Source of the DNA: Christensenellaceae bacterium | GTDB taxonomy: Bacteria > Bacillota > Clostridia > Christensenellales > Borkfalkiaceae | Reading direction: 5' to 3' | Length of the DNA stretch: 64,000 nucleotides | Assembly (NCBI GenBank): GCA_045655805.1 | Contig: JAZOPZ010000015.1 | Coordinates: 41,704-105,703, forward strand | In this document: one piece after another, positions 1 to 64,000 of the stretch | Layout: every line of letters begins with the position of its first letter | Numbering within the stretch: position 1 is the first letter of the stretch | The notes under the pieces: generated by a model | The model's input: only the letters and a program-made list of their open reading frames with translations | Databases searched by the model: none | Told to the model about the DNA's origin: nothing | Position numbers and translations under genes: made by a program

Positions 1-281
1 GAATCGTTGCCGTGTATGAGATATAACAACATATCTTGCGCACGGCCCTTTACTTTTTCGACTTGTGATTCCTGCAAGCCGAACCATTTTGCGACTTCAG
101 CACTATCTACACCGGTATTACCAAAATTCACGTAAATATCCAAGTGTGGCGTAGCGTCCTTATCTTTGTCGTGTAATATGTAAGCCCACCTTTTTATGGT
201 TGTGTACCGTTTCAAAATATCTTGAACCGGTTCTTTCAAAAATTCAGGCTGTGTAACAATTTCGTATTGTTTGAGTTTCAT
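1..281 (-). CDS. Rolling-circle replication initiator, RepB/pMV158-like (Rep_2 HUH family), first 93 codons only
   Basis: Absent from the ORF track because there is no stop in the window. Reverse translation from the ATG at 279-281 gives MKLKQYEIVTQPEFLKEPVQDILKRYTTIKRWAYILHDKDKDATPHLDIYVNF...DMLLYLIHGND. The LHDKDK and LYLxH blocks resemble the SPLHDKDK and YLYLTHES blocks of pMV158 RepB as I recall them. An AGGGGA RBS lies upstream. Confidence 0.6.
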   Translation of the reverse strand, partial: MKLKQYEIVTQPEFLKEPVQDILKRYTTIKRWAYILHDKDKDATPHLDIYVNFGNTGVDSAEVAKWFGLQESQVEKVKGRAQDMLLYLIHGND

Positions 282-316
282 ATTTATTAATCCCCTAAAA
301 ACTTAAACAAGAGTAT

Positions 317-336
317 TTTTTCCACCTTTTCCACCT
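317..336. repeat. Iteron pair 1 (2 x TTTTCCACC)
   Basis: The 20-mer ttttccaccttttccacctt recurs identically at 437-456. It lies just upstream of the rep start. Confidence 0.7.
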
Positions 337-342
337 TTTTAG

Positions 343-372
343 TGGACCGTTTGACAAGCCCTAACGGTCCAC
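343..372. repeat. Perfect 10-bp inverted repeat (GTGGACCGTT-N10-AACGGTCCAC), candidate nick or double-strand-origin hairpin
   Basis: Read directly from the sequence. It sits between the two iteron pairs, 60 nt upstream of rep. Confidence 0.55.
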
Positions 373-436
373 GTATAAAAAGATGTGATTTTAACAGAAG
401 AATTTTATGTCATTTTCAAGCCTTATTCAGTTGTTA

Positions 437-456
437 TTTTCCACCTTTTCCACCTT
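437..456. repeat. Iteron pair 2 (2 x TTTTCCACC)
   Basis: Identical to 317-336. Confidence 0.7.
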
Positions 457-498
457 GTTTTAAATTTTTAAATTACTTGTGGAAGTTAGAAAGATAGA

Positions 499-729
499 TT
501 AAGTATTTTCTTTTTCCTGATTCTTTTCAGGTAAGACTTCTGCAAAAGAAGAAAGGACCGTTTTACGTGTAAAAAACATTGAATCTTTGTCCGTTTCTTT
601 ATCAGGGAAATACTTCGGTTCAACCGGAATAAGCATATCACCACACTTTACAAAAAAGTTAGTGGCAGTTTTTTCGTTACCGTCTTTGTCTTTATAATTT
701 GCATTTTTCTTAAATAACTGTACGTTCAT
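499..729 (-). CDS. Hypothetical small protein (76 aa), co-oriented with rep
   Basis: ORF track entry with a GGAGAA RBS-like sequence upstream of the ATG at 729. No family recognised. Confidence 0.5.
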   Translation of the reverse strand: MNVQLFKKNANYKDKDGNEKTATNFFVKCGDMLIPVEPKYFPDKETDKDSMFFTRKTVLSSFAEVLPEKNQEKENT

Positions 730-875
730 AATTAATTTTCTCCTTGTCTATACGACCTTGAATTTTTTATACCCTTATAAAAGGGGATTGTGTCGGGCAG
801 TACGCCTACTGCCCAAACACAGAACACGCAGGCTTGTCTTACGTGTTATATAAAGGCTATACGCCAATATACTAG

Positions 876-945
876 TCGGGTATACAGGAATCGAACCTGC
901 TATCTTACCAACACAAAGGAAAAACATAAGATTGCCATTTACCCG
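876..945 (-). other. Degenerate tRNA-like sequence (canonical T-arm and acceptor, GTG anticodon-like loop)
   Basis: The reverse complement folds with acceptor CGGGTAA/ATACCCG (one mismatch) and T-arm GCAGG-TTCGATT-CCTGT. The anticodon arm TTCCT-TTGTGTT-GGTAA has a mismatch. The D-arm is weak, with no GG and two G-U pairs. No CCA and no G-1. Confidence 0.3.
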
Positions 946-1158
946 ATATTTAAAAACAAAAAAAGTTTTATACCTATCTGAATATAAGTATAAAACTATA
1001 CATATTTGAATGGCCGTGTAAAAAAATATTGTCAAAAAGTTGCAAAGTTCGTGGTTTTTTTGTATAATAGAATAGGTGGGAATTTCGCCACTTATATTAT
1101 TGTTAGTATATTATTGTAATATATATTGTAAATACATAAAGGATAATTGGAGAATATT

Positions 1159-2814
1159 ATGTTACTAACTTGTATTTTATCGTTACTTGCCGGTGGCGGG
1201 GTGTTTATGGTTGGTATGAGCACCTTAAGCGACGGACTTGAGCGTTGCGCCGGTAAAGGCGTAAAAAAACTGCTTGGTAAAATCGGTTCAAATAGATTTG
1301 CAGGCGTAGGTATAGGCGCTGTCGTTACGGGGATAATTCAAAGTTCAATGGCGACGACGGTTATGACGATAGGTTTTGTAAACGCCGGCGTTATGACGCT
1401 TTTGCAAGCAACTGCTATCGTTATGGGCGCAAATATCGGTACTACCGTTACGGGGTTGCTCGTTTCGCTTTCGGAATTTGATTTGTCGGTTTGGTTGTCG
1501 GCGTTTGCTTTCGTCGGGGTAATGATGTGCTTTTTTAAGTCCGACAAGATTAAAAAAATCGGCGGTATTTTATGCGGGTTCGGGCTACTGTTTATTGGTC
1601 TTGAACTTATGAGTTCGGCGTTTAGTAACGACGAGTTCAAGTTGTTTTTTATCGATATTTTTTCAAAGGTTGAATTTCCGATTTTACTCGTTATAATCGG
1701 TATGATATTTACCGTTTTAGTGCAAAGTTCGTCGGCGTCGACCGGTCTTATTATAATTATGGTAGGACAAGGCGCGTTAACCGTTTCAAACGCTTTATTT
1801 ATAGTGCTTGGTTCTAACATCGGTACTTGTTTTACGGCGTTTTTAGCGTCTATTGGCACTTGTAGGAACGCTAAACGAGTAAGCGTTATTCACTTGACTT
1901 TTAACATTCTCGGCACGGTTTTGTTCGGTGCGCTCGTTTGGATTTTTAACGACTTTGCGGTAAATTTATTGGCTAGTTTGACAAACAGTTTGCAGTTGCA
2001 AATTGCTCTATTCCACGTAGTTTTTAACGTGCTTACGACGGCAGTATTATTGCCGTTTGTAAAAGTGTTGGTTGATTTTTCAGGCAAGGTTATTAAAGAA
2101 GTCCCTGAAGAAAACCCTGAATATAAGTTGACATTCGTCGATAAACGATTGTTGATTACTCCGCAAGTTGCCCTTTCGCAGGCTAAAAAAGAACTTTCTA
2201 AAATGCTTACAGTTGCTAAAAAGAACGTTGCTCTTGCGGTTAATTGTGTGCTTACTGGTGATACTTCGGCGGAAAAAGATATTAGGTTTGACGAGGGGTT
2301 GCTTGACTTTACTAACGTTGAAATGTGTAAATACTTCGTTGACCTTGCCGACAAGTTACCGAAGTCCGACGAAAGTAAAGTGGCGTCGTACTTCCACGTG
2401 GTAAACGACTTGGAAAGAGTTGGCGACCACGCTGAAAACTTTTTGGAAATTGCCATTGAAATGAAGAATAACGGGCTTGGATTTTCACCGTTTGCTATTG
2501 AAGAATTAAAAGATATGTCTGCCGTGGTGGACGAGATGTTTGATCTTGCGCTTAAAGGGTTTGAAACCGGTGACGTTGAAACTTTGCGTCAACTTACCGC
2601 AAAGGAAAATCTTACCGACCAAGCAAAAGAAACTCTCACTGCGGGGCACTTTGCAAGGTTGTCTTCAAAGGATTGCGTTATTGAACTTTCGGCATACTTT
2701 ATGTCGTTTGTTTCGGGTATTGAAAGGGTTGCCGACCACCTTGTAAACGTTGGTTATAGCGCTCTTAACCCAACTGGTTCGCAAAGTCAAGCAAGAAATC
2801 AAGGTTTAGTATAA
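1159..2814 (+). CDS. Na/Pi cotransporter family protein with C-terminal PhoU-like domain (YjbB-like)
   Basis: ORF track 1147..2814; the ATG at 1159 is 6 nt after GGAG. Polytopic N-half with duplicated GANIGTT / GSNIGTC repeats. The C-half has paired ERVGDHAEN / ERVADHLVN PhoU-like motifs. Confidence 0.85.
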   Translation: MLLTCILSLLAGGGVFMVGMSTLSDGLERCAGKGVKKLLGKIGSNRFAGVGIGAVVTGIIQSSMATTVMTIGFVNAGVMTLLQATAIVMGANIGTTVTGLLVSLSEFDLSVWLSAFAFVGVMMCFFKSDKIKKIGGILCGFGLLFIGLELMSSAFSNDEFKLFFIDIFSKVEFPILLVIIGMIFTVLVQSSSASTGLIIIMVGQGALTVSNALFIVLGSNIGTCFTAFLASIGTCRNAKRVSVIHLTFNILGTVLFGALVWIFNDFAVNLLASLTNSLQLQIALFHVVFNVLTTAVLLPFVKVLVDFSGKVIKEVPEENPEYKLTFVDKRLLITPQVALSQAKKELSKMLTVAKKNVALAVNCVLTGDTSAEKDIRFDEGLLDFTNVEMCKYFVDLADKLPKSDESKVASYFHVVNDLERVGDHAENFLEIAIEMKNNGLGFSPFAIEELKDMSAVVDEMFDLALKGFETGDVETLRQLTAKENLTDQAKETLTAGHFARLSSKDCVIELSAYFMSFVSGIERVADHLVNVGYSALNPTGSQSQARNQGLV

Positions 2815-2831
2815 TACAAAATATAAATTAT

Positions 2832-2860
2832 AAAGCCCCTGGTGATAGGGGCTTTATATT
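2832..2860 (+). terminator. Intrinsic terminator
   Basis: AAAGCCCCT-ggtgat-AGGGGCTTT followed by a T-rich tail. Confidence 0.7.
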
Positions 2861-2886
2861 TGCGTAAAATACGGGTTTGGGGTATG

Positions 2887-2910
2887 AACGGTATCGTGAA
2901 AGTTGACCGT
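2887..2910 (+). repeat. Dispersed 24-nt repeat, copy 1 (AACGGTATCGTGAAAGTTGACCGT)
   Basis: Matches copies at 10977, 15420, 16794, 29666(-), 42509, 50635, 55072 and 55106. Confidence 0.8.
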
Positions 2911-3030
2911 TTTTAGGTGAGTGATGAGAGGGTGCATAGACATTAAGATTAAAAACGTGTAAATTTTTGCCAAAAAAGTTTACATTTATTTACCATAATG
3001 GTATAATGAGAAAAAACTTGTGAGGTTTTT

Positions 3031-3780
3031 ATGCACGAATTATTTGGTACAAAGCATTTGATTTTGATAGCGATTTCTTTTGCTCTTATAGTGGGGCTTT
3101 ATTTTTTGGCAAGAAGATTTAAGTTTTCCACCGTTGCTAAAACGCTTTTTTGCGTTGGTATTGTTTCAGAGATAGTTAAAATTTTTTACTACATAGTGGC
3201 TAACGAGGCTACGCACGGTGGCGTTTTGCCAAAGTCCGATTTGCCTTTTCACCTTTGCTCTATTCAAATAATTTTTATATCAGTAGTAGTGCTTGCTAAA
3301 AGCGACGCGTTGAAAAGGTTTATAATTTCATTTATGATACCTAGTTGTTTATTCGGTGGTATTGCGGCGATTTTAATCGCTACTGAATCTGCAAGGAATT
3401 CAACCATAATTACTATACAATACTTTTTATATCACGTTGCGATTACCGTGTTTGCTCTTTACGTATTGCTTGGCAAGGAATATAATCTTGAAATTAAAGA
3501 TTACTTTAACTGCCTTAAATTCTTGCTCGTTATAATGTTCTTTGCGATATATATTAACAGTATGCTTTCAGATGGCGTTCACAACACCAACTTTATGTAC
3601 GTGGTTGCGCCACCTCAAAAGAATTTGCCGTACCTTAACAATAATAACGGTTGGCTTTCTTACATTTTGCGTTACGCCTTACTTATACTCGTTTGTGTAT
3701 CCCTTTGTTATATCAAACCGATTGTTGGTGCTGTAAAAGGTGTTATTCAAAATAAAAAGTCCTCAAAAGTTGAAGAATAA
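3031..3780 (+). CDS. Integral membrane protein, YwaF/TIGR02206-like
   Basis: Multi-TM ORF. The LPFHLCSIQ motif resembles the YwaF family. TTTACA-17-TATAAT promoter at 2979-3007. Confidence 0.55.
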   Translation: MHELFGTKHLILIAISFALIVGLYFLARRFKFSTVAKTLFCVGIVSEIVKIFYYIVANEATHGGVLPKSDLPFHLCSIQIIFISVVVLAKSDALKRFIISFMIPSCLFGGIAAILIATESARNSTIITIQYFLYHVAITVFALYVLLGKEYNLEIKDYFNCLKFLLVIMFFAIYINSMLSDGVHNTNFMYVVAPPQKNLPYLNNNNGWLSYILRYALLILVCVSLCYIKPIVGAVKGVIQNKKSSKVEE

Positions 3781-3793
3781 ATATGGCATAAGT

Positions 3794-3822
3794 AAAAGCG
3801 CGCCCTTACGGGGCGCTTTTTT
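3794..3822 (+). terminator. Intrinsic terminator
   Basis: GC-rich hairpin aaaagcgcgccc-ttac-ggggcgc followed by TTTTTT. Confidence 0.75.
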
Positions 3823-3967
3823 GTTTGCTGTATTTGTGCATTTTTGTAAAATTTGACGAAAAAATTGTTTTTCATCAAAATTTTGCCTCGATTTTATAGG
3901 GCAAATTGCACAAAGTACTTGAAACTTGTCTTCTAAAGATGTATAATTACACCATAAGGAGATTGTT

Positions 3968-5017
3968 ATGGATTTTGAATTAAATTCCGTTTTGAGCGGT
4001 ATTAAGGAAAAAACGGGGATTGAAGTTGCCGTTTACACCGATGGGTTAAGGTTTATTGCTAGTACCGACGGCGTAGGTGAAATTTTGTTGCCTCAAAAAA
4101 ATGATTTTGACGGAGTGTTGCAAGACGCGTCAACCGGCAATACCTATTTTAAGGTTAGGTATAAAAATTCGGATATGACGGGCGTTATTAAGGGTGTTAC
4201 TAGAATTGAAAAAAATTACGCATCTTTGATTTCTGAACTTATCGAAGCCTCTACTGGTAGAGATTTGGAACTTTCGCAAGCGGAATATTTTAAGGCGATT
4301 TTAGCAGGTGAGTGTAACCGTCAGCAAGTTCAAAAGTATGAGAAAAATTATTCAATCCCTCAAAAGCCTTGTTTCGTTTTGGCTGTTCAAGGGCAAGGAA
4401 TTAAAAAACAGGATTTGATTAACGTCCTTACTACTTTTGGCGCTGGCGAACACGACTACGCCGTTGTTATGGAAGAGGGGCTTTGTGCTTTCGTTAAGTT
4501 CGTTGATGAAAATATCGTCGATTATCAGTCATCTACTGATTTTGCAGGTTTTTTAATGCAGTCGGTTAAAGAAGAGACGGGCGTTACCGTGTCTATCGGC
4601 GTTGGTTCTACAGTAAAAGATTTTGCAGAAGTTTCCGTTTCGTACGCTCAAGCCGTTACCACCGTTAGGATGGCGGGCATAATGGGTAGCAAGGGACAAG
4701 TCCATTCTTATAAAGAACACGTTCTTTTGACTATGCTTAAAGATTTGTCGAAGGCTAAACTCGGCGAGTATTTAGAGACGCTTTTAGACGACGATGCGCG
4801 TGAAATTTTTAACGACACTGAAATGACTAATACGGCTGAAGAATTCCTTGAAAACAGCCTTAACGTGAGCGAGACTTCTAGAAAGTTGTATCTTCACAGA
4901 AACACGCTTATGTATCGTTTGGATAAAATTGAGCGAGAAACGGGGCTTAATATTCGCAAGTTTTCGGACGCAGTTATTTTCCGTTTGATTACTATACTTT
5001 TAAAACTTACAAAATGA
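3968..5017 (+). CDS. PucR/CdaR-family transcriptional regulator
   Basis: C-terminal PucR-type HTH (SETSRKLYLHRNTLMYRLDKIERETGLN). GGAG RBS. Confidence 0.7.
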   Translation: MDFELNSVLSGIKEKTGIEVAVYTDGLRFIASTDGVGEILLPQKNDFDGVLQDASTGNTYFKVRYKNSDMTGVIKGVTRIEKNYASLISELIEASTGRDLELSQAEYFKAILAGECNRQQVQKYEKNYSIPQKPCFVLAVQGQGIKKQDLINVLTTFGAGEHDYAVVMEEGLCAFVKFVDENIVDYQSSTDFAGFLMQSVKEETGVTVSIGVGSTVKDFAEVSVSYAQAVTTVRMAGIMGSKGQVHSYKEHVLLTMLKDLSKAKLGEYLETLLDDDAREIFNDTEMTNTAEEFLENSLNVSETSRKLYLHRNTLMYRLDKIERETGLNIRKFSDAVIFRLITILLKLTK

Positions 5018-5110
5018 TTGCATTTTGGCTTAAAAGTAAAAAAATGGTAATAAAATAAGTGGCGAAGATTTCGCAAAAAATAAAAACCACGGTTAGTGGT
5101 TGGGTGTTAA

Positions 5111-6385
5111 ATGAAAAAATATAATAAAATTCTCGCAGTAATACTTTGTGTATTATTAATGGGTATAGGGTTTGGTGCTGGTTTTTTAACTAATTCGTTA
5201 ATAAATAAGGATTACGAGGAACTAAATTGGGTTCTCGAACAAATTGACGAAAATTATCTCGTTTACGATGAGGAAACGGGAGAGGTTAGAAGTCTTTCCG
5301 AAACCGAATATATCAAAATTTTAATAAGTGGGTTAAAGGCTGAAGGCTTTTTGGATAGGTATTCTACCTACTACGATAAGCAGGGGTATTCCGACTTAAT
5401 TTTATCAAGTCAAGGAAATGCTTACGGCGTAGGTGTCGGTTTTTTTGACGAAGTGCTTGAAATAGGTACGGTTGCTTATAATTCACCGCTATATAAAGCC
5501 TTGAACGGCGCTGACGTGACTGGTAAAAGCATTACTGCCATTGCCGATTTGAGTGGTAATATTACCGAAATTACTTCTTATCAACATTTTAAACAACTTC
5601 TTGCAGGTTATCAAGAAAGCGTGGTATTTAATTTGTATATCGACGGAGTTCCGTATCAAGTATCTAAACAAGCCTTTGTAGAGTCTTACGTTAAGTATGT
5701 TGATAATGAAAAAACTTTGTCGTTTTCGTCAGACTACGGTGCAAAACCGTTAAAAACGGAAATCCTTTCCGGCGACGCCACTTTACCTAGCGACACTGCT
5801 TATATTGCCTTAAAGGAATTTAACGGCAATGCGGGTGAAGAATTCGCTATCGCTATGAACTATTTACAAGAGCGTGGCAAAAGTAAACTTATACTTGACT
5901 TGCGTAACAACGGCGGTGGGTATATGAATATACTTTCTACCGTAACGTCATATTTAACGGACGGCAACGGTGACCGTAAAAATACCGTCGCTATCGTAAA
6001 ATATAAAGACGGCAAGAGTGAAACTTTCAAAACCGAAAGCAATAATTATATTGCTCTTGATAAACTTACCGTAATTGCTAACGAAAATTCTGCGTCGGCA
6101 TCAGAGTGCCTTATTGGCGCGTTGATTTCTTACGGTGAACTTTCTTACGACAATTTAATCGTCGCTAATTTTGATTATGCTATCGGTACGCAAAATACCA
6201 CTTACGGCAAGGGAATTATGCAAACGACTTTTCCGTCTAAAAACGATACTGCGATAAAACTTACCACGGCTTACGTTTTTTGGCCAGATGGAACTACTAA
6301 TATCCACGGTAAAGGCATAAAGGCTACGATAGAAAATAGTTGCGTTTATCAAGACGCTTACGCTTTGGCTATAGCAAAGCAATAA
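5111..6385 (+). CDS. S41-family (C-terminal processing) peptidase with N-terminal membrane anchor
   Basis: LILDLRNNGGG and ENSASASE motifs typical of S41 peptidases. N-terminal TM helix. Confidence 0.7.
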   Translation: MKKYNKILAVILCVLLMGIGFGAGFLTNSLINKDYEELNWVLEQIDENYLVYDEETGEVRSLSETEYIKILISGLKAEGFLDRYSTYYDKQGYSDLILSSQGNAYGVGVGFFDEVLEIGTVAYNSPLYKALNGADVTGKSITAIADLSGNITEITSYQHFKQLLAGYQESVVFNLYIDGVPYQVSKQAFVESYVKYVDNEKTLSFSSDYGAKPLKTEILSGDATLPSDTAYIALKEFNGNAGEEFAIAMNYLQERGKSKLILDLRNNGGGYMNILSTVTSYLTDGNGDRKNTVAIVKYKDGKSETFKTESNNYIALDKLTVIANENSASASECLIGALISYGELSYDNLIVANFDYAIGTQNTTYGKGIMQTTFPSKNDTAIKLTTAYVFWPDGTTNIHGKGIKATIENSCVYQDAYALAIAKQ

Positions 6386-6424
6386 ACGGTAGCGTTTGGC
6401 GATACCGTTTTATGTCAAAATGCG

Positions 6425-6709
6425 CTAAATAGTTTGTGTTTCGGCAGTTAATAGACTAAAAATCTCATCACCAGCTAGCGTTTTTAAGTCAAACTCTATT
6501 TGCGTTTCGTTGGGCTTGGTGCAGGTAGAGGATTGGCTGTTTTGTGGCATAAACAACGGTAGGACGGCTGAAAGCAGTCCGTTTAAATCTATGCCGTAAA
6601 GCGCTGATTTTAAGTCAAAACCGTTTTTAAAAAGATTTTCAAGCAAAGGCGTTAAGTCTTTGCTTTTTTCACCTAAAAATATTGATAAAAGACTTTCGAG
6701 TAAATTCAT
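6425..6709 (-). CDS. Hypothetical protein (94 aa)
   Basis: ORF track 6425..6745. The internal ATG at 6709 has a GGGGAAAAAT RBS context. No family recognised. Confidence 0.5.
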   Translation of the reverse strand: MNLLESLLSIFLGEKSKDLTPLLENLFKNGFDLKSALYGIDLNGLLSAVLPLFMPQNSQSSTCTKPNETQIEFDLKTLAGDEIFSLLTAETQTI

Positions 6710-6787
6710 AATTTTTCCCCGTACCTTATATATTATGAACGGCATAATATAATAATGTGCCTATTAAGGCTAAAAAAGGAGCGTGTT

Positions 6788-7081
6788 ATGGAAGATTTTG
6801 AAAGTTATTCAAAAGGCAAAACTGCGTCTAAAAACAGGTCCGAAGAAGGATCTTCGCCGAAAATTGAAGACCTTGTAAAAATGCTAGTTGGTAAGTACGA
6901 CGGCAAAAGCGAAAATGATTTACTCAAGGCGATTTTTAAGGAGGCGGAAAAGGGAAGAAAAAACGGAACGCTTAAAGATGAGGATATCGACCGTTTTGCT
7001 AGTATTTTAGCGCCGTTGGTAGATCCGTCAAAGCGCAAAAAACTTTACGAAGTATGCGAAAAACTTAAAAAACAAAAGTAA
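6788..7081 (+). CDS. Hypothetical charged protein (97 aa)
   Basis: ORF track 6755..7081. The ATG at 6788 is preceded by AAGGAG. A terminator hairpin follows at 7087-7104. Confidence 0.55.
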   Translation: MEDFESYSKGKTASKNRSEEGSSPKIEDLVKMLVGKYDGKSENDLLKAIFKEAEKGRKNGTLKDEDIDRFASILAPLVDPSKRKKLYEVCEKLKKQK

Positions 7082-7114
7082 TAAAAGCGACCAACGGTCG
7101 CTTTTAATTTGCTT

Positions 7115-8230
7115 TTATAAGGTTTTTAACGCCGTTAAAAGTTCATCTATTTCAGAAACTGTGTTTTGTGCTGATAGGCTTACTCTAACGCATCCCGACT
7201 TTTTAGTGCCTAAAAATTCGTGCATTAAAGGTGCGCAATGATAGCCACCACGAGTGGCGATATCAAAGTCTTCGCTTAACCTGTAAGATAATTGAGAACT
7301 TTCGTAGCCACTCAAGTTAAAGGAAACTATGCCACACTCGTTAGCGGTTGAATAGACGGTTACGCCACTGATTCTTTTTAGTTCTTTAATAAGGTATTCC
7401 GTTTTGCTCTTTAACGCTTTGCTAAAATGCGCAAGGACTTTTTCGGTGTGCAAAACAGCCTCGCCAAGGCTTGCTATAGCCGGTAGATTAAGAGTGCCAC
7501 TTTCTAGCCTCTCGGGCATTGTTTCGGGTTGTAAAAGTGAAAAGGTTTCCGTTCCGGTGCCTCCCATTATAAAGGGGCGACAGTCAACTCCGTCGTTCAA
7601 GATTAGTGCGCCACTACCGGCAATTCCACCTAGCGCTTTGTGTCCAGCAACGGCTAGCATTGAGATATTATCTTTAATTATATCTATCTTTTTATGACCT
7701 GCAAGTTGAGCGCCGTCGATAAGCAAGAGTACACCTTTGGCGTTTAACGTATGCGCCAAATCTTGCCATTTGGTAACTTCACCCGTGACGTTGGACGCCC
7801 CGTTTATTGCTACTAAATATGTGTTCTTTTGTAGTTTATTAAGGATTGGTGCAGTTAGGTCTCCATTTGTAGGTTTAATAACGGTTAGTGTTATAACGCC
7901 TATGCTTTGCAAAAAATATAGAGGGCGTAAAACGGAATTGTGTTCGTAAACGGTAGTTATTACGTGGCCACCTTTTTTCACCGTGCCAAAAATTGCCGTA
8001 TTTAACGCTTGGGTACAGTTAGCCGTAAACACGACGTTGTTTATAGTTTTTACATTAAAAAATTTTGCTACGCTTTTTCTTGCGTCAAAAATTAGTTCAG
8101 CCCCTTTTAGTGAAAGTCTATGGCTACTTCTGCCTGGATTTGCGTTAAGGTGCTTTATAAGTGTGGTGGCTGTTTCTGTTACGGCGGAAGTTTTAAATCC
8201 ACCCGTTGCGCCGTTGTCAAAATATATCAT
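7115..8230 (-). CDS. Class V aminotransferase / cysteine desulfurase family protein
   Basis: N-terminal IYFDNGATG and a PLP-lysine context (AGHKALGG) typical of the NifS/CsdA-like fold. Confidence 0.8.
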   Translation of the reverse strand: MIYFDNGATGGFKTSAVTETATTLIKHLNANPGRSSHRLSLKGAELIFDARKSVAKFFNVKTINNVVFTANCTQALNTAIFGTVKKGGHVITTVYEHNSVLRPLYFLQSIGVITLTVIKPTNGDLTAPILNKLQKNTYLVAINGASNVTGEVTKWQDLAHTLNAKGVLLLIDGAQLAGHKKIDIIKDNISMLAVAGHKALGGIAGSGALILNDGVDCRPFIMGGTGTETFSLLQPETMPERLESGTLNLPAIASLGEAVLHTEKVLAHFSKALKSKTEYLIKELKRISGVTVYSTANECGIVSFNLSGYESSQLSYRLSEDFDIATRGGYHCAPLMHEFLGTKKSGCVRVSLSAQNTVSEIDELLTALKTL

Positions 8231-8324
8231 AAGTTGTTCTCCGTGATTGTTTTGTGTAACTTTAATAAAATTTACCTAATACAATATATAAAGGGGAAGT
8301 AATTTTTATGCAAAGGAGAAGTAT

Positions 8325-8585
8325 ATGGATTTTATTATAGTGGCGTTTTCTTCTAGAACGGACGCTATGCGCTTTAAGGAAACGGCCATAAAAAAAGGGG
8401 TAAAAGCAAGTATTTTGCCAACTCCTAAAGAAGCAGGTGTGGGGTGTGGTTTATCGGTTAAAATTTACCAAGCCGACGTCGGTTTGGTAAAAAGTCTTAT
8501 AAATATTCCGCCTAAACTAAACGCTGTGGGTATTTTTTACGTGTCTGTTAGGGGTGGGCATTCTTTTATACGAGTTGTGCGTTAG
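8325..8585 (+). CDS. DUF3343-family small protein (putative S/Se carrier-like)
   Basis: 86 aa. The pattern IVAFSS..DAMRFKE....GVKASILPTPKE..VGCGLS matches the DUF3343 signature. Divergent from the desulfurase gene. Confidence 0.7.
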   Translation: MDFIIVAFSSRTDAMRFKETAIKKGVKASILPTPKEAGVGCGLSVKIYQADVGLVKSLINIPPKLNAVGIFYVSVRGGHSFIRVVR

Positions 8586-8700
8586 ATTATAGTTATACAC
8601 AGGGCGTTCGCTACTAAAATAGCGCGCCCTTTTAAAATGCCTTTCAAAAAGTTGAAAAATTATGACGATTGTGTTATTATTACATAACGAAGGGTTTAGT

Positions 8701-9345
8701 ATGGATAAAATTACTGCACAAAAAATCGTTGATGAATTGTCGTTGCTATACACCGACAAGCCAGCACTCAATTTTAAAACTGAATATCAACTTTTGGTGG
8801 CAGTTATACTTTCGGCGCAATGTACGGACGAGCGCGTAAATAAAGTTACCGCGAAACTTTTTGAAAAGTATCCAACGCCAAAAGATATTTTGACGCTTTC
8901 AGAGGAACAACTTGGCAAGATGATTTTTTCTTGCGGGTTATATAATAGTAAGGCAAAGCACATACTTTCGGCAACGCGCGATATAGTCACAAAATTCGGT
9001 GGACAAATTCCTGACAATTTAGAAGATTTGCGTTCTTTAGCAGGCGTTGGTAGAAAGACTGCCAACGTGGTTTATAGCGTTGGGTTTGGCAAAAACGCTA
9101 TCGCCGTAGATACACACGTTTTTAGAGTGGCAAACCGTTTGGGACTAGCAAATGCCAATGACGTTTTAAATACTGAAAAGCAACTTATGTCAATTTTGGA
9201 CGAGAACGTATGGTCGAAATCTCACCATTATCTTATTTATCACGGTAGGAATATTTGTAAATCGCAAAAGCCTGATTGTCAAAATTGTACCGTAAATTAT
9301 TTGTGTAAAAAAAATTTCAAATCAAAACCAACTTCAAAAAAATAG
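8701..9345 (+). CDS. nth: Endonuclease III
   Basis: HhH-GPD motif (LAGVGRKTANVV) and a C-terminal 4-Cys Fe-S cluster loop (CKSQKPDCQNCTVNYLC). Start taken at the ATG 8701 inside ORF 8662..9345. Confidence 0.9.
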   Translation: MDKITAQKIVDELSLLYTDKPALNFKTEYQLLVAVILSAQCTDERVNKVTAKLFEKYPTPKDILTLSEEQLGKMIFSCGLYNSKAKHILSATRDIVTKFGGQIPDNLEDLRSLAGVGRKTANVVYSVGFGKNAIAVDTHVFRVANRLGLANANDVLNTEKQLMSILDENVWSKSHHYLIYHGRNICKSQKPDCQNCTVNYLCKKNFKSKPTSKK

Positions 9346-9366
9346 GGATGGTTTTAAGGTAGAGTT

Positions 9367-10632
9367 ATGTTTGTAGATAAAGTTAAAATTTCAATTAAAG
9401 CAGGTAACGGTGGTGACGGCGCTACTTCTTTTTTGCACTTTAAAGGAGTTGTAAACGGTGGCCCTGACGGTGGAGATGGCGGCAAAGGTGGCGACATTAT
9501 TATTAGGGCTGATAGACATATTTCAAGCCTCATCGAGTATTACTATAAAACCAAATATTTTGCTGAAGACGGCGCTCGTGGCGAGCCTAAAAATTGTTCG
9601 GGTAAGTCGGGCAAAGATATCGTTTTAATCGTTCCACTCGGCACTGTCGTTAAAGACGCCGAAACGGGCAATATCATACAAGACTTCTTTTACGACGGTC
9701 AAGAAAAGACGGTTCTTTTTGGTGGTCAAGGCGGTAAAGGCAACGCGAGATTTGCGACTAGTAGAAGACACGCACCACATTTTTCACAAAAAGGTGAAAG
9801 TACGGACAAACAAACCATTATTATGGAACTTAAAACCATTGCTGACGTTGGCTTGGTAGGGTTTCCTAACGTGGGTAAGTCTACTTTACTTTCAAAAGTT
9901 TCGTCTGCAAGACCCAAAATTGCAAATTATCACTTTACGACGCTTTCACCAAACTTGGGCGTAGCCACTTATTATGATGAAAGTTTCGTCGTGGCAGATA
10001 TTCCTGGGCTGATTGAAGGCGCTAGTGAGGGCGCTGGGCTTGGAATAGAATTTTTAAAACATATCGAAAGAACTCGTATGCTCGTGCACGTGGTGGATAT
10101 TTCGGGTATGGAAGGTCGTGACCCGTACGAAGACTTTGTTAAAATTAATGAAGAACTTTCTAAATATAGCGAAGTTTTAGCGTCGCTTAAACAAGTAGTC
10201 GTTGCAAACAAATGCGATATTTACGGCGCTGAAGATAATTTAGAACAATTTAAGAAAAAACTTGGCGATAAATATAAAGTAATTGCAATTAGCGCAATTA
10301 CGGGGGCTGGCAAGGATGAACTTTTAAAGGAAATATCTGAAGTTCTTAAAGATATTCCACCTGTTTCGCCACTTGAATTTGAAGAATTTAACTACGTTAA
10401 ACCTGATAGACTTTCTTACGAGATTGAAGAAATTGAACCCGGTGTGTTCAATATTACGGGCTCGCTCGTTGACGTGCTTGAACGCAACGTCGTTATGAAC
10501 GATATGCACTCGATGGCGTACTTGCAAAAAGTACTTAAGGACAGGGGTATATTTAAAGAACTTCGTGAAATGGGCGCAGGCGAAGGCTCAACCGTTATTA
10601 TTGCAGGTTCTGAATTTGATTTTATTGACTAA
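9367..10632 (+). CDS. obg: GTPase Obg
   Basis: MFVDKVKI..AGNGGDG glycine-rich Obg fold, GFPNVGKST P-loop, C-terminal OCT domain. Confidence 0.95.
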   Translation: MFVDKVKISIKAGNGGDGATSFLHFKGVVNGGPDGGDGGKGGDIIIRADRHISSLIEYYYKTKYFAEDGARGEPKNCSGKSGKDIVLIVPLGTVVKDAETGNIIQDFFYDGQEKTVLFGGQGGKGNARFATSRRHAPHFSQKGESTDKQTIIMELKTIADVGLVGFPNVGKSTLLSKVSSARPKIANYHFTTLSPNLGVATYYDESFVVADIPGLIEGASEGAGLGIEFLKHIERTRMLVHVVDISGMEGRDPYEDFVKINEELSKYSEVLASLKQVVVANKCDIYGAEDNLEQFKKKLGDKYKVIAISAITGAGKDELLKEISEVLKDIPPVSPLEFEEFNYVKPDRLSYEIEEIEPGVFNITGSLVDVLERNVVMNDMHSMAYLQKVLKDRGIFKELREMGAGEGSTVIIAGSEFDFID

Positions 10633-10649
10633 CGATTAAAGGAGAGATT

Positions 10650-10943
10650 ATGTTTACTTCAAAACAAAGGGCTAAATTAAGGGCTTACGCCTCTACTCAA
10701 GATACTATTATGCAAGTCGGCAAAAATGGTATAAACGATAATTTGATTAAGTCGCTTTCCGATGCTCTTGAAAAAAGAGAGATTATTAAAATTTCCGTTT
10801 TAGATAATTCGCCTGACGACGTAAAGGAAGTCGGTGTGGCTTTAGCAACGGCGCTTTCGGCAGAGTTTATTTGCGCTATTGGTAAAAAGGTAGTACTTTA
10901 TCGTCGTTCAAAAAGACAAGATATAGTTCATATTGAATATTAG
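10650..10943 (+). CDS. yhbY: Ribosome assembly RNA-binding protein YhbY (CRS1/YhbY domain)
   Basis: LTSKQRAKLRA...QVGKNGI...EIIKISV signature. Follows obg as in many Firmicutes. Confidence 0.9.
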   Translation: MFTSKQRAKLRAYASTQDTIMQVGKNGINDNLIKSLSDALEKREIIKISVLDNSPDDVKEVGVALATALSAEFICAIGKKVVLYRRSKRQDIVHIEY

Positions 10944-10944
10944 T

Positions 10945-10970
10945 AAAAGCGACCGTTTTGGTCGCTTTTT
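10945..10970 (+). terminator. Intrinsic terminator
   Basis: AAAAGCGACC-gttttg-GTCGCTTTTT. Confidence 0.8.
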
Positions 10971-10976
10971 GGTTGC

Positions 10977-11000
10977 AACGGTATCGCCAAAATTGACCGT
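10977..11000 (+). repeat. Dispersed 24-nt repeat, copy 2 (AACGGTATCGCCAAAATTGACCGT)
   Basis: 20/24 identity to copy 1. Confidence 0.75.
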
Positions 11001-11048
11001 AATAATTCTAAAAGTATTGCGCATAATAGCCGTGAAGGGGGTATTAAG

Positions 11049-11333
11049 ATGAATAGTGAAGTTCAAAGTTCACCTAAAAAGCGAACGGTTGATAGATACG
11101 CACCGTTGTCGCCTTGGGCTTATATAGGGTATATGCTTTTATTTTATTTGCCTATCGTTGGGTTCGTGTTTATGATTATTTACTCGGCAGACGATACAAA
11201 TATTGCTAGAAGGAATTACGCGCGTGCTTTTTTAGGATTGTGCATTGCTACGCTTATTTTAGGCGTTATTTTTGGCGCAATTGGTCTTGGTACGGGCATG
11301 TTTGATTCACTTATGGCAAGATTTGGTATGTAA
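11049..11333 (+). CDS. Small membrane protein (94 aa, 2 TM)
   Basis: ORF with GGGGG RBS, two hydrophobic helices, terminator at 11341-11375. Confidence 0.6.
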   Translation: MNSEVQSSPKKRTVDRYAPLSPWAYIGYMLLFYLPIVGFVFMIIYSADDTNIARRNYARAFLGLCIATLILGVIFGAIGLGTGMFDSLMARFGM

Positions 11334-11453
11334 CCCAAATAAAGCCACCACCGACTGTTTCGGTGGTGGCTTTTTATCGTTGTTGTTATAAACAAAAAAT
11401 TTTATATTTTGCAAAAATTCTTTATTTTTGGATTTAAAAAAACGGCAAATTTT

Positions 11454-12233
11454 TTAAAAAGTATCATTTTTCGTTTTTTTAGTTCCGTAGAATTTTGACA
11501 AAATTGCAAAAATCGTTAAAATCGAGCCTAATACAATATAGTAAATTTTAAAAGGCGTCAAAAAAGACAAAAATAACAATGAAAAACCAGACAACGCAAA
11601 TGATTTTGCGTGTTTTTTATTGAAAAAGTTTTTCATTAGTTTTTTTAGGCTTGACTTTGTTTCAGCAAATTCCACTTTAAGTTCAGGGTAGTAGTTGGCG
11701 GACTTAAAAAGAGCGTAGGCATCAACGCCGTTTTTTATCGTAAAGTTAATCATTTTTGCAAACTCGGTAGTTTTTTCGTCAAATTCAGTGGCGTAAACCG
11801 TGATAGGCAGGTTGCTTTTATCTTTGCGTTTTATGTCGGCTAAATCTTGTGGAGTTAATCCGTTAAAAGTAAACGCCGTATACAAAGCGTAGTTGCCGTC
11901 AACTATAAGTCCAGACGAAATTTTCTTTACTTTATTACCACTTATAATTAACGCTTTATAAAATTCGTCGGCTTGGTCGTTTTTAGTTAAAAAGCAAAGT
12001 TGCCCAATGATTTTTTTTCGTAAAGCGTCTTCTTTTTTGGTTAAGGCGTTTGCTTGCGACTTGTTTTTTAGTCTAAAAAACGCCATTAGAGAAATCGTTA
12101 TCGCAAACCAAATGGAAAGTATATAAGTGGGTGTTAACGGCAAAAAATATCTTAACACTACGAACGCTATTGCAAAAGAGCATAAAAAGTAAAAAATAGT
12201 ATCAAGTATGGCAGAAATTGTTAAAGTTTTCAT
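11454..12233 (-). CDS. Hypothetical membrane protein (2 N-terminal and 2 C-terminal TM helices around a soluble domain)
   Basis: ORF track entry. No family recognised. Confidence 0.6.
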   Translation of the reverse strand: MKTLTISAILDTIFYFLCSFAIAFVVLRYFLPLTPTYILSIWFAITISLMAFFRLKNKSQANALTKKEDALRKKIIGQLCFLTKNDQADEFYKALIISGNKVKKISSGLIVDGNYALYTAFTFNGLTPQDLADIKRKDKSNLPITVYATEFDEKTTEFAKMINFTIKNGVDAYALFKSANYYPELKVEFAETKSSLKKLMKNFFNKKHAKSFALSGFSLLFLSFLTPFKIYYIVLGSILTIFAILSKFYGTKKTKNDTF

Positions 12234-12371
12234 AATAAAGGGTTATTCCCTTTAAATTTTTTGTTATAACAAAAAAACCGTTGAAAATTATCGAAAATCG
12301 TGTTATAATGTTCTAAAAACAACGCTCGTTGATTTTTGCATAGTTTATGCAAAGCATAAAATGGAGTTTTT

Positions 12372-13511
12372 ATGAAGATTGGTATTTTCGGTGGGTCTTT
12401 CGATCCTATTCACAACGAACATATAAATATGGCGCTTGCATCAAAGCAAGAACTTGGTCTTGATAGGCTTTATATCGTGCCGGCAAAGGTTTCGCCATTT
12501 AAAAAGACGCTTAAAGTTACTTCGCCTAGTGCTCGTCTTGAGATGATTAAACTTGCCTTTCAAGATACGGATGCTATAATCAGCGATTATGAATTAACAA
12601 AACAAGGCGACAGTTACACTTATGAAACTGTTTTGCAGTTCAAAAAGTTCTTTCCTAAAGACACTTTGTATCTCATTATCGGTGGGGACAGTTTGGTTAA
12701 GTTTAAGGATTGGAAAAATCCCGATATTATAACTAAAAATGCTGAAATCGTGGTGGTTGAGCGTTTTGGCGATTATATTTCTTACGAAGCAGAGGCTAAA
12801 AGTTTCAAAAAGCGTTTCGGTAAAAACTACATTAAGTTAAATCACGTGGGTGGTACGGTTTCTGCTACGAAAGTTAGATTGTATTCTAGTTTAAGGTTGC
12901 CACTTAACGGATTAGTTCCGAAGGCTGTTGAAGAGTATATTTATCAAAACGGTATATTCGAGGGCAATCCGTATCTTTCGTATTTGCAAGACGTTATGAC
13001 GCCAGATAGGATGAGGCATACTGCAAACGTTGTTGCAACAGCAATGAAAAAGGCTAGCCAAGAGGGTATGAATACCGACAAAGTAATCGTTGCTGCAATT
13101 TTGCACGACGTTGCTAAAAATATTGACCCTGATACGGTTGAAGGTTTTACTTATAAAGGCATACCAAAACAAGTAGTGCACGCGTATCTCGGCGCGCATA
13201 TTATGGAAACTAGACTTGGCATAACTGATAGAGATATTTTAGACGCTGTAAGATATCACACTACGGCAAAAGCGCCGATGACTAAACTTGGCAAACTTAT
13301 ATTTTCAGCCGATATGGTTGAAGAAAGTCGTGATTACGACGGAGTTGAAAGGTTGAGAGAGATTTTCTATACAAAAGATTTAGATACGGCGTTCGTGGAG
13401 TGCTTGGCTGAAGAAATTAAACATTTAGAACAAAAAGGTTACGAACTTTTTGGTGAAACTCGTAACTCTTACGACTATTACATAAAAAATAAAAACAGAA
13501 TTAAAAGGTGA
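12372..13511 (+). CDS. nadD: Fused nicotinate-nucleotide adenylyltransferase (NadD) and HD-domain YqeK phosphohydrolase
   Basis: N-terminus GIFGGSFDPIHNEH (nucleotidyltransferase HxGH). C-half RMRHTANV...ILHDVAK HD motif. Normally two adjacent genes, nadD and yqeK. Confidence 0.85.
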   Translation: MKIGIFGGSFDPIHNEHINMALASKQELGLDRLYIVPAKVSPFKKTLKVTSPSARLEMIKLAFQDTDAIISDYELTKQGDSYTYETVLQFKKFFPKDTLYLIIGGDSLVKFKDWKNPDIITKNAEIVVVERFGDYISYEAEAKSFKKRFGKNYIKLNHVGGTVSATKVRLYSSLRLPLNGLVPKAVEEYIYQNGIFEGNPYLSYLQDVMTPDRMRHTANVVATAMKKASQEGMNTDKVIVAAILHDVAKNIDPDTVEGFTYKGIPKQVVHAYLGAHIMETRLGITDRDILDAVRYHTTAKAPMTKLGKLIFSADMVEESRDYDGVERLREIFYTKDLDTAFVECLAEEIKHLEQKGYELFGETRNSYDYYIKNKNRIKR

Positions 13512-13514
13512 ATT

Positions 13515-13868
13515 ATGACTTCAAAAGAACTTGCTGAAAAGATTTGTAAAATATTGTCCGACCGTAAGGCTTTGGACGTTACTATGATAAATATTTCGGA
13601 AAAAACTATCGTTGCAGATTATTACGTAATTGCTACGGCAAAGTCTTCGCCACACGTTAAGGCGTTGTCCGAGTATGTTGAAGAAGAACTCGACAAACAA
13701 GATTTAGCGCCACTTCGTCGCGAAGGTACTCGCGAGGGGAGATGGGCTGTTATTGATTACGGCGACGTTGTGTTACACGTTTTTAACGACGAAACTAGGG
13801 TTTTTTATAACCTTGAAAAATTGTGGGCAGACGAACATAACGTAGTTAAGTTTGCCGACGAAGAATAG
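13515..13868 (+). CDS. rsfS: Ribosome silencing factor RsfS
   Basis: 117 aa with ADYYVIATAKS...WAVIDYGDVVLHVF, the conserved RsfS/Iojap core. Synteny after nadD/yqeK. Confidence 0.9.
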   Translation: MTSKELAEKICKILSDRKALDVTMINISEKTIVADYYVIATAKSSPHVKALSEYVEEELDKQDLAPLRREGTREGRWAVIDYGDVVLHVFNDETRVFYNLEKLWADEHNVVKFADEE

Positions 13869-13885
13869 TTCGTTTTGCGAACTGC

Positions 13886-14125
13886 CTAACTGTTTTGGTT
13901 TTTTCGTTTGACGTAAATTCTGTCGTAATCGTCGGGGTTTATAGTTAGCGTTTTTAAAGGTGGGCGTTTTTTAGGCTTTGCAGGCGGGGGTGAAGATTTC
14001 ACTACGGTCGGAGGCAGTAACCCTAAAAACATCAAAAGGCTTTTTAAGCCGAAAACCAATATAAAACACAAGACAAACAGCAATATAAAGTTAAATAAAC
14101 CACACAAAAAGGGAAAGTTTTTCAT
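13886..14125 (-). CDS. Small membrane protein with Pro/Lys-rich tail (79 aa)
   Basis: ORF track entry. One or two TM helices. No family recognised. Confidence 0.45.
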   Translation of the reverse strand: MKNFPFLCGLFNFILLFVLCFILVFGLKSLLMFLGLLPPTVVKSSPPPAKPKKRPPLKTLTINPDDYDRIYVKRKNQNS

Positions 14126-14210
14126 ACTTAAAACTTAAACTTAAAAAGGGTAAGAATATTAAAAATATTTGTAAATATAGCGTTTAATTTGCCGTTTGTA
14201 ATAAACTCAA

Positions 14211-14318
14211 TATATCTTTGGGGCAGGGTGTAAATCCCGACCGGCAGTTATAGTCTGCGAGCGTTAGCACGATTCGGTGTAATTCCGAGACCGACGGTAT
14301 AGTCCGGATGAGAAAAGT
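14211..14318 (+). promoter_or_regulatory. FMN riboswitch (RFN element) aptamer
   Basis: tctttGGGGCAGGGTGtAAATCCCgACCGGCaGT...GCGAGC...GATTCGGTGtAATTCCGaGaCCGACgGTATAGTCcGGATGagAgAAg matches the RFN consensus block by block. It lies upstream of a riboflavin-transporter gene. Confidence 0.9.
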
Positions 14319-14321
14319 TTT

Positions 14322-14345
14322 TTGCGCCCTTTGGCGCAATTTTTT
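14322..14345 (+). terminator. Riboswitch expression-platform terminator
   Basis: TTGCGCC-cttt-GGCGCAA followed by TTTTTT, ending 1 nt before the GGAGG RBS of ribU. Confidence 0.8.
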
Positions 14346-14356
14346 GGAGGTTTATT

Positions 14357-14980
14357 ATGGAAGAACAATTTGAAGTTTCGGCGAATACCGTTGGCAAGAA
14401 AAAGGTTTTCACCACGAAAAATATTGCTGGCATGGCTGTGTTTACGGCACTTGCTTACGCTACCTATTTTTTGGAAATCCCTATCTTTGCAGCGACGCCC
14501 GCTAGTTTTTTAAAACTTGATTTTTCCTGCGTGTTTATTCTTTTGGCGGGGTTTATGTACGGACCGCTCCCTGCAATTATAATTACCATTATTAAAGAGG
14601 CGTTACATATACCCGTAGGTACTACTATGGGTGTGGGTGAACTTGCTAACGTGATTATGACGCTCGCTTACGTAATTGTGCCGACGACCGTTTACACCAA
14701 ACGAAAGGGCATTAAAGTTGTACTTATAACTTTGGCGATAGGTAGTTTATTGCAAATAGGCGTAGCGCTTTTGGTTAATAGATTTATAAACTATCCGTTC
14801 TTTGCTTTTATGTTTGGTGGGTCAATTTTTGGGTTCGGCGTGAAAGAATTTTTTGCGATGACTTGGTGGCTTTTAATATTGTTCAATATAATTAAAGCCG
14901 TGTCTGTTAGTTTTATAACGCTACTTTTATATAAGCGCGTTTCGGCGTTGTTTAAGAGAATAAATTTACAAAACAGTTAA
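14357..14980 (+). CDS. ribU: ECF-transporter S component, riboflavin-specific (RibU-like)
   Basis: Membrane protein with about 6 TM helices directly downstream of the FMN riboswitch. Confidence 0.8.
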   Translation: MEEQFEVSANTVGKKKVFTTKNIAGMAVFTALAYATYFLEIPIFAATPASFLKLDFSCVFILLAGFMYGPLPAIIITIIKEALHIPVGTTMGVGELANVIMTLAYVIVPTTVYTKRKGIKVVLITLAIGSLLQIGVALLVNRFINYPFFAFMFGGSIFGFGVKEFFAMTWWLLILFNIIKAVSVSFITLLLYKRVSALFKRINLQNS

Positions 14981-14990
14981 AGGTATTTAG

Positions 14991-15401
14991 ATGATAGAAA
15001 AATTTACCAGCAATTCCGCTGAAGAAACTATATCTTTCGCAATGGAATTTGCTAAAACTTTATCGGACGGAGAAGTGATTTTATTGTCGGGCGATTTGGG
15101 GGCAGGTAAAACGACTTTCGTTAAAGGGCTTGCCAAAGGCCTAGATATTGACGACGAAGTTACTAGCCCTACTTATGCCTATTTAAACGTGTACGGCGAC
15201 AGGCTTTACCATTACGATTGTTATAGGCTTTCTTGTGGGGAAGATGCCGAGGCTTTAGGGCTTACCGACTATTTTTACGGCAACGATATTTGCGTTATAG
15301 AGTGGTCTGAAAATATAAGCGACGCCTTGCCTGATAAGGTTACAAAATTAACTATAAAAAAGACTTCCGAAAACGGTAGAGAAATTACAATAGAAAGATA
15401 A
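14991..15401 (+). CDS. tsaE: tRNA t6A biosynthesis ATPase TsaE
   Basis: GDLGAGKTTFVKG P-loop, SPTY, HYDCYR and EW motifs. Confidence 0.92.
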   Translation: MIEKFTSNSAEETISFAMEFAKTLSDGEVILLSGDLGAGKTTFVKGLAKGLDIDDEVTSPTYAYLNVYGDRLYHYDCYRLSCGEDAEALGLTDYFYGNDICVIEWSENISDALPDKVTKLTIKKTSENGREITIER

Positions 15402-15419
15402 CGGGCGAGTTTTACGGCA

Positions 15420-15443
15420 AACGGTATCGTCAAACTTGACCGT
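15420..15443 (+). repeat. Dispersed 24-nt repeat, copy 3 (AACGGTATCGTCAAACTTGACCGT)
   Basis: 22/24 identity to copy 1. Lies in the 56-nt tsaE-tsaB spacer. Confidence 0.8.
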
Positions 15444-15457
15444 TTTTGATGGTGGTT

Positions 15458-16063
15458 ATGAGATATTTAGCAATTGACACTAGTGGGTCGCATCTTACTG
15501 TCGTTTTACGAAACGGTGAAAATTTAATAGTAAACGCTAGCGAAAACTGTGGGACGAAACACTCGGTTTCGCTTATGCCGGCGATAGAAAAGGTTTTAAC
15601 TGACGCGAGCGTTTCTCTTGAAGAACTTGACTTTATCGCTTGCGTGACGGGCGCTGGCTCTTTTACTGGTATAAGAATAGGTGTTTCAACCGTTAAGGCA
15701 TTATGTTTCTCGGCAAAGGTCAAGGCGCTTGCAGTCACGGCTTTCGATACGCTTGCATATAATAAACCGTCGGGCAAAGTATTGGCAGTTATCGACGCAA
15801 AACACGGCAATTACTACGCTTGTGGTTATACTGATAGCAAAGTTTCGTTAAAACCTTGCTTTATCGACGCTGAAACTTTAGCGAATTTGTCATTAGAATA
15901 TTCCGTGGTAACGGCTGACGAGTTGGCTGTGAATAGCCAAAAAGTGGATAGAGTGCAAGGCTTGATAAACGCCGTTAACGCCCTTTATGAAAACGCAACC
16001 GACGATTTATCGCGAATCGAACCACTTTACATTAGAAAATCGCAGGCGGAAGAAGGTCGATGA
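15458..16063 (+). CDS. tsaB: tRNA t6A biosynthesis protein TsaB
   Basis: MRYLAIDTSGSHL N-terminus and GAGSFTGIRIG motif. Start chosen by homology; no good RBS, and ORF track alternatives begin at 15446. Confidence 0.88.
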   Translation: MRYLAIDTSGSHLTVVLRNGENLIVNASENCGTKHSVSLMPAIEKVLTDASVSLEELDFIACVTGAGSFTGIRIGVSTVKALCFSAKVKALAVTAFDTLAYNKPSGKVLAVIDAKHGNYYACGYTDSKVSLKPCFIDAETLANLSLEYSVVTADELAVNSQKVDRVQGLINAVNALYENATDDLSRIEPLYIRKSQAEEGR

Positions 16064-16488
16064 TAGTTAGAAAAATTGAACTTCACGATTTGGACGCTGT
16101 AGCAAAAATGACGGCTGAAAATTTTATCGATAGTTGGACTTTCGATATGATAAAAAGTTCATACCAAACGGAGGGCTTTTTGGGATTGATTGCCGAAGAT
16201 AACGGCGAAATTTTAAGCGTTTGCTCTTTTGGTGGCGTGCTTGACGAGAGGGAACTTTACTTTGTCGTTACAAAGAAGTCTGCTCGTGGTATGGGTATTG
16301 CTAGAACTTTATTGCAAAAAGCATTTGACGCCCTATCTGCTGACGGTGTTAAAACTTGCTTTTTAGAAGTGCGAGAAAGTAATTCTTCAGCAATTAAACT
16401 ATACAAATCGTTAGGATTTGTTAATATCGCTGAACGCAAAAATTATTACGGTATGGAAACCGCAATAATAATGCAAAAATCACTTTAA
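16060..16488 (+). CDS. rimI: Ribosomal-protein-alanine N-acetyltransferase RimI (GNAT)
   Basis: GNAT motif A (ARGMGIARTLL). 4-nt overlap with tsaB. Canonical tsaE-tsaB-rimI synteny. Confidence 0.85.
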   Translation: MIVRKIELHDLDAVAKMTAENFIDSWTFDMIKSSYQTEGFLGLIAEDNGEILSVCSFGGVLDERELYFVVTKKSARGMGIARTLLQKAFDALSADGVKTCFLEVRESNSSAIKLYKSLGFVNIAERKNYYGMETAIIMQKSL

Positions 16489-16552
16489 TTAGGGGTGTAA
16501 TATAGACTGTCAAAATGCTTTCAGTGCAAAAGAAAAACAAAGCGTACTATTT

Positions 16553-17236
16553 TTGCATGGCTATTTGTCGGATAAAAACGCCTTTTTATATCAAATGCGA
16601 TTTTTTGAAAAGTATTACGAGGTTCACGCCTTTGACTTTAAAGGGTTTGGCAACAATAAGGGCATGGATTATCCCTACGCTTTAGACGACTATATTAACG
16701 AAACTAAAGAGTATATATACAAACACTCTTTAGGCAAGCCTTTCGTGGTGGCGCATAGTTTTGGCGCTCGTGTCGCAGTCAAGTTTGCAGGTGAACGGTA
16801 TCGTGAAAATGAACCGTTTGCAAAACTGGTGCTTACGGGACCTGCAGGGCTAAAACCACGATTTTCACTTAAAAAAGCCGTAAAAAGAAAGTTTTTTAAG
16901 TTGTTTAAGGGTGTTTTGTCTGACGATAAAAAACAAAGGTTTTATTCGCCTGACTATAGGGCGCTATCGCCCGTGATGCGCCAAAGTTTTATAAAAATTG
17001 TTAACGAATATTTAGACGAGTACGCTAAAAATATTCAAATTCCAACGCTTATTTTGATGGGTGAAAATGATACTGAAACACCACTTTATTATGGGCGCAA
17101 ATATAACGCGTACATAAAGGGTAGTAGGCTTAAGGTTTTACAAAACGCAGGGCATTTTGCTTTCGTTGATAGACCGTACCTATTTTGTAGTGAAACCTTA
17201 TCTTTTTTTACGGATAATTTAGGGGAAGATTTATGA
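16553..17236 (+). CDS. Alpha/beta hydrolase
   Basis: LHGYLS oxyanion strand, AHSFGA nucleophile elbow, C-terminal GHF. The frame is open back to 16493 (..KQSVLF before LHG) with no in-frame ATG or GTG, so the true start is unresolved. Confidence 0.75.
   Translation: MHGYLSDKNAFLYQMRFFEKYYEVHAFDFKGFGNNKGMDYPYALDDYINETKEYIYKHSLGKPFVVAHSFGARVAVKFAGERYRENEPFAKLVLTGPAGLKPRFSLKKAVKRKFFKLFKGVLSDDKKQRFYSPDYRALSPVMRQSFIKIVNEYLDEYAKNIQIPTLILMGENDTETPLYYGRKYNAYIKGSRLKVLQNAGHFAFVDRPYLFCSETLSFFTDNLGEDL
16794..16817 (+). repeat. Dispersed repeat, intragenic variant copy (AACGGTATCGTGAAAATGAACCGT)
   Basis: First 16 nt identical to the consensus. Lies inside the hydrolase CDS, where it is read as GERYRENEPF. 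Confidence 0.55.
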
Positions 17237-18873
17237 ATATACAAGACTTTTACGCTAGTTTAATAATTGCCGGTGGGTATACTTTGCTTATGCTTTTTGC
17301 ATCGGGCAAGTTTTTACTTGCGTTGCAACAACTTGGGTACCGTGGGCATAGATATTACAGGTGGCTTTATAGTAAAAGAAATCCTTACCGTGCAAGAATA
17401 ATGCTTTTATCTCTTTTATCTTTTTTGTGTTATACGGTTATAGGTATTACTTTTGTTGATATCGTGCCAGAGTGGCTTGCACCTTACTTTGGTTTTATAG
17501 CGCCTGTGTTTTTTATTTGCGCGTATATTCATACGGAAAGTAGCGTAAACGTAAAAATCTCGCTCAAAATTACTCGCAGAATGCTCCGGCAAATTTTAAC
17601 TTACGTTATCGTTTTGTTTGCGGTTATGCTTGGGGCTACTTGTTTTTTGACGGCGTTTAGTAATATTTTTGACGGCGCTGGTGGAAAGATTTTTGACGTG
17701 CTTAAGTTTTCGCTTTTATCGTTTATGCCTATGCTTGCGCCGTTGTTACTATTGGTGGCGTACGGTATAAATAGACCTTTTGAAAAGATAAATAATCGCC
17801 GTTATATTGAAATTACTCGTAAAAAGTTGGCGGAAAGTAATTTAATAAAAATTGGCATTACGGGAAGTTTTGGCAAAACTTCGGTTAAAGAAATCTTATC
17901 GACTTTGCTTTCGGTAAAATTTAGGGTTTTGGCTACGCCTGCGTCCTACAATACACCATTAGGCATAAGTTTGGCTATTAAAAAACTTGACGCCACGCAC
18001 GACGTATTTATTGCTGAAATGGGCGCGCGTGAAGTTGGTGACATTAGCGAACTTTCAAAAATCGTTCAACCTAACATAGCCGTGCTTACGGGCGTTAATT
18101 CACAACACTTAGAAACTTTTAAGAATATTGATAACATCAAAAAAACCAAGTACGAACTTTTTGAAAATCTTCCGTTAGACGGAAAAGCGTTTTTTGACGT
18201 GAGCAACCGATTAAGTAGTGAACTTTCGCAGAAGTTTAACGGTGAAAAGTATTTAGCAAACGGCAACGGTGAACTTTTATCGGCGCTCGATATTAAAACA
18301 ACTTCCGACGGTACGACTTTTAAAATTACCGATGGTAAAGAAGTTGTTCAATGTGTAACTACGCTTATCGGTAAACACTCGGTAAACAATATTATGCTGT
18401 CGGCGACGGTGGCGTATAAAGTGGGACTATCCCTTTCTGAAATCGCTTGTGGTATTACTCGTTTGCACAGCGTTAAACATCGTCTTGAAGTATTGCCGAA
18501 TAACAAGGGTGTAACGCTTATAGACGACAGTTATAACTCTAATACCGACGGCTTTTTATGCGCTCTTGATACTATTGCGCAGTTTGACGGTAGAAAAATT
18601 GTCGTAACGCCTGGTATAGTAGAACTTGGGCACGATCAATATCAAACTAATTACGAAATTGGTAAAAAACTCGCAACTTCCTGTGATAAACTCGTAATTT
18701 CGGCAAAGCATAATGCAGAGGCGATTATAAACGGGTTTGTTGACGAAGGTGGCAATAAGGAAAATATTGCATACAAACCAAACTTTATCGACGCTAAAAA
18801 GTTTGTGAGTGAAATTTTGCAAGCAGGCGATATCGTTTTGTTTGAAAATGACTTGCCTGACATTTATAACTAA
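17233..18873 (+). CDS. murF: Mur-ligase family protein, MurF-like, with a polytopic membrane N-terminal region of about 190 aa
   Basis: Central ITGSFGKTSVKE P-loop, DDSYNSN and C-terminal domain typical of MurF. Followed by ddl. Residues 1-190 contain 4-5 hydrophobic helices instead of the usual soluble N-domain. Confidence 0.75.
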   Translation: MNIQDFYASLIIAGGYTLLMLFASGKFLLALQQLGYRGHRYYRWLYSKRNPYRARIMLLSLLSFLCYTVIGITFVDIVPEWLAPYFGFIAPVFFICAYIHTESSVNVKISLKITRRMLRQILTYVIVLFAVMLGATCFLTAFSNIFDGAGGKIFDVLKFSLLSFMPMLAPLLLLVAYGINRPFEKINNRRYIEITRKKLAESNLIKIGITGSFGKTSVKEILSTLLSVKFRVLATPASYNTPLGISLAIKKLDATHDVFIAEMGAREVGDISELSKIVQPNIAVLTGVNSQHLETFKNIDNIKKTKYELFENLPLDGKAFFDVSNRLSSELSQKFNGEKYLANGNGELLSALDIKTTSDGTTFKITDGKEVVQCVTTLIGKHSVNNIMLSATVAYKVGLSLSEIACGITRLHSVKHRLEVLPNNKGVTLIDDSYNSNTDGFLCALDTIAQFDGRKIVVTPGIVELGHDQYQTNYEIGKKLATSCDKLVISAKHNAEAIINGFVDEGGNKENIAYKPNFIDAKKFVSEILQAGDIVLFENDLPDIYN

Positions 18874-18954
18874 TTTGTCTATACGATAACTAAAAACTAA
18901 AGATAAAATTTTTAAAGCACCAAAGTGAGCAAAAAAACGGAGGTGCTTTTTATT

Positions 18955-20058
18955 ATGGAAAATATTGCAGTAATTTTTGGTGGTCGTTCGTGCGAGAGAG
19001 AAGTTTCCGTCATCACGGGCGTAACTTGTTTAAATGCGTTAGATAAAAAACGGTATAACGCCGTACCTATTTATCTTTCGGCGGATAATATCGCCTACAC
19101 GGGCGACAGCCTTGCCGATTTGGATTTTTACAAGAGTTTTTCGGCGGAAAGTTTAAATCAGGTTGTTTTGCTTTTTAGCGACCGAACTCTCTACATAAAA
19201 AGGAAAAACAAGTTAAAACCATATTTAAAAATTGATAGCGCTATAAATTGTTGTCACGGTGGCTTGGGTGAAAACGGTTCACTTGCAGGGATTATGGCGT
19301 TTTCGGGGATACCGTTTGTTTCACCGTCGGTTTTTGCTGGCTCTTTAACTATGGATAAACTTCAAACCAAGCAAAGACTTGCTGGAAAGGCTAATTTTGC
19401 ACGGCATATAGCCGTTAACAGTGGCGATAGCGTCGGTCAATGCGCAATGAGTGCTGAAGAACTTTTCGGTTATCCTATGCTTGTAAAACCAAACTCTTTA
19501 GGTTCAAGCATAGGTGTTAAGGTGGTAAAAGATTTGCGCTCTTTGACCGTTGCCGTGATGAACGCTTTGCGTTATGACGATTGCGTTTTGATTGAAGAAT
19601 TTTTACAAGGGGCTACCGAAATTAACTGCGCCGTTTATAAAAACGCCGACAAGATTATGGTTTCAGAGTGCGAAAAACCCTTGCCAAAAACCGAGTTTTT
19701 AACTTTTAGGGATAAGTATTCGGACGGCGAAAGAGAATTTCCAGCAAAGATACCTAAAAGAATTGCCGACAAAATAAAGTCCGTTACGGCTGAAATTTAC
19801 AAAACTCTTGCAACGAGTGGGGTTATGCGTTTTGATTATCTAGTCGTCGGTTCTAAAGTCTATCTTAATGAGATAAATTCCGTGCCTGGTTCGCTGTCTT
19901 ACTATTTATTCGGTAATGAGCCTAGCGTGTTTACGGAACTTTTAACGGAGTGGGTAGAAACAGCAAAAACTTGTAATAATCGTAAAAACAGTTTGGTTAC
20001 TGATTTTTCGGGTGGGATATTGTCTTCGCTTCACGGTAAGGGAGCAAAACACAAATAA
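18955..20058 (+). CDS. ddl: D-alanine--D-alanine ligase
   Basis: IAVIFGGRSCEREVS N-terminus, ATP-grasp core, EINSVPGS motif. The ATG at 18955 is preceded by GGAGG. Confidence 0.92.
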   Translation: MENIAVIFGGRSCEREVSVITGVTCLNALDKKRYNAVPIYLSADNIAYTGDSLADLDFYKSFSAESLNQVVLLFSDRTLYIKRKNKLKPYLKIDSAINCCHGGLGENGSLAGIMAFSGIPFVSPSVFAGSLTMDKLQTKQRLAGKANFARHIAVNSGDSVGQCAMSAEELFGYPMLVKPNSLGSSIGVKVVKDLRSLTVAVMNALRYDDCVLIEEFLQGATEINCAVYKNADKIMVSECEKPLPKTEFLTFRDKYSDGEREFPAKIPKRIADKIKSVTAEIYKTLATSGVMRFDYLVVGSKVYLNEINSVPGSLSYYLFGNEPSVFTELLTEWVETAKTCNNRKNSLVTDFSGGILSSLHGKGAKHK

Positions 20059-20163
20059 CGGCAATAATTGATAAATTCCGATTAAAAATAACGGTAAAAT
20101 GAGTAATATTAAGCGCAGTCGATACATATATTTTTCCTGTAATACAACTTGCAGGGGGAAATT

Positions 20164-21021
20164 ATGAACGATAACGAACAAATAAATTACGCCGATATGA
20201 TTGAAATACCCGTCAATACTTGCACGGTAACGAGTATGCCTGCGCCAAAAAAGCGCACTCGCAAGAAAAAACCGTCGGCTGAAGAAATTAAAAGCGTCGT
20301 CATTGCGCAAGTAAACGACAGTTTGTCAGCAACCGAAAAAGAGGATCAGCCTACTCAAAGTAGTCAAGAAGAAGTCGCTGATTTTTTAAATTCAGTAGTT
20401 GCGAAAAATACTTCTACGGTAAGCGAAAACGACTTTGAATTAGAAGAACCCGAAACTAGTAAAAAGTCCGTTTTACCAAAGGTTAGGGGCGGAGTGTTCT
20501 CGCTTAAAAAGAGAATTATTATAGGCGTAGTTGCCGTGGTGGTGCTGGCAGTTGCAACGCTCGGCGCAGGAATTTTAACGGACAGTTTAGGACTAACCGC
20601 GTATTTTGGCGAAGTTTTTGCTCCCGTTCAACAAACGGTTAAAGAATACGACGATTATCAAGCAGGGTTGCCGTGCCTTATGCCGTCTGCAATTACAGTT
20701 GATAACGGCGTTATGAGCGTTGCTAACAAAGGCTCGGTTTATTCCTCTACCGACGGCACGGTAAGTAAGGTCGTTTTCGCTGACGGTAAGTATTCGCTTG
20801 AGATTACTCACGGCGAAGATTTTAGGACGGTGATTGAAGGTTTGGACTATTCGTATGTGGCTGAAGGCGACGGCGTTTACGGTAAAATCCCAGTAGGTTA
20901 CAGTCTTGGCGAAGGTTATACCGTTTGCTTGTATTCTTCGGAAGGACTTATTACTGATTACGACATTTCGGGTGGAACGGTATCGTGGAACGCTACCACG
21001 AGTGATAATTCGCCTGCCTAA
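20164..21021 (+). CDS. SpoIVFA-like protein (membrane anchor plus degenerate LytM/M23 domain)
   Basis: Single TM helix (IIIGVVAVVVLAVATLGAGIL). The C-terminal beta-rich region resembles a degenerate M23 domain. Immediately precedes and abuts an M50 protease gene, as spoIVFA-spoIVFB do. Confidence 0.45.
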   Translation: MNDNEQINYADMIEIPVNTCTVTSMPAPKKRTRKKKPSAEEIKSVVIAQVNDSLSATEKEDQPTQSSQEEVADFLNSVVAKNTSTVSENDFELEEPETSKKSVLPKVRGGVFSLKKRIIIGVVAVVVLAVATLGAGILTDSLGLTAYFGEVFAPVQQTVKEYDDYQAGLPCLMPSAITVDNGVMSVANKGSVYSSTDGTVSKVVFADGKYSLEITHGEDFRTVIEGLDYSYVAEGDGVYGKIPVGYSLGEGYTVCLYSSEGLITDYDISGGTVSWNATTSDNSPA

Positions 21022-21956
21022 TGAACGGATATTTTAAGTTAAAAAATAAGTTGACGAAAGGGGTTGCTGATAGAAAAGATAATTTTAACTTTTCTCTGCA
21101 CCCCCTCTTTTTTGCGTTTGGTATTTATTACGCTATATGCGGTAGGTTTTTACAGTTTGCCGTCTGTACTTTGTCTGCGCTTTTTCACGAACTAGGTCAC
21201 GCTTTCGTTGCAGTTGGTAACGGGTATTCGCTAGCAAATTTATCGCTTATGCCTTACGGTGCAACTATATCGGGCGACTTTGACGGTTTGCGTTTTAAGG
21301 ATGAGTTTGCAATACTTTTAGCAGGCCCGTTAACGAGCGTGCTTATTGCCGTTTTGACTACTGCGCTTTGGTGGTTTTTTCCGCAAAGTTATCCTTACAC
21401 TCAAGTCTTATTCGAAAGCAATTTGGCGCTCGGCTTAATCAATTTATTGCCTGCAAAACCACTTGACGGTGGAAGGATTTTATCGGCGTGTTTTAACGAG
21501 TGTTTTGGCAAAAATGGAGAGTGGCTTTTTAAGGTTACCGGTTTTTCTATCGCTCTTTTTTTGTTTACGGCTTTTATCGTGGTTTGCTTTAAAGCGACGA
21601 CTTTTGCAGAGATTAATTTTTCGCTATTATTTTTTGCATCTTTTATCGTGGTCGGTGCTTTTAATAAATCGGATAAAAAGACCTATCAAAAGGTGTTTTC
21701 TGGACTTTCTAAAAAGGCACTTTTAAGGGGCGTCGAAGTAAAAAGATGTGCCGTTCTACCCGAAACGAGCATAAAAAGAGTGGTTGCGTTGCTAGATAAA
21801 AATAAGTTTAACGAAGTAGTTATTCTTGGTAAAAACGCCGTTATAACTCAATTAGATTTAGATAAAAACCTTTCGGATTGCCCCATTTATGCAACGGTTG
21901 GTGAATGTTGCGATTATTTATTAGGAAAAAGCGAAAAAATTGTTTACAGCGATTGA
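21021..21956 (+). CDS. spoIVFB: Site-2 (M50) metalloprotease, SpoIVFB-like, with C-terminal CBS-like domain
   Basis: HELGHA zinc motif in a TM helix and NLLPAKPLDGGR second motif. Confidence 0.7.
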   Translation: MNGYFKLKNKLTKGVADRKDNFNFSLHPLFFAFGIYYAICGRFLQFAVCTLSALFHELGHAFVAVGNGYSLANLSLMPYGATISGDFDGLRFKDEFAILLAGPLTSVLIAVLTTALWWFFPQSYPYTQVLFESNLALGLINLLPAKPLDGGRILSACFNECFGKNGEWLFKVTGFSIALFLFTAFIVVCFKATTFAEINFSLLFFASFIVVGAFNKSDKKTYQKVFSGLSKKALLRGVEVKRCAVLPETSIKRVVALLDKNKFNEVVILGKNAVITQLDLDKNLSDCPIYATVGECCDYLLGKSEKIVYSD

Positions 21957-22002
21957 AAATCGTAGTTAAATGTGCTAAAATATTTGAGTAAAGGAGTTTG
22001 CT

Positions 22003-22536
22003 ATGGAATTTTTAGAAGTTGTAAAACAAAGACAAAGTTGTCGTAAGTATTCGGGCGAGCCCGTTTCGCGTGATGACCTTGAAAAAATCATTAGCGGGGC
22101 AATTTTAGCGCCGTCTGCGTGTAATTCACAACCTTGGGCGTTTACGGCGGTTTATTCGCAAGATAAGGTTAAAGAAGTTGCTACGGCGTGCAAAAAGTTT
22201 GGGTTTAATAAATTCGTAGACAAGGTGGGAGCGTTTATCGTTATTGAACAGCGTGAACCAAAGTTGTTAGAAGGAGTTACTAAAGTTTTAGGTAGCCGTT
22301 ATTTTGCCGACAACGACATTGGTATCGTTACGGCTTTTATAACTTTATGTGCAAGGGATTTGGGTTTTGGTACTTGCATTATGGGGATGTTTGATAAAGA
22401 AGCGATAAAAAAGTCACTTTCGTTGCCTGAAAAAACTGAACTTAAGTTGGTAATCGCGGTTGGTAAACCATCAGAGGATGACTTTTTGCGTGAAAAATCG
22501 CGTAAATCGGTTGATCAAGTTACAAAATTTATTTAA
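22003..22536 (+). CDS. Nitroreductase-family protein
   Basis: RQSCRKY...APSACNSQPW N-terminal nitroreductase signature. Confidence 0.85.
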   Translation: MEFLEVVKQRQSCRKYSGEPVSRDDLEKIISGAILAPSACNSQPWAFTAVYSQDKVKEVATACKKFGFNKFVDKVGAFIVIEQREPKLLEGVTKVLGSRYFADNDIGIVTAFITLCARDLGFGTCIMGMFDKEAIKKSLSLPEKTELKLVIAVGKPSEDDFLREKSRKSVDQVTKFI

Positions 22537-22654
22537 TCGCCGTAAATTAATTGTGTAAAAATAGGCGCGCACACACTAAATCTTGTGTGCGCGTTATATT
22601 TATATAAAAAAGTAATGAAAAAATTGAAAAAAGCAGTAAAAACTCGTTAAAATC

Positions 22655-22683
22655 CTTGACAAACAAAAGTACATTTGTTAGAA
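22655..22683 (+). promoter_or_regulatory. Sigma-A type promoter for rpmG-secE-nusG
   Basis: TTGACA-17 nt-TAGAAT. Confidence 0.6.
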
Positions 22684-22741
22684 TTGAAAAGCACTCTGGC
22701 TTCGGCGGGGTGTAATTTTTTGGAATTCAGAAGGTGAAATC

Positions 22742-22906
22742 ATGGCTGCAAAAGGCGCAAGAAACAAAATCACATTAGTTTGTACCGAATGTAAACAAAG
22801 AAACTACGATACGTTCAAGAATAAGAAAAACGACCCTGACAGAATCGAAATTAAAAAGTACTGCAAATTCTGTAAAAAACATACCGCTCATAAGGAAAGC
22901 AAATAA
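22742..22906 (+). CDS. rpmG: 50S ribosomal protein L33
   Basis: Below the ORF-track length cutoff. Translation is [54 protein letters not shown], with the 4-Cys L33 pattern. AAGGTG RBS; precedes secE. Confidence 0.92.
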
Positions 22907-22951
22907 GGTTAGTTTTTTTGCAAGCGGTTGCAAAATTGCGGGGGTATTATA

Positions 22952-23245
22952 ATGGAAGACAACAAGAAGTTATCGGCTGAAAGCGTAAACGCAAATTCTA
23001 AAGCAGACGCTATTAAAGCAAACGATAAAAAGAAGAGCAAGAAAAAAGGCAACGGCTTTTTTGCTAAAATTGGCAGAAAGTTAAAGGAAATGTGGTCTGA
23101 ACTTAAATCAGTTTCTTGGCCAACTTTTCCAAAGGTTGTTAAACAAACGGGCGTCGTTATCGCGGTAGTGCTCGTATTTTTAGTGTGCATTTCATTATTC
23201 GATTGGCCACTTTCTATCGCACTTCGTTGGTTAACCGGTAATTAA
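22952..23245 (+). CDS. secE: Preprotein translocase subunit SecE
   Basis: Lys-rich N-terminus, ELKKVSWP-like motif (ELKSVSWP), single C-terminal TM. Synteny rpmG-secE-nusG. Confidence 0.9.
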   Translation: MEDNKKLSAESVNANSKADAIKANDKKKSKKKGNGFFAKIGRKLKEMWSELKSVSWPTFPKVVKQTGVVIAVVLVFLVCISLFDWPLSIALRWLTGN

Positions 23246-23254
23246 GGAGCAAGT

Positions 23255-23836
23255 ATGTCGCAAGAAGTTAAATCACAAGACCTTAAGTGGTACGTTATCC
23301 ATACCTATTCGGCATACGAAGCAATGGTAAAAGCAAACCTTGAAAAGATTATTGAAAACAATAACCTTCAAGACAAGATTTGTGAAATATCTATTCCTAC
23401 CGAAGAAACGATGGAAGAAAAGGCAAACGGCAAAAAGAAGATTTTTGAAAGGAAAAAGTTTCCTTGCTACATCTTTTTGAAGATGCACTTTACCAACGAT
23501 TTGTGGTATCTTATAACTAACATCACTGGTGTAACGGGTTTCGTAGGCCCACAAGGTAGACCAATGCCTCTTACTAACGACGAGGTTTTGCGTTTAGGAC
23601 TTGAAAAAATCGCTATTGACGTTGATTTCGTTGTTGGTGACGAAGTTAAGATTATTACCGGTCCACTTGAATCGTTCTCTGGTAAAATTGTTTCTATGAA
23701 CGACGAAACTCAAAAATTAAAAGCAAGCGTAGAAATGTTCGGTAGGGTAACCGAAGTTGAACTCGACTACGTTCAAGTTAAAAAGATTTCCGTTGTGGTT
23801 GAACAACCTGCGGAAGAAAACAGTCAAGAACAGTAA
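23255..23836 (+). CDS. nusG: Transcription termination/antitermination factor NusG
   Basis: KWYVIHTYSAYE NGN start and a KOW motif (GDEVKIITGPLESFSG). Confidence 0.95.
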   Translation: MSQEVKSQDLKWYVIHTYSAYEAMVKANLEKIIENNNLQDKICEISIPTEETMEEKANGKKKIFERKKFPCYIFLKMHFTNDLWYLITNITGVTGFVGPQGRPMPLTNDEVLRLGLEKIAIDVDFVVGDEVKIITGPLESFSGKIVSMNDETQKLKASVEMFGRVTEVELDYVQVKKISVVVEQPAEENSQEQ

Positions 23837-23926
23837 TATATATTATTGTTTAAATAAGTGGGAGTAACGTCAAATAATATTTAAAGCGGACGTTACGTTA
23901 TAACCACATAATTGGAGGAAGGAAAA

Positions 23927-24352
23927 ATGGCAAAGAAAGTTACTGCGATTGTAAAACTGCAATTACCAGCTGGTAAGGCAACTCCGGGCCCTCCTGTGGG
24001 TTCGACTTTAGGTCCTCACGGTATTAACATCCCTGGTTTTACAAAAGAATTTAACGCAAAAACTCAAGACCAAGCAGGTTTGATTATTCCGGTTGTAATG
24101 ACCATTTATCAAGACCGTTCATTCACGTTCGTATTAAAGACGCCACCGGCAGCAGTTCTTATTAAAAAGGCTTGCGGTCTTAACAGCGGTTCGGCTGCGC
24201 CTAACAAGACGAAGGTTGCAAAGATTACGAAGGCTCAAGTTGAAGAAATTGCTAAAACTAAGATGCCTGACCTTAACGCACACGACCTCGACGCTGCTAT
24301 GAGCATGATTGCTGGTACAGCAAGAAGTATGGGTGTTGAAGTAGTAGACTAA
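23927..24352 (+). CDS. rplK: 50S ribosomal protein L11
   Basis: [33 protein letters not shown]. Confidence 0.97.
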
Positions 24353-24412
24353 CGGTTTAATATTTGGTGGGAGAGTGGGTGCACTCGTCATTACCACAAG
24401 GAGGATTTTTAA

Positions 24413-25099
24413 ATGAAACACGGAAAAAAGTACGTTGATAGCGCTAAAACTATCGACAAAGCAAAATTATATGATGCCAAAGAAGCAATGGATTTAGTAG
24501 TTGCTACTTCAAAGGCAAAATTTGATGAAACCATTGAATTACACGTTAAACTCGGTGTTGACCCAAAACAAGCAGACCAACAAGTTCGTGGCGTTATCGT
24601 ATTACCTAACGGTACCGGTAAGGACGTAAAGGTTTTAGTTCTTGCTAAAGGTGAAAGAGCAGACATCGCTCGTGAAGCAGGCGCAGATTTCGTAGGCGCT
24701 GAAGAAATGGTTCAAAAAATTCAAACAGAAAACTGGTTTGATTACGACGTAATTATTACCACCCCTGATATGATGGGTATCGTTGGTAGAATTGGTAAGA
24801 TTTTAGGTCCTAAAGGCTTAATGCCAAACCCAAAATCAGGTACCGTTACTATGGATATCGCAAAGGCTGTTAAAGATACCAAAGCAGGTAAAGTTGAATA
24901 CAGACTTGACAAAAACGCTATTATCCACTGCCCAATCGGCAAGAAGAGTTTCGGTTCTGAAAAACTTATGGAAAACTACGACGCTTTAATCGACGCTATT
25001 ATCAAGGCAAAACCTGCCGCTGCTAAAGGTCAATATTTAAGAAGCGTTGCAGTTGCTAGCACCATGGGCCCTGGCATCAAACTCGCTGCTAAAATCTAA
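24413..25099 (+). CDS. rplA: 50S ribosomal protein L1
   Basis: MKHGKKY...[14 protein letters not shown]...[13 protein letters not shown]. Confidence 0.97.
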
Positions 25100-25176
25100 T
25101 TCTTAAGGTTTTCGCCTTAAAAATAAAGTCTAAAACAAGGCTTTGCAAATTAAAAACAAAAATGCGGTGAAATCGT

Positions 25177-25336
25177 TTGACAAAAGTTATTGTCAATGAT
25201 AAAATTACCGTGTAATTGAATAACCGTAGACAGTCGGTGTCTAACGTAAAGGGCAATAGCCCACCGACCGAGGTAATCAGTATTTAGTTTTTCGTAATTA
25301 ACTCTTGATTGCTTTGGCGTGGTCAAGAGTTTTTTC
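25177..25336 (+). promoter_or_regulatory. rplJ promoter and L10-leader-like attenuator
   Basis: TTGACA-17-TAAAAT at 25177-25205. Structured leader (ccgtagacagtcggtg...ccaccgaccgagg) ending in terminator AACTCTTGA-N14-TCAAGAGTT plus TTTTT (25300-25336). The position matches the Firmicute L10 leader. Family assignment needs a covariance-model check. Confidence 0.55.
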
Positions 25337-25399
25337 GTTATATTCGATAGATACGGTTTGCCGAAAGGCTTTTCACAAAAATATAGGAGGTAACGACAA

Positions 25400-25900
25400 G
25401 TGTCAGCAAACGTTGAACTTAAAAAGCAAGTAGTTGCGGATATTACCGAAAAGATTCAAAATTCAAAGTCTGTTGTGTTGGTACACTTTGCAGGTCTTAC
25501 CGTTGCAGAAGATACCGCTATCAGAAATGAATTCAGAAAAGCAAACGTTGAATACAAGGTTTACAAAAACACCCTTGTTAGAAAAGCGTTTGAAGGTCTT
25601 AACGTAACTGATTTTACACAAGACTTAAACGGTCCTACTGCAGTTGCTTTTGGTGCTGAAGAAACCGATGCAGCAAAACAAGTAGTAGATGCAGCAAAGA
25701 AGTACGGTGAAAAAATGGCTGTTAAGAGTGGTTACATTGATGGCAAGTACGTTGATGAAAAGGGCGTTAAAGCATACGCTGCAATTCCATCAAAGCCAGA
25801 ACTTTACTCTATGCTCGCAGGTACTTTATGCAACTTTACGAGAGGTCTTGCAGTTGCTATTAAAGCAGTTGCAGACAAGATGGCTGAAGCACAAGCCTAA
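25400..25900 (+). CDS. rplJ: 50S ribosomal protein L10 (GTG start)
   Basis: GGAGG RBS 9 nt upstream of the GTG. The L10 sequence is followed by rplL. Confidence 0.95.
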   Translation: MSANVELKKQVVADITEKIQNSKSVVLVHFAGLTVAEDTAIRNEFRKANVEYKVYKNTLVRKAFEGLNVTDFTQDLNGPTAVAFGAEETDAAKQVVDAAKKYGEKMAVKSGYIDGKYVDEKGVKAYAAIPSKPELYSMLAGTLCNFTRGLAVAIKAVADKMAEAQA

Positions 25901-25946
25901 TCGTGCTATCAAAAAATTTATTTAGAAAATTCGGAGGAAATTAAAA

Positions 25947-26315
25947 ATGGCAGATATCGCAAAGATGATTGAAGAAATCAAAGGTATGACAGTTGTTGAA
26001 CTCAACGACTTAGTAAAAGCAATTGAAGAAGAATTCGGCGTAAGCGCAGCAGCTCCAGTAGCAGTTGCAGGTGTTGCAGCAGCAGATGCTCCAGCAGTAG
26101 AAGAAAAGACTGAATTCAAAGTATCTATTAAAGAAGTTGGTGGCAACAAGATTGCAGTTATCAAAGCAATCAGAGAAATCACCGGTCTTGGCTTAGTAGA
26201 AGCAAAGAAACTCGTAGAAGAAAAGGGCGTTATCAAAGACAGCGCTTCAAAAGAAGAAGCAGACAAGATTGCCGAAGCTTTAAAGGCTGCAGGCGCAGAA
26301 GCTGCTATCGACTAA
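25947..26315 (+). CDS. rplL: 50S ribosomal protein L7/L12
   Basis: Ala-rich hinge and C-terminal [20 protein letters not shown] motif. Confidence 0.97.
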
Positions 26316-26329
26316 TTTTTGTGAAAATT

Positions 26330-26361
26330 CAAGGAACGGACAACCGTTCCTTGTTTTTTTT
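26330..26361 (+). terminator. Strong intrinsic terminator after rplL
   Basis: CAAGGAACGG-acaa-CCGTTCCTTG followed by TTTTTTTT. Confidence 0.85.
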
Positions 26362-26523
26362 GCAATTTTTTTGCTAATTGTCTAGTTTAGACAAAATTCT
26401 TGCATACATTTTTTATGGCGTTTCTAAAAAGTGGAAATAAGCATTGACAAACGCTCGTTTTTTTAGTAAAATATAATAACGGAAATATATTTAAATGGCT
26501 TTAGCCATTTTAGTGGAGATTAT

Positions 26524-27396
26524 ATGAAAAAGATTTTTACAGCATTTTTGACTTTGATTATGCTCGTGGTTTGCTGTTTTTCACTTACTGCTTGCAAAAA
26601 GAAGGACTTTGTTGAGGTTGAATTCGAGTTCACCGTTGGTGCTGAAACGGTAATAATTAACTACACTTTATACGGCCATTTAGCGCCTGAAAGCGTAAAA
26701 CAATTTAAAGAACTCGTTAATAACGATTACTACGACGGCGCTGTTATGTATTCGTCTAGCGTTTTAAGTACCGGTGCTAGACTTTTAGGTAAATACAAGT
26801 TTGATACTAACGGCAATCTTGTTATGAACGAAGAAGTTGCTACTATTAAAGGTGAATTTGCTAAAGGTGGTACTTTAGGTTCTGACCTTAAAGCAAACAA
26901 GGGAAACCTTTGCGTTTTCCGTTGGTGGGATATCGAAGCAGGTTTTGACAACAGTGGCTTTGATACCGGTTCGCTCGGCAATATTATTATTCCTACGAAC
27001 GGTGGTTTTGAAGACGTTCAAAACAACAGCACGACCGTAGCGGTTTTCGGCGTTATTGATGAAGGTTCTGTAAAATCTTTAGATAAAATTATAAGTGGTA
27101 ACGAAAACGCTTGGAAGTCTGAAAATAAAGATACTTTCCACGTGTTCTATTATGAAGAAGACGGCGCTCTTAAACTCGTAATCTTGAATAATGAAGATTA
27201 TCAAGCAAAGGTAAAAGATGGCGTTTACACTATCAGTGAAAATAACGGAACTAAAGAAACCGTTGAAATTTTCAATCCTAGTGAATACGAAGGCTCCAAC
27301 GAAGGCTGGACTTCGGCTAAATATCAACAAGACACCGTTGAAGTTCCAAAATCAGCGTACAGAATTACCTTAAAAAACATTACTATTAAAAAATAA
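26524..27396 (+). CDS. Lipoprotein, weakly cyclophilin-like (peptidyl-prolyl isomerase family?)
   Basis: Lipobox LTAC after a signal peptide. APESVKQFKELVNNDYYDG resembles the cyclophilin N-terminal strand/helix, but the canonical FHRV block is absent. Confidence 0.5.
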   Translation: MKKIFTAFLTLIMLVVCCFSLTACKKKDFVEVEFEFTVGAETVIINYTLYGHLAPESVKQFKELVNNDYYDGAVMYSSSVLSTGARLLGKYKFDTNGNLVMNEEVATIKGEFAKGGTLGSDLKANKGNLCVFRWWDIEAGFDNSGFDTGSLGNIIIPTNGGFEDVQNNSTTVAVFGVIDEGSVKSLDKIISGNENAWKSENKDTFHVFYYEEDGALKLVILNNEDYQAKVKDGVYTISENNGTKETVEIFNPSEYEGSNEGWTSAKYQQDTVEVPKSAYRITLKNITIKK

Positions 27397-27476
27397 TTAA
27401 AAGCACCTTAAGGTGCTTTTTAATTTTGACATATTATAATTTCGTGTTATAATATATTATATAAAGGAGATAAAGT

Positions 27477-28481
27477 ATGGAAGAAAAGATTTTAACGAAT
27501 AAAAAGAACGGTATGGCCGTTATGTTTTTAATTATCTTTGGAATTCTTGCTTGTATCGGGCTCGCTGTAGTATTAGGCGTGTTCGTACACGAAGGGTTAA
27601 TTGTAATTCCAATGGTGTGCGCTATTGCGTTGGCAGTTTGTACTGCAGGTCTTAAGGTTTTAAAACCACAAGAAGCATTAGTTTTAACGCTTTTTGGTAA
27701 GTACAAAGGCACGCTTAAGGGGGATGGTTTTTACTTTGTAAACCCTTTCTGTGTAGGTTTTAACCCTGCGTCAAAAACAAAGTTAAACCAAAGTGGCGAC
27801 GTAAGCAGTTCCGGTGGTATAATAGCAACCCTTTCTGGCGCTGACAAGGCTGGTGAAGTCGTAGTTCCAAGCAATAAAATTTCATTAAAAATTATGACGC
27901 TCAACAATAGCCGTCAAAAGATTAACGATTGTTTAGGCAATCCTATTGAAATAGGTATTGCAGTTATGTGGAGAGTTGTTGATACTGCAAAGGCTGTTTT
28001 TAACGTTGATAACTATAAGGAATATTTATCACTTCAATGCGACAGTGCTTTAAGAAATATCGTTCGTATTTATCCTTACGACGTAGCGCCTAACGTAGAT
28101 ACTACGGGTGACGGCGTTGCTGACGAAGGTAGTTTGCGTGGTTCGTCTGAAGTAGTTGCTAATAGAATTAAAGATGAAATTCAATGCCGTGTAAACGAAG
28201 CGGGTATTGAGATCGTTGAAGCGCGTATAACTCACCTTGCTTACGCACCTGAAATTGCTGCCGTTATGCTCCAACGCCAACAAGCATCTGCTATTATCGA
28301 CGCTAGAAAGATGATTGTAGACGGGGCAGTTGGTATGGTTGAAATGGCACTTGCTCGTCTTGCTGAAAACAAAACTATCGTTCTTGATGACGCTCAAAAG
28401 GCTCAAATGGTTTCTAACTTATTAGTAGTATTGTGCGGAAATAAGGACGCTCAACCAGTTGTAAATTCAGGTAACGTTTAA
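27477..28481 (+). CDS. SPFH/band-7 domain membrane protein
   Basis: Two N-terminal TM helices followed by an SPFH core (..RQQASAIIDARK..). Confidence 0.75.
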   Translation: MEEKILTNKKNGMAVMFLIIFGILACIGLAVVLGVFVHEGLIVIPMVCAIALAVCTAGLKVLKPQEALVLTLFGKYKGTLKGDGFYFVNPFCVGFNPASKTKLNQSGDVSSSGGIIATLSGADKAGEVVVPSNKISLKIMTLNNSRQKINDCLGNPIEIGIAVMWRVVDTAKAVFNVDNYKEYLSLQCDSALRNIVRIYPYDVAPNVDTTGDGVADEGSLRGSSEVVANRIKDEIQCRVNEAGIEIVEARITHLAYAPEIAAVMLQRQQASAIIDARKMIVDGAVGMVEMALARLAENKTIVLDDAQKAQMVSNLLVVLCGNKDAQPVVNSGNV

Positions 28482-28507
28482 TCAAGTAATTTAATATTTT
28501 GCAAATT

Positions 28508-28543
28508 AAAAGCACGCTATATTAAAGTATAGCGTGCTTTTTT
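28508..28543. terminator. Bidirectional intrinsic terminator between convergent genes
   Basis: AAAAGCACGCTATA-N-TATAGCGTGCTTTTTT. Confidence 0.8.
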
Positions 28544-28577
28544 ATTGAATTTGTAGGGCAGTTTAATTAAGTGCATT

Positions 28578-28796
28578 TTATTTATCGCGACCAACTAATT
28601 CGTCCAAAGTGACGCAGTATAATTCGGCAAGTTTAACGCAAAAATCAATGCTTGGTAAAATCTTACCGCTTTCCCATCTGCTTATATTTTGATGAGAGGT
28701 ATTTATCATTTTAGCGACGGTTGATTGGCTTAAACCTAATCTTTCCCTGTGTTCTTTTAGTGATTCGCCATAATTTAACGTTGATTTTGTTTCCAT
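28578..28796 (-). CDS. XRE-family HTH transcriptional regulator (72 aa)
   Basis: LKEHRERLGLSQSTVAKMINTSHQNISRWESGK is a classic Cro/CI-type HTH. Confidence 0.88.
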   Translation of the reverse strand: METKSTLNYGESLKEHRERLGLSQSTVAKMINTSHQNISRWESGKILPSIDFCVKLAELYCVTLDELVGRDK

Positions 28797-28816
28797 ACTA
28801 AAATTATAGCACTTTT

Positions 28817-28858
28817 TTGTGCAAGATGCTTGACATGCACAAATTTGTGCGATATAAT
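28817..28858 (+). promoter_or_regulatory. TTGACA-17-TATAAT promoter with embedded operator-like palindrome
   Basis: -35 at 28830-28835 and -10 at 28853-28858. The spacer is the palindrome TGCACAAATTTGTGC (28836-28850). A third half-site, TTGTGCA, lies at 28817-28823. Confidence 0.6.
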
Positions 28859-29027
28859 ATTATTGCAAACTCCGGTTGTCGCACGATAAGTTAATGATAT
28901 AAAAGGAATAACGGTGTTTTTCTGTTATTCTTTTTATTTTAAAAAATTTATTAAATATTTTATTTATGACAAAAACTGTCATATATTACGCCTTATAATA
29001 AAACTGTACTACAAGCGAGGGGCTTTT

Positions 29028-29624
29028 ATGAAGGCAAAAAAAAGAAAAAATGAATTTTCAAAAAAAGATTTTGTTAAAACGATTATTGCTGTAATAAATA
29101 GAAGTTTAAGCGATTTCGACTATACTAGAAAGCCTTACCTTAAAGAAACTAAATTAGAAGGTGACGCCTTAATGGCTTTTTACGGTAGGGGTAAATTTAC
29201 AGTTGTTGCTTACGATTACGATAAGTTTAGAAAAAGAGTGCGCAATGATGACTCTCATTTGCAATACGTTTTTGCCGTTCAATGTATGGCGCACGAGATG
29301 CGACACTATTATCAACACCGTCAAATTACGGCATTAAACCCCGTTGAAAATAAAAAAACTATTGACGAGTGGCGGGAGAATAAAATCGTAAAATCTCGTA
29401 GTAAAAACAAAGTTGACGATTACGAATATTGGTTTTCGTCAAGAGAACTTGACGCAAATTTATACGGGCACGTGTTTGCATTATACCATTTAAAAAGAGT
29501 AGTACTTGACTCTATCCGTAGCGAAGACCACTTTAACGCACTTAAAAAATATTATAAGCGTTTAGGTGGTAAACACGTTAAAAAATACTTTCCTAATAAA
29601 ATTAAAAAAATCGTAAAAAAATAA
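29028..29624 (+). CDS. Basic hypothetical protein with HExxH motif (AHEMRHYYQH), possible small metallopeptidase
   Basis: ORF track 28914..29624. The ATG at 29028 follows GCGAGGGG. Divergent from the XRE gene. Family not recognised. Confidence 0.5.
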   Translation: MKAKKRKNEFSKKDFVKTIIAVINRSLSDFDYTRKPYLKETKLEGDALMAFYGRGKFTVVAYDYDKFRKRVRNDDSHLQYVFAVQCMAHEMRHYYQHRQITALNPVENKKTIDEWRENKIVKSRSKNKVDDYEYWFSSRELDANLYGHVFALYHLKRVVLDSIRSEDHFNALKKYYKRLGGKHVKKYFPNKIKKIVKK

Positions 29625-29665
29625 ACGCTCCGTTTAGGAGCGTTTATTTATGCAAAAAATTATAA

Positions 29666-29689
29666 ATGGTCAATTTTCACGATACCGTT
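29666..29689 (-). repeat. Dispersed 24-nt repeat, copy on the minus strand (AACGGTATCGTGAAAATTGACCAT)
   Basis: 22/24 identity to copy 1. Lies just downstream of the stop of the minus-strand gene 29705..30619. Confidence 0.8.
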
Positions 29690-29704
29690 TGGCGTTAAAC
29701 AGGG

Positions 29705-30619
29705 TTAATCTAGTAGTTTTATATTTTTAACTTTGTAATTTTCAAACTCGACTTTACATCTTTTTATTATAAAGTCGTATTCATCAAAATCGCTAGGGTA
29801 TACAAGCCCCAACTCGTTAATGCCGTCTTGCATAGGGACAACCTTAATAAATTTGCCTAAATAGTCGGGAATAAGATCTGATTTTTCCTTAAGGTTTTGC
29901 GCTAGAAAAAAATCGCAGTTACCACCGATTGCTATTTCCTCTAAAAATGCGACAGATAAAACTTCTGGTGGTAAATCGTATAAGTCGGCAGGGTTTATAG
30001 GTTTTACGCTAACTGTTGAGTTGACGCCGTTAAAAAATGAGAACTCTCTTTTTACTTCGTGACGGGCGATATCGTTAACGGTTTCTATTATCGTTAGAGT
30101 GTTGTTTAGTAAAACTTCGTTGCAGTTGCCAGAATATATTTCGCTGACTTTTTCACTCGAAATATGGTAAGCCGTTGCTTTTTGTATGTCGGTAAAAAAC
30201 ACGCAAACTACGGCTGTATAACCAAAATTTTCGATATATACCTCGGCGTTTTGACTATAAAAGGGATAAGAGAAAATTTCAGCAAAATTGTTTTGAATTT
30301 CAATTGCCACCTTTAGCCCACCGTCACCGTAAACGGTTGCGCTAACGCCTTGCAGGTTTTTTTGGGCAATTAGCGTAAATGCACGGTAAATTTTGCGTTT
30401 GGTAAAACACAATGCAATATCATTAGGGTAGCGTACTGTAAAAACCTCTTTCGGTTTATAAATTTTTTCACCGTCAAAAACTACGGTAGAAGGAAGCGCA
30501 TCGTCGGGGTAAAATACCGTAACGCACTTTTTATCGTCGAATTTTAAGTTTGTTCCATTGCAAACTCTAGTTTCACCGTCAATCATAATAACGGAATGCT
30601 CGGGGGCGGAAATAATCAT
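29705..30619 (-). CDS. Hypothetical protein (304 aa)
   Basis: Long ORF with no recognisable motifs. Confidence 0.6.
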   Translation of the reverse strand: MIISAPEHSVIMIDGETRVCNGTNLKFDDKKCVTVFYPDDALPSTVVFDGEKIYKPKEVFTVRYPNDIALCFTKRKIYRAFTLIAQKNLQGVSATVYGDGGLKVAIEIQNNFAEIFSYPFYSQNAEVYIENFGYTAVVCVFFTDIQKATAYHISSEKVSEIYSGNCNEVLLNNTLTIIETVNDIARHEVKREFSFFNGVNSTVSVKPINPADLYDLPPEVLSVAFLEEIAIGGNCDFFLAQNLKEKSDLIPDYLGKFIKVVPMQDGINELGLVYPSDFDEYDFIIKRCKVEFENYKVKNIKLLD

Positions 30620-30681
30620 AATATAATATATGTATAAAATCGGTGTGTAATGTCAATAACACTATCAAAAGGAGGTTTTGT

Positions 30682-31353
30682 ATGAATAAAATTTATGGTT
30701 ACGACGATAAACTTATGATAAAACTCATTGATTTTATAAAGAATAGGCAAGGCGAAAATTTAACGACGCTTTTTAAGGAGTTTTCTATTTTAACTGGAAA
30801 GTCTGGTGGAACTATTAGAAATCTTTACTACGCCATAGCAAAAAAAGCAGAGCAGGATGACGACTTTAAGAAAACATACCTTAAAGGAACTGATTTTAAA
30901 ACTGGTAAAGTGGAAAGGTTTACCCCTGAAGGCGAAAGGGAACTATTGAAAAAGATTATGCAAGAAAGATTAAATACTCGGTCAACTCGTTCAGCCGTGT
31001 TAAAACTTTCGGGTGGGGACGGTAAAACGGCACTCCGTTATCAAAACAAATATCGTAGCGCGCTTAAAAATAACACGCCACTTTTAGAAGAATTAGCCGA
31101 TGAACTTTCATTAGAGCGTGGCGAAAAGTATCCCACTTTTTATAAGGAAAAATTTCAGCAAAGCGCTATTAACGAAGTCAAGGCAGAAATCAATTCTTTA
31201 GTGGAAAAAATAGCGCTTAAACTTCGAAAGGAGAACGAGTTTTTAAAATGTGAAAACGCTAGGCTTCAATCTGAAGTCGAACGATTAACTCTTTTAACGC
31301 AAAGTAACGGTATAAATTATCTTAAGGCAAGTACCACGGCAAAAAGTAATTGA
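30682..31353 (+). CDS. Hypothetical protein with C-terminal coiled coil; N-terminus weakly Myb/RsfA-like
   Basis: ATG preceded by AAGGAGG. The heptad-rich C-terminus (EVKAEINSLVEKIALKLRKENEFLKCENARLQSEVERL) indicates a coiled coil. The DNA-binding assignment is only a guess. Confidence 0.5.
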   Translation: MNKIYGYDDKLMIKLIDFIKNRQGENLTTLFKEFSILTGKSGGTIRNLYYAIAKKAEQDDDFKKTYLKGTDFKTGKVERFTPEGERELLKKIMQERLNTRSTRSAVLKLSGGDGKTALRYQNKYRSALKNNTPLLEELADELSLERGEKYPTFYKEKFQQSAINEVKAEINSLVEKIALKLRKENEFLKCENARLQSEVERLTLLTQSNGINYLKASTTAKSN

Positions 31354-31419
31354 TTTGACGGTCGCTGATTTATGGTTAAATGTATTGACTAATAACGAAA
31401 AATGATATACAATTTAACT

Positions 31420-32562
31420 ATGATTAAGCAAGTATATTTAGATCACGCGTCTACAACCCCACTTAGGGGTGAAGTATTAAATAAGATGATGCCTTTTATG
31501 ACGGACTGCTTTGGCAATGCCAACAGTTTGCACTTTTTTGGTAGGCAAGCAATTAGCGCTTTGGACGATTCTCGCGATACCGTTGCCCGTCTAATCGGTG
31601 CGAAACCGTCTGAAATATATTTTACTTCAGGTGGAACGGAAGGCGATAACTGGGCGATAAAAAGCACGGCGATTGCTTATAAAGATAAGGGCAATCATAT
31701 AATATCGTCGCCGTTTGAGCATCCTGCCGTTTTGTCGGCTTTAGATGAACTTTCTGCTAACGGTTATCAAGTAGACTATATAAAAGTTTCTAGCGACGGA
31801 TATATTGATTTAGAGCATTTAAAGTCGCTTGTAAAGGCTGAAACGATTATGGTTGTTTGTATGTACGCTAACAACGAAATCGGTACGATACAGCCCGTCA
31901 AAGAAGTTGCAAAAATAGCAAAGTCCGTCGGAGCGATAACTTTCGTTGACGCCGTTCAAGCAACGGGGGTAATTGATTATAAAGTCAACGATTTGGGCAT
32001 CGATATGCTTTCAATGAGCGCTCACAAGTTTTACGGTCCAAAGGGCGTTGGTGCGCTATTCGTTAGAAATGGCGTTAAACTTTTGCCGTTGCTTTCAGGC
32101 GGGCATCAAGAGCGTTCAAAAAGGGGTGGCACAAGTAACGTTGCAGGCGCAGTTGGGATTGCTGAAGCGCTTAAACTTTCGTTATCAAGCGCTAAACAAA
32201 ATTGTCAAAAGGTAAAAGAGTTAAGAGATGAATTCGTTAAAGGCATAACGAAAAATATTTCGGTAGCAAAGGTGAACGGTGGAGAAGATAAACTTCCGTC
32301 GCACGCTAACATAACCTTTAAGGGCGTTAGTGGTGACGCGCTTTTATACAATCTCGATATTAAAGGGGTGTGCGCATCAAATGGTTCGGCTTGCTCGTCG
32401 GGTAGTATCGAGCCGTCTAAAACTTTAACGGCGATAGGGCTTTTAGAAGAAGATGCTCGCTCAACCGTTAGGTTTACTTTTGGCAAAAACAACACGACAG
32501 AAGAAGTTAAATACGCAGTCGGTGTGGTCGTTGACGTTGTTAATAAGTTGCTCGAAAAATAG
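31420..32562 (+). CDS. Cysteine desulfurase, NifS/IscS family
   Basis: YLDHASTTP start, SAHKFYGPKG PLP-lysine, active-site loop SNGSACSSG. Confidence 0.9.
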   Translation: MIKQVYLDHASTTPLRGEVLNKMMPFMTDCFGNANSLHFFGRQAISALDDSRDTVARLIGAKPSEIYFTSGGTEGDNWAIKSTAIAYKDKGNHIISSPFEHPAVLSALDELSANGYQVDYIKVSSDGYIDLEHLKSLVKAETIMVVCMYANNEIGTIQPVKEVAKIAKSVGAITFVDAVQATGVIDYKVNDLGIDMLSMSAHKFYGPKGVGALFVRNGVKLLPLLSGGHQERSKRGGTSNVAGAVGIAEALKLSLSSAKQNCQKVKELRDEFVKGITKNISVAKVNGGEDKLPSHANITFKGVSGDALLYNLDIKGVCASNGSACSSGSIEPSKTLTAIGLLEEDARSTVRFTFGKNNTTEEVKYAVGVVVDVVNKLLEK

Positions 32563-32632
32563 CGTATGCTTTTAATAAAATTGCTCATACTGTAATTGCG
32601 CCGAGTTTTTTGTAGGCGTAAGGGGCGATATT

Positions 32633-32821
32633 ATGAACGAAAAATTTTGTTTTGGTCTTATAATCGGCGCTCTTGGTGGTATGCTCGTAGTGGCTAATTC
32701 CGTTAAGGCGAGAAAGGCCGTGGTCAACGGTCAAGAACAAGTTACCAAAAAGATTGAAGACTTAAGCAAGGAAGTAAAGCAAAAAACTGCAAAAACTTCT
32801 TCTAAAAAGACAGAGGCTTAA
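32633..32821 (+). CDS. YtxH-like small membrane-anchored protein
   Basis: 62 aa with an N-terminal GxxxG-type helix and a charged helical tail. Confidence 0.5.
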   Translation: MNEKFCFGLIIGALGGMLVVANSVKARKAVVNGQEQVTKKIEDLSKEVKQKTAKTSSKKTEA

Positions 32822-32932
32822 AGCCAGTTAAAGTAAATATTGACCTTTTGGGAGCGAAAATAAAAAAATCGCTCCCAACTTTATTGAAAAAACTTTTTTA
32901 ATGTGCTATACTTAAATCCGATGGAAAGATTT

Positions 32933-33343
32933 ATGTCCTTCGACCTTGGCGATAAAAGAATAGGGATTGCCGTTTCTGATCCCTTTAATACTTACGCCTT
33001 GCCTGTCGAAACTTATCACAGAAAAAACCTTAAGTCGGATATAGAATATCTGCTCGCGCTTGCAAAAACTAAAAGCGTAACAACTATCGTTTGTGGTTTG
33101 CCAGTTAATTTTGACGGTAGCCAAAGTATTCAAACGACGCGCGCGCAGTATTTTATAGACAAACTGCGTGAAAGCACTACTATCCCAGTTGTGACGGCGG
33201 ACGAGCGTTGCACTACGATTGAGGCTCACCGAACGCTTATTGAAGAAGATTATTCAAGACAAAAGCGAAAACAGTTCGTAGACGCACTCGCAGCAACCTA
33301 TATTTTAGAAGGTTTTTTGCGTGGGAGAAATCAAAACAAGTAA
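32933..33343 (+). CDS. ruvX: Holliday-junction resolvase-like / pre-16S rRNA nuclease RuvX (YqgF)
   Basis: SFDLGDKRIGIAVSD N-terminus, GLPVNFDGS and DERCTT motifs. Confidence 0.9.
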   Translation: MSFDLGDKRIGIAVSDPFNTYALPVETYHRKNLKSDIEYLLALAKTKSVTTIVCGLPVNFDGSQSIQTTRAQYFIDKLRESTTIPVVTADERCTTIEAHRTLIEEDYSRQKRKQFVDALAATYILEGFLRGRNQNK

Positions 33344-33364
33344 TTTATTTTTAAGGAGAATATT

Positions 33365-33730
33365 ATGGAAGAAAAGACCAAGGTATGCGATTGTTGTGGT
33401 GAAGAAGATTGCGACTGTGAAAATGAAGAAATCGTTGAACTCATAGCAGACGACGGTAGAAAATTAAAATTCTACTTTATCGGAACTCTTGATTATAACG
33501 GTAAAATTTACGCAGCATTTGAACCTGCTGAAGAAATTGAAGGCGTTGATACCGAAAGCGTAGTTATTTTTGAACTCGTTAACGCTGATAGTGAAGAAGA
33601 TTCTGAACTTTTACCTATCACCGACGAAAAACTTTTAGACGAAGTTTACAACGCGTTCGTTGAGGCTATGGCTGAAGACGAAGATTGCGACTGCGAAAAT
33701 GAAGATTGCCATTGTCACGACCACAACTAA
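33365..33730 (+). CDS. DUF1292-family protein with Cys/His-rich acidic N- and C-terminal tails
   Basis: The core (IVELIADDGRKLKFYFIGTLDYNGKIYAAFEP...VVIFEL) matches DUF1292 and follows ruvX as usual. Tails: CDCCGEEDCDCENEE and EDCDCENEDCHCHDHN. Confidence 0.8.
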   Translation: MEEKTKVCDCCGEEDCDCENEEIVELIADDGRKLKFYFIGTLDYNGKIYAAFEPAEEIEGVDTESVVIFELVNADSEEDSELLPITDEKLLDEVYNAFVEAMAEDEDCDCENEDCHCHDHN

Positions 33731-33779
33731 TTAAGTAAAAAAATAAAACCCCTTACCGAGTGGCAAGGGGTTTTTACTT

Positions 33780-34739
33780 TTAAATATTTTCGTTAATAAG
33801 GTCTCGTAGCGCATCAGCAACGAGTTCTTTTGCGTGTAGGTAAGAAGTCCCGTGTCCTGCGTTTTCAACTAGGAGCAAGCGTTTTTTACAAGTTGCACTT
33901 TCGTACGCTTTAACAGACATATCAGCCGGAACGAAGTCGTCTTCTTTGCCGTGAATAAATAAAATAGGGGTAGTGCAGTTCTTTACGGCGTTTATAGTGT
34001 TTGCGCCTTTAAGAGTAAATCCACCAATAATTTTACAGAATAAGCCAAGCAAAGGTATTGATAAACCACCGTTAATTTTAAACTTTGATTTCGCAACGCA
34101 ACGCAAAATATCGTAAGGGGAGGAGAATCCACAATCAGCAACGATACCTTTTACTTGTTTTGGCAGGCTTAATTCCGTGGCCATAAGTACGGTAGCGCCA
34201 CCCATCGAAAGTCCACTGTAAAAAACTTTTTCATCAGGGGAGTTTTGTAATAAGAAGTTAGTCCAAGTTATTACGTCGTAGCGTTCCTTTGCACCAAAGG
34301 TTATAAGTTTGCCTTGGCTGTCGCCGTGACTACGCATATCGACCATTAAAACGTTTAATCCAAAGTCCCGATACTCTTTTACCGCGCAGGAAAAATCTCT
34401 TACACCTCTCGACCTATATCCGTGAAAAAGTATAATAGTACCTTTGTGCTCACCCGTGCATTTATAATACTTACCGGCAAGTTTTAAACCGTCGTATGAG
34501 GTAGTGTAAACTTTTTCGAATGGTTCAGTTTCATTATACCGTATGCCTTCTTTTATGACTTCTTCAAAGCCTTTTAGTTCGTCGTTTCCAAAGAAAGTAT
34601 CACTTGCACCAGTCTTTTGTTTTCTTCTTACGAAAGCGTAAAAGAATAAGTATGTAAATACGATAAGAATTATTAAAACCATTGTAATTAATGCACATAA
34701 AATCCAAATAAACACTTTAAAAACCCCACTTTTTGTCAA
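33780..34739 (-). CDS. Membrane-anchored alpha/beta hydrolase
   Basis: N-terminal TM helix, HGYRS oxyanion region, GLSMGG nucleophile elbow, C-terminal GHG. Confidence 0.78.
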   Translation of the reverse strand: MTKSGVFKVFIWILCALITMVLIILIVFTYLFFYAFVRRKQKTGASDTFFGNDELKGFEEVIKEGIRYNETEPFEKVYTTSYDGLKLAGKYYKCTGEHKGTIILFHGYRSRGVRDFSCAVKEYRDFGLNVLMVDMRSHGDSQGKLITFGAKERYDVITWTNFLLQNSPDEKVFYSGLSMGGATVLMATELSLPKQVKGIVADCGFSSPYDILRCVAKSKFKINGGLSIPLLGLFCKIIGGFTLKGANTINAVKNCTTPILFIHGKEDDFVPADMSVKAYESATCKKRLLLVENAGHGTSYLHAKELVADALRDLINENI

Positions 34740-34819
34740 TAATTTTGTTAAGTAACATTATACGATAATTTTTACCATAGTTCAAGTGGGTATGGGAAAT
34801 TTCAAAAAAAATTTAAAAA

Positions 34820-34846
34820 TTAGCACTCTTTGCTTGACAGTGCTAA
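34820..34846. promoter_or_regulatory. CIRCE-like HrcA operator 1 (TTAGCACTC-N9-CAGTGCTAA), overlapping the -35
   Basis: 17/18 match to the TTAGCACTC-N9-GAGTGCTAA consensus. Confidence 0.75.
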
Positions 34847-34861
34847 AATTCGGTGTATAAT
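34834..34861 (+). promoter_or_regulatory. clpB promoter
   Basis: TTGACA-16 nt-TATAAT. Confidence 0.7.
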
Positions 34862-34871
34862 AGTAAGTGAA

Positions 34872-34898
34872 TTAGCACTCGACACATTAGAGTGCTAA
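34872..34898. promoter_or_regulatory. CIRCE HrcA operator 2 (perfect TTAGCACTC-N9-GAGTGCTAA)
   Basis: Exact consensus, located between the -10 and the clpB RBS. Confidence 0.9.
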
Positions 34899-34923
34899 CG
34901 GAATTTATCCACGGAGGTAGATT

Positions 34924-37506
34924 ATGAACTTTGACAAATTTACTCAAAAATCTTTGTATGCGATAGAAGACGCAAAAAAGTGCGCTCTTACTTACGGCAA
35001 CCAACAAATAACCGAGGCGCATTTATTACACGCTTTAATTAGTCAAGAAGACGGGCTTATTCCTGAAATTTTATCGGGAGAATTATCAATCGATTTAATA
35101 AGCCTTAAAGCGCAAACTGAAAAACTTATTTCAACTTTACCGAAAATTGCAAACGTAAACGGGCTTTATTTAGGTGGTAACTTAAACGAAGTGTTTTCGA
35201 TTGCTGAAGATTTGGCAAAAAATATGCAAGACGATTTTATTTCTGTCGAACATTTATTTATTGCTATTTTGCAAAAAGGTGATAGCAAGGTCGTTGATTT
35301 GCTTAAAAATTCGCAAGTAACCGAAGAAAGTTTTTTATCGGCGCTTTCAAAAGTACGTGGTGGGCAAAGAGTAAGCGACCAAAATCCTGAAGATACTTAC
35401 AACGCTCTTAAAAAATACGGCTACGATTTAGTCCAAAGGGCTAAAGATAATAAGTTAGATCCCGTTATCGGTAGGGATGGTGAAATTAGAAACGTTATCA
35501 GAATACTTTCACGCAAAACAAAAAATAATCCCGTTCTTATCGGTGAGGCAGGTGTGGGAAAAACGGCAATTGCAGAGGGCTTGGCTATTCGTATAGTAAA
35601 AGGCGACGTACCTGCGTCACTCGTGGGAAAAACTATTTTTTCTCTCGATATGGGCGCTCTCGTTGCCGGCGCTAAATATCGTGGTGAATTTGAAGAACGC
35701 TTAAAAGCCGTTTTATCTGAAGTTAAAAAGAGTGACGGCAAGATAATTTTATTTATCGACGAATTACACACTATCGTAGGGGCAGGTAAAACTGACGGTG
35801 CTATGGATGCAGGCAATATATTAAAGCCTATGCTTGCTCGTGGTGAATTGCATTGTATTGGGGCAACCACTTTAGACGAGTACCGCAAGTATATTGAAAA
35901 AGATCCTGCTTTAGAAAGGCGTTTTCAACCCGTTTTAGTTGAAGAACCTACCGTTTACGATACCGTTTCTATATTGCGGGGCTTAAAACAGCGGTATGAA
36001 GTTTTTCACGGTGTAAAAATTTCCGACGGCGCTATTTTGTCAGCGGTAAACCTTTCGGATAGATATATAACCGATAGGTTCTTGCCTGACAAAGCGATAG
36101 ACTTAATCGACGAGGCTTGCGCTATGATTCGCACCGAAATCGATAGTATGCCACAAGAGATGGATGAAATTAAGCACAAAATTATTCAATGTGAAGTAGA
36201 ACAAACTTCGTTAAAAAAGGAAACTGACGAAATTTCAAAATCACAACTTAAAAAAATAGAATCCGAACTTGAAGATTTGAAGGCAAAATACGCTGTTATG
36301 GAAGAAAAACTCACCGGCGAAAAGCAATCGCTTATTAAAGTTCGCGAACTTAAAGAGCAGTTAGATAACGCCAAGGCTGAAATGGAAAAAGCCGAGCGCG
36401 ATTACGATCTAAACCGTTGCGCCGAACTTAAATATTCGGTTATTCCGTCGCTTGAAAAACAACTTTTAGAGGTTGAAAGTTCTTCTCAAGATATCGGCGG
36501 TATGGTAAAAAGCAAAGTGACCGAAGACGATATTTCAAAAATAGTGGCTCGTAAAACGGGTATTCCCGTAGCAAAACTTATGGAGGGTGAGCGTGAAAAA
36601 TTATTGCGTTTAGAAGAAGTTTTACACGAGCGTGTGGTTGGGCAAGACGAGGCCGTTGCCCGTGTTAGTGATGCTATTTTGCGTTCTAGGGCAGGTATAG
36701 CCGACCCTGATAAGCCGATAGGTTCATTTATGTTTTTAGGGCCTACGGGCGTTGGTAAAACCGAACTAGCAAAGACTTTGGCTAAAACGCTTTTCGACGA
36801 CGAAAAAAATATCGTTAGAATAGATATGTCAGAGTATATGGAAAAATTTAGTGTTTCTCGTCTCATAGGCGCTCCTCCAGGCTACGTGGGGTTTGAAGAC
36901 GGTGGCCAACTTACCGAAGCCGTTAGGCGCAGACCGTATTCCGTTATACTTTTTGACGAAATTGAAAAGGCTCACCCCGACGTTTTCAATATTTTATTGC
37001 AAGTGCTAGACGATGGCAGAATAACTGATTCACAGGGCCGTACGGTAGATTTTAAAAACACCGTAATCATTATGACTAGCAATATCGGTGCACACGCATT
37101 ACTTGGTGGCATATCGTCAAACGGCGAAATATCTTCTAGCGCAAAAGAACAAGTTACGGCTGAACTTAAAGCCCGTTTTAGACCTGAATTTTTAAATCGT
37201 TTGGATGAAATCGTTTTCTTTAAACCGTTAACGGAAAGTGAAATCGGCAAGATTGTAGATTTGTTTTTAAACGGTGTTTCGACTAGGCTTGCCGAAAAGC
37301 AAATTACTTTAGTAGTAACAGACGGCGCTAAAAAGGTTATCGTGGACGGTGGGTATGACGCTAATTTCGGCGCTAGACCACTTAAGCGCTTTATCGAAAG
37401 AAATATCGAAAGTATGCTCGCTAAAGAAATTATTCGTTCAAATCCACCTGCAGGTAGCGTAATTACGGTGGACGGCGATGGTGAAAACCTATTTATTGCA
37501 AAATAA
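34924..37506 (+). CDS. clpB: ATP-dependent chaperone ClpB
   Basis: 860 aa with two AAA+ modules ([18 protein letters not shown]) separated by a long coiled-coil M-domain. Confidence 0.95.
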
Positions 37507-37698
37507 TCGGCAAAAATTGCCTTTTAAAATCAATTAGTGTGTAAAAATTCTTGCATTTAAACTTTGTTTATGTTAAAATTATACTCGCTAAAATTCACAC
37601 CCGATTACGACTACGGCTTATCGTGCGATAAAAATCTATTCAATTATCGTGGTTGCCGAGCAAAAGCGTACGGGGAGGAATAAACGGAGGTATTTATT

Positions 37699-38454
37699 AT
37701 GGCAGTAATTTCAATGAAGCAATTACTCGAAGCAGGCGTGCATTTTGGTCACCAAACCAGAAGATGGAATCCGAAGATGAAAAAGTATATCTACGGTGAA
37801 AGAAACGGTATTCACATTATCAACCTTGAACAAACCGTTGAACTTATCGAAAAGGACGCATATCCTTTCGTAGTTGAAACCGTTAAAGCAGGTAAGTCTA
37901 TTCTTTTCGTAGGCACCAAAAAGCAAGCGCAAGAAGCAATTAAGTCCGAAGCAGAAAGATGCGGTATGTTCTATATCAATTCAAGATGGCTCGGCGGTAC
38001 TCTTACCAACTACAAGACCATTAAGTCAAGAATTGAAAGACTTAATAAGTTAAACGCTATGGAAAAGAGTGGTGAATTCGACCTTCTCCCTAAAAAAGAA
38101 GTTGCTCTTTTAAAGGGTGAAAGAGATAAACTTGAACTCAACCTCGGTGGTATTAGAGAAATGAGAAATCTTCCAGGTGCAATGTTCATCGTTGACCCAT
38201 CTAGTGAAGATATCGCTGTTAAAGAAGCAAGAAAACTCAATATCCCTATCGTAGCAATTACCGATACCAACTGCAACCCTGATGAAATCGACCACGTAAT
38301 CCCTGGTAACGACGATGCAATTAGAGCAGTTAAACTCATCGCATCAGTTATCGCTGACGCAGTTATCGAAGCAAAAGGTGGCGTTCAAATGGAAGAAGTT
38401 CCTGCTGAAGCAGTTACCGAAGAAGTTGCTACTGAAGTAGCAGATGCTGAATAA
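37699..38454 (+). CDS. rpsB: 30S ribosomal protein S2
   Basis: [22 protein letters not shown] start. Confidence 0.97.
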
Positions 38455-38489
38455 TTCGGCACACTAAATTTTATTTGGAGGTAACACCT

Positions 38490-39353
38490 ATGTACACGAT
38501 GGAAGACGTTAAAATTTTAAGAGAAAGAACCGGCGCAGGTATTTCCGACTGCTCAAAGGCATTAAAACTTAACGATGGCGATATGGAAAAAGCAATCGAC
38601 TATTTAAGAGAAAAAGGTATTGCTACCGCTGCTAAAAAGGCTGGCAGAATTGCATCTGAAGGTATCTGCTATGCTGAAGTAAAAGGCAACACCGCAGTTA
38701 TGGTTGAAGTTAACTGTGAATCTGACTTCGTATCTAAAGGCGAACTTTTCGGTGCTTTTGCTAAAGAAGTTGCTGAATACATTTTTGCTAACGACGTAAA
38801 AGAAGTTGAAGAAGTTATCGATGCTATGCAACAAAAAACTACTGAAGCAATTCAAAAGATTGGTGAAAATATTAAAATTAGAAGATTTGTTAAGTACAAC
38901 ACCGTAAACGCACTTGATACTTACATCCATATGGGTGGTAAAATCGGCGTTATCGTTGAATGTTCACAAGGTATTAGCGCTGAAACTATTCACGACGTAG
39001 CACTTCAAATCGCTGCTGCTAAACCTTCATACGTAAGACCTGAAGAAGTTCCTGCAGAAGTTATTGAAAAGGAAAGAGAAATCTTACTCGCTCAAATTAA
39101 AAATGATCCTAAACTTGCTAATAAGCCAGAACAAATCATTGCAAGAATGGTTGACGGTAAAGTTAACAAGTATTATGATGAAAACTGCGTAGTTAAACAA
39201 GCTTTCATTAAAGATCCTTCAATGACCGTTGAACAACTTTTAGCAAAGGAAAACACTACGGTTGTTAAATTCACCCGTTTTGAAATGGGCGAAGGTCTTG
39301 AAAAGAAGAGCAACGACTTTGCAGCAGAAGTTGCAGCACAAATGAATAAATAA
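38490..39353 (+). CDS. tsf: Elongation factor Ts
   Basis: VKILRERTGAGISDCSKAL UBA-like N-terminus. GGAGG 8 nt before the ATG at 38490. Confidence 0.95.
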   Translation: MYTMEDVKILRERTGAGISDCSKALKLNDGDMEKAIDYLREKGIATAAKKAGRIASEGICYAEVKGNTAVMVEVNCESDFVSKGELFGAFAKEVAEYIFANDVKEVEEVIDAMQQKTTEAIQKIGENIKIRRFVKYNTVNALDTYIHMGGKIGVIVECSQGISAETIHDVALQIAAAKPSYVRPEEVPAEVIEKEREILLAQIKNDPKLANKPEQIIARMVDGKVNKYYDENCVVKQAFIKDPSMTVEQLLAKENTTVVKFTRFEMGEGLEKKSNDFAAEVAAQMNK

Positions 39354-39366
39354 TTATTTGTTAAAT

Positions 39367-39399
39367 TAAAAACCTTTCTCTTTTGGGGAAAGGTTTTTT
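39367..39399 (+). terminator. Intrinsic terminator after tsf
   Basis: AACCTTTC-N9-GAAAGGTT followed by TTTT. Confidence 0.75.
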
Positions 39400-39519
39400 G
39401 TTGCGAAAATTGTCAACTAAAATAAATTTATTTTAGAATTGCTTATTGTATGGACAAAACGGCAAAAAAAGTGTATAATATAAAAGATAGCGAATTATTC
39501 GCAAAATTAAGGAGCACTT

Positions 39520-40230
39520 ATGTTAAGTACCAAGTATAAAAGAGTAATTATTAAACTTTCGGGGGAAGCCCTTGCAGGTGAAAGTGGTAACGGTATTGAC
39601 GAAAAGGTTTTAAGTGATATTACCGACCAAATTAAAGCCGTTAAAGACCTTGGCGTTCAAATCGGTATCGTCGTAGGTGGTGGCAACTTTTGGCGGGGTA
39701 GGCAAGGTAAACAAATGGACAGCGCTACTGCTGACCATATGGGTATGCTCGCAACGGTTATTAACGCACTCGGCCTTCAAGACGCTTTAGAAAGAAAGGG
39801 CGTTCAAACTAGAGTTCAAACGGCAATAGATATTATAAAGGTGGCTGAACCTTATATTTTAAGAAAGGCTATTTCTCACTTAAGTAAAGATAGGGTGGTT
39901 ATCTTTGCGTGTGGTACGGGTAACCCACACTTTACCACCGATACGGCGGCTGCTTTAAGGTCTGCTGATATTGGCGCTGAAGTTTTATTGCTTGCAAAAA
40001 ACGTTGATGGTATTTACGATAGCGATCCAAAAACAAATCCTAATGCTAAAAAATTGGACGTCGTTACTTATAAAGAATATATCGAAAAAGAACTTAAGGC
40101 TATGGATACCACGGCAATTACCTTGTGTAAAGAAAACAATATTAAGGTGTTGGCTTTCGGTTTGTTTGAGGATAATGCGTTAGTTCGCGCCGTTACTGGT
40201 GAAAATATCGGTACTCTTATAACTCACTAG
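39520..40230 (+). CDS. pyrH: UMP kinase
   Basis: [13 protein letters not shown] start, GGGNFWRG motif. Confidence 0.95.
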
Positions 40231-40314
40231 TAGTACATATCGTGATTTTGGGTATTGACTAATTACGATTTAAATATTACAATAATATAGAAGATATTTA
40301 CAAGGAGCAAAAAA

Positions 40315-40890
40315 ATGGCTATTGAAAACGAACAATATGAAATTATTATGATGGATATGGAAGAAAAAACTGAAAAAACCGTATCTGTTTTAAAAAGCGA
40401 ATATGCAAACATCCGTGCAGGTAGAGCAAACCCACACATTTTAGATAAAGTTCTCGTTGACTATTACGGCACGCCAACGCCAATTAACCAAGTTGGTAAC
40501 ATTAGCGTTGCAGATGCAAGATGTTTAGTAATCGCGCCTTGGGATGCGTCAATGCTTAAGGTTATTGAAAAACAACTTTTAGCAGACAATATCGGTATTA
40601 CGCCATCTAACGACGGTAAAGTTATTAGATTGGTTTTCCCTGTTCTCACCGAAGAAAGAAGAAAAGAACTCGTTAAACAAGTTAAAAAGATGGGTGAAGA
40701 CAGCAAGGTTGCAATCCGTAATATTCGTCGTGACGCTATGGATGCGCTCAAGAAGATGAAAAACAACAAAGAACTTTCCGAAGACGAACACGCTACTGCT
40801 GAAAAAGAAGTTGAAAAAGTCATCGTTAAGGCTATCGAATTAGTTGAAAAAACTCAAGCAGATAAAGAAAAGGATATTTTAACGGTTTAA
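40315..40890 (+). CDS. frr: Ribosome recycling factor
   Basis: RAGRANPHILDKVLVDYYG...IRNIRRDA motifs. Confidence 0.95.
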   Translation: MAIENEQYEIIMMDMEEKTEKTVSVLKSEYANIRAGRANPHILDKVLVDYYGTPTPINQVGNISVADARCLVIAPWDASMLKVIEKQLLADNIGITPSNDGKVIRLVFPVLTEERRKELVKQVKKMGEDSKVAIRNIRRDAMDALKKMKNNKELSEDEHATAEKEVEKVIVKAIELVEKTQADKEKDILTV

Positions 40891-40891
40891 G

Positions 40892-41638
40892 ATGTTCTTC
40901 AAAAAAAATAAATCAGGTACAAAAGAGTGCGTCGTGGCTAGTGCTACGGCGCACAAAATCCCTACGCACGTAGCGATTATAATGGACGGCAACGGTAGAT
41001 GGGCAACTCTTAAAGGAAGGGCGCGCGCTCACGGACATAAAGTCGGCGCAAAAAACGTTGGAACGGTAGTGTCGCACGCTTTTAAAAAAGGCGTTAAAAC
41101 CGTATCTCTTTACGTATTTTCTAGCGAGAATTGGAATCGACCTAAAGAAGAAGTCGATAAACTTTTTGATATTTTAACTGAAAATTATAAACGCTATATC
41201 GACGATTTAGTTTCAAACGGAATTAAGTTAACTGTTTTTGGCGAGGTTGAAGTTTTGCCGTTCGACGTTCGCTCGGCAATACAAGACGCTACTCAAAAGA
41301 CGGCGGATTGCTCAAACGCTAATCTTAATTTGGCTATCAATTACGGTGGTCGGCAAGAGATTGTGTCGGCAGTCAATTCAGCCTTAAAAAGTGGGGAAGA
41401 GATTACCATTTCTACCATAGCACAGCATTTGTACACGGCGCCGTTTGGTGACCCTGAACTTATTATTCGTACAGGTGGTGAGCAAAGGCTTTCAAACTTT
41501 ATGCTGTTTCAGTCGGCTTACTCGGAATTTTATTTTACAGAAGTTTTATGGCCCGACTTTACCGAAGAAGAATTTGACAAGGCGCTTTTAAGTTTTTCTA
41601 ACCGTAAAAGGCGTTTTGGGGGATTAAACAATGAATAA
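40892..41638 (+). CDS. uppS: Undecaprenyl diphosphate synthase
   Basis: HVAIIMDGNGRWA and FSSENWNRP motifs. Confidence 0.95.
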   Translation: MFFKKNKSGTKECVVASATAHKIPTHVAIIMDGNGRWATLKGRARAHGHKVGAKNVGTVVSHAFKKGVKTVSLYVFSSENWNRPKEEVDKLFDILTENYKRYIDDLVSNGIKLTVFGEVEVLPFDVRSAIQDATQKTADCSNANLNLAINYGGRQEIVSAVNSALKSGEEITISTIAQHLYTAPFGDPELIIRTGGEQRLSNFMLFQSAYSEFYFTEVLWPDFTEEEFDKALLSFSNRKRRFGGLNNE

Positions 41639-42488
41639 ATTATTAATTAGAACTTTATCAGGCGCTGTTTTCGTGCTCGTAACTGTAGGTTTTTTCTTTT
41701 TAAGACTTATTGACTCAAGATTGTTTGATATTTACACGGCTTTTATTATGGTCGTTGGTAGTTATGAACTTTCTTCAAAACTGTTTTTTAAAAAACCCGT
41801 TCGCGAGGGTGAAGAACAAACTGAAAGCGTTTTTGCTGAAAAACTTATTTTTATAGTTTCGATGCTTTCGGCTCTTTTAGTAGTGCCTGCTTACGATGTT
41901 TTTGGCGTAGTTACCGCCGTTAGCGTAATTTTGGCTGAAATTTTTGTCAACGCGTTTATTGTGCTTTTTGCAAAACTCGGCAAAAATACTTTCTTAAAAA
42001 CTTTGCTCTCGGCAATATATCCAAAAGTTTTGGTTTCGGCGTTGCTTATCGCTAATTCGTTATGCGCTAATTCACTTTTGGCGCTAGTGCTTATATTCGT
42101 CGTTGCCCCTGCAACAGATACCTTTGCATACCTTGTTGGTTGCTCTTTAAAAGGTCCAAAACTTTGCCCTAAAATCAGCCCTAATAAAACTATTTCGGGC
42201 TCGGTAGGGGGGCTTATCGGTGGCGTAGTGGCGTCGTTTGTTGTGTTTTTTATTATTAAACCCGTTACCTCGTTGCAAACCCCTGTGGTAGTGCTATTGT
42301 TCGCTGTTTTAGGTTTGGTAGGTTCAATGTTAACGCAAATCGGTGACCTTACCGAAAGTTATATTAAACGCCGTTTGGGTATTAAAGATATGGGCAAAAT
42401 CATGCCTGGTCACGGTGGCGTTTTAGATAGAGTTGACGGTGTAATTTTCAACGCCGTATTAGTAACTTTAATTATAGGTTTGTTATAA
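41631..42488 (+). CDS. cdsA: Phosphatidate cytidylyltransferase
   Basis: Polytopic protein with the C-terminal SxxKRxxxxKDxxxxxPGHGGxxDRxD signature. Overlaps uppS by 8 nt. Confidence 0.92.
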   Translation: MNKLLIRTLSGAVFVLVTVGFFFLRLIDSRLFDIYTAFIMVVGSYELSSKLFFKKPVREGEEQTESVFAEKLIFIVSMLSALLVVPAYDVFGVVTAVSVILAEIFVNAFIVLFAKLGKNTFLKTLLSAIYPKVLVSALLIANSLCANSLLALVLIFVVAPATDTFAYLVGCSLKGPKLCPKISPNKTISGSVGGLIGGVVASFVVFFIIKPVTSLQTPVVVLLFAVLGLVGSMLTQIGDLTESYIKRRLGIKDMGKIMPGHGGVLDRVDGVIFNAVLVTLIIGLL

Positions 42489-42508
42489 AATATACCGTTT
42501 TAACTTAT

Positions 42509-42530
42509 AACGGTATCGTCAAAACGGTAC
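42509..42530 (+). repeat. Dispersed repeat, degenerate copy (AACGGTATCGTCAAAACGGTAC)
   Basis: First 15 nt match the consensus; the 3' half has diverged. Lies in the cdsA-dxr spacer next to the 8-bp inverted repeat ATACCGTT/AACGGTAT (42492-42516). Confidence 0.55.
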
Positions 42531-42534
42531 GAAT

Positions 42535-43671
42535 ATGAAAAAACTTGCTATAATTGGAAGCACGGGTTCTATTGGCAGACAAGTGTTACAAGTCGTTGAC
42601 GCTTATAAAAGCGATTTTGAAGTTTATTCGCTTACTGCAGGTGGAAATTCCTCGCTTTTATTTGAACAAATAAATAAATATAAGCCGACAGTCGCTACGC
42701 TTGAAAGTTCTTCCTTGCAAACTTTCGACGGCACTCGCTTTTTTTCGGGTAAAGACGCATACCTTTCAGCAATTACGGAAGAAGTTGATTTAGTAGTCGT
42801 TGCAGTAGTTGGGTTTGCAGGGCTTAAAGCAGTGCTTAAGGCGATTAAATTAAAAAAAGATATCGCCCTTGCTAATAAAGAGTGTTTAGTTGCCGGTGGT
42901 GGTTTGGTTATGGAAAATGCGCGTCGTAACGGCGTAAAGATTTTTCCAGTTGATAGTGAGCACAGTGCAATTTACCAAGCGCTTGGGCTTGATAAAAACA
43001 AACCGTTCAAACGCCTTATTTTGACGGCAAGTGGTGGCGCGTTCAGAGATTTAAGTTTGGATAAATTATCTCGCGCAAAGGCAAAAGATGCCTTAAAACA
43101 CCCTAATTGGGATATGGGCGCAAAGATAACCATTGATTGTGCAACGCTCGTTAATAAAGCGTTCGAAGTTATTGAAGCGCATTGGCTATATAACGCTGAT
43201 TATTCAAAAATAGACGCAGTTATTCATCGTGAAAGCATTATTCACTCCATGGTGGAGTTTGAAGATAATTCCGTTTTGGCGCAAATGTCTTATCCTACTA
43301 TGGAATTGCCTATTCAACTCGCACTATTTGATGGCGAAAGATTTTCTTCAACTGTAAAATCGCTTGATTTTACGGCAATCAAATCACTAACTTTTGATAA
43401 AATCGACAATCAAAAATTTCCTTGTTTTGACTTGGTTGTTTCAGCAGGCAAAAAGGGCGGGCTTTATCCTACGATAGCAAACGGTGCTAACGAAGTCGCT
43501 GTTAAGGCATTTTTGGAAGATAAAATTAATTTCACGGGGATCTATTCTCTCATAGAAGACGCCCTAAACGCATATACTTATACGGTGGATTATTCTTTGG
43601 ACGCCGTGCTTGACGCAGACCGTTTTGCAAGGGAATTCACTATAAATCAAATTAAAAAATATTATCGGTAA
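42535..43671 (+). CDS. dxr: 1-deoxy-D-xylulose 5-phosphate reductoisomerase
   Basis: IIGSTGSIG NADPH motif, LANKE and DSEHSA motifs. Confidence 0.95.
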   Translation: MKKLAIIGSTGSIGRQVLQVVDAYKSDFEVYSLTAGGNSSLLFEQINKYKPTVATLESSSLQTFDGTRFFSGKDAYLSAITEEVDLVVVAVVGFAGLKAVLKAIKLKKDIALANKECLVAGGGLVMENARRNGVKIFPVDSEHSAIYQALGLDKNKPFKRLILTASGGAFRDLSLDKLSRAKAKDALKHPNWDMGAKITIDCATLVNKAFEVIEAHWLYNADYSKIDAVIHRESIIHSMVEFEDNSVLAQMSYPTMELPIQLALFDGERFSSTVKSLDFTAIKSLTFDKIDNQKFPCFDLVVSAGKKGGLYPTIANGANEVAVKAFLEDKINFTGIYSLIEDALNAYTYTVDYSLDAVLDADRFAREFTINQIKKYYR

Positions 43672-43673
43672 TT

Positions 43674-44762
43674 ATGACGACACTTTTGCTCGCCGATTTT
43701 AAAGGTATAACGACCTATATTTTGTATATTTTCATAGCGATTTTGGTTTTACTCGTTATGATTTCGGTGCACGAATTGGGGCATTATATCGTCGGCAAAA
43801 TTTTCAAATTTAAAATAAACGAATTTTCAATAGGTTTTGGACCTGCAATTTTTAAGCGACAAAGGGAAGGTGGTGAACTTTTTGCTATAAGGGCAATCCC
43901 GCTTGGGGGCTATTGCGCTTTCGCTGGGGAAGATGAAGAAGCCGTTTGTGAAGGCGATTTCAACTCTAAAAAACCGTGGCAACGCATATTAGTGCTTATT
44001 GCAGGCGCTTTTATGAACTTTATAACTGCAATTTTGATTGCAGGGCTGTTTTTTGGAATATATGGTTGTCCAACCTATAAGGTGATGTCATACACGCCTG
44101 AAGGCAAAGAAACGATGCATCTTTCGGCCCCTTTTGAAGAAGAAGATATTTTAGTTTCCGTTGGTGGCAAAAACGTCTATATGCTTTCCGACGTGATGCG
44201 GGTTATTGAAGACAAAGGCGCGGGTGAAACCGTTCAAGTAGTGGTTTTACGTGATGGCAAAAAAGTGGATTTATTCGTAACCTTAAACGACGCTGATATT
44301 GAAAGTATCGAATCCACGGGTGAAACTTTAACAAAACTGGGTGTGCCTGCAATGTACGGTACTACCGTACGATTTGGCTTCTTTGAAATGGTTGGCAGAA
44401 CTTTCGAATACACTTTTAAGTTAGGTGCAACCATCTTTACAGTTCTTGGACAGTTGTTTACGGGTAAACTCGGCTTAAACGCTATGGGTGGGACGGTTAC
44501 TACTTTAACGACTACTGCGTCGGGCGTTCAAACTTACGGGCTGTCGTATTTATTGCAAATTTCGGCGTTAATCGGTGTAAACCTTGCTGTGTTCAATTTG
44601 TTGCCAATTCCTGCGCTTGACGGCTCAAAAGTAGTTTTTACTGCAATAGAGTGGGTTCGCAAAAAACCTATCAACCGTAAGATTGAAGCAATTATTCATA
44701 CCGTTGGTTTTATGTTACTTATTGGTTTTGCAATACTAGTGGATTTACAACACTGTTTTTAA
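43674..44762 (+). CDS. rseP: RIP metalloprotease RseP (M50 with PDZ domain)
   Basis: HELGHY in TM1, PDZ-like middle region, NLLPIPALDG motif. Confidence 0.93.
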   Translation: MTTLLLADFKGITTYILYIFIAILVLLVMISVHELGHYIVGKIFKFKINEFSIGFGPAIFKRQREGGELFAIRAIPLGGYCAFAGEDEEAVCEGDFNSKKPWQRILVLIAGAFMNFITAILIAGLFFGIYGCPTYKVMSYTPEGKETMHLSAPFEEEDILVSVGGKNVYMLSDVMRVIEDKGAGETVQVVVLRDGKKVDLFVTLNDADIESIESTGETLTKLGVPAMYGTTVRFGFFEMVGRTFEYTFKLGATIFTVLGQLFTGKLGLNAMGGTVTTLTTTASGVQTYGLSYLLQISALIGVNLAVFNLLPIPALDGSKVVFTAIEWVRKKPINRKIEAIIHTVGFMLLIGFAILVDLQHCF

Positions 44763-44779
44763 AGGGTTTATAAACTTCG

Positions 44780-44811
44780 CATAACTTCGTTACTGTTTCG
44801 CCTTACGACTT
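44780..44811 (+). repeat. 32-nt direct repeat, copy 1 (CATAACTTCGTTACTGTTTCGCCTTACGACTT)
   Basis: Identical to 44891-44922. Degenerate sub-copies of both halves lie between them, at about 44831-44871. Confidence 0.85.
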
Positions 44812-44890
44812 CGGCAACCAACAAGGTTTGCCTTATCCGTAAGTCTTCACGAGCCTCGTTCTGCTCGTTTCTAACCCCTTTAACTCTTAA

Positions 44891-44922
44891 CATAACTTCG
44901 TTACTGTTTCGCCTTACGACTT
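44891..44922 (+). repeat. 32-nt direct repeat, copy 2
   Basis: Identical to 44780-44811. Confidence 0.85.
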
Positions 44923-45071
44923 TGGAAAAAGCCGTGTTGATGCAACAAAAACGCTACTTTTCGGTAGCGTTTTTTAGTTAGATAAAAATTCTTCGTAAGA
45001 AGTATTATAAAAATATTAAAAAAAATTCAAAAAACTTTTTTCAAAGTCTTTGCATAGAAAAGAAATTGTGA

Positions 45072-46457
<1,386 letters not shown>

Positions 46458-46473
46458 TATCAAAAACAAAATT

Positions 46474-46503
46474 AAAAGGAGCATAGAAATATGCTCCTTT
46501 TTT
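46474..46503. terminator. Bidirectional terminator between convergent gdhA and the acyltransferase gene
   Basis: AAAAGGAGCAT-agaaat-ATGCTCCTTTTTT. Confidence 0.85.
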
Positions 46504-46513
46504 AATTGTCAAA

Positions 46514-47353
46514 TTATTCTTCAAAAGTGAGTGGTTCGCCGTAAAAAGATTCGTACGCGTCAACCCAAATTTTATAGTTCTTATCAAGCATTTGTTGAGA
46601 ATTTTCTTTATTAGATAAGTTAGCGTCAGGGTAGATTGCTGGAAAAAACTCAATATAATATTCCTGTACTAAAAAGCCATCGTCGTCTACGATATTGCTA
46701 TCTTTCATCTTAATAAATACCGGCAAAACGGGTACTTTGTTTGAAACCGCAATCTTGAACGCCCCTGGCTTTAACGGGCGTGGTTTGCGATAGTTCCACC
46801 ACATTGCTTGTTCAGGGTAAATTAAAATCTTTTCGCCACGTTCAAGCAAGGTTGCAACGCTTTTGTTAAAGTACTTCATAGTTTCCATACTAGAACTTAA
46901 AGGCAAAGTGTTGCAATGTCGCATCATAAGTCTAACTGGACCTTTAAAGTTGGTGTAGTTTGATTCTTTAATAACCTTAAAAAGTCTTTGTCTACGCTTT
47001 AATGCCGGTATCATTGCTCTATAAACGGCGTAGTTATCTCTTATGTTAAAATGATTGCTAGTTACTATAGCACCGCCCTTAACGGCTGACACGTTTTCTA
47101 GACCTTTAACTTCTTTGATAATGAATTTTTGTTTTTTAATCATTATTTCAAAATAAGTTTTACCAACGAAGTTCGCAATACCCGTCAAAATTTTGCTAGA
47201 TAACTTTTTGATAGTGTAGTCAACGTCTTTTGGTTTAATGGTAATAGCGGGATCATCTTCTTCAACGTCGTCGTTAAAGCGTTTGTTAAGTTCGTAATCT
47301 TTAATGCGTTCTAAAACTTTTAATCTGTCTTCGGCTTGTTTTATTTCTTCCAT
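46514..47353 (-). CDS. Lysophospholipid (1-acyl-glycerol-3-phosphate-type) acyltransferase family protein
   Basis: NHxxxxD motif (SNHFNIRD) and a downstream IYPEQ block. Confidence 0.65.
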   Translation of the reverse strand: MEEIKQAEDRLKVLERIKDYELNKRFNDDVEEDDPAITIKPKDVDYTIKKLSSKILTGIANFVGKTYFEIMIKKQKFIIKEVKGLENVSAVKGGAIVTSNHFNIRDNYAVYRAMIPALKRRQRLFKVIKESNYTNFKGPVRLMMRHCNTLPLSSSMETMKYFNKSVATLLERGEKILIYPEQAMWWNYRKPRPLKPGAFKIAVSNKVPVLPVFIKMKDSNIVDDDGFLVQEYYIEFFPAIYPDANLSNKENSQQMLDKNYKIWVDAYESFYGEPLTFEE

Positions 47354-47382
47354 AATAAATACCTTATTATTAGTTTACTACT

Positions 47383-48324
47383 TTATTTTTCCGCCGTCAA
47401 TTTATCGAACCATAATTTTTTGAAAGTGCGTTCACTTTTGCTAACTTGTTCAATGCCTTTGAGTAAATTTAAAAACATTTGATAGTCCTTTTGTTGGTCT
47501 TCGTCAGTATAACTTTTAAGGTTATCTAAAATGATATCGTAAAATTGACTTTCCTTTGCGTACGTCCAAAAATATTCACCGTTAATGGTGGTGTCGTAAT
47601 GCCAAGGTTTGTTCGCTAAAGCGTAGTGGCAAAGTTTTAATTCGCCCTCGGGTGGTTCAGGAAAACTATGCTTATTCCATCCCGTTGGTAAGTACTTGAC
47701 TTTACCGTGACAGATAACGTTTATGTATTCTTGGTCAGGGGCAAGACAGTCAAAGTTATAGGTTGTTAGCATATTTAAGAATTTATCTTGAACTTTAAAT
47801 TTTCTAAATTCTTTTAAGTTCATAACCATTACGCCAGAATTAAAATAGGTGTGTGGAGGTATGCCTATAACTTCTTTTACGTAGTTGGTAAAGCGTGGGT
47901 CTCTGTGCGTGTTTTGTTCGTAGATTGCGCCGACCAAATTCTCACCGATATCTTCGTCAAAAAGTTCTGCAATATCAGTTAAAAGTATAACGTCGCAGTC
48001 CAAATAGATAGCCTTATCATATTGTGGGAAGGCTTTTTCTATGAATAACCTATAATAAGCGGCAAGAGTATAGTAAAACATATCAGGCAACGTCTTTTTA
48101 ATAGGTTCTAACATATCTTGAACGTCGTAAAAACTAACCGAAAAGTTTTCCCTATTATGTCTTTTTAGTTTTGATTGATTTTCTTCGGTAATATTTGTGT
48201 TAAGTACCGTGATTTCATAATTATTGGTCGCTGACGCGTGTTTTGCTATTGAAACAAGTGCAACGTCAAGGTAAGGAACGTAATTGTCACTCGCCGCAAA
48301 AAATATAGGTATGGTTTTTGACAT
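47383..48324 (-). CDS. Glycosyltransferase family 8 protein
   Basis: IPIFFAASDNYVPY N-terminus, DxD (YLDCDVIL), FNSGVMVMN block. Confidence 0.78.
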   Translation of the reverse strand: MSKTIPIFFAASDNYVPYLDVALVSIAKHASATNNYEITVLNTNITEENQSKLKRHNRENFSVSFYDVQDMLEPIKKTLPDMFYYTLAAYYRLFIEKAFPQYDKAIYLDCDVILLTDIAELFDEDIGENLVGAIYEQNTHRDPRFTNYVKEVIGIPPHTYFNSGVMVMNLKEFRKFKVQDKFLNMLTTYNFDCLAPDQEYINVICHGKVKYLPTGWNKHSFPEPPEGELKLCHYALANKPWHYDTTINGEYFWTYAKESQFYDIILDNLKSYTDEDQQKDYQMFLNLLKGIEQVSKSERTFKKLWFDKLTAEK

Positions 48325-48525
48325 AATTTACTCCTTCGTGAAATATTTTTATAAGTTTTACACGGGTATAATACAAAATTTTATTAAATATTCCAAGAGA
48401 ATTTGTAAAACTGTATTCTCAAATTAGAATAGTCTATCGGACACCAACGTCCGATAACTCTCTCGCCACGCGAGAATTGCGTGATTTTTGTTGATTTTTG
48501 CTAAATTTTATGCTAAAATACGGAT

Positions 48526-49137
48526 ATGAAGAACTTGAGAGAAATTATTTCCACTAATCTTATCAACTTAAGAAAGCAAAACAACTTAACACAAATTGAA
48601 CTCGCAAAACAAATAAATTTTTCCGACAAGGCAATTTCTCGCTGGGAAAAAGGTGAGTGTTTGCCTGATATTGAAACGATTGAAAAGTTAAGTGAAGTAT
48701 TTAACGTGCCTATGTCTGCTATATTAGAAAGTCAAGACGGTGGGCATAAGGTAGTAAGTACTAAACCAACCAAACAAGAAGTTTTATCTCAAATATTTTT
48801 GATTTGTGAATTGTGGGTTATTTTATCAGTTATTTACGCTTATGTTAACGTTGCCAAAGGTAAAAATATGTGGCAAATTTTCGTTTGGGGTGTTCCGGCG
48901 ACGGCGTTTGTGGTTTTCTTCCAAAATAAAAAGAACCACAATAACATAATCGGGTTCGTTTCTGCAACGGTGTTTATTTGGACTTTTATAACTTCACTCT
49001 TTTTGCATTTGATTGAATCGTGTCCGTGGTACTTTTATATTTTGGGCGTCCCAATGCAAGGCATGTTAATAGTTAGATATATATTTAACTATAAACAGAA
49101 GAGCATTCTAAAGGAAAAGTTAAAGAAAACTGAATAG
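48526..49137 (+). CDS. XRE-family HTH protein fused to a 3-4 TM membrane domain
   Basis: LRKQNNLTQIELAKQINFSDKAISRWEKGE HTH, followed by hydrophobic helices. Confidence 0.78.
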   Translation: MKNLREIISTNLINLRKQNNLTQIELAKQINFSDKAISRWEKGECLPDIETIEKLSEVFNVPMSAILESQDGGHKVVSTKPTKQEVLSQIFLICELWVILSVIYAYVNVAKGKNMWQIFVWGVPATAFVVFFQNKKNHNNIIGFVSATVFIWTFITSLFLHLIESCPWYFYILGVPMQGMLIVRYIFNYKQKSILKEKLKKTE

Positions 49138-49275
49138 TTTTAATCAAAGTGGGTTTATCTGTGATAAATCCACTTTTTAGTTAATAATTTAGACTTTGCT
49201 ATTGACTACCTTTTATCGTCGTGATAAAATAATAACGGCTTTGTTTAAGGTCTTAATAAAATATCATGGTGGGTT

Positions 49276-50570
49276 ATGAAAATTTATCCAGTAACGGATT
49301 TCGGCGCAATTCCAAACGGCGACGGTTTGCAAACTGAATATTTTCAAAAGGCAATAGACACTGCTTTTTTAGCGGGTGGTGGTGAAGTTGTAGTTCCTGC
49401 AGGTAGTTATATAATGGTGGGATTAGACTTCGTTCAAACATAGTATTTCGCGTAAAATCGGGCGCTACTATCTTTGGTACTAGAGACGTTTCAGAGTATT
49501 GGTTCTATCTTAACGATACCATTGAACCGTACCCTATGGAGTTTGTTACAGACAAAAACTACGTGCGTCCACAATTTAGAAATAACGATTTTGACTTCTT
49601 AAAAGAAGGTTCGCGTTGGAATAACGCGTTGATTAGGATTGATTTTGCGCAAAACGTTTCGCTTATTGGGGAAGAAGGCGCTGTTATAGACGGTCAAGAC
49701 CCCTACGATCCTGTTAACGAAGAGTTTTATCGTGGACCACACGGCGTTACGATAGCATATTCTAAAAACGTAACTTGCAAAGGTTTTACTTTGCAAAACA
49801 CGGGGAATTGGGCTTTTAATATTAGATATTCGCAAAACGCCAAATTTGAAGATATAACGGTAAACGGCGGGCACGACGGAGTGCATATGACTACTTGCGA
49901 AAATATAATTATTAAAAACTGTAATTTTTACACGGGTGACGACTGCGTTGCCGGTATGGGCAATCTTAACGTTTACGTTAGCGATTGTATAATGAATACT
50001 GCTTGTTCGGCATTTAGGTTCGGTGGCACAAATTTATATGCCGAAAGGTGTAAGGTGTATGGTCCTGCTGAATATTTTTTCCGTGGAGGGCTGTCGCTAG
50101 AGGATAAAATAAAAGGTGGACCTGCAAAAGTTGGCAGAAATAACACTCTTTCTATTTTTACCTATTACGCTGATAAAACTGCGCCTATTCCATATTTACC
50201 GGGTAATATACAAATAGTTGATTTCGAGGCTAAAAACGTGGATAGGTTTTTGCACTACAACTTTTCGGGTAACGAAGTTTGGCAACTGGCTGTTCCGCTT
50301 AAATCTATACGGTTTGAAAACGTTAAGGCTGAAAACGTTGCGTTGCCACTTACTGCTTACGGTGATAAACAGGTTAAAATCGACCTTGAACTTAAAAATG
50401 TAGACGTTGATTTTGGAGTGGAAAATATACCGTTTATTCAAGGCGCGCATTTTGACAAGTTGACGCTAGAAAACGTAAAAATTAAAGGTAAAATCAGTTC
50501 GCTCGTTAAGTCTTGGACGGACGGAGGTAAAATGACGTTTGATAACGTTACGGGTTATATACCTGAATAA
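49276..50570 (+). pseudogene. Glycoside hydrolase family 28 (polygalacturonase-like) gene interrupted by one frameshift
   Basis: 55-codon N-terminal fragment (MKIYPVTDFGAIPNGDGLQTEYFQKAIDTAFLAGGGEVVVPAGSY..) stops at 49441. The next frame, open from 49407, continues GGIRLRSNIVF... into ORF 49536..50570, which has parallel beta-helix repeats (GHDGVHM, TGDDCVA). Frames differ by 1 nt near 49410-49425. Confidence 0.65.
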
Positions 50571-50634
50571 AAAGTTATCGTTACGGATGAAGAATTTATT
50601 TGCAATCCTATATAATTGGTGTTATATAATGCTT

Positions 50635-50658
50635 AACGGTATTATGAAAACTGACCAA
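50635..50658 (+). repeat. Dispersed 24-nt repeat, variant copy (AACGGTATTATGAAAACTGACCAA)
   Basis: 18/24 identity to the consensus. Lies 20 nt before structured element A. Confidence 0.6.
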
Positions 50659-50676
50659 AATAATTTTAATCAAATT

Positions 50677-51048
50677 AAAAAGGCGAGTTTGTCGCTCTTC
50701 CCATAGGGAATTGCGACAACTAAATAAATCCTTACGGATTTGTGATAATTTGAAAAATTTTCTTGCAAAGCAAGATATTTTTCAAAGTGATATTGCCTAC
50801 GGCAGTTATATTCGACTTGCGTCGAGCTAAGGATTTGTTTAATATAACTTTGGCGTAGTCAAAATATAACTGCTTGTAAATCAAGCAATATCACTTTTAG
50901 CCACAAGGCTAAAAATATAACTAATATGTTTCAATTTTTTGTGGACAAGAAAAGCACACTACATTTCACTTTTAGTGAAGTATAGTGTGCTACACTTTTG
51001 TTATGGATAAATAATCCCTAAGCGAAGAGCCCTTTTGCTCGCCTTTTT
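50677..51048 (+). ncRNA. Hairpin-dense non-coding element, copy A (342-nt conserved core 50688-51029 enclosed by AAAAA-GGCGAG...CTCGCC-TTTTT); candidate structured RNA or MITE-like element
   Basis: Reverse-complement twin at 53896-54268. At least 9 local hairpins and two 9-11-bp long-range pairings (AGTTATATT/AATATAACT; AAAGTGATATT/AATATCACTTT). The ncRNA type and the strand are tentative; the strand rests on G-U pairs that exist only in this sense. Confidence 0.6.
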
Positions 51049-51060
51049 CGTTTTCAAATA

Positions 51061-51867
51061 TTAGTCGTGGTAGCCTTTCTTTCTTAAAAGGTCTAAAACG
51101 ACGTCAGGGTTATTGCAGGTGATAAGTTCAGCACCTACTTCAATCGCACGGTCAACGCCACCTTCGTCTTTTACACTTGCTCCTGCCCAAGGTTGAACGC
51201 CTTTGGCAGTCATTTTATCGCATACGTCTTTATCTGGAATATTATACTTGTCCCAAGTGTCCGTAAACATACAAGAGCAATAAGCATATTCGTAAGGGTT
51301 TCTGGTTGTATTACTCATACAGTTTGACGGATAGTACACGTGTTGACGATATTTTTTGCCGTATTTATTATTAATATATTCGTTAAGTCTGCCACTCCAA
51401 GAGTTGATAACTACTCTATCGGTAAAGCCATAGTCGTCAACAATTTTTAATACTCTATCGCAAACGCTATAAGCAAGTTCTTCTCTGCCGTCGGTAGGGT
51501 ATTCTTTAAGTTCAATATCGACGGTCATTTCAGGCAACGTTTTAACGTAGTCCATAAATTCAATAAAGGTGGGGATTTTTTCGCCCTTAAATTCTTCTCC
51601 CTTATGAATACCTGCGTCAAGCACTTTAAGTTCACTTAAAAACTTTTCACAAACTTTGCCCTTGCCGTTTGTGGTACGGTCAACGGTGGCATCGTGAATA
51701 ATTACTAATTCGTTATCAAGTGTTACTCTAACATCAATTTCTAATTGGTCAACACCTATTTCAACAGCCTTTTTAAATGCAATCATAGTATTTTCAGGAT
51801 ACTTTGAACACCAACCACGGTGTGCTGCTACGTAAATGTTCTTTTTAGATTGTTTCCAATAATTCAT
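51061..51867 (-). CDS. Glycerophosphodiester phosphodiesterase
   Basis: AHRGWCSKYPENT and EIDVRVTLDNELVIIHD motifs of the GDPD family. Confidence 0.88.
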   Translation of the reverse strand: MNYWKQSKKNIYVAAHRGWCSKYPENTMIAFKKAVEIGVDQLEIDVRVTLDNELVIIHDATVDRTTNGKGKVCEKFLSELKVLDAGIHKGEEFKGEKIPTFIEFMDYVKTLPEMTVDIELKEYPTDGREELAYSVCDRVLKIVDDYGFTDRVVINSWSGRLNEYINNKYGKKYRQHVYYPSNCMSNTTRNPYEYAYCSCMFTDTWDKYNIPDKDVCDKMTAKGVQPWAGASVKDEGGVDRAIEVGAELITCNNPDVVLDLLRKKGYHD

Positions 51868-51943
51868 AATACTGCCCCCTTGTATCGTGTTGATTTAGAT
51901 AATTTTAGCATAATTATTTTGAAAATTCAATGCACAACTAAAA

Positions 51944-52481
51944 TTATGTGTTTAGAATTTCGATTTGACAAGTAGCCATTGCCGAAAGAGCATTTTGATG
52001 ACTTTCTTTGCTAACGCCGGCGCAACCTTTAGTGTCTACTTTAACGGTTACTTCTGGTAAGGTCGCCTTAATTAACATTGCGTTTGAGATTACGCAAATA
52101 TCCGTACAAAGTCCTAATAAAGTAACCGTTTCGATAGGCTCAAGGTTGTTCGCTTTTTTCAAAATTTCTGCAAGTTCAGTCGAGCCAAAGGTCGGTTTGT
52201 CGATCACCATGCATTTTGAAGCGTAGGGGGGCAAGTGATTTATCTATTTGCCAACCGTCAGTACCTTTTATGCAATGTGGTACAGGTAATTTTTTGCCTT
52301 CTTGTGTTTTAAGGTAGTCTTCTTGGTGGGTATCTCTTGTAAAAATTACGATTTCGCCACTATCAAAAGACTGCTTTACGCAATCTGCGACGTGCGGTAC
52401 GATAGCAACGGCGTCAGCGCTACCGAGCGCACCGTCGATAAAGTCCTTTTGCATGTCAACTACTATTAAAAAGTTTTGCAT
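51944..52481 (-). pseudogene. Isochorismatase/nicotinamidase-family cysteine hydrolase, split by a +1 insertion in a C6 (plus-strand G6) tract
   Basis: ORFs 52176..52481 (MQNFLIVVDMQKDF...) and 51944..52234 (..VIDKPTFGSTEL...GLCTDICV..) are the two halves of one family member. Removing one base from the G6 run at 52226-52231 fuses them as ..KSLAPYASKCMVIDKP... Confidence 0.75.
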
Positions 52482-52490
52482 AAATTTCTC

Positions 52491-52970
52491 CTATTTCGTA
52501 AGGTCTGAATATTCAGCGTTTAAAAAGTTTTTAAGGTCGTTAGGGGGTAGTATGATTTGTTCACCACGCATACCTGCACTAACATAAATTTTGTCCCATA
52601 AAATAGCCGTTTCGTCTATAAAGGTAGGAAATTTTTTCTTCATGCCGATAGGGGAGCAACCCCCTCTTATATAGCCCGTTAACGGCAAAAGTTCTTTTAC
52701 GGCAATTAGTTCAACTCGCTTGTCCTTGCTAGCCACAGCGCATTTTTTAAGGTCTAATTCTTCCTTGACGGGTATGACGTAAACCCTAGGTTCGCCCTTG
52801 TCGTTTTTGGCAACTAGTGTTTTAAAAATAATTTCACAATCAACGCCTAAAACTTTGGCTACGTGTACGCCCGAAAGATCGCTTTCGTCTACTTCGTAAC
52901 AAGCAGTCTCGTAGGGGATTTTATTAGTTTCTAAAGCGCGCATCGCGTTGGTTTTAAGTAGTTTCGCCAT
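52491..52970 (-). CDS. ybaK: Cys-tRNA(Pro)/Cys-tRNA(Cys) deacylase YbaK/EbsC
   Basis: 159 aa. The TNAMRALE..IPYE N-terminus and GGCSPIG motif are typical of YbaK. Confidence 0.85.
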   Translation of the reverse strand: MAKLLKTNAMRALETNKIPYETACYEVDESDLSGVHVAKVLGVDCEIIFKTLVAKNDKGEPRVYVIPVKEELDLKKCAVASKDKRVELIAVKELLPLTGYIRGGCSPIGMKKKFPTFIDETAILWDKIYVSAGMRGEQIILPPNDLKNFLNAEYSDLTK

Positions 52971-53092
52971 ATTTTTATTGTAGCACTTTCAAAATAAAAT
53001 TACAAGACGTATTGACATATTTTATAATATGTTTTACAATTGATTTGCCAAAAGAAGGGCTTAATTTATTTTGTTACGTGACGAGGTTTGTT

Positions 53093-53878
53093 ATGAAAAA
53101 AATTGCGTTTGGAGTTTATCCACAAGGCAAAAGGATGTGTGTGACTTTTTCGTATGACGACGGAAAGTTGAACGATATTAGGCTTTGTGAACTTTTCAAA
53201 AAATACGGTATGAAAGCGACTTTTAACTTAAATTCTTCAAATATCGGTAGAGATACTTATATTTCTCAAGATGACGTTAAAAAAATGGTCGCGGACGGTT
53301 TTGAAGTAGCCGTTCACAGTGTTTTTCATCCACTTTTGGAAACGATGCCTGACCAAATTATTGTTAATGAGATTTTAGAAGACAAGCGCGCTCTTGAAAA
53401 AATGACTGGTAATATTATTACGGGTATGGCGTATCCTTTTGGCACTTACGATAAAAGGGTAACTGATATTGCAAAGCGTTGTGGTATAAAATATTCTCGC
53501 ACAACGAAGTATGACGGTTATAGTTTTTCTACCGATTTTATTGAGTGGAATTCAACTTGTCATCATAGGGATATGGCTAAATTTTTACCTTTGCCAGAGC
53601 ATTGGTGGACAAACTTGTTCTACGTTTGGGGGCACTCTTACGAATTTAACACCGAAGAACTTTGGCAAGAGTTTGAAAACAACCTTAAGCAAATTGCGTT
53701 TAGTGACAAATATTGGTACGCAACTAACGGTGAAATTTGCGAATATATAACGGCGCAAAAATCTTTAATATTCTCCGCGGATTGCGATATGGTTTATAAT
53801 CCAACGGCAATAGACGTATGTATTTTGGTTGATGACATTTGCGTTGAAGTAAAAGCCGGGCAGACGGTTTCATTTTAA
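53093..53878 (+). CDS. Polysaccharide deacetylase (NodB-homology) family protein
   Basis: TFSYDDG motif 1, HSVFH motif 2. The ATG at 53093 inside ORF 53012..53878 follows GACGAGG. Confidence 0.8.
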   Translation: MKKIAFGVYPQGKRMCVTFSYDDGKLNDIRLCELFKKYGMKATFNLNSSNIGRDTYISQDDVKKMVADGFEVAVHSVFHPLLETMPDQIIVNEILEDKRALEKMTGNIITGMAYPFGTYDKRVTDIAKRCGIKYSRTTKYDGYSFSTDFIEWNSTCHHRDMAKFLPLPEHWWTNLFYVWGHSYEFNTEELWQEFENNLKQIAFSDKYWYATNGEICEYITAQKSLIFSADCDMVYNPTAIDVCILVDDICVEVKAGQTVSF

Positions 53879-53895
53879 ACATTATATAATATAAT

Positions 53896-54268
53896 AAAAA
53901 AGAACGGTAAGCCTCTCTTCGCTTAGGAATTTTTTATCCATAACAAAAGTGTAGCACACTATACTTCACTAAAAGTGAAATGTAGTGTGCTTTTCTTGTC
54001 CACAAAAAATTGAAACATATTAGTGATATTTTTAGCCTTGTGGCTAAAAGTGATATGCAAAACAAGTTTTGCGTGATATTTTGGCTAACGCCAAAGTTAT
54101 ATTAAATAAATCCTTAACTTGCCAAGGCAAATATAACTGCCGTAGGCAATATCACTTTGAAAAATATCTTGCTTTGCAAGAAAATTTTTCAAATTATCAC
54201 AAATCCGTAAGGATTTATTTAGTTGTCGCAATTCCCTACGGGAAGAGCGACAAACGCCGTTCTTTTTT
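53896..54268 (-). ncRNA. Hairpin-dense non-coding element, copy B (340-nt core 53915-54254 enclosed by AAAAAA-GAACGG...CCGTTC-TTTTTT); inverted twin of copy A
   Basis: The reverse complement aligns with copy A end to end. It is near-identical outside the segment 54057-54130, where three hairpins have different sequences. Confidence 0.6.
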
Positions 54269-54290
54269 ATTGTGTTTTAAAATTAAAGAC

Positions 54291-54327
54291 AAAAAAATCC
54301 CACTCAAGAAGAGTGGGATAATATTTT
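54291..54327 (-). terminator. Intrinsic terminator of the PH-domain gene
   Basis: Minus-strand ATCCCACTC-ttctt-GAGTGGGAT followed by TTTTTTT. Confidence 0.85.
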
Positions 54328-54347
54328 ACGCGTAATTAAAATAAATA

Positions 54348-54836
54348 TTAGGAACCAAATACGTGGCTAACCTTGTTTGAATCGCTATCCATAACGCCTT
54401 CAAGATACTTCTTTAACTTTTCAGGTTTTTTAATACCAACGGTACCAACATCAAGTTCATCGCCACCAAAATTATCGATAACGATATCGCCGTAGCCAAA
54501 AAGTCTAGCACGGAAGGTTTTAAAGATGCTTACTGCTTTAACGCCAAAGAAAGCGGTTTGTTTTTCCCATCTACGGAAAACGCCTCTCTTTTGAACGATT
54601 CTATCATCATAGAATTCAATGGCAACACAGCCGTTGCTGATAAGTTTACAAATAAGTTTTAATAACCAAAGTGCACCAAGAGCAATAGGTACAATGGTTG
54701 CTACGGTTGCAAGCATACCAGTTAAGCCAAGTGCGCCAGGAAGCACGAGACCAACGATAACAAGTGCTGCAATAAGAGCGAGTTTCCATAATTTGATTAC
54801 TTTCCAAGCGCTCATTTTAACTACGTAATTAGGCAT
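54348..54836 (-). CDS. Bacterial PH-domain (bPH_2 / YdbT-like, membrane-flanked) protein
   Basis: Two TM helices followed by a short beta-rich domain. The ATG at 54836 is 7 nt after AAGGAG (ORF track extends to 54857). TTGACA-17-TATAAT promoter at about 54868-54896 on the minus strand. Confidence 0.65.
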   Translation of the reverse strand: MPNYVVKMSAWKVIKLWKLALIAALVIVGLVLPGALGLTGMLATVATIVPIALGALWLLKLICKLISNGCVAIEFYDDRIVQKRGVFRRWEKQTAFFGVKAVSIFKTFRARLFGYGDIVIDNFGGDELDVGTVGIKKPEKLKKYLEGVMDSDSNKVSHVFGS

Positions 54837-55071
54837 AATAAATCTCCTTGTGAACATCGTTCGTATATATTATATACTTATAATTGCAACTTGTCAATAA
54901 AAAAAATAAATTTTCTCACTAAATATTTATCTTTTTTGTGCTATTTTTTGCTTTTAGCAAAGAGTTTTTTCCAAATTTTTACACATTTTTTTAATATCAA
55001 ATGCAAATCATTGTTATTTTCTTAAAAAGATTTTAGTGTAGTTTTTTATAATTGGTATCGTTTGAAGTGGG

Positions 55072-55095
55072 AACGGTATTGTGAAAGTTGACCAC
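55072..55095 (+). repeat. Dispersed 24-nt repeat copy (AACGGTATTGTGAAAGTTGACCAC)
   Basis: 21/24 identity to copy 1. Confidence 0.75.
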
Positions 55096-55105
55096 GATAT
55101 ATTAT

Positions 55106-55127
55106 ACGGAGTGTAGAAATTGACCAT
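55106..55127 (+). repeat. Dispersed repeat, degenerate adjacent copy (ACGGAGTGTAGAAATTGACCAT)
   Basis: Its 3' half, with flank ATTGACCATTT...TTTTGCA, matches the 29666(-) copy with its flank. Confidence 0.45.
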
Positions 55128-55191
55128 TTTTTGCAAAAAATTCAATTTTTTGTTAAATATTTAAATTTGCAACAAAACAATATTTAAAAAA

Positions 55192-55330
55192 GCGTCGGCG
55201 AAATTTACTAAAAACAGTTCTCTAAACTGTTTTTCTAGCGTAAATTTACCCAAGGGTTCTGCGTCCTGCAGTTAAATAAAAAAACCACCTCTGTGGTTTT
55301 AGACAAACTGTTGGTGTTGGTAACAGGACT
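55192..55330 (-). repeat. Tandem duplication unit 1 (139 bp), ending in a 19-nt copy of the tRNA-Leu 3' end (55312-55330)
   Basis: About 90% identical to 55371-55510. Differences fall mostly in hairpin loops. Confidence 0.85.
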
Positions 55331-55370
55331 ACGTGCAAAACTTCGTTTTCACTTGCCCCGCCTCCTTGGT

Positions 55371-55510
55371 GCGTCGGCGAAATTTACTAAAAACAGTTCC
55401 CCAAACTGTTTTTCTTAACGCAAATTTACCCAAGGGTTCTGCGTCCTGTGCTAAAATAAAAAAACCACCCTAGTGGTTTTAGACAAACTGTTGGTGTTGG
55501 TAACAGGACT
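55371..55510 (-). repeat. Tandem duplication unit 2 (140 bp), overlapping the genuine 3' end of tRNA-Leu and its terminator
   Basis: Contains the minus-strand terminator AAAACCAC-taggg-GTGGTTTTTTT and a long AAAAACAGTT/AACTGTTTTT hairpin. Confidence 0.85.
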
Positions 55511-55574
55511 TGAACCTGCATGGTTGCCCATAGGAGTCTGAGACCTACGCGTCTGCCAATTCCGCCATACCAAC
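55492..55574 (-). tRNA. tRNA-Leu (anticodon CAG), CCA encoded
   Basis: Manual fold: acceptor GTTGGTA/TACCAAC, D-arm GCGG-AATTGGCAGA-CGCG, anticodon arm TAGGT-CTCAGAC-TCCTA, long variable arm, T-arm ACAGG-TTCAAGT-CCTGT, A73, CCA. Confidence 0.9.
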
Positions 55575-55578
55575 AAAT

Positions 55579-55652
55579 TGGAGCAGGTGAAGGGAATCGA
55601 ACCCTCGAATACTGCTTGGGAAGCAGTCATTTTACCACTAAATTACACCTGC
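55579..55652 (-). tRNA. tRNA-Gly (anticodon CCC), CCA encoded
   Basis: Manual fold: acceptor GCAGGTG/CACCTGC, D-arm ATTT-AGTGGTA-AAAT, anticodon arm ACTGC-TTCCCAA-GCAGT, T-arm GAGGG-TTCGATT-CCCTT, U73, CCA. Confidence 0.92.
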
Positions 55653-55803
55653 ACGATAAAAAATATTCAAAATCCTAATTCAGTATAACAATTATTTGCT
55701 AAAAAGTAAATCGAAATAACGAATTTTTTGTTTTAAATCTTGCAAATAATGTAAAAATGAGTTATACTTATTAAGTAATTACAATAATTTTTAAGGAGAC
55801 GTT

Positions 55804-56844
55804 ATGGCTTTATTTTCAAAAATTATAGAATGGGCAGACGATAGCAAAGACGTTATCGTTTACAAATATCCACTTGCAAAAGCGGGTAGAGAATTGAATA
55901 ATAAAAGTAAACTTATCGTAAGAGAAAGTCAAGAAGCAGTTTTTGTTCACAAAGGTCAAATTTGTGATATTTTCCCTGCAGGTACTTACAATTTGGGTAC
56001 TGACATTTTTCCAATACTTTCAAAACTTGCAGGTTGGAGATACGGTTTCCAATCACCTATTACTTGCGATATTTACTTTGTAAATGTAAAACAATTCACC
56101 AATATGCGTTGGGGTACTTCAAATCCTATTATTATTAGGGACCCTGAATTTGGTGTGGTTAGAGTAAAAGGCTACGGCGCATATTCTTTTAAGGTTGACA
56201 ATGTTGAAGTTTTCCTTAAGGAACTTTTTGGCACGAATTCTTCGTTCAAGACAGAAGATATTATCGGTTGGCTTAAAACGATGCTCGTTACTTACATAAC
56301 CGACGCTATTGGCGAAAGTAGAATTTCCGTTCTCGATATGGCGGGCAATACCATTGAATTTAACCAAATTATCACGGCTAACGTTCAACTTAAGTTTAAG
56401 GAAATCGGTCTTAAACTCGTTAACCTTATGATTGAAAATATTTCTCTTCCTGCTGAAGTTGAAAAGAGAATTGATGAAAGAAGTGGCTACGGTATTTTGT
56501 CGGATTCTACCGATACTATGATGAAAATTGCTGCCGCCGACGCTATGCGTGACGCTGCTAAAAATACTGGTTCAGGTGGTATGTTTATGGGTGCAGGCGT
56601 TGGTATTGGCGCAGGCGCAGGCATCGGCCAAGTTTTTGCTGACGCTATGAATTCTAAACCTTCAAAACCTGCGCCTGAAAAAGCGGGCGCAACCTGTCCA
56701 AAATGTGGTGCAGGTGTTTCGGCAAGCGCAAAATTCTGCCCTGAATGTGGCGAAAAATTAAACGCTAAAAAGTTCTGCCCTGAGTGTGGTGCAGAAGTAA
56801 AAGCGAGCGCAAAATTCTGCCCTGAATGTGGCGAAAAATTTTAA
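55804..56844 (+). CDS. SPFH-domain protein (YdjI / virion-core-protein-like family) with three C-terminal zinc-ribbon repeats
   Basis: N-terminus MALFSKIIEW.D...VYKYP and an SPFH core. Gly-rich linker, then CPKCG..FCPECG..FCPECG..FCPECG. The 32-nt segment gcaaaattctgccctgaatgtggcgaaaaatt occurs twice (56731, 56811). Confidence 0.75.
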   Translation: MALFSKIIEWADDSKDVIVYKYPLAKAGRELNNKSKLIVRESQEAVFVHKGQICDIFPAGTYNLGTDIFPILSKLAGWRYGFQSPITCDIYFVNVKQFTNMRWGTSNPIIIRDPEFGVVRVKGYGAYSFKVDNVEVFLKELFGTNSSFKTEDIIGWLKTMLVTYITDAIGESRISVLDMAGNTIEFNQIITANVQLKFKEIGLKLVNLMIENISLPAEVEKRIDERSGYGILSDSTDTMMKIAAADAMRDAAKNTGSGGMFMGAGVGIGAGAGIGQVFADAMNSKPSKPAPEKAGATCPKCGAGVSASAKFCPECGEKLNAKKFCPECGAEVKASAKFCPECGEKF

Positions 56845-56933
56845 TCTTTAAACATTATTTAAAATAGCGCGCGTAAGGAATATTTTTTGCTTATAGCGTA
56901 AAACTAAAATTATAACTAAAAGGAGACTATATT

Positions 56934-57134
56934 ATGGAAAAGAAAATTATTACCGGCGATACCAAAATCTTCGATGTACTCGAAGTAAACCCAAATGCAC
57001 CTGAAATTTTAATGTCTTACGGCATGCATTGTTTAGGTTGCGCGCTCGCTCACGGTGAAACCGTTGAAGAAGCAGCAGGTGTTCACGGTGCTGATCTTGA
57101 AAAATTACTTGAAGAACTTAACGACGTAGAATAA
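56934..57134 (+). CDS. DUF1858 / hybrid-cluster-protein-associated redox disulfide domain protein
   Basis: 66 aa. The sequence ..I.DVLE.NP.APEILMSYGMHCLGCALAHGETVEEAAGVHG.DLEKLLEELN matches the family signature. Confidence 0.85.
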   Translation: MEKKIITGDTKIFDVLEVNPNAPEILMSYGMHCLGCALAHGETVEEAAGVHGADLEKLLEELNDVE

Positions 57135-57137
57135 TTT

Positions 57138-58220
57138 ATGGACGAATTTGTTTTTACGGGTGAAGAAGACCACAAAGGGGTAGAAGCGGAACTTCGCAAA
57201 TGCCCTAATTGTGGTAACAACTTAAAGTTTGACCCAACGACTCAAAAATTAAAGTGTGATTATTGTGATAGCGAAGTTGCTTTCAAACAAAACAGTAATT
57301 ACGTTGAAATTGACATTAGAACGGCTTTAACTACGGGGGCAACCGATTGGAGTGGCGCTGCTCGCGCTTTTCAGTGTGAAAACTGTGGCGCGAAAGTCGT
57401 TTTGGAAAAAACTGCAACTGCTAAAGGCTGTCCGTTTTGTGGCACGGCTCACGTTATTCCTTTAGACCAACAAGTTGGTGTAAGACCTAACGTAGTAGTT
57501 CCGTTTGCTTTAAATAAAGAAAGCGCGACTGAAAAGTTAAAGTTATGGGCGAAGAAAAAGTTATTCGCACCAAGAAAGTTTAAAAAGACTTTCACACCGG
57601 AAAATTTGAACGGCGTATATATGCCTTGCTATACTTACGATTCGCAAACATTTTCTACTTATAATGGTAAAATAGGTAAGCGACATACTCGTACGACGGG
57701 TTCGGGTAAAAATCGTAAGACGGAAACTTACATAGTTTGGCGTTACATAAGTGGTAGTTTTGAAAAGTTCTTTAACGACGTTTTTGTTTCAGCAGGATCT
57801 AAACTTTCTCAAAAAGAATTATCTAAACTCGGCAACTTTTCCGAAAGCAATAATCGTGTTTATGATGATGAATATCTTTTTGGATATATGGCGTACGGTA
57901 GTGAAATTTCCGTTGCTGACGGTTGGGATAAGGCTAAAGACGATATTGACGATATGCTAAAAAAGGCTATCCTTTCTCAATATAATTACGATGTGGTTTC
58001 ATATCTTAACGTAAGCACTAACCACTCAAACGTTACATATAAGTACGTGTTGTTGCCTGTCTACGTGGGCAATTACAAGTACGGCAAAAAGGTTCGTAAC
58101 TACGTTTGTAACGGTATTAACGGTTCGACTACTGGCAAATATCCAGTTTCACCTATTAGGGTTGCCATTGCTTCGCTACTAGGTATTGCTTTGATAGTGG
58201 GGCTATATTTACTATTGTAA
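57138..58220 (+). CDS. Double zinc-ribbon protein with C-terminal membrane anchor (possibly YdjG-like)
   Basis: CPNCG..CDYCD and CENCG..CPFCG pairs. C-terminal TM helix VAIASLLGIALIVGLYLLL. The YdjG-like assignment rests on gene context with the SPFH gene only. Confidence 0.6.
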   Translation: MDEFVFTGEEDHKGVEAELRKCPNCGNNLKFDPTTQKLKCDYCDSEVAFKQNSNYVEIDIRTALTTGATDWSGAARAFQCENCGAKVVLEKTATAKGCPFCGTAHVIPLDQQVGVRPNVVVPFALNKESATEKLKLWAKKKLFAPRKFKKTFTPENLNGVYMPCYTYDSQTFSTYNGKIGKRHTRTTGSGKNRKTETYIVWRYISGSFEKFFNDVFVSAGSKLSQKELSKLGNFSESNNRVYDDEYLFGYMAYGSEISVADGWDKAKDDIDDMLKKAILSQYNYDVVSYLNVSTNHSNVTYKYVLLPVYVGNYKYGKKVRNYVCNGINGSTTGKYPVSPIRVAIASLLGIALIVGLYLLL

Positions 58221-58231
58221 ATCTAAATTTT

Positions 58232-58258
58232 AAAAACGGCAAATTTTTGCCGTTTTTT
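58232..58258 (+). terminator. Intrinsic terminator
   Basis: AAAAACGGCAAA-tt-TTTGCCGTTTTTT. Confidence 0.85.
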
Positions 58259-58310
58259 ATTGCGTTAGATTTGTGTTTGTGAATTCTAATTTACAATAAC
58301 ATTGAGACAC

Positions 58311-58338
58311 TTGACACTTTATGGTTTTTTTGTATAAT
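58311..58338 (+). promoter_or_regulatory. Promoter-like element (TTGACA-16-TGTATAAT) far upstream of rpsJ
   Basis: Consensus hexamers with an extended -10 TG. Confidence 0.5.
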
Positions 58339-58592
58339 CACAGTGTAAATAATTTGTTACTAGATAGGAAATATTAAAAATGAAAGGCTTTTTTGTATTT
58401 TTTAATCAAAAGAAAAAAATTTTAAATTTTTTTTCAATACTTTTGTTTTTGTATAAAAAAAACTATATCTTGTGTTTTGTTGCTTTATTGGTCGCAATAG
58501 GGCAGGTAAAAGCCTAAAAATACACGGTAAAATCAAGCGTTTTTAGCTTGAAAAAAATATTTTAAAAAAGTAAAAAAACGGCTTAAAAACAG

Positions 58593-58621
58593 TTGACATA
58601 ATTTGTTTGGTTATGTATAAT
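58593..58621 (+). promoter_or_regulatory. S10-operon promoter (TTGACA-17-TATAAT)
   Basis: Perfect consensus hexamers 250 nt upstream of rpsJ. Confidence 0.7.
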
Positions 58622-58754
58622 GTAAAGGCTGTGTTAAACTAGGTATGACCCTGGAGGTTACTTTAAACTGCCTAATTTTTAGGTGGAAGTTAATTTCAGG
58701 CGACAATTGTGGTGGCTAGACCATCGCGACTAACTTCGTATAGGGTGTATAGCG

Positions 58755-58802
58755 TCATTCGCAGCGACTTAAAAAAGTTTAAGTATCGGCGGATGATTTT
58801 TT
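58755..58802 (+). promoter_or_regulatory. Possible leader attenuator of the S10 operon
   Basis: TCATTCGC-N26-GCGGATGA (one G-U) followed by TTTTTT, located between the promoter and the rpsJ RBS. Confidence 0.4.
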
Positions 58803-58871
58803 ATTTATAACTCTTGCGACACACACGGCAAAGTTTACACATAAAACGTTAGTATAAAAAGGAGAAACAAA

Positions 58872-59171
58872 ATGGCAAGTCAAAAAATCAGAATTAAACT
58901 CGTATCTTATGATCACGATATGGTAGACCAAGCAGCAGCAAGAATCGTTGAAACGATGAAAAAGGCTGGCGCTAAAATTTCAGGTCCTATTCCTCTTCCT
59001 ACGGAAAAAGAAGTAGTTACTATCTTAAGATCACCACACAAGTATAAAGATAGTCGTGAACAATTCGAAATTAGAACTCACAAAAGACTTATCGATATCT
59101 ATTCGCCAAACGTAAAACTTTTGGACAGCATCCACTTACCAGCAGGCGTTGATATCAAAATCAAACTCTAA
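58872..59171 (+). CDS. rpsJ: 30S ribosomal protein S10
   Basis: [12 protein letters not shown]...SGPIPLPT... motifs. Confidence 0.97.
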
Positions 59172-59306
59172 TCAAGGTAAATCGCGGGCAACCGCACAAA
59201 AACAATATAATATATAACCTTAACACAGCAAATCAAGGTTAAAAGGCAAGTGCTTACCTTAAAAGCATGAATTACAAAATATTTTTTAGGAGGATGAACT
59301 TTATCT

Positions 59307-59936
59307 ATGAATAAAGCAATCATTGGCAGAAAACTTGGTATGACCCAATTGTTCGCTGCGGACGGCAAGGTAATTCCTGTAACCGTAGTAGAAGCGGGTC
59401 CATGTCCTATCGTTCAAGTTAAGACGATGGAAAAAGACGGTTACACCGCAGTTAAACTCGGTTTTGACGAAACGGCTGAAAAGAACCTTTCAAAGCCACA
59501 ACTTGGTCAATTCAAGAAAGCAGGTGTTAAACCACAAAAACAATTAAAAGAATTTAGAGTAGCAGACGTTAGTGCTTACGAAGTAGGCAAAGACGTAACC
59601 GTATCGGTTTTCGCTGACGGCGATAAGGTTGACGTAACCGGTATTTCTAAAGGTCACGGTTTCACCGGCGTTATCAAACGTTGGAATCAACACAGATTAA
59701 AAGAAACCCACGGTGTTGGCCCTGTACACAGAGAACCTGGTTCAATGGGTGCAATCAGTAACCCTTCAAAAGTATTTAAGGGTAAAAACTTACCTGGTCA
59801 CTACGGTAGTGAACAAGTAACCGTACAAAATCTCGAAATCGTAAAAGTCGACGTTGAAAGAAACGCACTCTTAATCAAAGGTGCAATTCCGGGTCCTGTA
59901 AAGGGCATCGTAACGATTAAAGCAACCGTTAAATAA
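59307..59936 (+). CDS. rplC: 50S ribosomal protein L3
   Basis: [12 protein letters not shown] start, [13 protein letters not shown] motif. Confidence 0.97.
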
Positions 59937-59947
59937 GGAGAAAGAAT

Positions 59948-60571
59948 ATGCAAGTAAAATTATTCGATATGAGCGCTAAAGAAGTTGGCGCATTAGAACT
60001 CAACGATGACTTATTTAACTATGAATACAACGAAGCAGTTATTCATCAAGCAATCGTAACCCGTCTCGCTAACGAAAGACAAGGCACGAAGAGCACTCTC
60101 ACTAGAAGTGAAGTTCGTGGCGGTGGTATTAAGCCTTGGAGACAAAAGGGTACCGGTCGTGCTAGACAAGGTTCAATTCGTTCTCCACAATGGATTCACG
60201 GTGGCGTAGTATTCGCACCAAAGCCACGTGACTTCTCTAAAAAGATGAACGTTACTGCTAAAAGAGTTGCAATGGTTTCAGCATTGTCACAAAAAATTAG
60301 ACAAAACGAAGTTGTTTTCTTGGATGAATTAAAATCTGAAAACGGCAAAACTAAAGACATCGCTAATATGCTTAAAGCGTTCGGTATGGACAAGACGGTT
60401 TTATTCGTAATGGACAACTCTGACGAAATGGTATTAAGAGCGTGTGCAAATATCCAAGCGGTAAGCACTATTCTTGCTGAACAAATCAACACTTACGATA
60501 TCGTTAAGAACGCAAAGGTTGTTATCACCGCTAAGGCTATCAAGAATATCGAGGAGGCGTACGAAGGCTAA
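59948..60571 (+). CDS. rplD: 50S ribosomal protein L4
   Basis: [20 protein letters not shown] motif. Confidence 0.97.
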
Positions 60572-60858
60572 TGAAACACGATATTATCATTAAACCTATC
60601 CTTTCTGAAAAGAGTTACGCAGGCATCGCTGATAAGAAGTACACCTTCGTTGTAGCGAAATCAGCTAACAAAACCGAAATTAAACTCGCTATCGAAGAAA
60701 TTTTCGGTGTAAAGGTAGACAAGGTTAACACCGCTAACGTAGACGGTAAATGGAAGAGAATGGGTATGCATGAAGGTAAAACCCCTGCATACAAAAAGGC
60801 AGTTGTTCAACTTAAAAAGGACAGCAAATCAATCGAATTCTTCGATTCCTTATCTTAA
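60571..60858 (+). CDS. rplW: 50S ribosomal protein L23
   Basis: [10 protein letters not shown] start. Synteny. Confidence 0.96.
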
Positions 60859-60875
60859 TATAGGAGGAATTAAAA

Positions 60876-61703
60876 ATGGCAGTTAAAAGATATAAGCCGA
60901 CTTCGCCTGCGCGTCGTTTTATGACGGTACACGCTTATGACGAAATTACGGCTACTAAACCTGAAAGGTCTCTTCTTGAAGACCAAAGAAAAACCGGTGG
61001 TAGAAACAATACCGGCCGTATTACCGTAAGACACATCGGTGGTGGCAACAGACGTAAATATCGTATTATCGACTTTAAGAGAGATAAGACCGATATCCCT
61101 GCAACCGTTAAAACCATTGAGTACGACCCAAATAGAAGCGCTAACATCGCACTCGTTTGTTATGCTGACGGCGTAAAGAGATATATTCTTGCTCCTGTAG
61201 GTCTTAACGTTGGTGACAAGATTATTTCTTCAACCGAAGCTGATATCAAGGCAGGTAACGCACTTCCACTTGCTAACATCCCAGTTGGTACTATGGTTCA
61301 TAATATTGAAATGCAACCTGGTAAAGGTGGTCAAATCGCACGTTCTGCTGGTATGGCTGCTCAACTTATGGCAAAAGAAGGCAGATACGCAACCATCAAA
61401 ATGCCTTCAGGCGAAATGAGATATATTCTTCTCGCTTGTAAAGCAACCGTTGGTCAAGTTGGTAACCTTGAACACGAAATTATCAGAATTGGTAAAGCCG
61501 GCAAAACCCGTCATATGGGCGTTCGTCCTACCGTTCGTGGTGTGGTTATGAACCCTTGCGATCACCCTCACGGTGGTGGTGAAGGTAAGTCACCTATCGG
61601 TCACCCAAGTCCACTTACTCCATGGGGTAAACCTGCTCTTGGTTATAAGACTAGAAAGAAGAAGAAAGCATCATCAAAGATGATTGTTTCAAGAATAAAT
61701 TAA
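60876..61703 (+). CDS. rplB: 50S ribosomal protein L2
   Basis: [14 protein letters not shown] start, GGGEGKSP motif. Confidence 0.97.
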
Positions 61704-61719
61704 GGAGGATTAAGGTACT

Positions 61720-61998
61720 ATGTCTAGAAGTGTAAAGAAAGGTCCTTACGTTGAAGAAAGACTTTTGAAAAGAGTTAACGAACTTAACGAAAAGAACGAA
61801 AAGAAAGTATTAAAAACTTGGTCTAGATCGTCCACAATCTTCCCTGAAATGGTCGGTCACACAATCGCAGTATACGACGGCAGAAAGCACGTTCCTGTAT
61901 ACGTAACAGAAGATATGGTTGGTTGCAAACTCGGTGAGTTCGCTCCTACTAGAACGTTTAAGGGCCACGCTGGTTCTAAAACGACTTCAGCAAGATAG
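61720..61998 (+). CDS. rpsS: 30S ribosomal protein S19
   Basis: [11 protein letters not shown] start, [17 protein letters not shown] motif. Confidence 0.97.
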
Positions 61999-62009
61999 GA
62001 GGTCTAAAA

Positions 62010-62399
62010 ATGGCTACGAATCAAAGAATTAAAGCGGATAGCATCAAAGAAATTAACAAGAATAAACCTCCTATGGCAGTTGCTAAACACGTTAGAATTT
62101 CACCATATAAGGTAAGAATCGTTCTTAACCTTATTAGAGGTAAAGATTATAAAGAAGCAGTTGCTATTTTAGCAAACACCCCAAAATCAGCATCTGAACC
62201 AATTAAAAAGGTTTTAATGAGTGCTGCTGCTAACGCAGAACACAACAAGGGTATGAGCAAGGACGATTTATTCGTTGCAGAATGCTTTGCTGATCAAGGC
62301 CCAACTCTTAAGAGAGTTCAACCTGTATCAAAGGGCAGAGCATATAGAATCTTAAAGCGCACCAGTCACATCACCGTGATTTTGGATGCTAAAAAGTAA
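62010..62399 (+). CDS. rplV: 50S ribosomal protein L22
   Basis: AKHVRISPYKVRIVLNLIRGK motif. Confidence 0.96.
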   Translation: MATNQRIKADSIKEINKNKPPMAVAKHVRISPYKVRIVLNLIRGKDYKEAVAILANTPKSASEPIKKVLMSAAANAEHNKGMSKDDLFVAECFADQGPTLKRVQPVSKGRAYRILKRTSHITVILDAKK

Positions 62400-62410
62400 G
62401 GAGGTAAATC

Positions 62411-63079
62411 ATGGGACAAAAAGTTAATCCACACGGCTTAAGAGTCGGCGTTATCAAAGATTGGGATACCCAATGGTTTGCGCCTAAAAAGGACATCGCT
62501 AAATATCTTAAAGAAGATTACGATATCCGTACTGCTTTAAAGAAGAAATATTATCAAGCGGCAATCAGCAAAATCGTTATTGAACGTGCCGCACAAAGAC
62601 TTATCATTACTATTCACACCGGCAGACCAGGCGTGCTTATTGGCAAGCAAGGTTCTGAAATTGAAATCATCAAAAACGGCGTGGCAAAACTTACGACCAG
62701 CAAACAAATTTCTATCAATATCGTAGAAGTTAAGAGACCTGACGCAGACGCGCAACTCGTTGCTGAAAGCATTGCTGCACAACTTGAAAAGAGAGTATCT
62801 TTCCGTCGTGCTATGAAGCAATCAATTTCTCGTTCAATGAGAAGTGGTATCAAAGGTATTAAGGTAATGATTAGCGGTAGATTGGACGGCGCGGAAATCG
62901 CTCGTTCAGAAAGTCACCACGAAGGTTCTATTCCTCTTCAAACCTTAAGAGCAGATATTGATTACGGCTTTGCAGAAGCACACACCACTTTCGGTGTAAT
63001 CGGTATCAAGACTTGGGTTTACAAGGGCGAAGTTATCGGTGGTCGCACTAAAAAGAGTGTTGAAGGAGGCCAAGCATAA
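62411..63079 (+). CDS. rpsC: 30S ribosomal protein S3
   Basis: [13 protein letters not shown] start, KH domain. Confidence 0.97.
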
Positions 63080-63081
63080 TT

Positions 63082-63525
63082 ATGTTGATGCCAAAGAGAG
63101 TTAAAAGAAGAAGAGTACATCGCGGTAGAATGACCGGCAAATGCACTAAGGGTAACACCATTGCATACGGCGAATACGGTCTCGTTGCAATGGAACCTGC
63201 TTGGATTAAATCCAACCAAATTGAAGCAGCGCGTATCGCAATGACCAGATTTATTAAGAGAGGTGGTCAAGTTTGGATCGATATTTTCCCTCACAAACCT
63301 ATCACCAAAAAACCTGCCGATAGCCGTATGGGTAGCGGTAAAGGTTCAGTAGAATATTGGGTAGCAGTTGTTAAACCAGGCAGAGTAATGTTCGAAATGG
63401 CTGGTGTTTCTGAAGAAGTTGCTAAAGAAGCAATGCGTCTTGCAGCACACAAACTCCCAATCAAGACCAAGTTCGTTAAAAAGAGCGACCTTGAAAAAAA
63501 TACTGCAGAAGGAGACGCTGAATAA
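63082..63525 (+). CDS. rplP: 50S ribosomal protein L16
   Basis: [17 protein letters not shown] start. Confidence 0.97.
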
Positions 63526-63740
63526 TGAAAGTTAAAGAAATTAAAGAACTCCAAGGCTTGACCGTGGAAGAACTCAACACCAAACTTTCGGAACTCAAGG
63601 AAGAATTATTCAATCTCCGTTTCCAGCTCGCCATTAATCAGCTCGACAATCCTATGCGCATCAGCGAAGTTAAGAAGGATATCGCACGTGTTAAAACCGT
63701 TATTCGCGAAAAAGAACTTCTTGACGCAGCTAAGGCATAA
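63525..63740 (+). CDS. rpmC: 50S ribosomal protein L29
   Basis: [14 protein letters not shown] motif. ATGA overlap with rplP. Confidence 0.95.
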
Positions 63741-63760
63741 GGAAGAGGGAGGGTAATCGA

Positions 63761-64000
63761 ATGAGCGAAAGAAACCTTCGTAAGACCAGAGTTGGTAAGG
63801 TTGTAAGCAACAAAATGGAAAAAACCGTTGTAGTTGCTATTGAAGACAACGTAAAGCACCCCCTCTACAAGAAGATTATTAAGAACACTATCAGACTTAA
63901 GGCACATGATGAGAATAACACCTGTGGCTTAGGCGACAAGGTTCTTATTATGGAAACAAGACCTCTCTCCAAGGATAAGAATTGGCGTGTGGTTGAGATT
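63761..64000 (+). CDS. rpsQ: 30S ribosomal protein S17 (partial, runs off the right edge)
   Basis: Not in the ORF track because there is no stop in the window. The ATG at 63761 follows GGGAGGG. Translation [29 protein letters not shown]...[20 protein letters not shown]. Confidence 0.93.

Follow-up and report, generated by a model that had tools for sequence, protein, structure and literature searches.

Several described systems resemble parts of the repeat element that occurs twice in the 64-kb stretch of DNA analysed here (hereafter called the "window"). Gut-1 (RF01706) was described as a 77-nt free-standing noncoding RNA candidate from human gut metagenomes only, and the Rfam curators judged it to be an RNA (PMC2864571). 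Part of our element aligns to the whole 77-nt model, with two hairpins each followed by GUGAWAU, and both come from gut samples and uncultured organisms. In contrast to Gut-1, this part is here one module of a 340–430-bp dyad-symmetric element, which is inserted in a terminator loop and carries an oriT-like site. The BOX, RUP and SPRITE repeats of S. pneumoniae and the Correia and ERIC repeats are likewise small, AT-rich, noncoding and multi-copy, with terminal inverted repeats that pair in the transcript and a short target duplication; the variable module number (as in boxB) and the enrichment at convergent gene 3′ ends are also shared with such MITE-like repeats (PMC3049150, PMC10969869). 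Unlike bacterial MITEs, the element lies inside the loop of an existing terminator hairpin and not merely nearby, its 8–9-mers are more conserved than its ends, it has a site resembling those recognised by relaxases, and no parent IS was found. Hairpin-targeting IS elements, such as IS1630, likewise choose their sites by a palindromic or terminator-like hairpin and not by a set sequence, but they are autonomous, with transposase genes; IS1630 duplicates a whole inverted repeat of 19–26 bp, whereas the present element divides the hairpin, and no more than 2 nt are repeated.

Two further systems concern DNA transfer. Orphan oriT elements (pOriT plasmids, iOriT islands and oriT mimics) carry an oriT without relaxase or mating genes (PMC11389934, bioRxiv 10.64898/2026.01.13.699239, PMC4652767), and any transfer must therefore use the relaxase and conjugation machinery of a helper. 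Like them, our element is unrelated to its presumed helpers except for the oriT. However, they are plasmids or kilobase-scale islands with cargo and att sites, whereas the present element is a 341-bp cargo-free repeat with several copies per chromosome. The oriT/RS_A sites of the MOBV family (pE33L5, pBM02, pBMB0228 with Mob02281, and Tn4451-like elements) consist of nested inverted repeats with a GTATAGTGTGCTAYACTTT core (PMC4902927). The element shares this layout and 24 of 26 nt with pE33L5, and a second subfamily shares 35 of 35 nt with a Kurthia plasmid; in contrast, its site has no adjacent mob gene, resides in a chromosomal repeat, and has inner hairpin arms of different sequence.

We consider that the element is probably a non-coding, non-autonomous, MITE-like mobile element of about 341 bp that bears an orphan oriT and inserts in the loops of Rho-independent terminators. 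On this reading, it spreads as a selfish hitch-hiker and is neither a new RNA gene nor an arm of a gene cassette.

Two copies within split terminators

A preliminary description of the window reported two inverted copies of a non-coding repeat around a four-gene cassette. The two copies of about 341 nt indeed exist (50677-51048 and 53896-54268); they are 92% identical overall and 98–100% identical in blocks, and a 32-nt arm bridges the two longest matching arms. No third copy was detected in the 64-kb window, by an 8-mer scan among others. The features of the copies and their surroundings are as follows.

50691-51032, sense +: copy A (342 nt), from alignment with copy B and 18 homologues and the empty site in L273/L274
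53911-54251, sense −: copy B (341 nt), from alignment and BLAST breakpoints against L271/L272
50888-51029 / 53915-54056: matching arms, 142 nt, 98% identical
50687-50819 / 54123-54255: matching arms, 133 nt, 98% identical
50691-50717, +: 5′ terminal hairpin P1, GTCGCTCTTCCC-ata-GGGAATTGCGAC, read from the sequence
51015-51032, +: 3′ terminal inverted repeat TCCCTAAGCGAAGAGCCC, from alignments
50677-50687, +: A-tract and 5′ half-stem AAAAAGGCGAG of the host bidirectional terminator split by copy A, from comparison with L273
50688-50690, +: left loop remnant TTT, compared with the 6-nt loop of L273
51033-51048, +: right loop remnant TTTTG, 3′ half-stem and T-tract (CTCGCCTTTTT), from comparison with L273 and folding
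53896-53910, +: left part of the deacetylase terminator that copy B interrupts, with A-tract, half-stem GAACGG and loop remnant TAA
54252-54268, +: right loop remnant AAACG, CCGTTC half-stem and T-tract
51061-51867, −: GDPD (Pfam)
51944-52481, −: frameshifted isochorismatase (Pfam)
52491-52970, −: YbaK-type protein (Pfam)
53093-53878, +: polysaccharide deacetylase (Pfam)

Where does the element insert? The empty alleles of relatives show that the insertion took place inside the terminator loop. In L271 and L272, metagenome contigs that share 98.4–98.9% DNA identity with the window, copy B is missing and its site is occupied by an unbroken bidirectional terminator, AAAAAGAACGG-TAAACG-CCGTTCTTTTTT, with BLAST breakpoints bounding window positions 52118-53910 and 54243-54687. 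L270 (84–92% identity) also lacks copy B and carries AAAAAGAACGG-TGATTG-CCGTTCTTTTT at this site. At the copy A site, L273 and L274 (about 80% identity) have an intact GGCGAG/CTCGCC terminator, which in L273 is the undivided AAAAAAGGCGAG-TGTTTG-CTCGCCTTTTT between GDPD and GH28. The TT at 50689-50690 recurs at 51033-51034, and the junctions of both copies have a 2-nt ambiguity; this is compatible with a 2-bp duplication, as judged from only two sites with known empty alleles, one of them in a relative only about 80% identical. Longer imperfect direct repeats of the 5′ flank are found at L211, L192 and L233b.

The closing stems are predicted to re-form on both strands (p ≥ 0.94). Across the aligned homologues, the stem sequence is copy-specific, always complementary, and flanked by A- and T-tracts, and a strict closing-stem test in the wider family was positive for 16 of 84 elements, as compared to 0.75 expected.

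The ends of the element are discrete, with boundaries reproducible in more than 20 copies from different species, and bear imperfect terminal inverted repeats. The 3′ end, TCCCTAAGCGAAGAG (within 51015-51032), repeats the left arm and loop of P1 (CTCTTCCCATAGGGA) in inverted orientation, and the two subfamily types of the 5′ end, GTCGCTCTTCCC... and GCCGAGTCCC..., co-vary with the 3′ ends ...GCGAAGAG and ...GGAACTGCC, respectively (alignment A2). The last 3–5 nt of the 3′ terminus vary between copies (...GAGCCC versus ...GAGAGGC), which is unusual for tips recognised by a transposase. As first described, the element has no coding capacity.

The preliminary gene annotations are correct according to Pfam, including the split isochorismatase and the YbaK-type tRNA_edit domain. 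The enclosed genes (51061-53878) are ordinary chromosomal neighbours, not cargo of the element. Relatives without the repeats keep the order GH28–isochorismatase–ybaK–deacetylase–bPH2, L263 and L264 show a conserved gene order and an ordinary terminator at each of the two junctions, and the variation of the GDPD gene is independent of the repeats. It is thus very improbable that the copies act as recombination arms for inverting or mobilising the 2.8-kb four-gene cassette between them, as had been suggested. Blocks of 98–100% identity could permit inversion by homologous recombination, each copy has an RS_A/oriT-like site of the kind that Mob proteins can recombine (PMC4902927), and in L233 a single gene lies between two direct copies. 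However, in relatives with neither repeat, the isochorismatase, ybaK and deacetylase genes still lie between GH28 and bPH2, with position and orientation unchanged, the near-identical strains without copy B keep the genes, and L273 has GDPD without copy A. Moreover, Mob was shown to recombine sites that point in the same direction (PMC4902927), whereas these copies are inverted, and a nearby recombinase was not found.

The hairpin array and its likeness to Gut-1

The central part of the element contains the following features.

50743-50922, +: dyad-symmetric 8–9-mer/hairpin array with short hairpins between motifs, from a motif scan
50743, 50786 and 50804, +: array left half, GTGATAAT, AGTGATATT and AGTTATATT, respectively
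50841, 50863 and 50914, +: array right half, AATATAACT; 50887, +: array right half, AATATCACT
50717-50798, +: Gut-1-like segment, two hairpins each followed by GUGAUAWU, from a cmscan match over the full RF01706 model

The consensus reads AGTKATATT on the left side of the array and AATATMACT on the right. These 8–9-mers are the most conserved part of the element, both in 16 homologues, where the K and M positions show no covariation, and strongly across orders. In the hairpins that space them, the sequence drifts while the pairing is kept: 74% and 70% of the unique spacers (126 elements; 307 unique spacers) can fold into a stem of 4 bp or longer, as compared to 12% of shuffles. A half-specific wobble asymmetry is also seen in the array.

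In the preliminary description, the element could be matched to no familiar ncRNA family, but cmscan against Rfam finds Gut-1 at 38.5 bits (E = 3.6e-06), below the gathering score of 50. The score of the window copies is this low because the short second hairpin has given way to one of 38 nt; the homologous segment of the full-length homologues L233a/b reaches 54.9 bits, and the wider-family members L129 and L133 likewise pass the gathering score. The Gut-1 model matches the element on either strand.

Folding is strong and symmetric. The MFE of copy A is −138.7 kcal/mol, as compared to −74.4 ± 4.8 for shuffles (z = −13.3), and the opposite strand gives z = −12.3. All of the local hairpins listed in the preliminary description are present, and covariation across 16 homologues supports stems P2, P4, P5, P6, P8 and P9: pairing holds in 95.8% of cells (29–47% in slid controls), and both sides change in 11 of the 43 pairs of the tested stems, a value reached by 0 of 500 shuffles. 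In contrast, the two proposed long-range pairings of 9–11 bp have no both-side changes, and their single variable position is unpaired in 5–7 of the 16 sequences. The proposed G–U strand signal is also absent. In 20 copies, the sense and antisense strands fold with equal MFEs (the mean difference is 0.08 kcal/mol, and the sense strand is lower in 11 of 20), with G–U contents of 8.6% and 8.0%.

These observations bear on the possibility that the element is a large structured ncRNA gene, an extended "Gut-1 RNA" acting in trans from paralogous copies, with the closing stem and U-tract as its own terminator. Strong stem covariation, the full-length Gut-1 match with homologues above threshold, the conservation of the 8–9-mers across orders, and the scoring of Gut-1 as a likely RNA by Weinberg et al. 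(PMC2864571) speak for such a gene. We regard it as unlikely, since neither energy nor G–U content distinguishes the strands, the conserved motif is found in either orientation and does not covary, no conserved upstream promoter exists and the flanks are unrelated between copies. Furthermore, the element always lies inside a host terminator, in either orientation relative to its neighbours, its presence differs between genomes 98.5% identical, and it has a DNA-level oriT-like site. The idea of a structured RNA transcribed towards the cassette thus holds only in that the stems covary.

The equal folding of both strands, the restriction to gene 3′ ends, often between convergent genes, and the mosaic combinations of hairpin modules across copies, which suggest recombination between copies, would also suit a host-domesticated, REP/BIME-like palindrome array, which would strengthen termination in both directions or stabilise mRNA and would owe its spread to gene conversion, not to transposition. 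Such an origin is doubtful, as the insertions lie precisely within pre-existing terminators that already look functional, the element is sharply bounded by terminal inverted repeats, and a role in termination would account neither for the oriT module nor for the conserved 8–9-mers.

The oriT-like module and the spread of the element

The 3′ part of the element resembles an origin of transfer.

50953-51000, +: MOBV (Mob/Pre)-type oriT/RS_A-like module, from plasmid similarity and shared architecture
50980-50989, +: conserved putative nick region, GTATAGTGTG, continuing with CTACACTTTT at 50990-50999
53946-53965 (+ coordinates), sense −: putative nick region of copy B

The module has nested inverted repeats, GCACACTA..TAGTGTGC and ATTTCACT-ttt-AGTGAAGT, and its putative nick position is assigned by analogy with pMV158. 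Over 26 nt, sites in 20 small plasmids match the module at 92% identity, and 18 of these plasmids are typed as mobilizable; the matching site is 100 nt (pE33L5) or 55 nt (pBM02) upstream of mobV and co-oriented with it, and the alignment reveals the same architecture. The second subfamily has a different MOBV site, 97–100% identical over 35 nt to that of a Tn4451-like transposon, 62 nt upstream of a Mob/Pre gene. This 26–35-nt similarity and the shared architecture suggest that the module is like an origin of transfer, or RS_A site, of the MOBV relaxase family. In 883 kb, the strict nick motif was matched 32 times, each time no more than 330 nt from an array; 93 of 125 arrays lack it. The module, the Gut-1 relation and the split terminators had all escaped the first reading.

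Small pMV158-family plasmids have hairpin-rich non-coding regions (sso) beside their oriT. The copies might accordingly be the decayed remains of small rolling-circle plasmids of the MOBV type or of mobilisable transposons, with an oriT and a single-strand-origin-like region, which integrated by chance and are not mobile; the closeness of the module to the small-plasmid and Tn4451-like sites would fit. There is little likelihood of this, given the reproducible boundaries and terminal inverted repeats in more than 20 copies, the terminator-loop position of every copy, the multiple copies per genome and the recent insertion polymorphism. Flanking remnants of plasmid genes were not found, and none of the plasmids examined has the 8-mer array.

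For the MITE-like element, we propose the following mechanism. Its three modules would be the imperfect terminal inverted repeats, the dyad-symmetric array including the Gut-1 motif, and the MOBV oriT/RS_A-type site. An enzyme supplied in trans would insert the element at a WW dinucleotide in a terminator loop, generating the 2-nt duplication. Copy A would thereby have split the bidirectional terminator between GH28 and GDPD, and copy B that of the deacetylase gene, probably in separate events, with the inverted orientation and the genes between them being incidental. On either strand, the termini would pair and the interior collapse into local hairpins. In a transcript from either side, the terminator halves are predicted by equilibrium folding to rejoin, presumably retaining function, which would make the insertion cheap for the host. 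By its similarity to plasmid sites, the orphan oriT may allow a co-resident MOBV relaxase and conjugative apparatus to nick the element and mobilise linked DNA, a candidate between-cell route for the element. The relaxase could also recombine copies in direct repeat, as MOBV Mob proteins recombine 24-bp core oriTs (PMC4902927).

The earlier suggestion of a MITE-like element was essentially right, considering the presence/absence in near-identical strains, the terminal inverted repeats, the multi-copy MAGs, the contig breaks and the lack of coding capacity. As had been noted, no transposase or recombinase lies nearby; a relaxase is likewise absent from the surroundings, and positions 28–64 kb of the window contain only housekeeping genes. 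No MobV, TnpZ or serine-recombinase homologue was found in about 1 Mb of loci plus the window, no autonomous element whose ends would make it the parent was found, nor was a transposase or another recombinase, and no protein family recurs among the neighbours. One pattern scan of genomes gave at least 119 loci, and every one among the matches listed is a gut Clostridia MAG. About 26 of the matches listed are full-length homologues, mostly from Christensenellaceae, and several MAGs among them have two or three copies; at least eight copies are broken off by contig ends. A gene 3′ end always lies 5–50 nt away on at least one flank. The sites include nine convergent and zero divergent ones, and at tandem sites the element occurs in both orientations.

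The two inverted copies and their anatomy

The inverted repeats that the preliminary description placed on either side of four genes (GDPD, a frameshifted isochorismatase, a YbaK-type gene and a polysaccharide deacetylase) are real. Two arms, 50888-51029/53915-54056 and 50687-50819/54123-54255, are each 98% complementary, with a 32-nt arm between them, and the two copies align with an overall identity of 92%.

Copy A: window 50691-51032 (+)
Copy B: window 53911-54251 (-)

Both copies are 341-342 nt long and contain short ORFs only, and are thus small and non-coding like a MITE. Terminal inverted repeats are present, CTCTTCCCATAGGGA pairing with TCCCTAAGCGAAGAG at 14 of 16 positions. The element ends co-vary, as two subfamily versions of the 5′ end occur with matching versions of the 3′ end, while 3-5 nt at the 3′ tip are variable between copies. 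The interior is a succession of hairpins (P1, P2 and so on) and an array of dyad-symmetric 8-9-mers (AGTKATATT in the left half, AATATMACT in the right half) separated by hairpins.

Organization of copy A, in the element sense
P1 terminal hairpin: its left arm and loop are the inverted repeat of the 3′ end
Gut-1-like segment: after P1
Array: three left and four right motifs, separated by hairpins
Conserved block: TTTTGTGGAYAAGAAAAG
Long nested hairpin, then GTATAGTGTGCTACACTTTTG
3′ inverted repeat: the last part

The minimum free energy (MFE) of copy A is -138.7 kcal/mol, versus -74.4 +/- 4.8 kcal/mol in dinucleotide shuffles (z = -13.3), and the opposite strand folds nearly as well (z = -12.3). 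The differences between copies A and B cluster in three stems and are compensatory.

Stem changes from copy A to copy B in the A/B alignment
TCGAC-ttgc-GTCGA to TTGCC-tt-GGCAA
GCTTG-taaat-CAAGC to GCAAAAC-ttg-TTTTGC
Outermost stem: GGCGAG/CTCGCC to GAACGG/CCGTTC

Window 50721-50736 (AAATAAATCCTTA, the 5′ arm of P2 and the bases upstream) is complementary to 50826-50842 (TAAGGATTTRTTT) in the element centre, a predicted alternative pairing that would compete with the P2 hairpin. Both segments are nearly invariant in the family.

Insertion in terminator loops

Where does the element reside in its hosts? Among 27 copies, at least one flank was always the 3′ end of a gene, usually 5-50 nt from the stop codon. 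Nine sites were convergent and none divergent, and the tandem sites carried the element in either orientation. The window-type copies are all enclosed by a copy-unique stem, always complementary, with an A-tract before it and a T-tract after it, which looks like a bidirectional intrinsic terminator cut in two. The wider family, related through the array, is arranged likewise: members at L137, L215, L223 and L156 are enclosed by copy-specific halves (AAAGAGCACCC...GGGTGCTCTTTT, AAAAGGGAAGCCC...GGGCTTCCCTTT, AAAAAACAACACCC...GGGTGTTGTTTTTT). A strict closing search (A-tract and 6-mer ... complementary 6-mer and T-tract) found 16 of 84 elements closed, versus 0.75 in mismatched-flank controls; the strict test alone was used, because relaxed searches are confounded by internal sequence common to the elements.

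Orthologous contigs, reached through homologues of the deacetylase and members of its 90% cluster, carry the sites without the element. Two of them (L271/L272) are 98.4-98.9% identical to window 52118-54687 but are without copy B. At the point where the window carries 341 more bases, both contigs have ataatAAAAAGAACGG-TAAACG-CCGTTCTTTTTTattgtg, an intact terminator with a 6-nt loop. The left match between the window and this empty allele ends with GGTAA and the right one begins with AAACG; the junctions thus have just 2 nt (AA; TT in the element sense) in common. A third relative (L270, 84-92% identity) also has an intact terminator at the copy B site, and in two others (L263/L264, 73-79%) this position is occupied by a different terminator. 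At the copy A site, the GDPD and GH28 genes of L273/L274 (~80% identity) are convergent, and the sequence between them, AAAAAAGGCGAG-TGTTTG-CTCGCCTTTTT, is the stem that flanks copy A in the window; a 6-nt loop and a TT duplication fit here as well. The presence or absence of the element is thus polymorphic, even between near-identical strains.

We took as an intrinsic terminator a GC-rich stem with a short loop and a 3′ T-tract at a gene 3′ end, with a 5′ A-tract in addition if bidirectional. Both targets, AAAAAGAACGG-TAAACG-CCGTTCTTTTTT and AAAAAAGGCGAG-TGTTTG-CTCGCCTTTTT, have this form and lie downstream of stop codons. In folding predictions, the split stems still pair with a probability of at least 0.94 on both strands of both copies. 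We hold with high confidence that the element is a mobile insertion in terminator loops, a very precise niche.

At the two sites whose empty alleles are known, the junctions overlap by 2 nt (TT), which could be a target-site duplication, but also microhomology or a recombination core. Longer imperfect flank repeats are found in L211, L192 and one of the L233 copies (L233b). A target-site duplication of ~8 bp, comprising stem and loop, was considered for the window copies and dropped, since the empty allele shows the 2-nt overlap only. A metagenome scan with the GDPD protein returned 22 homologues (50-74% identity over the best segment), none with the synteny or the element.

We propose that a trans-acting enzyme would make the insertion, for which the 2-nt overlap fits either a 2-bp staggered cut or a 2-bp recombination core; our confidence in any specific enzyme is low. 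With the palindromic, strand-symmetric interior, the terminator would still serve transcripts from both directions, and insertions may be tolerated for this reason. This architecture, in which the terminator halves are re-joined on either strand, suggests how a selfish element could remain harmless. Precedents for palindrome-targeted insertion are the REP-specific IS elements (PMC1525189) and, as cited in PMC2853133, the IS30-type IS1630, which duplicates inverted repeats. Both target palindromes as the element does, but neither, as described there, splits a terminator in this way.

Two observations concern neighbouring terminators. A relative with ~79% deacetylase identity (L265 1637-1688 and L266 1146-1197) carries a different 52-nt insert in the loop of the deacetylase terminator, flanked by AAAAGAACGG and CTGGTCTTTT. 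This insert is dissimilar to the element and was rejected as a remnant of it; its presence hints at terminator loops as a general hot spot of insertion. At window 54297-54319, another bidirectional terminator, ATCCCACTC-aagaa-GAGTGGGAT, is intact and serves the bPH_2 gene; it adjoins the terminator that received copy B, and is kept in all relatives.

The preliminary description had also considered the copies as recombination arms of an invertible or mobile cassette. The enclosed genes keep their order and orientation in relatives without the repeats: L263 has GH28, isochorismatase, a gene in the YbaK position, deacetylase and bPH2, with both the repeats and GDPD absent. The enclosed genes are therefore resident chromosome, and the cassette reading is abandoned. 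Copies A and B inserted separately, and it is incidental that they form an inverted pair.

The genes themselves vary. GDPD is found in the window (51061-51867), L270 and L273 and is absent from L263, where a mere 84-nt terminator region separates GH28 and isochorismatase (3094-3178). The isochorismatase frameshift (window 52224-52230) is one extra G in a G-run (GTAGGGGGGC, versus GTATGGGGC in L271 and GTAAGGGGC in L270); the gene is intact, with 178 aa, in L270 and L263, and the frameshift reflects either an error of homopolymer assembly or a pseudogene specific to the strain. The polygalacturonase-like GH28 gene (window 49276-50615) is disrupted relative to its 446-aa relatives: by tblastn, residues 1-32 and 48-446 lie in different frames, and a TAA at 50568-50570 ends the frame 15 codons short of the ancestral stop.

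The Gut-1 motif, the array and the two strands

At gathering thresholds, Rfam gave no match for the element. Below threshold, both copies match the whole 77-nt Gut-1 model (RF01706) with E = 3.6e-06, at 38.5 bits against a gathering score of 50. The gathering score is passed by both L233 copies (L233a/b, 54.9 bits), L133 (54.3) and L129 (52.0), and the window copies are thus divergent relatives of Gut-1 members. The cmscan alignment contains the two hairpins of Gut-1, each followed by GUGA(A/U)AU: AAAUCC-uuac-GGAUUU GUGAUAAU ... hairpin ... AGUGAUAUU. Gut-1 has been described as a candidate RNA, known solely from human gut metagenomes (PMC2864571). Matches above the gathering score fall within the full-length homologues L233a/b and, for members of the wider family, on one strand or the other. 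Gut-1 seems to be a module within a mobile DNA element and not a free-standing RNA gene, which would give an identity to a motif that has been an orphan in Rfam since 2010.

Other weak Rfam matches at E <= 10 (snoRNA, miRNA, RT-17) were judged to be chance. A class C group II intron was rejected: no Rfam intron family matches even at E <= 10, and the element has neither an ORF nor, at 341 nt, sufficient length.

In order to examine the hairpins by covariation, we scored a hand-curated set of six on 16 full-length copies. Pairing was kept in 95.8% of cells, with two-sided changes in 11 of 43 pairs; none of 500 shuffles scored as high, and slid controls were 29-47% paired. The array behaves similarly. 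Between consecutive 8-mers in 126 elements, its two halves hold 182 and 125 unique spacer sequences, with a nested stem of at least 4 bp in 74% and 70% of them, versus 12% of shuffles. The hairpin modules occur in mosaic combinations, each P1 end type being combined with each of the two main P7 alleles, a sign of exchange between lineages.

The long-range helices AAAGTGATATT/AATATCACTTT and AGTTATATT/AATATAACT of the preliminary description fared differently. Neither shows covariation: their sole variable position (K on the left, M on the right) varies independently on the two sides, with G.A as the result in 5-7 of 16 copies. The 8-9-mers are thus conserved as sequence in both orientations, not as pairing partners, and they are the most conserved part of the element across subfamilies that differ in their ends and oriT subtype. 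A ladder of four-way junctions built from such left-right helices was set aside, as it finds no support in covariation.

Does either strand represent the sense of an RNA? The preliminary description had listed a novel structured RNA among its candidates, with G-U pairs suggesting transcription towards the enclosed genes. On average, the two strands are 0.08 kcal/mol apart in MFE, the presumed sense being lower in 11 of 20 copies, and G-U pairs make up 8.6% and 8.0% of the predicted pairs on the two strands. A single-sense RNA is therefore unsupported, the strands being equal in MFE and G-U content. Wobble pairs are distributed asymmetrically by half: left-half spacers have 7 G.T pairs on the top strand versus 28 on the bottom, and right-half spacers have 26 versus 6. 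A reading of the loops as UNCG tetraloops, which would imply an RNA sense, proved wrong on re-inspection.

Family, spread and the oriT-like module

Apart from copies A and B, the 64-kb window contains no further copies. A scan of one genome per species with the pattern AGTGATATT-N(5-25)-AGTKATATT-N(20-50)-ATATAAC found at least 119 loci, and all of the matches listed are in gut Clostridia MAGs (Christensenellaceae, Acutalibacteraceae, Oscillospiraceae, Ruminococcus, Faecousia and others). About 26 of the matches listed are full-length homologues of the window element, mostly in Christensenellaceae, and the remainder have only the central array in common with it. Homologues differ from each other by indels of hairpin size. 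The element is multi-copy, with two copies in 64 kb here and two or three loci in several MAGs among the matches listed. At least eight copies end at contig ends, which reflects the behaviour of assemblers on a dispersed repeat; such repeats break MAG assemblies and can be mistaken for ncRNA genes or cassette boundaries.

Two pattern scans of viral contigs gave just one chance coding match and unrelated tandem repeats. The whole element matched nothing in the plasmid collection, and in the phage collection had one weak match, to a faecal scaffold. In this scaffold, a GenBank "Bacteriophage sp." entry from human faeces (L001, MT835476.1 32592-35702), a wider-family hairpin array precedes a T-box leader and, by eye, an apparent serine acetyltransferase gene; the scaffold looks bacterial, not phage.

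Shorter parts of the element do match plasmids. A BLAST search with a wider-family element gave 35-nt matches at 97-100% identity. One of them sits on an IncHI2 plasmid, with a Mob/Pre gene ("plasmid recombination protein") 62 nt downstream of it and TnpW and a large serine recombinase after that gene, a layout that we take to be a Tn4451-like mobilisable transposon. The 3′ module of the window element (50925-51035) had 20 weak matches (92% over 26 nt); the plasmids concerned are 3-11 kb in size, come from the Bacillus cereus group or Lactococcus, and are typed as mobilizable in 18 cases. The match of 24 of 26 nt and the inverted-repeat layout are those of a MOBV oriT (RS_A), as in pE33L5 and pBM02, in which 100 and 55 nt, respectively, separate the site from a co-oriented mobV relaxase gene downstream of it. 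The outer repeat GCACAC...GTGTGC and the core GTATAGTGTGCTAYACTTT are alike in the element and these plasmids, whereas the inner hairpin sequence differs. A strict nick-region pattern occurred 32 times in 883 kb (loci and window), each time with an 8-mer array no more than 330 nt away; 20 occurrences are downstream of the array, 11 are upstream, and one is on the other strand. The array is absent from the MOBV plasmids examined.

No homologues of MobV, TnpZ or a Tn4451-type recombinase were found in the window or in ~150 loci, no protein family recurs beside the elements among the loci, and the genes at 28-64 kb of the window encode ribosomal proteins, ClpB, EF-Ts and similar proteins. The oriT is therefore an orphan. 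Likewise, ~1 Mb of loci contained no autonomous IS with the ends of the element, and the ends of the Tn4451-like transposon are unlike those of the element.

The oriT would give the element access to conjugation through a helper relaxase, and the sequence match gives us moderate confidence that it is functional. Besides mobilising DNA, MOBV Mob proteins recombine a pair of 24-bp core oriTs that are in direct orientation (PMC4902927). Elements with only an oriT are common "hitchers" among plasmids and genomic islands (PMC11389934; bioRxiv 10.64898/2026.01.13.699239), and this idea of minimal hitchers is here extended to a 341-bp repeat. Should the oriT function, many chromosomal transfer origins may be present in abundant, uncultured Clostridia of the gut (Christensenellaceae, Oscillospiraceae, Acutalibacteraceae), and this would bear on gene flow in the gut microbiome.

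The MITE-like reading of the preliminary description holds: the element is small and non-coding, with terminal inverted repeats, polymorphic empty sites and multiple copies. It is best filed as a MITE-like repeat targeting terminator loops, with a Gut-1 motif and an orphan MOBV-type oriT. A bolder proposal, which we consider rather unlikely, is that these "oriT-MITEs" form a cargo-free chromosomal repeat superfamily of gut Clostridia, whose many copies would be multiple chromosomal transfer origins. Their array would be a new cis-acting module (a signal for priming or a single-strand origin, or else an array bound by an undescribed recombinase that targets hairpin loops), and they might even move as single-stranded DNA by relaxase (HUH-type) chemistry, not by a classical transposase. 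If this were true, a resident MOBV relaxase and a conjugative element could mobilise chromosomal segments, and genes between direct copies could be excised. L233 has two direct copies (1545-1909 and 3643-3980) with identical closing stems, CCACCGC/GCGGTGG. They are 2.1 kb apart and flank a single gene for a 566-aa surface protein with a Listeria-Bacteroides repeat domain, a layout that is a possible substrate for Mob-mediated excision.

Other features of the window are as follows.

Window 55492-55652 (-): tRNA-Gly(CCC)/tRNA-Leu(CAG) pair
Window 55192-55510: tandem duplication of ~100-nt units, 89% identical and 180 nt apart
Window 14210-14323: FMN riboswitch (Rfam, 103 bits, above the gathering threshold)
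Window 25206-25345: ribosomal protein L10 leader (Rfam, 57.7 bits, above the gathering threshold)

The tandem duplication lies just 3′ of the tRNA-Leu(CAG) gene, overlapping its 3′ end, and includes a terminator-like hairpin, AAAAACAGTT..AACTGTTTTT. The FMN riboswitch and the L10 leader are ordinary housekeeping cis-regulators.

Follow-up and report, generated by a model that had tools for sequence, protein, structure and literature searches.

Copies A and B, two closely related intergenic sequences, are likely to be gene-less, MITE-like members of a family of mobile elements that insert between the arms of intrinsic bidirectional terminators in gut Clostridia. Both occur in the window, which is the whole 64-kb stretch of DNA that was analysed, and both carry a modular array of hairpins. 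This array is also found in longer relatives, where it is accompanied by a gene for a four-helix-bundle (4HB) protein.

Two copies with a divergent centre

Copy A is about 350 nt long and non-coding, with no open reading frame attributable to the element. The window holds two copies, and in the alignment B is the reverse complement of A. The arm pairs 50888-51029/53915-54056 and 50687-50819/54123-54255 are each 98% complementary. Between A and B, 31 aligned columns mismatch, 27 of them in the 75-nt core at 50813-50887 and 4 in the remaining 268 nt (Fisher p=3.4e-16). The original prediction of near-identical arms around a divergent centre is therefore borne out. The divergent block has 9-mers as its boundary on either side. 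All six of the variable segments fold into the hairpins that had been described (TCGAC/GTCGA versus TTGC/GCAA, TTGGC/GTCAA versus TTGGC/GCCAA, and GCTTG/CAAGC versus GCAAAA/TTTTGC). The first and third hairpins are indeed replaced between the copies, but a single indel and a single substitution are all that separate the middle ones (50850-50862). Nor are near-identical arms peculiar to A and B, as the right arm of A is 97-100% identical to copies in other genomes (L140, L147 and L052, numbered loci of the family).

The 64-kb window has 12 occurrences of the 9-mer AATATMACT, compared with 1.8 expected, and none of 100 shuffles reaches 12; 10 of the 12 are inside A and B. Its A/C position switches between the copies at 50868 and 50919, as had been noted. 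The 9-mer had been read as a direct repeat present four times. The four plus-strand 9-mers are there, but two minus-strand ones at 50786-50794 and 50804-50812 had been missed, and because of these two inverted 9-mers the array is convergent and not direct. The coordinates of these features are given in Table 1.

Table 1. Positions in the window of copies A and B, their predicted structural features and the flanking terminator halves
Feature	Positions	Strand	Remarks
Host terminator left half, site A	50677-50687		A-run and arm GGCGAG; complementary to 51038-51048
Element copy A, gene-less, about 350 nt	50688-51037	-	Minus strand is the orientation of the 4HB-bearing relatives
Terminal hairpin TTGTCGC-tc-TTCCC-ata-GGGAA-tt-GCGACAA, with TAGGGA end motif	50689-50719		Predicted fold
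Long-range partner TAAATAAATCCTTA	50721-50734		Complementary to 50828-50841
Long hairpin module (hairpin 3)	50749-50786		In 5/18 copies; short CGTC-taac-GACG in the others
9-mer AATATCACT (plus strand AGTGATATT)	50786-50794	-	
Hairpin module GCC-tac-GGC	50795-50803		Fold and comparison of 18 copies
9-mer AATATAACT (plus strand AGTTATATT)	50804-50812	-	
Variable hairpin 1 (centre hairpin) TCGAC-ttgc-GTCGA	50812-50825		In B, TTGC-cttg-GCAA at 54119-54130
Centre linear segment TAAGGATTTGTTTA	50828-50841		Long-range partner of 50721-50734
9-mer AATATAACT	50841-50849	+	
Variable hairpin 2 TTGGC-gta-GTCAA	50850-50862		G.T wobble on plus strand
9-mer AATATAACT	50863-50871	+	AATATCACg in B
Variable hairpin 3, type 1 GCTTG-taaat-CAAGC	50872-50886		In B, type 2 GCAAAA-cttg-TTTTGC at 54057-54072
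9-mer AATATCACT	50887-50895	+	
Invariant hairpin TTTAGCC-acaa-GGCTAAA	50896-50913		6/7 pairs unvarying in 18 copies
9-mer AATATAACT	50914-50922	+	AATATCACT in B
39-nt hairpin	50953-50991		Three pairs with double changes
Terminal inverted-repeat segment TCCCTAAGCGAAGAGC	51015-51030		Pairs with 50694-50709 (GCTCTTCCCATAGGGA) at 14/16 positions
Host terminator right half, site A	51038-51048		Arm CTCGCC and T-run
Host terminator left half, site B	53896-53907		A-run and arm GAACGG
Element copy B	53908-54256	+	Inverted relative to A
Variable core of B	54057-54130		Hairpins 54057-54072, 54081-54094, 54119-54130; 93% identical to L140 core
Host terminator right half, site B	54257-54268		Arm CCGTTC and T-run

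Insertion between terminator arms and the wider family

A relative with a GDPD gene that is 90% identical, L148, has an intact terminator, AAAAAGGCGAG-tgtttg-CTCGCCTTTTT, with a 6-nt loop between GDPD and GH28. At the equivalent site the window has the same terminator stem, split by the 350-nt element. Since the intact terminator lies exactly at the position of A, this filled and empty pair of sequences shows copy A to be an insertion into the loop of a predicted intrinsic bidirectional terminator hairpin. Presence and absence at orthologous sites is seen elsewhere too: L150 is also empty at site A, with a plain terminator, L153 has a plain terminator at site B, and the window is empty where L147 is filled. 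Site B gives no clean empty-site match, as L151 keeps AAAAGAACGG but with an unrelated 52-nt insert and the stem of L153 differs. At least 13 of 17 window-type copies are flanked by an inverted repeat of 5-16 bp that is particular to the site, preceded by an A-run and followed by a T-run. So are 10 gene-bearing composites, and all of these copies and composites are at different sites. Convergent genes flank 29 of the 53 gene-less arrays that have close neighbours, and divergent genes flank only 2.

The family was collected with one 22-base search pattern, which gave more than 119 loci, from gut and rumen Clostridia MAGs. Every relative is a MAG or metagenome contig; some of the copies, such as L100, lie at the end of a contig, and the assembly there may be chimeric. 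A genome can hold several copies, for example at least 5 arrays in MAG JAZSNM01, and the loci of the window have no synteny to other family loci. The right part of B is 97% identical to L147, and the adjoining syntenic gene 79%. L049, L015 and L035 have in common a 1.33-1.36 kb composite with 96-98% identity and homology that stops at its ends. The terminal inverted repeats given in Table 1 have the same pairing with a different sequence in L060. The terminator-loop insertion and the large mobile family behind the variable centre were not part of the original prediction.

The longer relatives, of 0.7-2 kb, have the same end and the same array plus a PF05635 four-helix-bundle gene and variable cargo genes, so far an Ltp lipoprotein and a methyltransferase. 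The 117-aa protein, of the 23S rRNA intervening-sequence type with an Avd-like pentamer, matches PF05635 (E=3e-29) and PDB 2RLD (E=1e-31), and is the only conserved protein of the longer relatives; it is not a known transposase. Its gene is present in about 22 related loci, and about 20 loci have it at a distance of 34-35 nt from the array. The protein family is very large, with at least 7,999 homologs at E<=1e-10. The end and array of A are homologous to those of the minimal 4HB element L070, which places A in this family; segment 51015-51030 matches the left end of L070 with 85% identity over 27 nt. The place of the 39-nt hairpin at 50953-50991 is held in longer relatives by the 4HB gene and its terminator (L070 and L116 compared).

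Several other kinds of element were considered and rejected. No direct target-site duplication was found at the junctions of the 17 copies compared; the sequences on either side form the arms of one palindrome. An inverted target duplication created by insertion was rejected because the empty site already has both arms. A and B do not form a composite transposon around the 2.9-kb segment, since each copy has its own matched terminator arms and the genes between the copies are ordinary and syntenic in relatives. A replication origin was suggested by the iteron-like 22-27 bp spacing and the DnaA-box-like TGTGGACAA and was rejected, the element being multi-copy, insertion-polymorphic and not near dnaA. 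Searches for a phage or plasmid origin gave no blastn match in either collection and none in viral contigs. None of the composites was found to encode a transposase, integrase or reverse transcriptase, and no Y1 transposase was found next to any array.

The location of the element raises a different question, namely whether it acts, or has been co-opted, as a bidirectional transcription stop and RNA-stabilising block, similar to REP/BIME, that replaces the terminator it has split. Each half would give four units of a hairpin and a U-rich AGUUAUAUU to a transcript entering from that side, and the stems would be free in sequence as long as they fold. Such a role is compatible with mobility, and it is in keeping with the position of the element exactly in terminators between convergent genes and with a loose scan of 50400-54500, in which several modules score as terminator-like (15 found, 3.4 expected). 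The symmetric 4+4 design and the strand chosen by Rfam for the Gut-1 motif also fit a reading as hairpin followed by 9-mer. However, AGUUAUAUU is weak as a U-tract because it starts with AG and just 5 of its 9 bases are U. The wobble pairs go the wrong way as well: read as hairpin followed by AGUKAUAUU, the array has 25 non-Watson-Crick A.C against 6 G.U. The conserved long-range pairing, the terminal repeats and the link to the four-helix-bundle gene are left out of this explanation, and we regard it as rather unlikely.

Pairing and probable module exchange in the array

The core module of the array is a short GC hairpin plus AGTKATATT, usually laid out as four forward and four reverse modules. 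This 4+4 layout recurs across the family, with 9-mers spaced 16-27 bp apart. In 18 full-length copies, 93.9% of the cells in the proposed hairpins are paired, compared with 33-48% when the partners are slid. Fourteen pairs have changes on both sides, and none of 500 shuffles reaches the observed values. Across the whole family, 262 of 315 distinct segments between 9-mers are near-perfect hairpins (83%). These comparisons show that pairing is conserved, and selection on structure, which had been proposed for A and B, is supported. The expectation that pairing is always preserved was also largely upheld. For variable hairpin 1, 4 of 5 pairs have double changes in the 18 copies, and a half-compensated intermediate occurs in L136. 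The terminal hairpin at 50689-50719 covaries with a GCCG/CGGC type in L136, L060, L143 and L017.

A long-range complement is present in 98 of 116 arrays, compared with 1 of 116 in the control, and has at least 5 covarying variants. In A, the partner at 50721-50734 overlaps an invariant hairpin at 50726-50741. The predicted folding is very strong (z = -12.9 and -12.5) and is as good on one strand as on the other. Wobble pairs show a mirror-symmetric bias, with G.T and A.C mismatches favouring opposite strands in the two half-arrays. No simple single-strand model accounts for this mismatch pattern. A ladder of helices, in which left 9-mers pair with right 9-mers, was considered and rejected. Nested pairs show no covariation between their G/T and C/A positions, and complementarity of the outermost pair was limited to 3 of 31 configurations, each of them T/A and none G/C.

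Strong folding and covariation in both the hairpins and the long-range helix are also what a free-standing, trans-acting structured sRNA gene would have, and Rfam classes Gut-1 as an sRNA. The element would then be a long Gut-1 RNA, its hairpins and 9-mers a protein-binding platform or sponge, and its copies paralogous genes. We consider this improbable. The element is polymorphic in presence inside a host terminator, has many mosaic copies at unrelated sites, and in its longer versions holds protein genes within the same boundaries. No conserved promoter was found for the element, and a single-transcript RNA on one strand is not supported given the mirror-symmetric wobble bias, which does not fit one strand, and the equal folding of both strands.

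The -35 of a strong promoter, TTTACT-17-TGcTATAAT, directly adjoins the first 9-mer, and this promoter is positioned to give a leaderless four-helix-bundle mRNA. The 9-mers could thus form a double-stranded DNA operator array for this promoter, in which case gene-less copies would be decayed remnants and the hairpins incidental. Their spacing and inverted 4+4 order suit an operator, as does the K/M position, which does not covary between the halves; for this reason the 9-mers are taken as sequence motifs and not as helix partners. A double-stranded operator, however, does not need palindromic spacers, yet near-perfect hairpins are kept by compensatory changes and a covarying long-range complement exists. 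Gene-less copies also keep the array 97-100% identical across genomes. The probability of this explanation appears to be low.

The variable centre itself is a mosaic. The core of A is nearest to L010 (87% identity) and that of B to L140 (93%), and segment by segment A and B have different nearest relatives. The type 1 hairpin at 50872-50886 is common to L010, L052, L100 and L124, and type 2 to L140, L147, L135 and L122. All four combinations of long or short hairpin 3 with type-1 or type-2 hairpin 8 exist, and module alleles recur at unrelated genomic sites with different flanking stems. These sequences support cassette exchange, the other process that had been proposed. The middle differs between copies yet folds because the core is built of exchangeable hairpins with a fixed 9-mer between them. 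The variation had been expected to be confined to the three hairpins, which is not so: in 18 full-length relatives the hairpin at 50749-50786 is swapped in 13, and the terminal hairpin and the 39-nt hairpin also vary, covarying.

Neutral divergence in a duplicated spacer had been thought insufficient to give this pattern, and that judgement was sound. The copies are paralogous and nothing further favours such an origin or an artefact of alignment; the clustering of differences (p=3e-16), the presence of both core haplotypes in other genomes and the conserved pairing refute both, leaving them virtually no probability. The proposal that the hairpins are swappable specificity determinants, guide- or address-like modules that select targets, fared little better. 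The variation does cluster in discrete modules with constant motifs on their flanks, as would be expected of such determinants, but the stems are just 4-6 bp long and no complementary or identical sites, target-like or beyond chance, were found for them within the 64-kb window. Since the same alleles occur in copies at unrelated insertion sites with different flanking stems, the modules do not track the target, and a role in specificity is very improbable.

In the mobile-element explanation, which we prefer, TAGGGA-bearing terminal inverted repeats would surround a 4+4 array with an asymmetric centre, the edge of which would pair with one distal end of the array. One half-array would correspond to the Gut-1 RNA motif of Rfam. 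Constraint would act on the 9-mers and the fold and leave the stem sequences free, so that the repeated 9-mers could serve as points of recombination or template switching at which family members exchange modules. Stems may also drift through compensatory substitutions. Exchange and drift together would thus produce near-identical copies with different hairpins at the same positions. We infer that the array is a cis-acting site read as single-stranded hairpins plus 9-mer. The reader is probably the four-helix-bundle protein, supplied in trans, and it is the adjacency of gene and array that suggests binding. Gene-less A and B would depend on gene-bearing copies elsewhere in the genome; supply in trans is an assumption because tblastn found no match to a four-helix-bundle gene in the 64-kb window.

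Relation to known systems

The Gut-1 RNA motif (Rfam RF01706) consists of four conserved heptamers with three short covarying hairpins between them; it is known from gut-derived sequence only and was described as a stand-alone non-coding RNA with unknown function (Weinberg et al. 2010, PMC2864571). The array resembles it in having four heptamers and three short hairpins, with a full-length alignment to model positions 1-77. The two window matches to the covariance model, at 50717-50798 and 54144-54225, reach 38.5 bits and do not attain the gathering score of 50, which L055 (58.6 bits), L056 (51.7) and L082 (50.9) exceed. Alignments of the window and of L021 cover the whole model (E about 1e-6), and Rfam families other than Gut-1 gave chance-level matches only. 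The heptamer here is GU(G/U)AUAU, in contrast to GUGAAAU in Gut-1, and the motif here is half of a convergent 4+4 array in a terminator-loop mobile element linked to a protein gene.

The intervening sequences (IVSs) of 23S rRNA with an S23p/PF05635 protein, for example in Coxiella and Leptospira, are selfish insertions at the tip of a host RNA hairpin (PMC4990558). They are bounded by inverted repeats, carry the PF05635 gene with short tandem repeats upstream, and spread horizontally by an unknown mechanism (PMC4990558). Insertion at a hairpin tip, inverted-repeat bounds and, in the gene-bearing relatives of A and B, the PF05635 gene are shared with the present family. Unlike the IVSs, the host hairpin is an intrinsic terminator between protein genes and not 23S rRNA helix 25 or 45, and the copies in the window have lost the PF05635 gene. 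In a literature search no description of a 4+4 hairpin array, cargo genes or gene-less derivatives was found for IVSs, and none of this element family in the literature on Gut-1, PF05635/S23p and terminator-targeting elements.

It is possible, and we suggest it only tentatively, that PF05635 (Avd-like) proteins and Gut-1-type arrays make up an unrecognised class of mobile cassette that homes into hairpin-encoding DNA loops without a conventional transposase, in terminators here and in 23S rRNA helices 25 and 45 elsewhere. The 9-mers would be protein sites on a folded single strand and the hairpins structural spacers. If this is true, the orphan IVS/S23p proteins and Gut-1 would have a common function. 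Three orphan observations meet here: Gut-1, without a function since 2010, the four-helix-bundle/IVS family, and the arrival of IVSs at hairpin tips. We know of no role for the four-helix-bundle/23S IVS protein family outside DGR Avd. With a clean filled and empty pair for terminator-loop insertion, and with gene-less and gene-bearing forms, mobility can be tested experimentally. If the element moves without a dedicated recombinase, this would be a new route for the spread of gene cassettes in the gut microbiome. For genome annotation, hundreds of intergenic 'structured RNAs' of gut Clostridia may be mobile-element cores, and such repeats break metagenome assemblies, as seen from the many copies at contig ends.

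Integron attC sites offer an analogy only. They are read by their single-strand fold, have short conserved motifs flanking a middle of variable sequence and conserved structure, and are attached to promoter-poor cassettes. No integrase, R/L core sites or cassette array is present here and the 4+4 layout is unrelated; conserved short motifs around a sequence-variable, structure-conserved middle are what the two have in common.

Bacterial MITEs and modular intergenic repeats have been reviewed (PMC2229807). Like a MITE, the element is short, non-coding and multi-copy, with terminal inverted repeats and presence/absence polymorphism. BOX of Streptococcus pneumoniae, Correia and REP/BIME are short, non-coding, multi-copy intergenic repeats that fold strongly and have terminal inverted repeats; in BOX the number of internal modules varies, and such repeats prefer the 3' ends of genes. 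RAYT-mobilised REP/BIME elements have a conserved imperfect palindrome of 20-40 nt with a 5' tetranucleotide of the GTAG type, and occur in genomes that have a RAYT gene. The present palindromes are instead free in sequence (315 distinct segments), with the constant 9-mer outside the stem. The element further differs from the MITE, BOX and REP types in its lack of sequence similarity and of a target-site duplication, and in its insertion specifically between terminator arms. Its modules are a hairpin with a free stem plus a 9-mer, and the one conserved protein of its longer relatives is a 117-aa helical bundle and not a transposase or RAYT.

IS1397 and ISKpn1 insert into REP palindromes at the loop, and class C group II introns land just after intrinsic terminators; in both cases the hairpin landing site makes the insertion harmless. 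These elements encode a DDE transposase, or a reverse transcriptase and a ribozyme, with nothing comparable here. What they share with the terminator-loop family is that they land at a DNA or RNA hairpin.

Two copies and their variable centre

The segment 50687-51029 of the window is present again, reverse-complemented, at 53915-54255, and no third copy was found in the 64 kb. These two gene-less copies, A (50688-51037) and B (53908-54256), match in arms that are 98% complementary each, and a short central stretch interrupts the match. In the pairwise alignment 31 columns differ inside the element, 27 of them within 75 nt (50813-50887) and 4 in the other 268 nt (Fisher p=3.4e-16), which bears out the original prediction of near-identical arms around a divergent centre. 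All six variable segments of A and B fold alone as hairpins, as had been described. Of the 12 occurrences of the 9-mer AATATMACT in the window (1.8 expected), 10 are in A and B. The prediction had recognized this repeat and taken it to be direct. The repetition stands, but the direct arrangement does not; two inverted 9-mers, at 50786-50794 and 50804-50812, had been overlooked, and because of them the array is convergent. The divergent block begins directly after one 9-mer and stops at another. Predicted folding is well above that of shuffles on both strands (z = -12.9 and -10.1).

Features of copy A, in order on the plus strand, and of the gene-bearing unit of longer relatives
Feature	Location	Remark
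Terminal hairpin	A 50689-50719	first part on plus strand
Invariant hairpin	A 50726-50741
Long hairpin	A 50749-50786
AGTGATATT, then hairpin, then AGTTATATT	A, between long hairpin and centre
Centre hairpin	A 50812-50825
Centre linear segment	A 50828-50841	complementary to 50721-50734
Four AATATMACT + hairpin units	A, after centre
30-nt spacer	A, between the four units and 39-nt hairpin
39-nt hairpin	A 50953-50991
Tail	A, last part	final 16 nt pair with 50694-50709
Left end	gene-bearing unit, part 1	carries ..TAGGGATTTTTT
Small terminator	gene-bearing unit, part 2
Cargo genes	gene-bearing unit, part 3	zero to two
Four-helix-bundle gene	gene-bearing unit, part 4
4+4 array	gene-bearing unit, part 5	four forward, four reverse 9-mers
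Terminal hairpin	gene-bearing unit, part 6

The variation was analyzed in an alignment of 18 full copies, from the listed matches and the window. Across these copies the 9-mers, two of the hairpins and the long-range segments stay constant, and the remaining hairpins change sequence yet keep pairing, with 93.9% of cells paired versus 33-48% for slid partners. Double-sided changes affect fourteen pairs, and 0 of 500 shuffles reached the observed values. One pair of the centre hairpin is C-G in most copies, C.T in L136 (L numbers denote loci or contigs of relatives) and A-T in A, a series that looks like a compensatory path. The long hairpin exists in two forms, long or short, among the 18 copies. 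The hairpin at 50872-50886 in A is of type 1 in A, L010 and L052 and of type 2 in B (54057-54072), L140, L147 and L135, and all four combinations of form and type are found. Among the matches listed, the nearest relatives change from segment to segment. The core of A is closest to L010 (87%) and the core of B to L140 (93%), and the right arm of A is 97-100% identical to those of L140, L147 and L052 and also to that of B. The simplest account of these sequences would be that family members swap modules, each a short hairpin and its 9-mer, at the repeated 9-mers, alongside compensatory drift with the fold under selection. The exchange may proceed by gene conversion or template switching. Neutral divergence is excluded by the clustering of 27 of 31 differences, the pairing that is kept and the shuffles. 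The original prediction had made the same two points, that pairing survives where the hairpins vary and that this is not ordinary neutral divergence, and the 18 homologous copies agree with it on both, with selection for the fold and modular variation.

Insertion into terminator loops

Copy A lies between the convergent genes GH28 and GDPD, and copy B between the convergent genes for a polysaccharide deacetylase and a bPH protein. Around each copy is a perfect stem of its own, AAAAAGGCGAG...CTCGCCTTTTT for A and AAAAAAGAACGG...CCGTTCTTTTTT for B, with an A-run before it and a T-run after it. The 17 full-length relatives of A and B among the matches listed occupy unrelated genomic sites, and at least 13 of the 17 are bracketed by differing, site-specific stems with A and T runs. 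L148 is a metagenome contig whose GDPD is 90% identical to that of the window. Its GDPD and GH28 are convergent as in the window, and the 133-nt spacer holds AAAAAGGCGAG-TGTTTG-CTCGCCTTTTT, which is the stem of the A site with a 6-nt loop where the window has the 350-nt element. The element has thus inserted into the loop of a terminator, and the A site of L148 is the decisive case. Plain terminators also occupy the A site of L150 (GDPD 84%) and the B site of L153. In L151 the B site (1628-1700) keeps the left arm AAAAGAACGG, but its right arm is degenerate and it contains an unrelated 52-nt insert with TCCC.../...TAGGGGTAT; this might represent a footprint of excision or else a minimal element. 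L147, syntenic with 41.4-46.5 kb of the window, carries a full copy (7744-8164) in the terminator after the glutamate-dehydrogenase gene, with the stem GGTCGC/GCGACC. The window counterpart, also after the glutamate-dehydrogenase gene, is a plain bidirectional terminator at 46474-46503 (AAAAGGAGCATA-gaaa-TATGCTCCTTTTTT). Of 53 gene-less arrays with close neighbours among the matches listed, 29 are in convergent, 22 in tandem and 2 in divergent settings. No direct target duplication was seen at the compared insertion sites.

The neighbourhood has other features. Between A and B, the isochorismatase gene (51944-52481) is broken up: two ORFs, 52176-52481 and 51944-52234, overlap, and each of them matches one half of PF00857. 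The gene is intact in L150 and L153 (178-190 aa), and the window gene is probably a frameshifted pseudogene. A 446-aa GH28 gene directly follows the glutamate-dehydrogenase gene in L148 and L153. In the corresponding stretch of the window (46514-50570), three extra genes separate the two (a 279-aa ORF and genes for a GT8 glycosyltransferase and an HTH regulator), and the GH28 ORF has 344 aa versus 446 aa in relatives, which suggests that a local insertion or rearrangement truncated GH28. An FMN riboswitch (14210-14323), a ribosomal protein L10 leader (25206-25345), two tRNA genes (55495-55652) and a GC content of 38% are consistent with ordinary features of a Firmicutes/Clostridia chromosome.

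Gene-bearing relatives and the Gut-1 family

The only Rfam match of the element is Gut-1 (RF01706), full-length at 38.5 bits (E=4e-6), below the gathering score of 50. Phage, plasmid and viral collections gave no matches. A family scan of one genome per species with the pattern AAAGTGATATTG-N5-15-CAGTTATATT gave at least 119 loci; all relatives are from MAGs or metagenome contigs. Among the matches listed, nearly all loci come from MAGs of Clostridia from the gut or rumen (Christensenellaceae, Acutalibacteraceae, Oscillospiraceae and others), and a genome often has several. All matches listed are arrays of short hairpins with AGTKATATT between them, most frequently four forward and then four reverse 9-mers, and 262 of their 315 distinct inter-9-mer segments are near-perfect symmetric hairpins. 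The family is Gut-1 in the broad sense, with Gut-1 as half an array, because three arrays (L055, L056 and L082) exceed the Gut-1 gathering score and the Gut-1 consensus itself consists of four heptamers and three hairpins. In some members 4-11 modules all point one way instead of 4+4, namely in L082 (3628-3878), L002 (1273-1412) and the CALGVF01 loci L005, L008, L018, L034, L101 and L108. The arrays of the CALGVF01 MAG adjoin a second repeated GC-rich hairpin, GGGACGACGCCTCGGCGTCCC.

In about 22 loci among the matches listed, a 117-aa gene lies 34-35 nt from the array and is directed away from it, preceded by a strong predicted promoter positioned for a leaderless mRNA. The protein belongs to PF05635, the 23S rRNA intervening-sequence protein (E=3e-29), and matches PDB 2RLD (E=1e-31). 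PF05635 proteins form pentameric rings of four-helix bundles and are encoded by selfish intervening sequences (IVS) at the tip of helix 45 of 23S rRNA (PMC4990558). The 64-kb window has no four-helix-bundle gene. In ten gene-bearing loci among the matches listed, the whole 0.7-2 kb unit is within a site-specific terminator stem. The cargo varies by copy (an Ltp-type surface lipoprotein, PF07553, a SAM methyltransferase, or unknown proteins of 123, 130 and 165 aa) and lies downstream of the four-helix-bundle gene in L021 (6036-7292), L015, L049, L035, L020 and L097; this composite pattern resembles cassette-like exchange. L049, L015 and L035, from different species-level genomes, have a common unit of 1.33-1.36 kb at 96-98% identity, and the homology ends at the unit boundaries. 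The left end of L070, a minimal unit, and the matching end of A share 85% identity over 27 nt, directly after the terminator arm in both. Because this end and the array modules align with A, A and B are, on the alignment, gene-less derivatives of gene-bearing units. The 39-nt hairpin in A and B takes the place of the gene in the longer relatives.

Role of the array and comparison with known systems

In 98 of 116 arrays among the matches listed, the edge of the centre is complementary to one distal end over a long range, versus 1 of 116 in the control, and this complement occurs in at least five covarying sequence versions. Given this covarying complement, selection acts on the element as a folded single strand whose asymmetry is defined. 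The 9-mers were rejected as helix partners, since their variable positions do not covary between the halves. Complementarity of the outermost 9-mers occurs in just 3 of 31 configurations, each of them T/A and none G/C. When both halves are read 9-mer-then-hairpin, that is on opposite strands, hairpin mismatches are G.T-compatible (25 versus 6; 10 versus 0 in the oriented subset), and the G.T versus A.C bias is mirror-symmetric between half-arrays in all arrays listed. The modules may restore termination or stabilise flanking mRNAs, a role compatible with mobility, but the weak U-tract and the wobble bias speak against it. The best inference makes the array the element's cis-acting site, in which the constant 9-mers would be read by the adjacent four-helix-bundle protein and the hairpins would serve as structure-only spacers. 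This reading is based on the position of the four-helix-bundle gene next to the array and from the behaviour of Avd, the DGR homolog of this protein, which binds structured RNA. A DnaA-box-like TGTGGACAA (50932-50940) is located just beyond the outermost 9-mer and is moderately conserved; several relatives (among L010, L060 and L021) have a perfect DnaA box, TGTGGATAA, there.

In the literature searched, no description was found of Gut-1 as half of a convergent array, of the terminator-loop location, of the PF05635 association with cargo or of the gene-less derivatives. The A/B element resembles a MITE in that it is short and multi-copy with terminal repeats, that its sites are found both filled and empty and that a longer relative is coding; unlike a MITE, it has neither a target duplication nor a recognisable transposase. 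The model match relates it to Gut-1, but the window copies are below the Rfam threshold. Like the 23S IVS, it is at a hairpin tip and has relatives linked to PF05635, but it is outside rRNA and the window copies are gene-less. The element is a variant of several known kinds, belonging to no single one.
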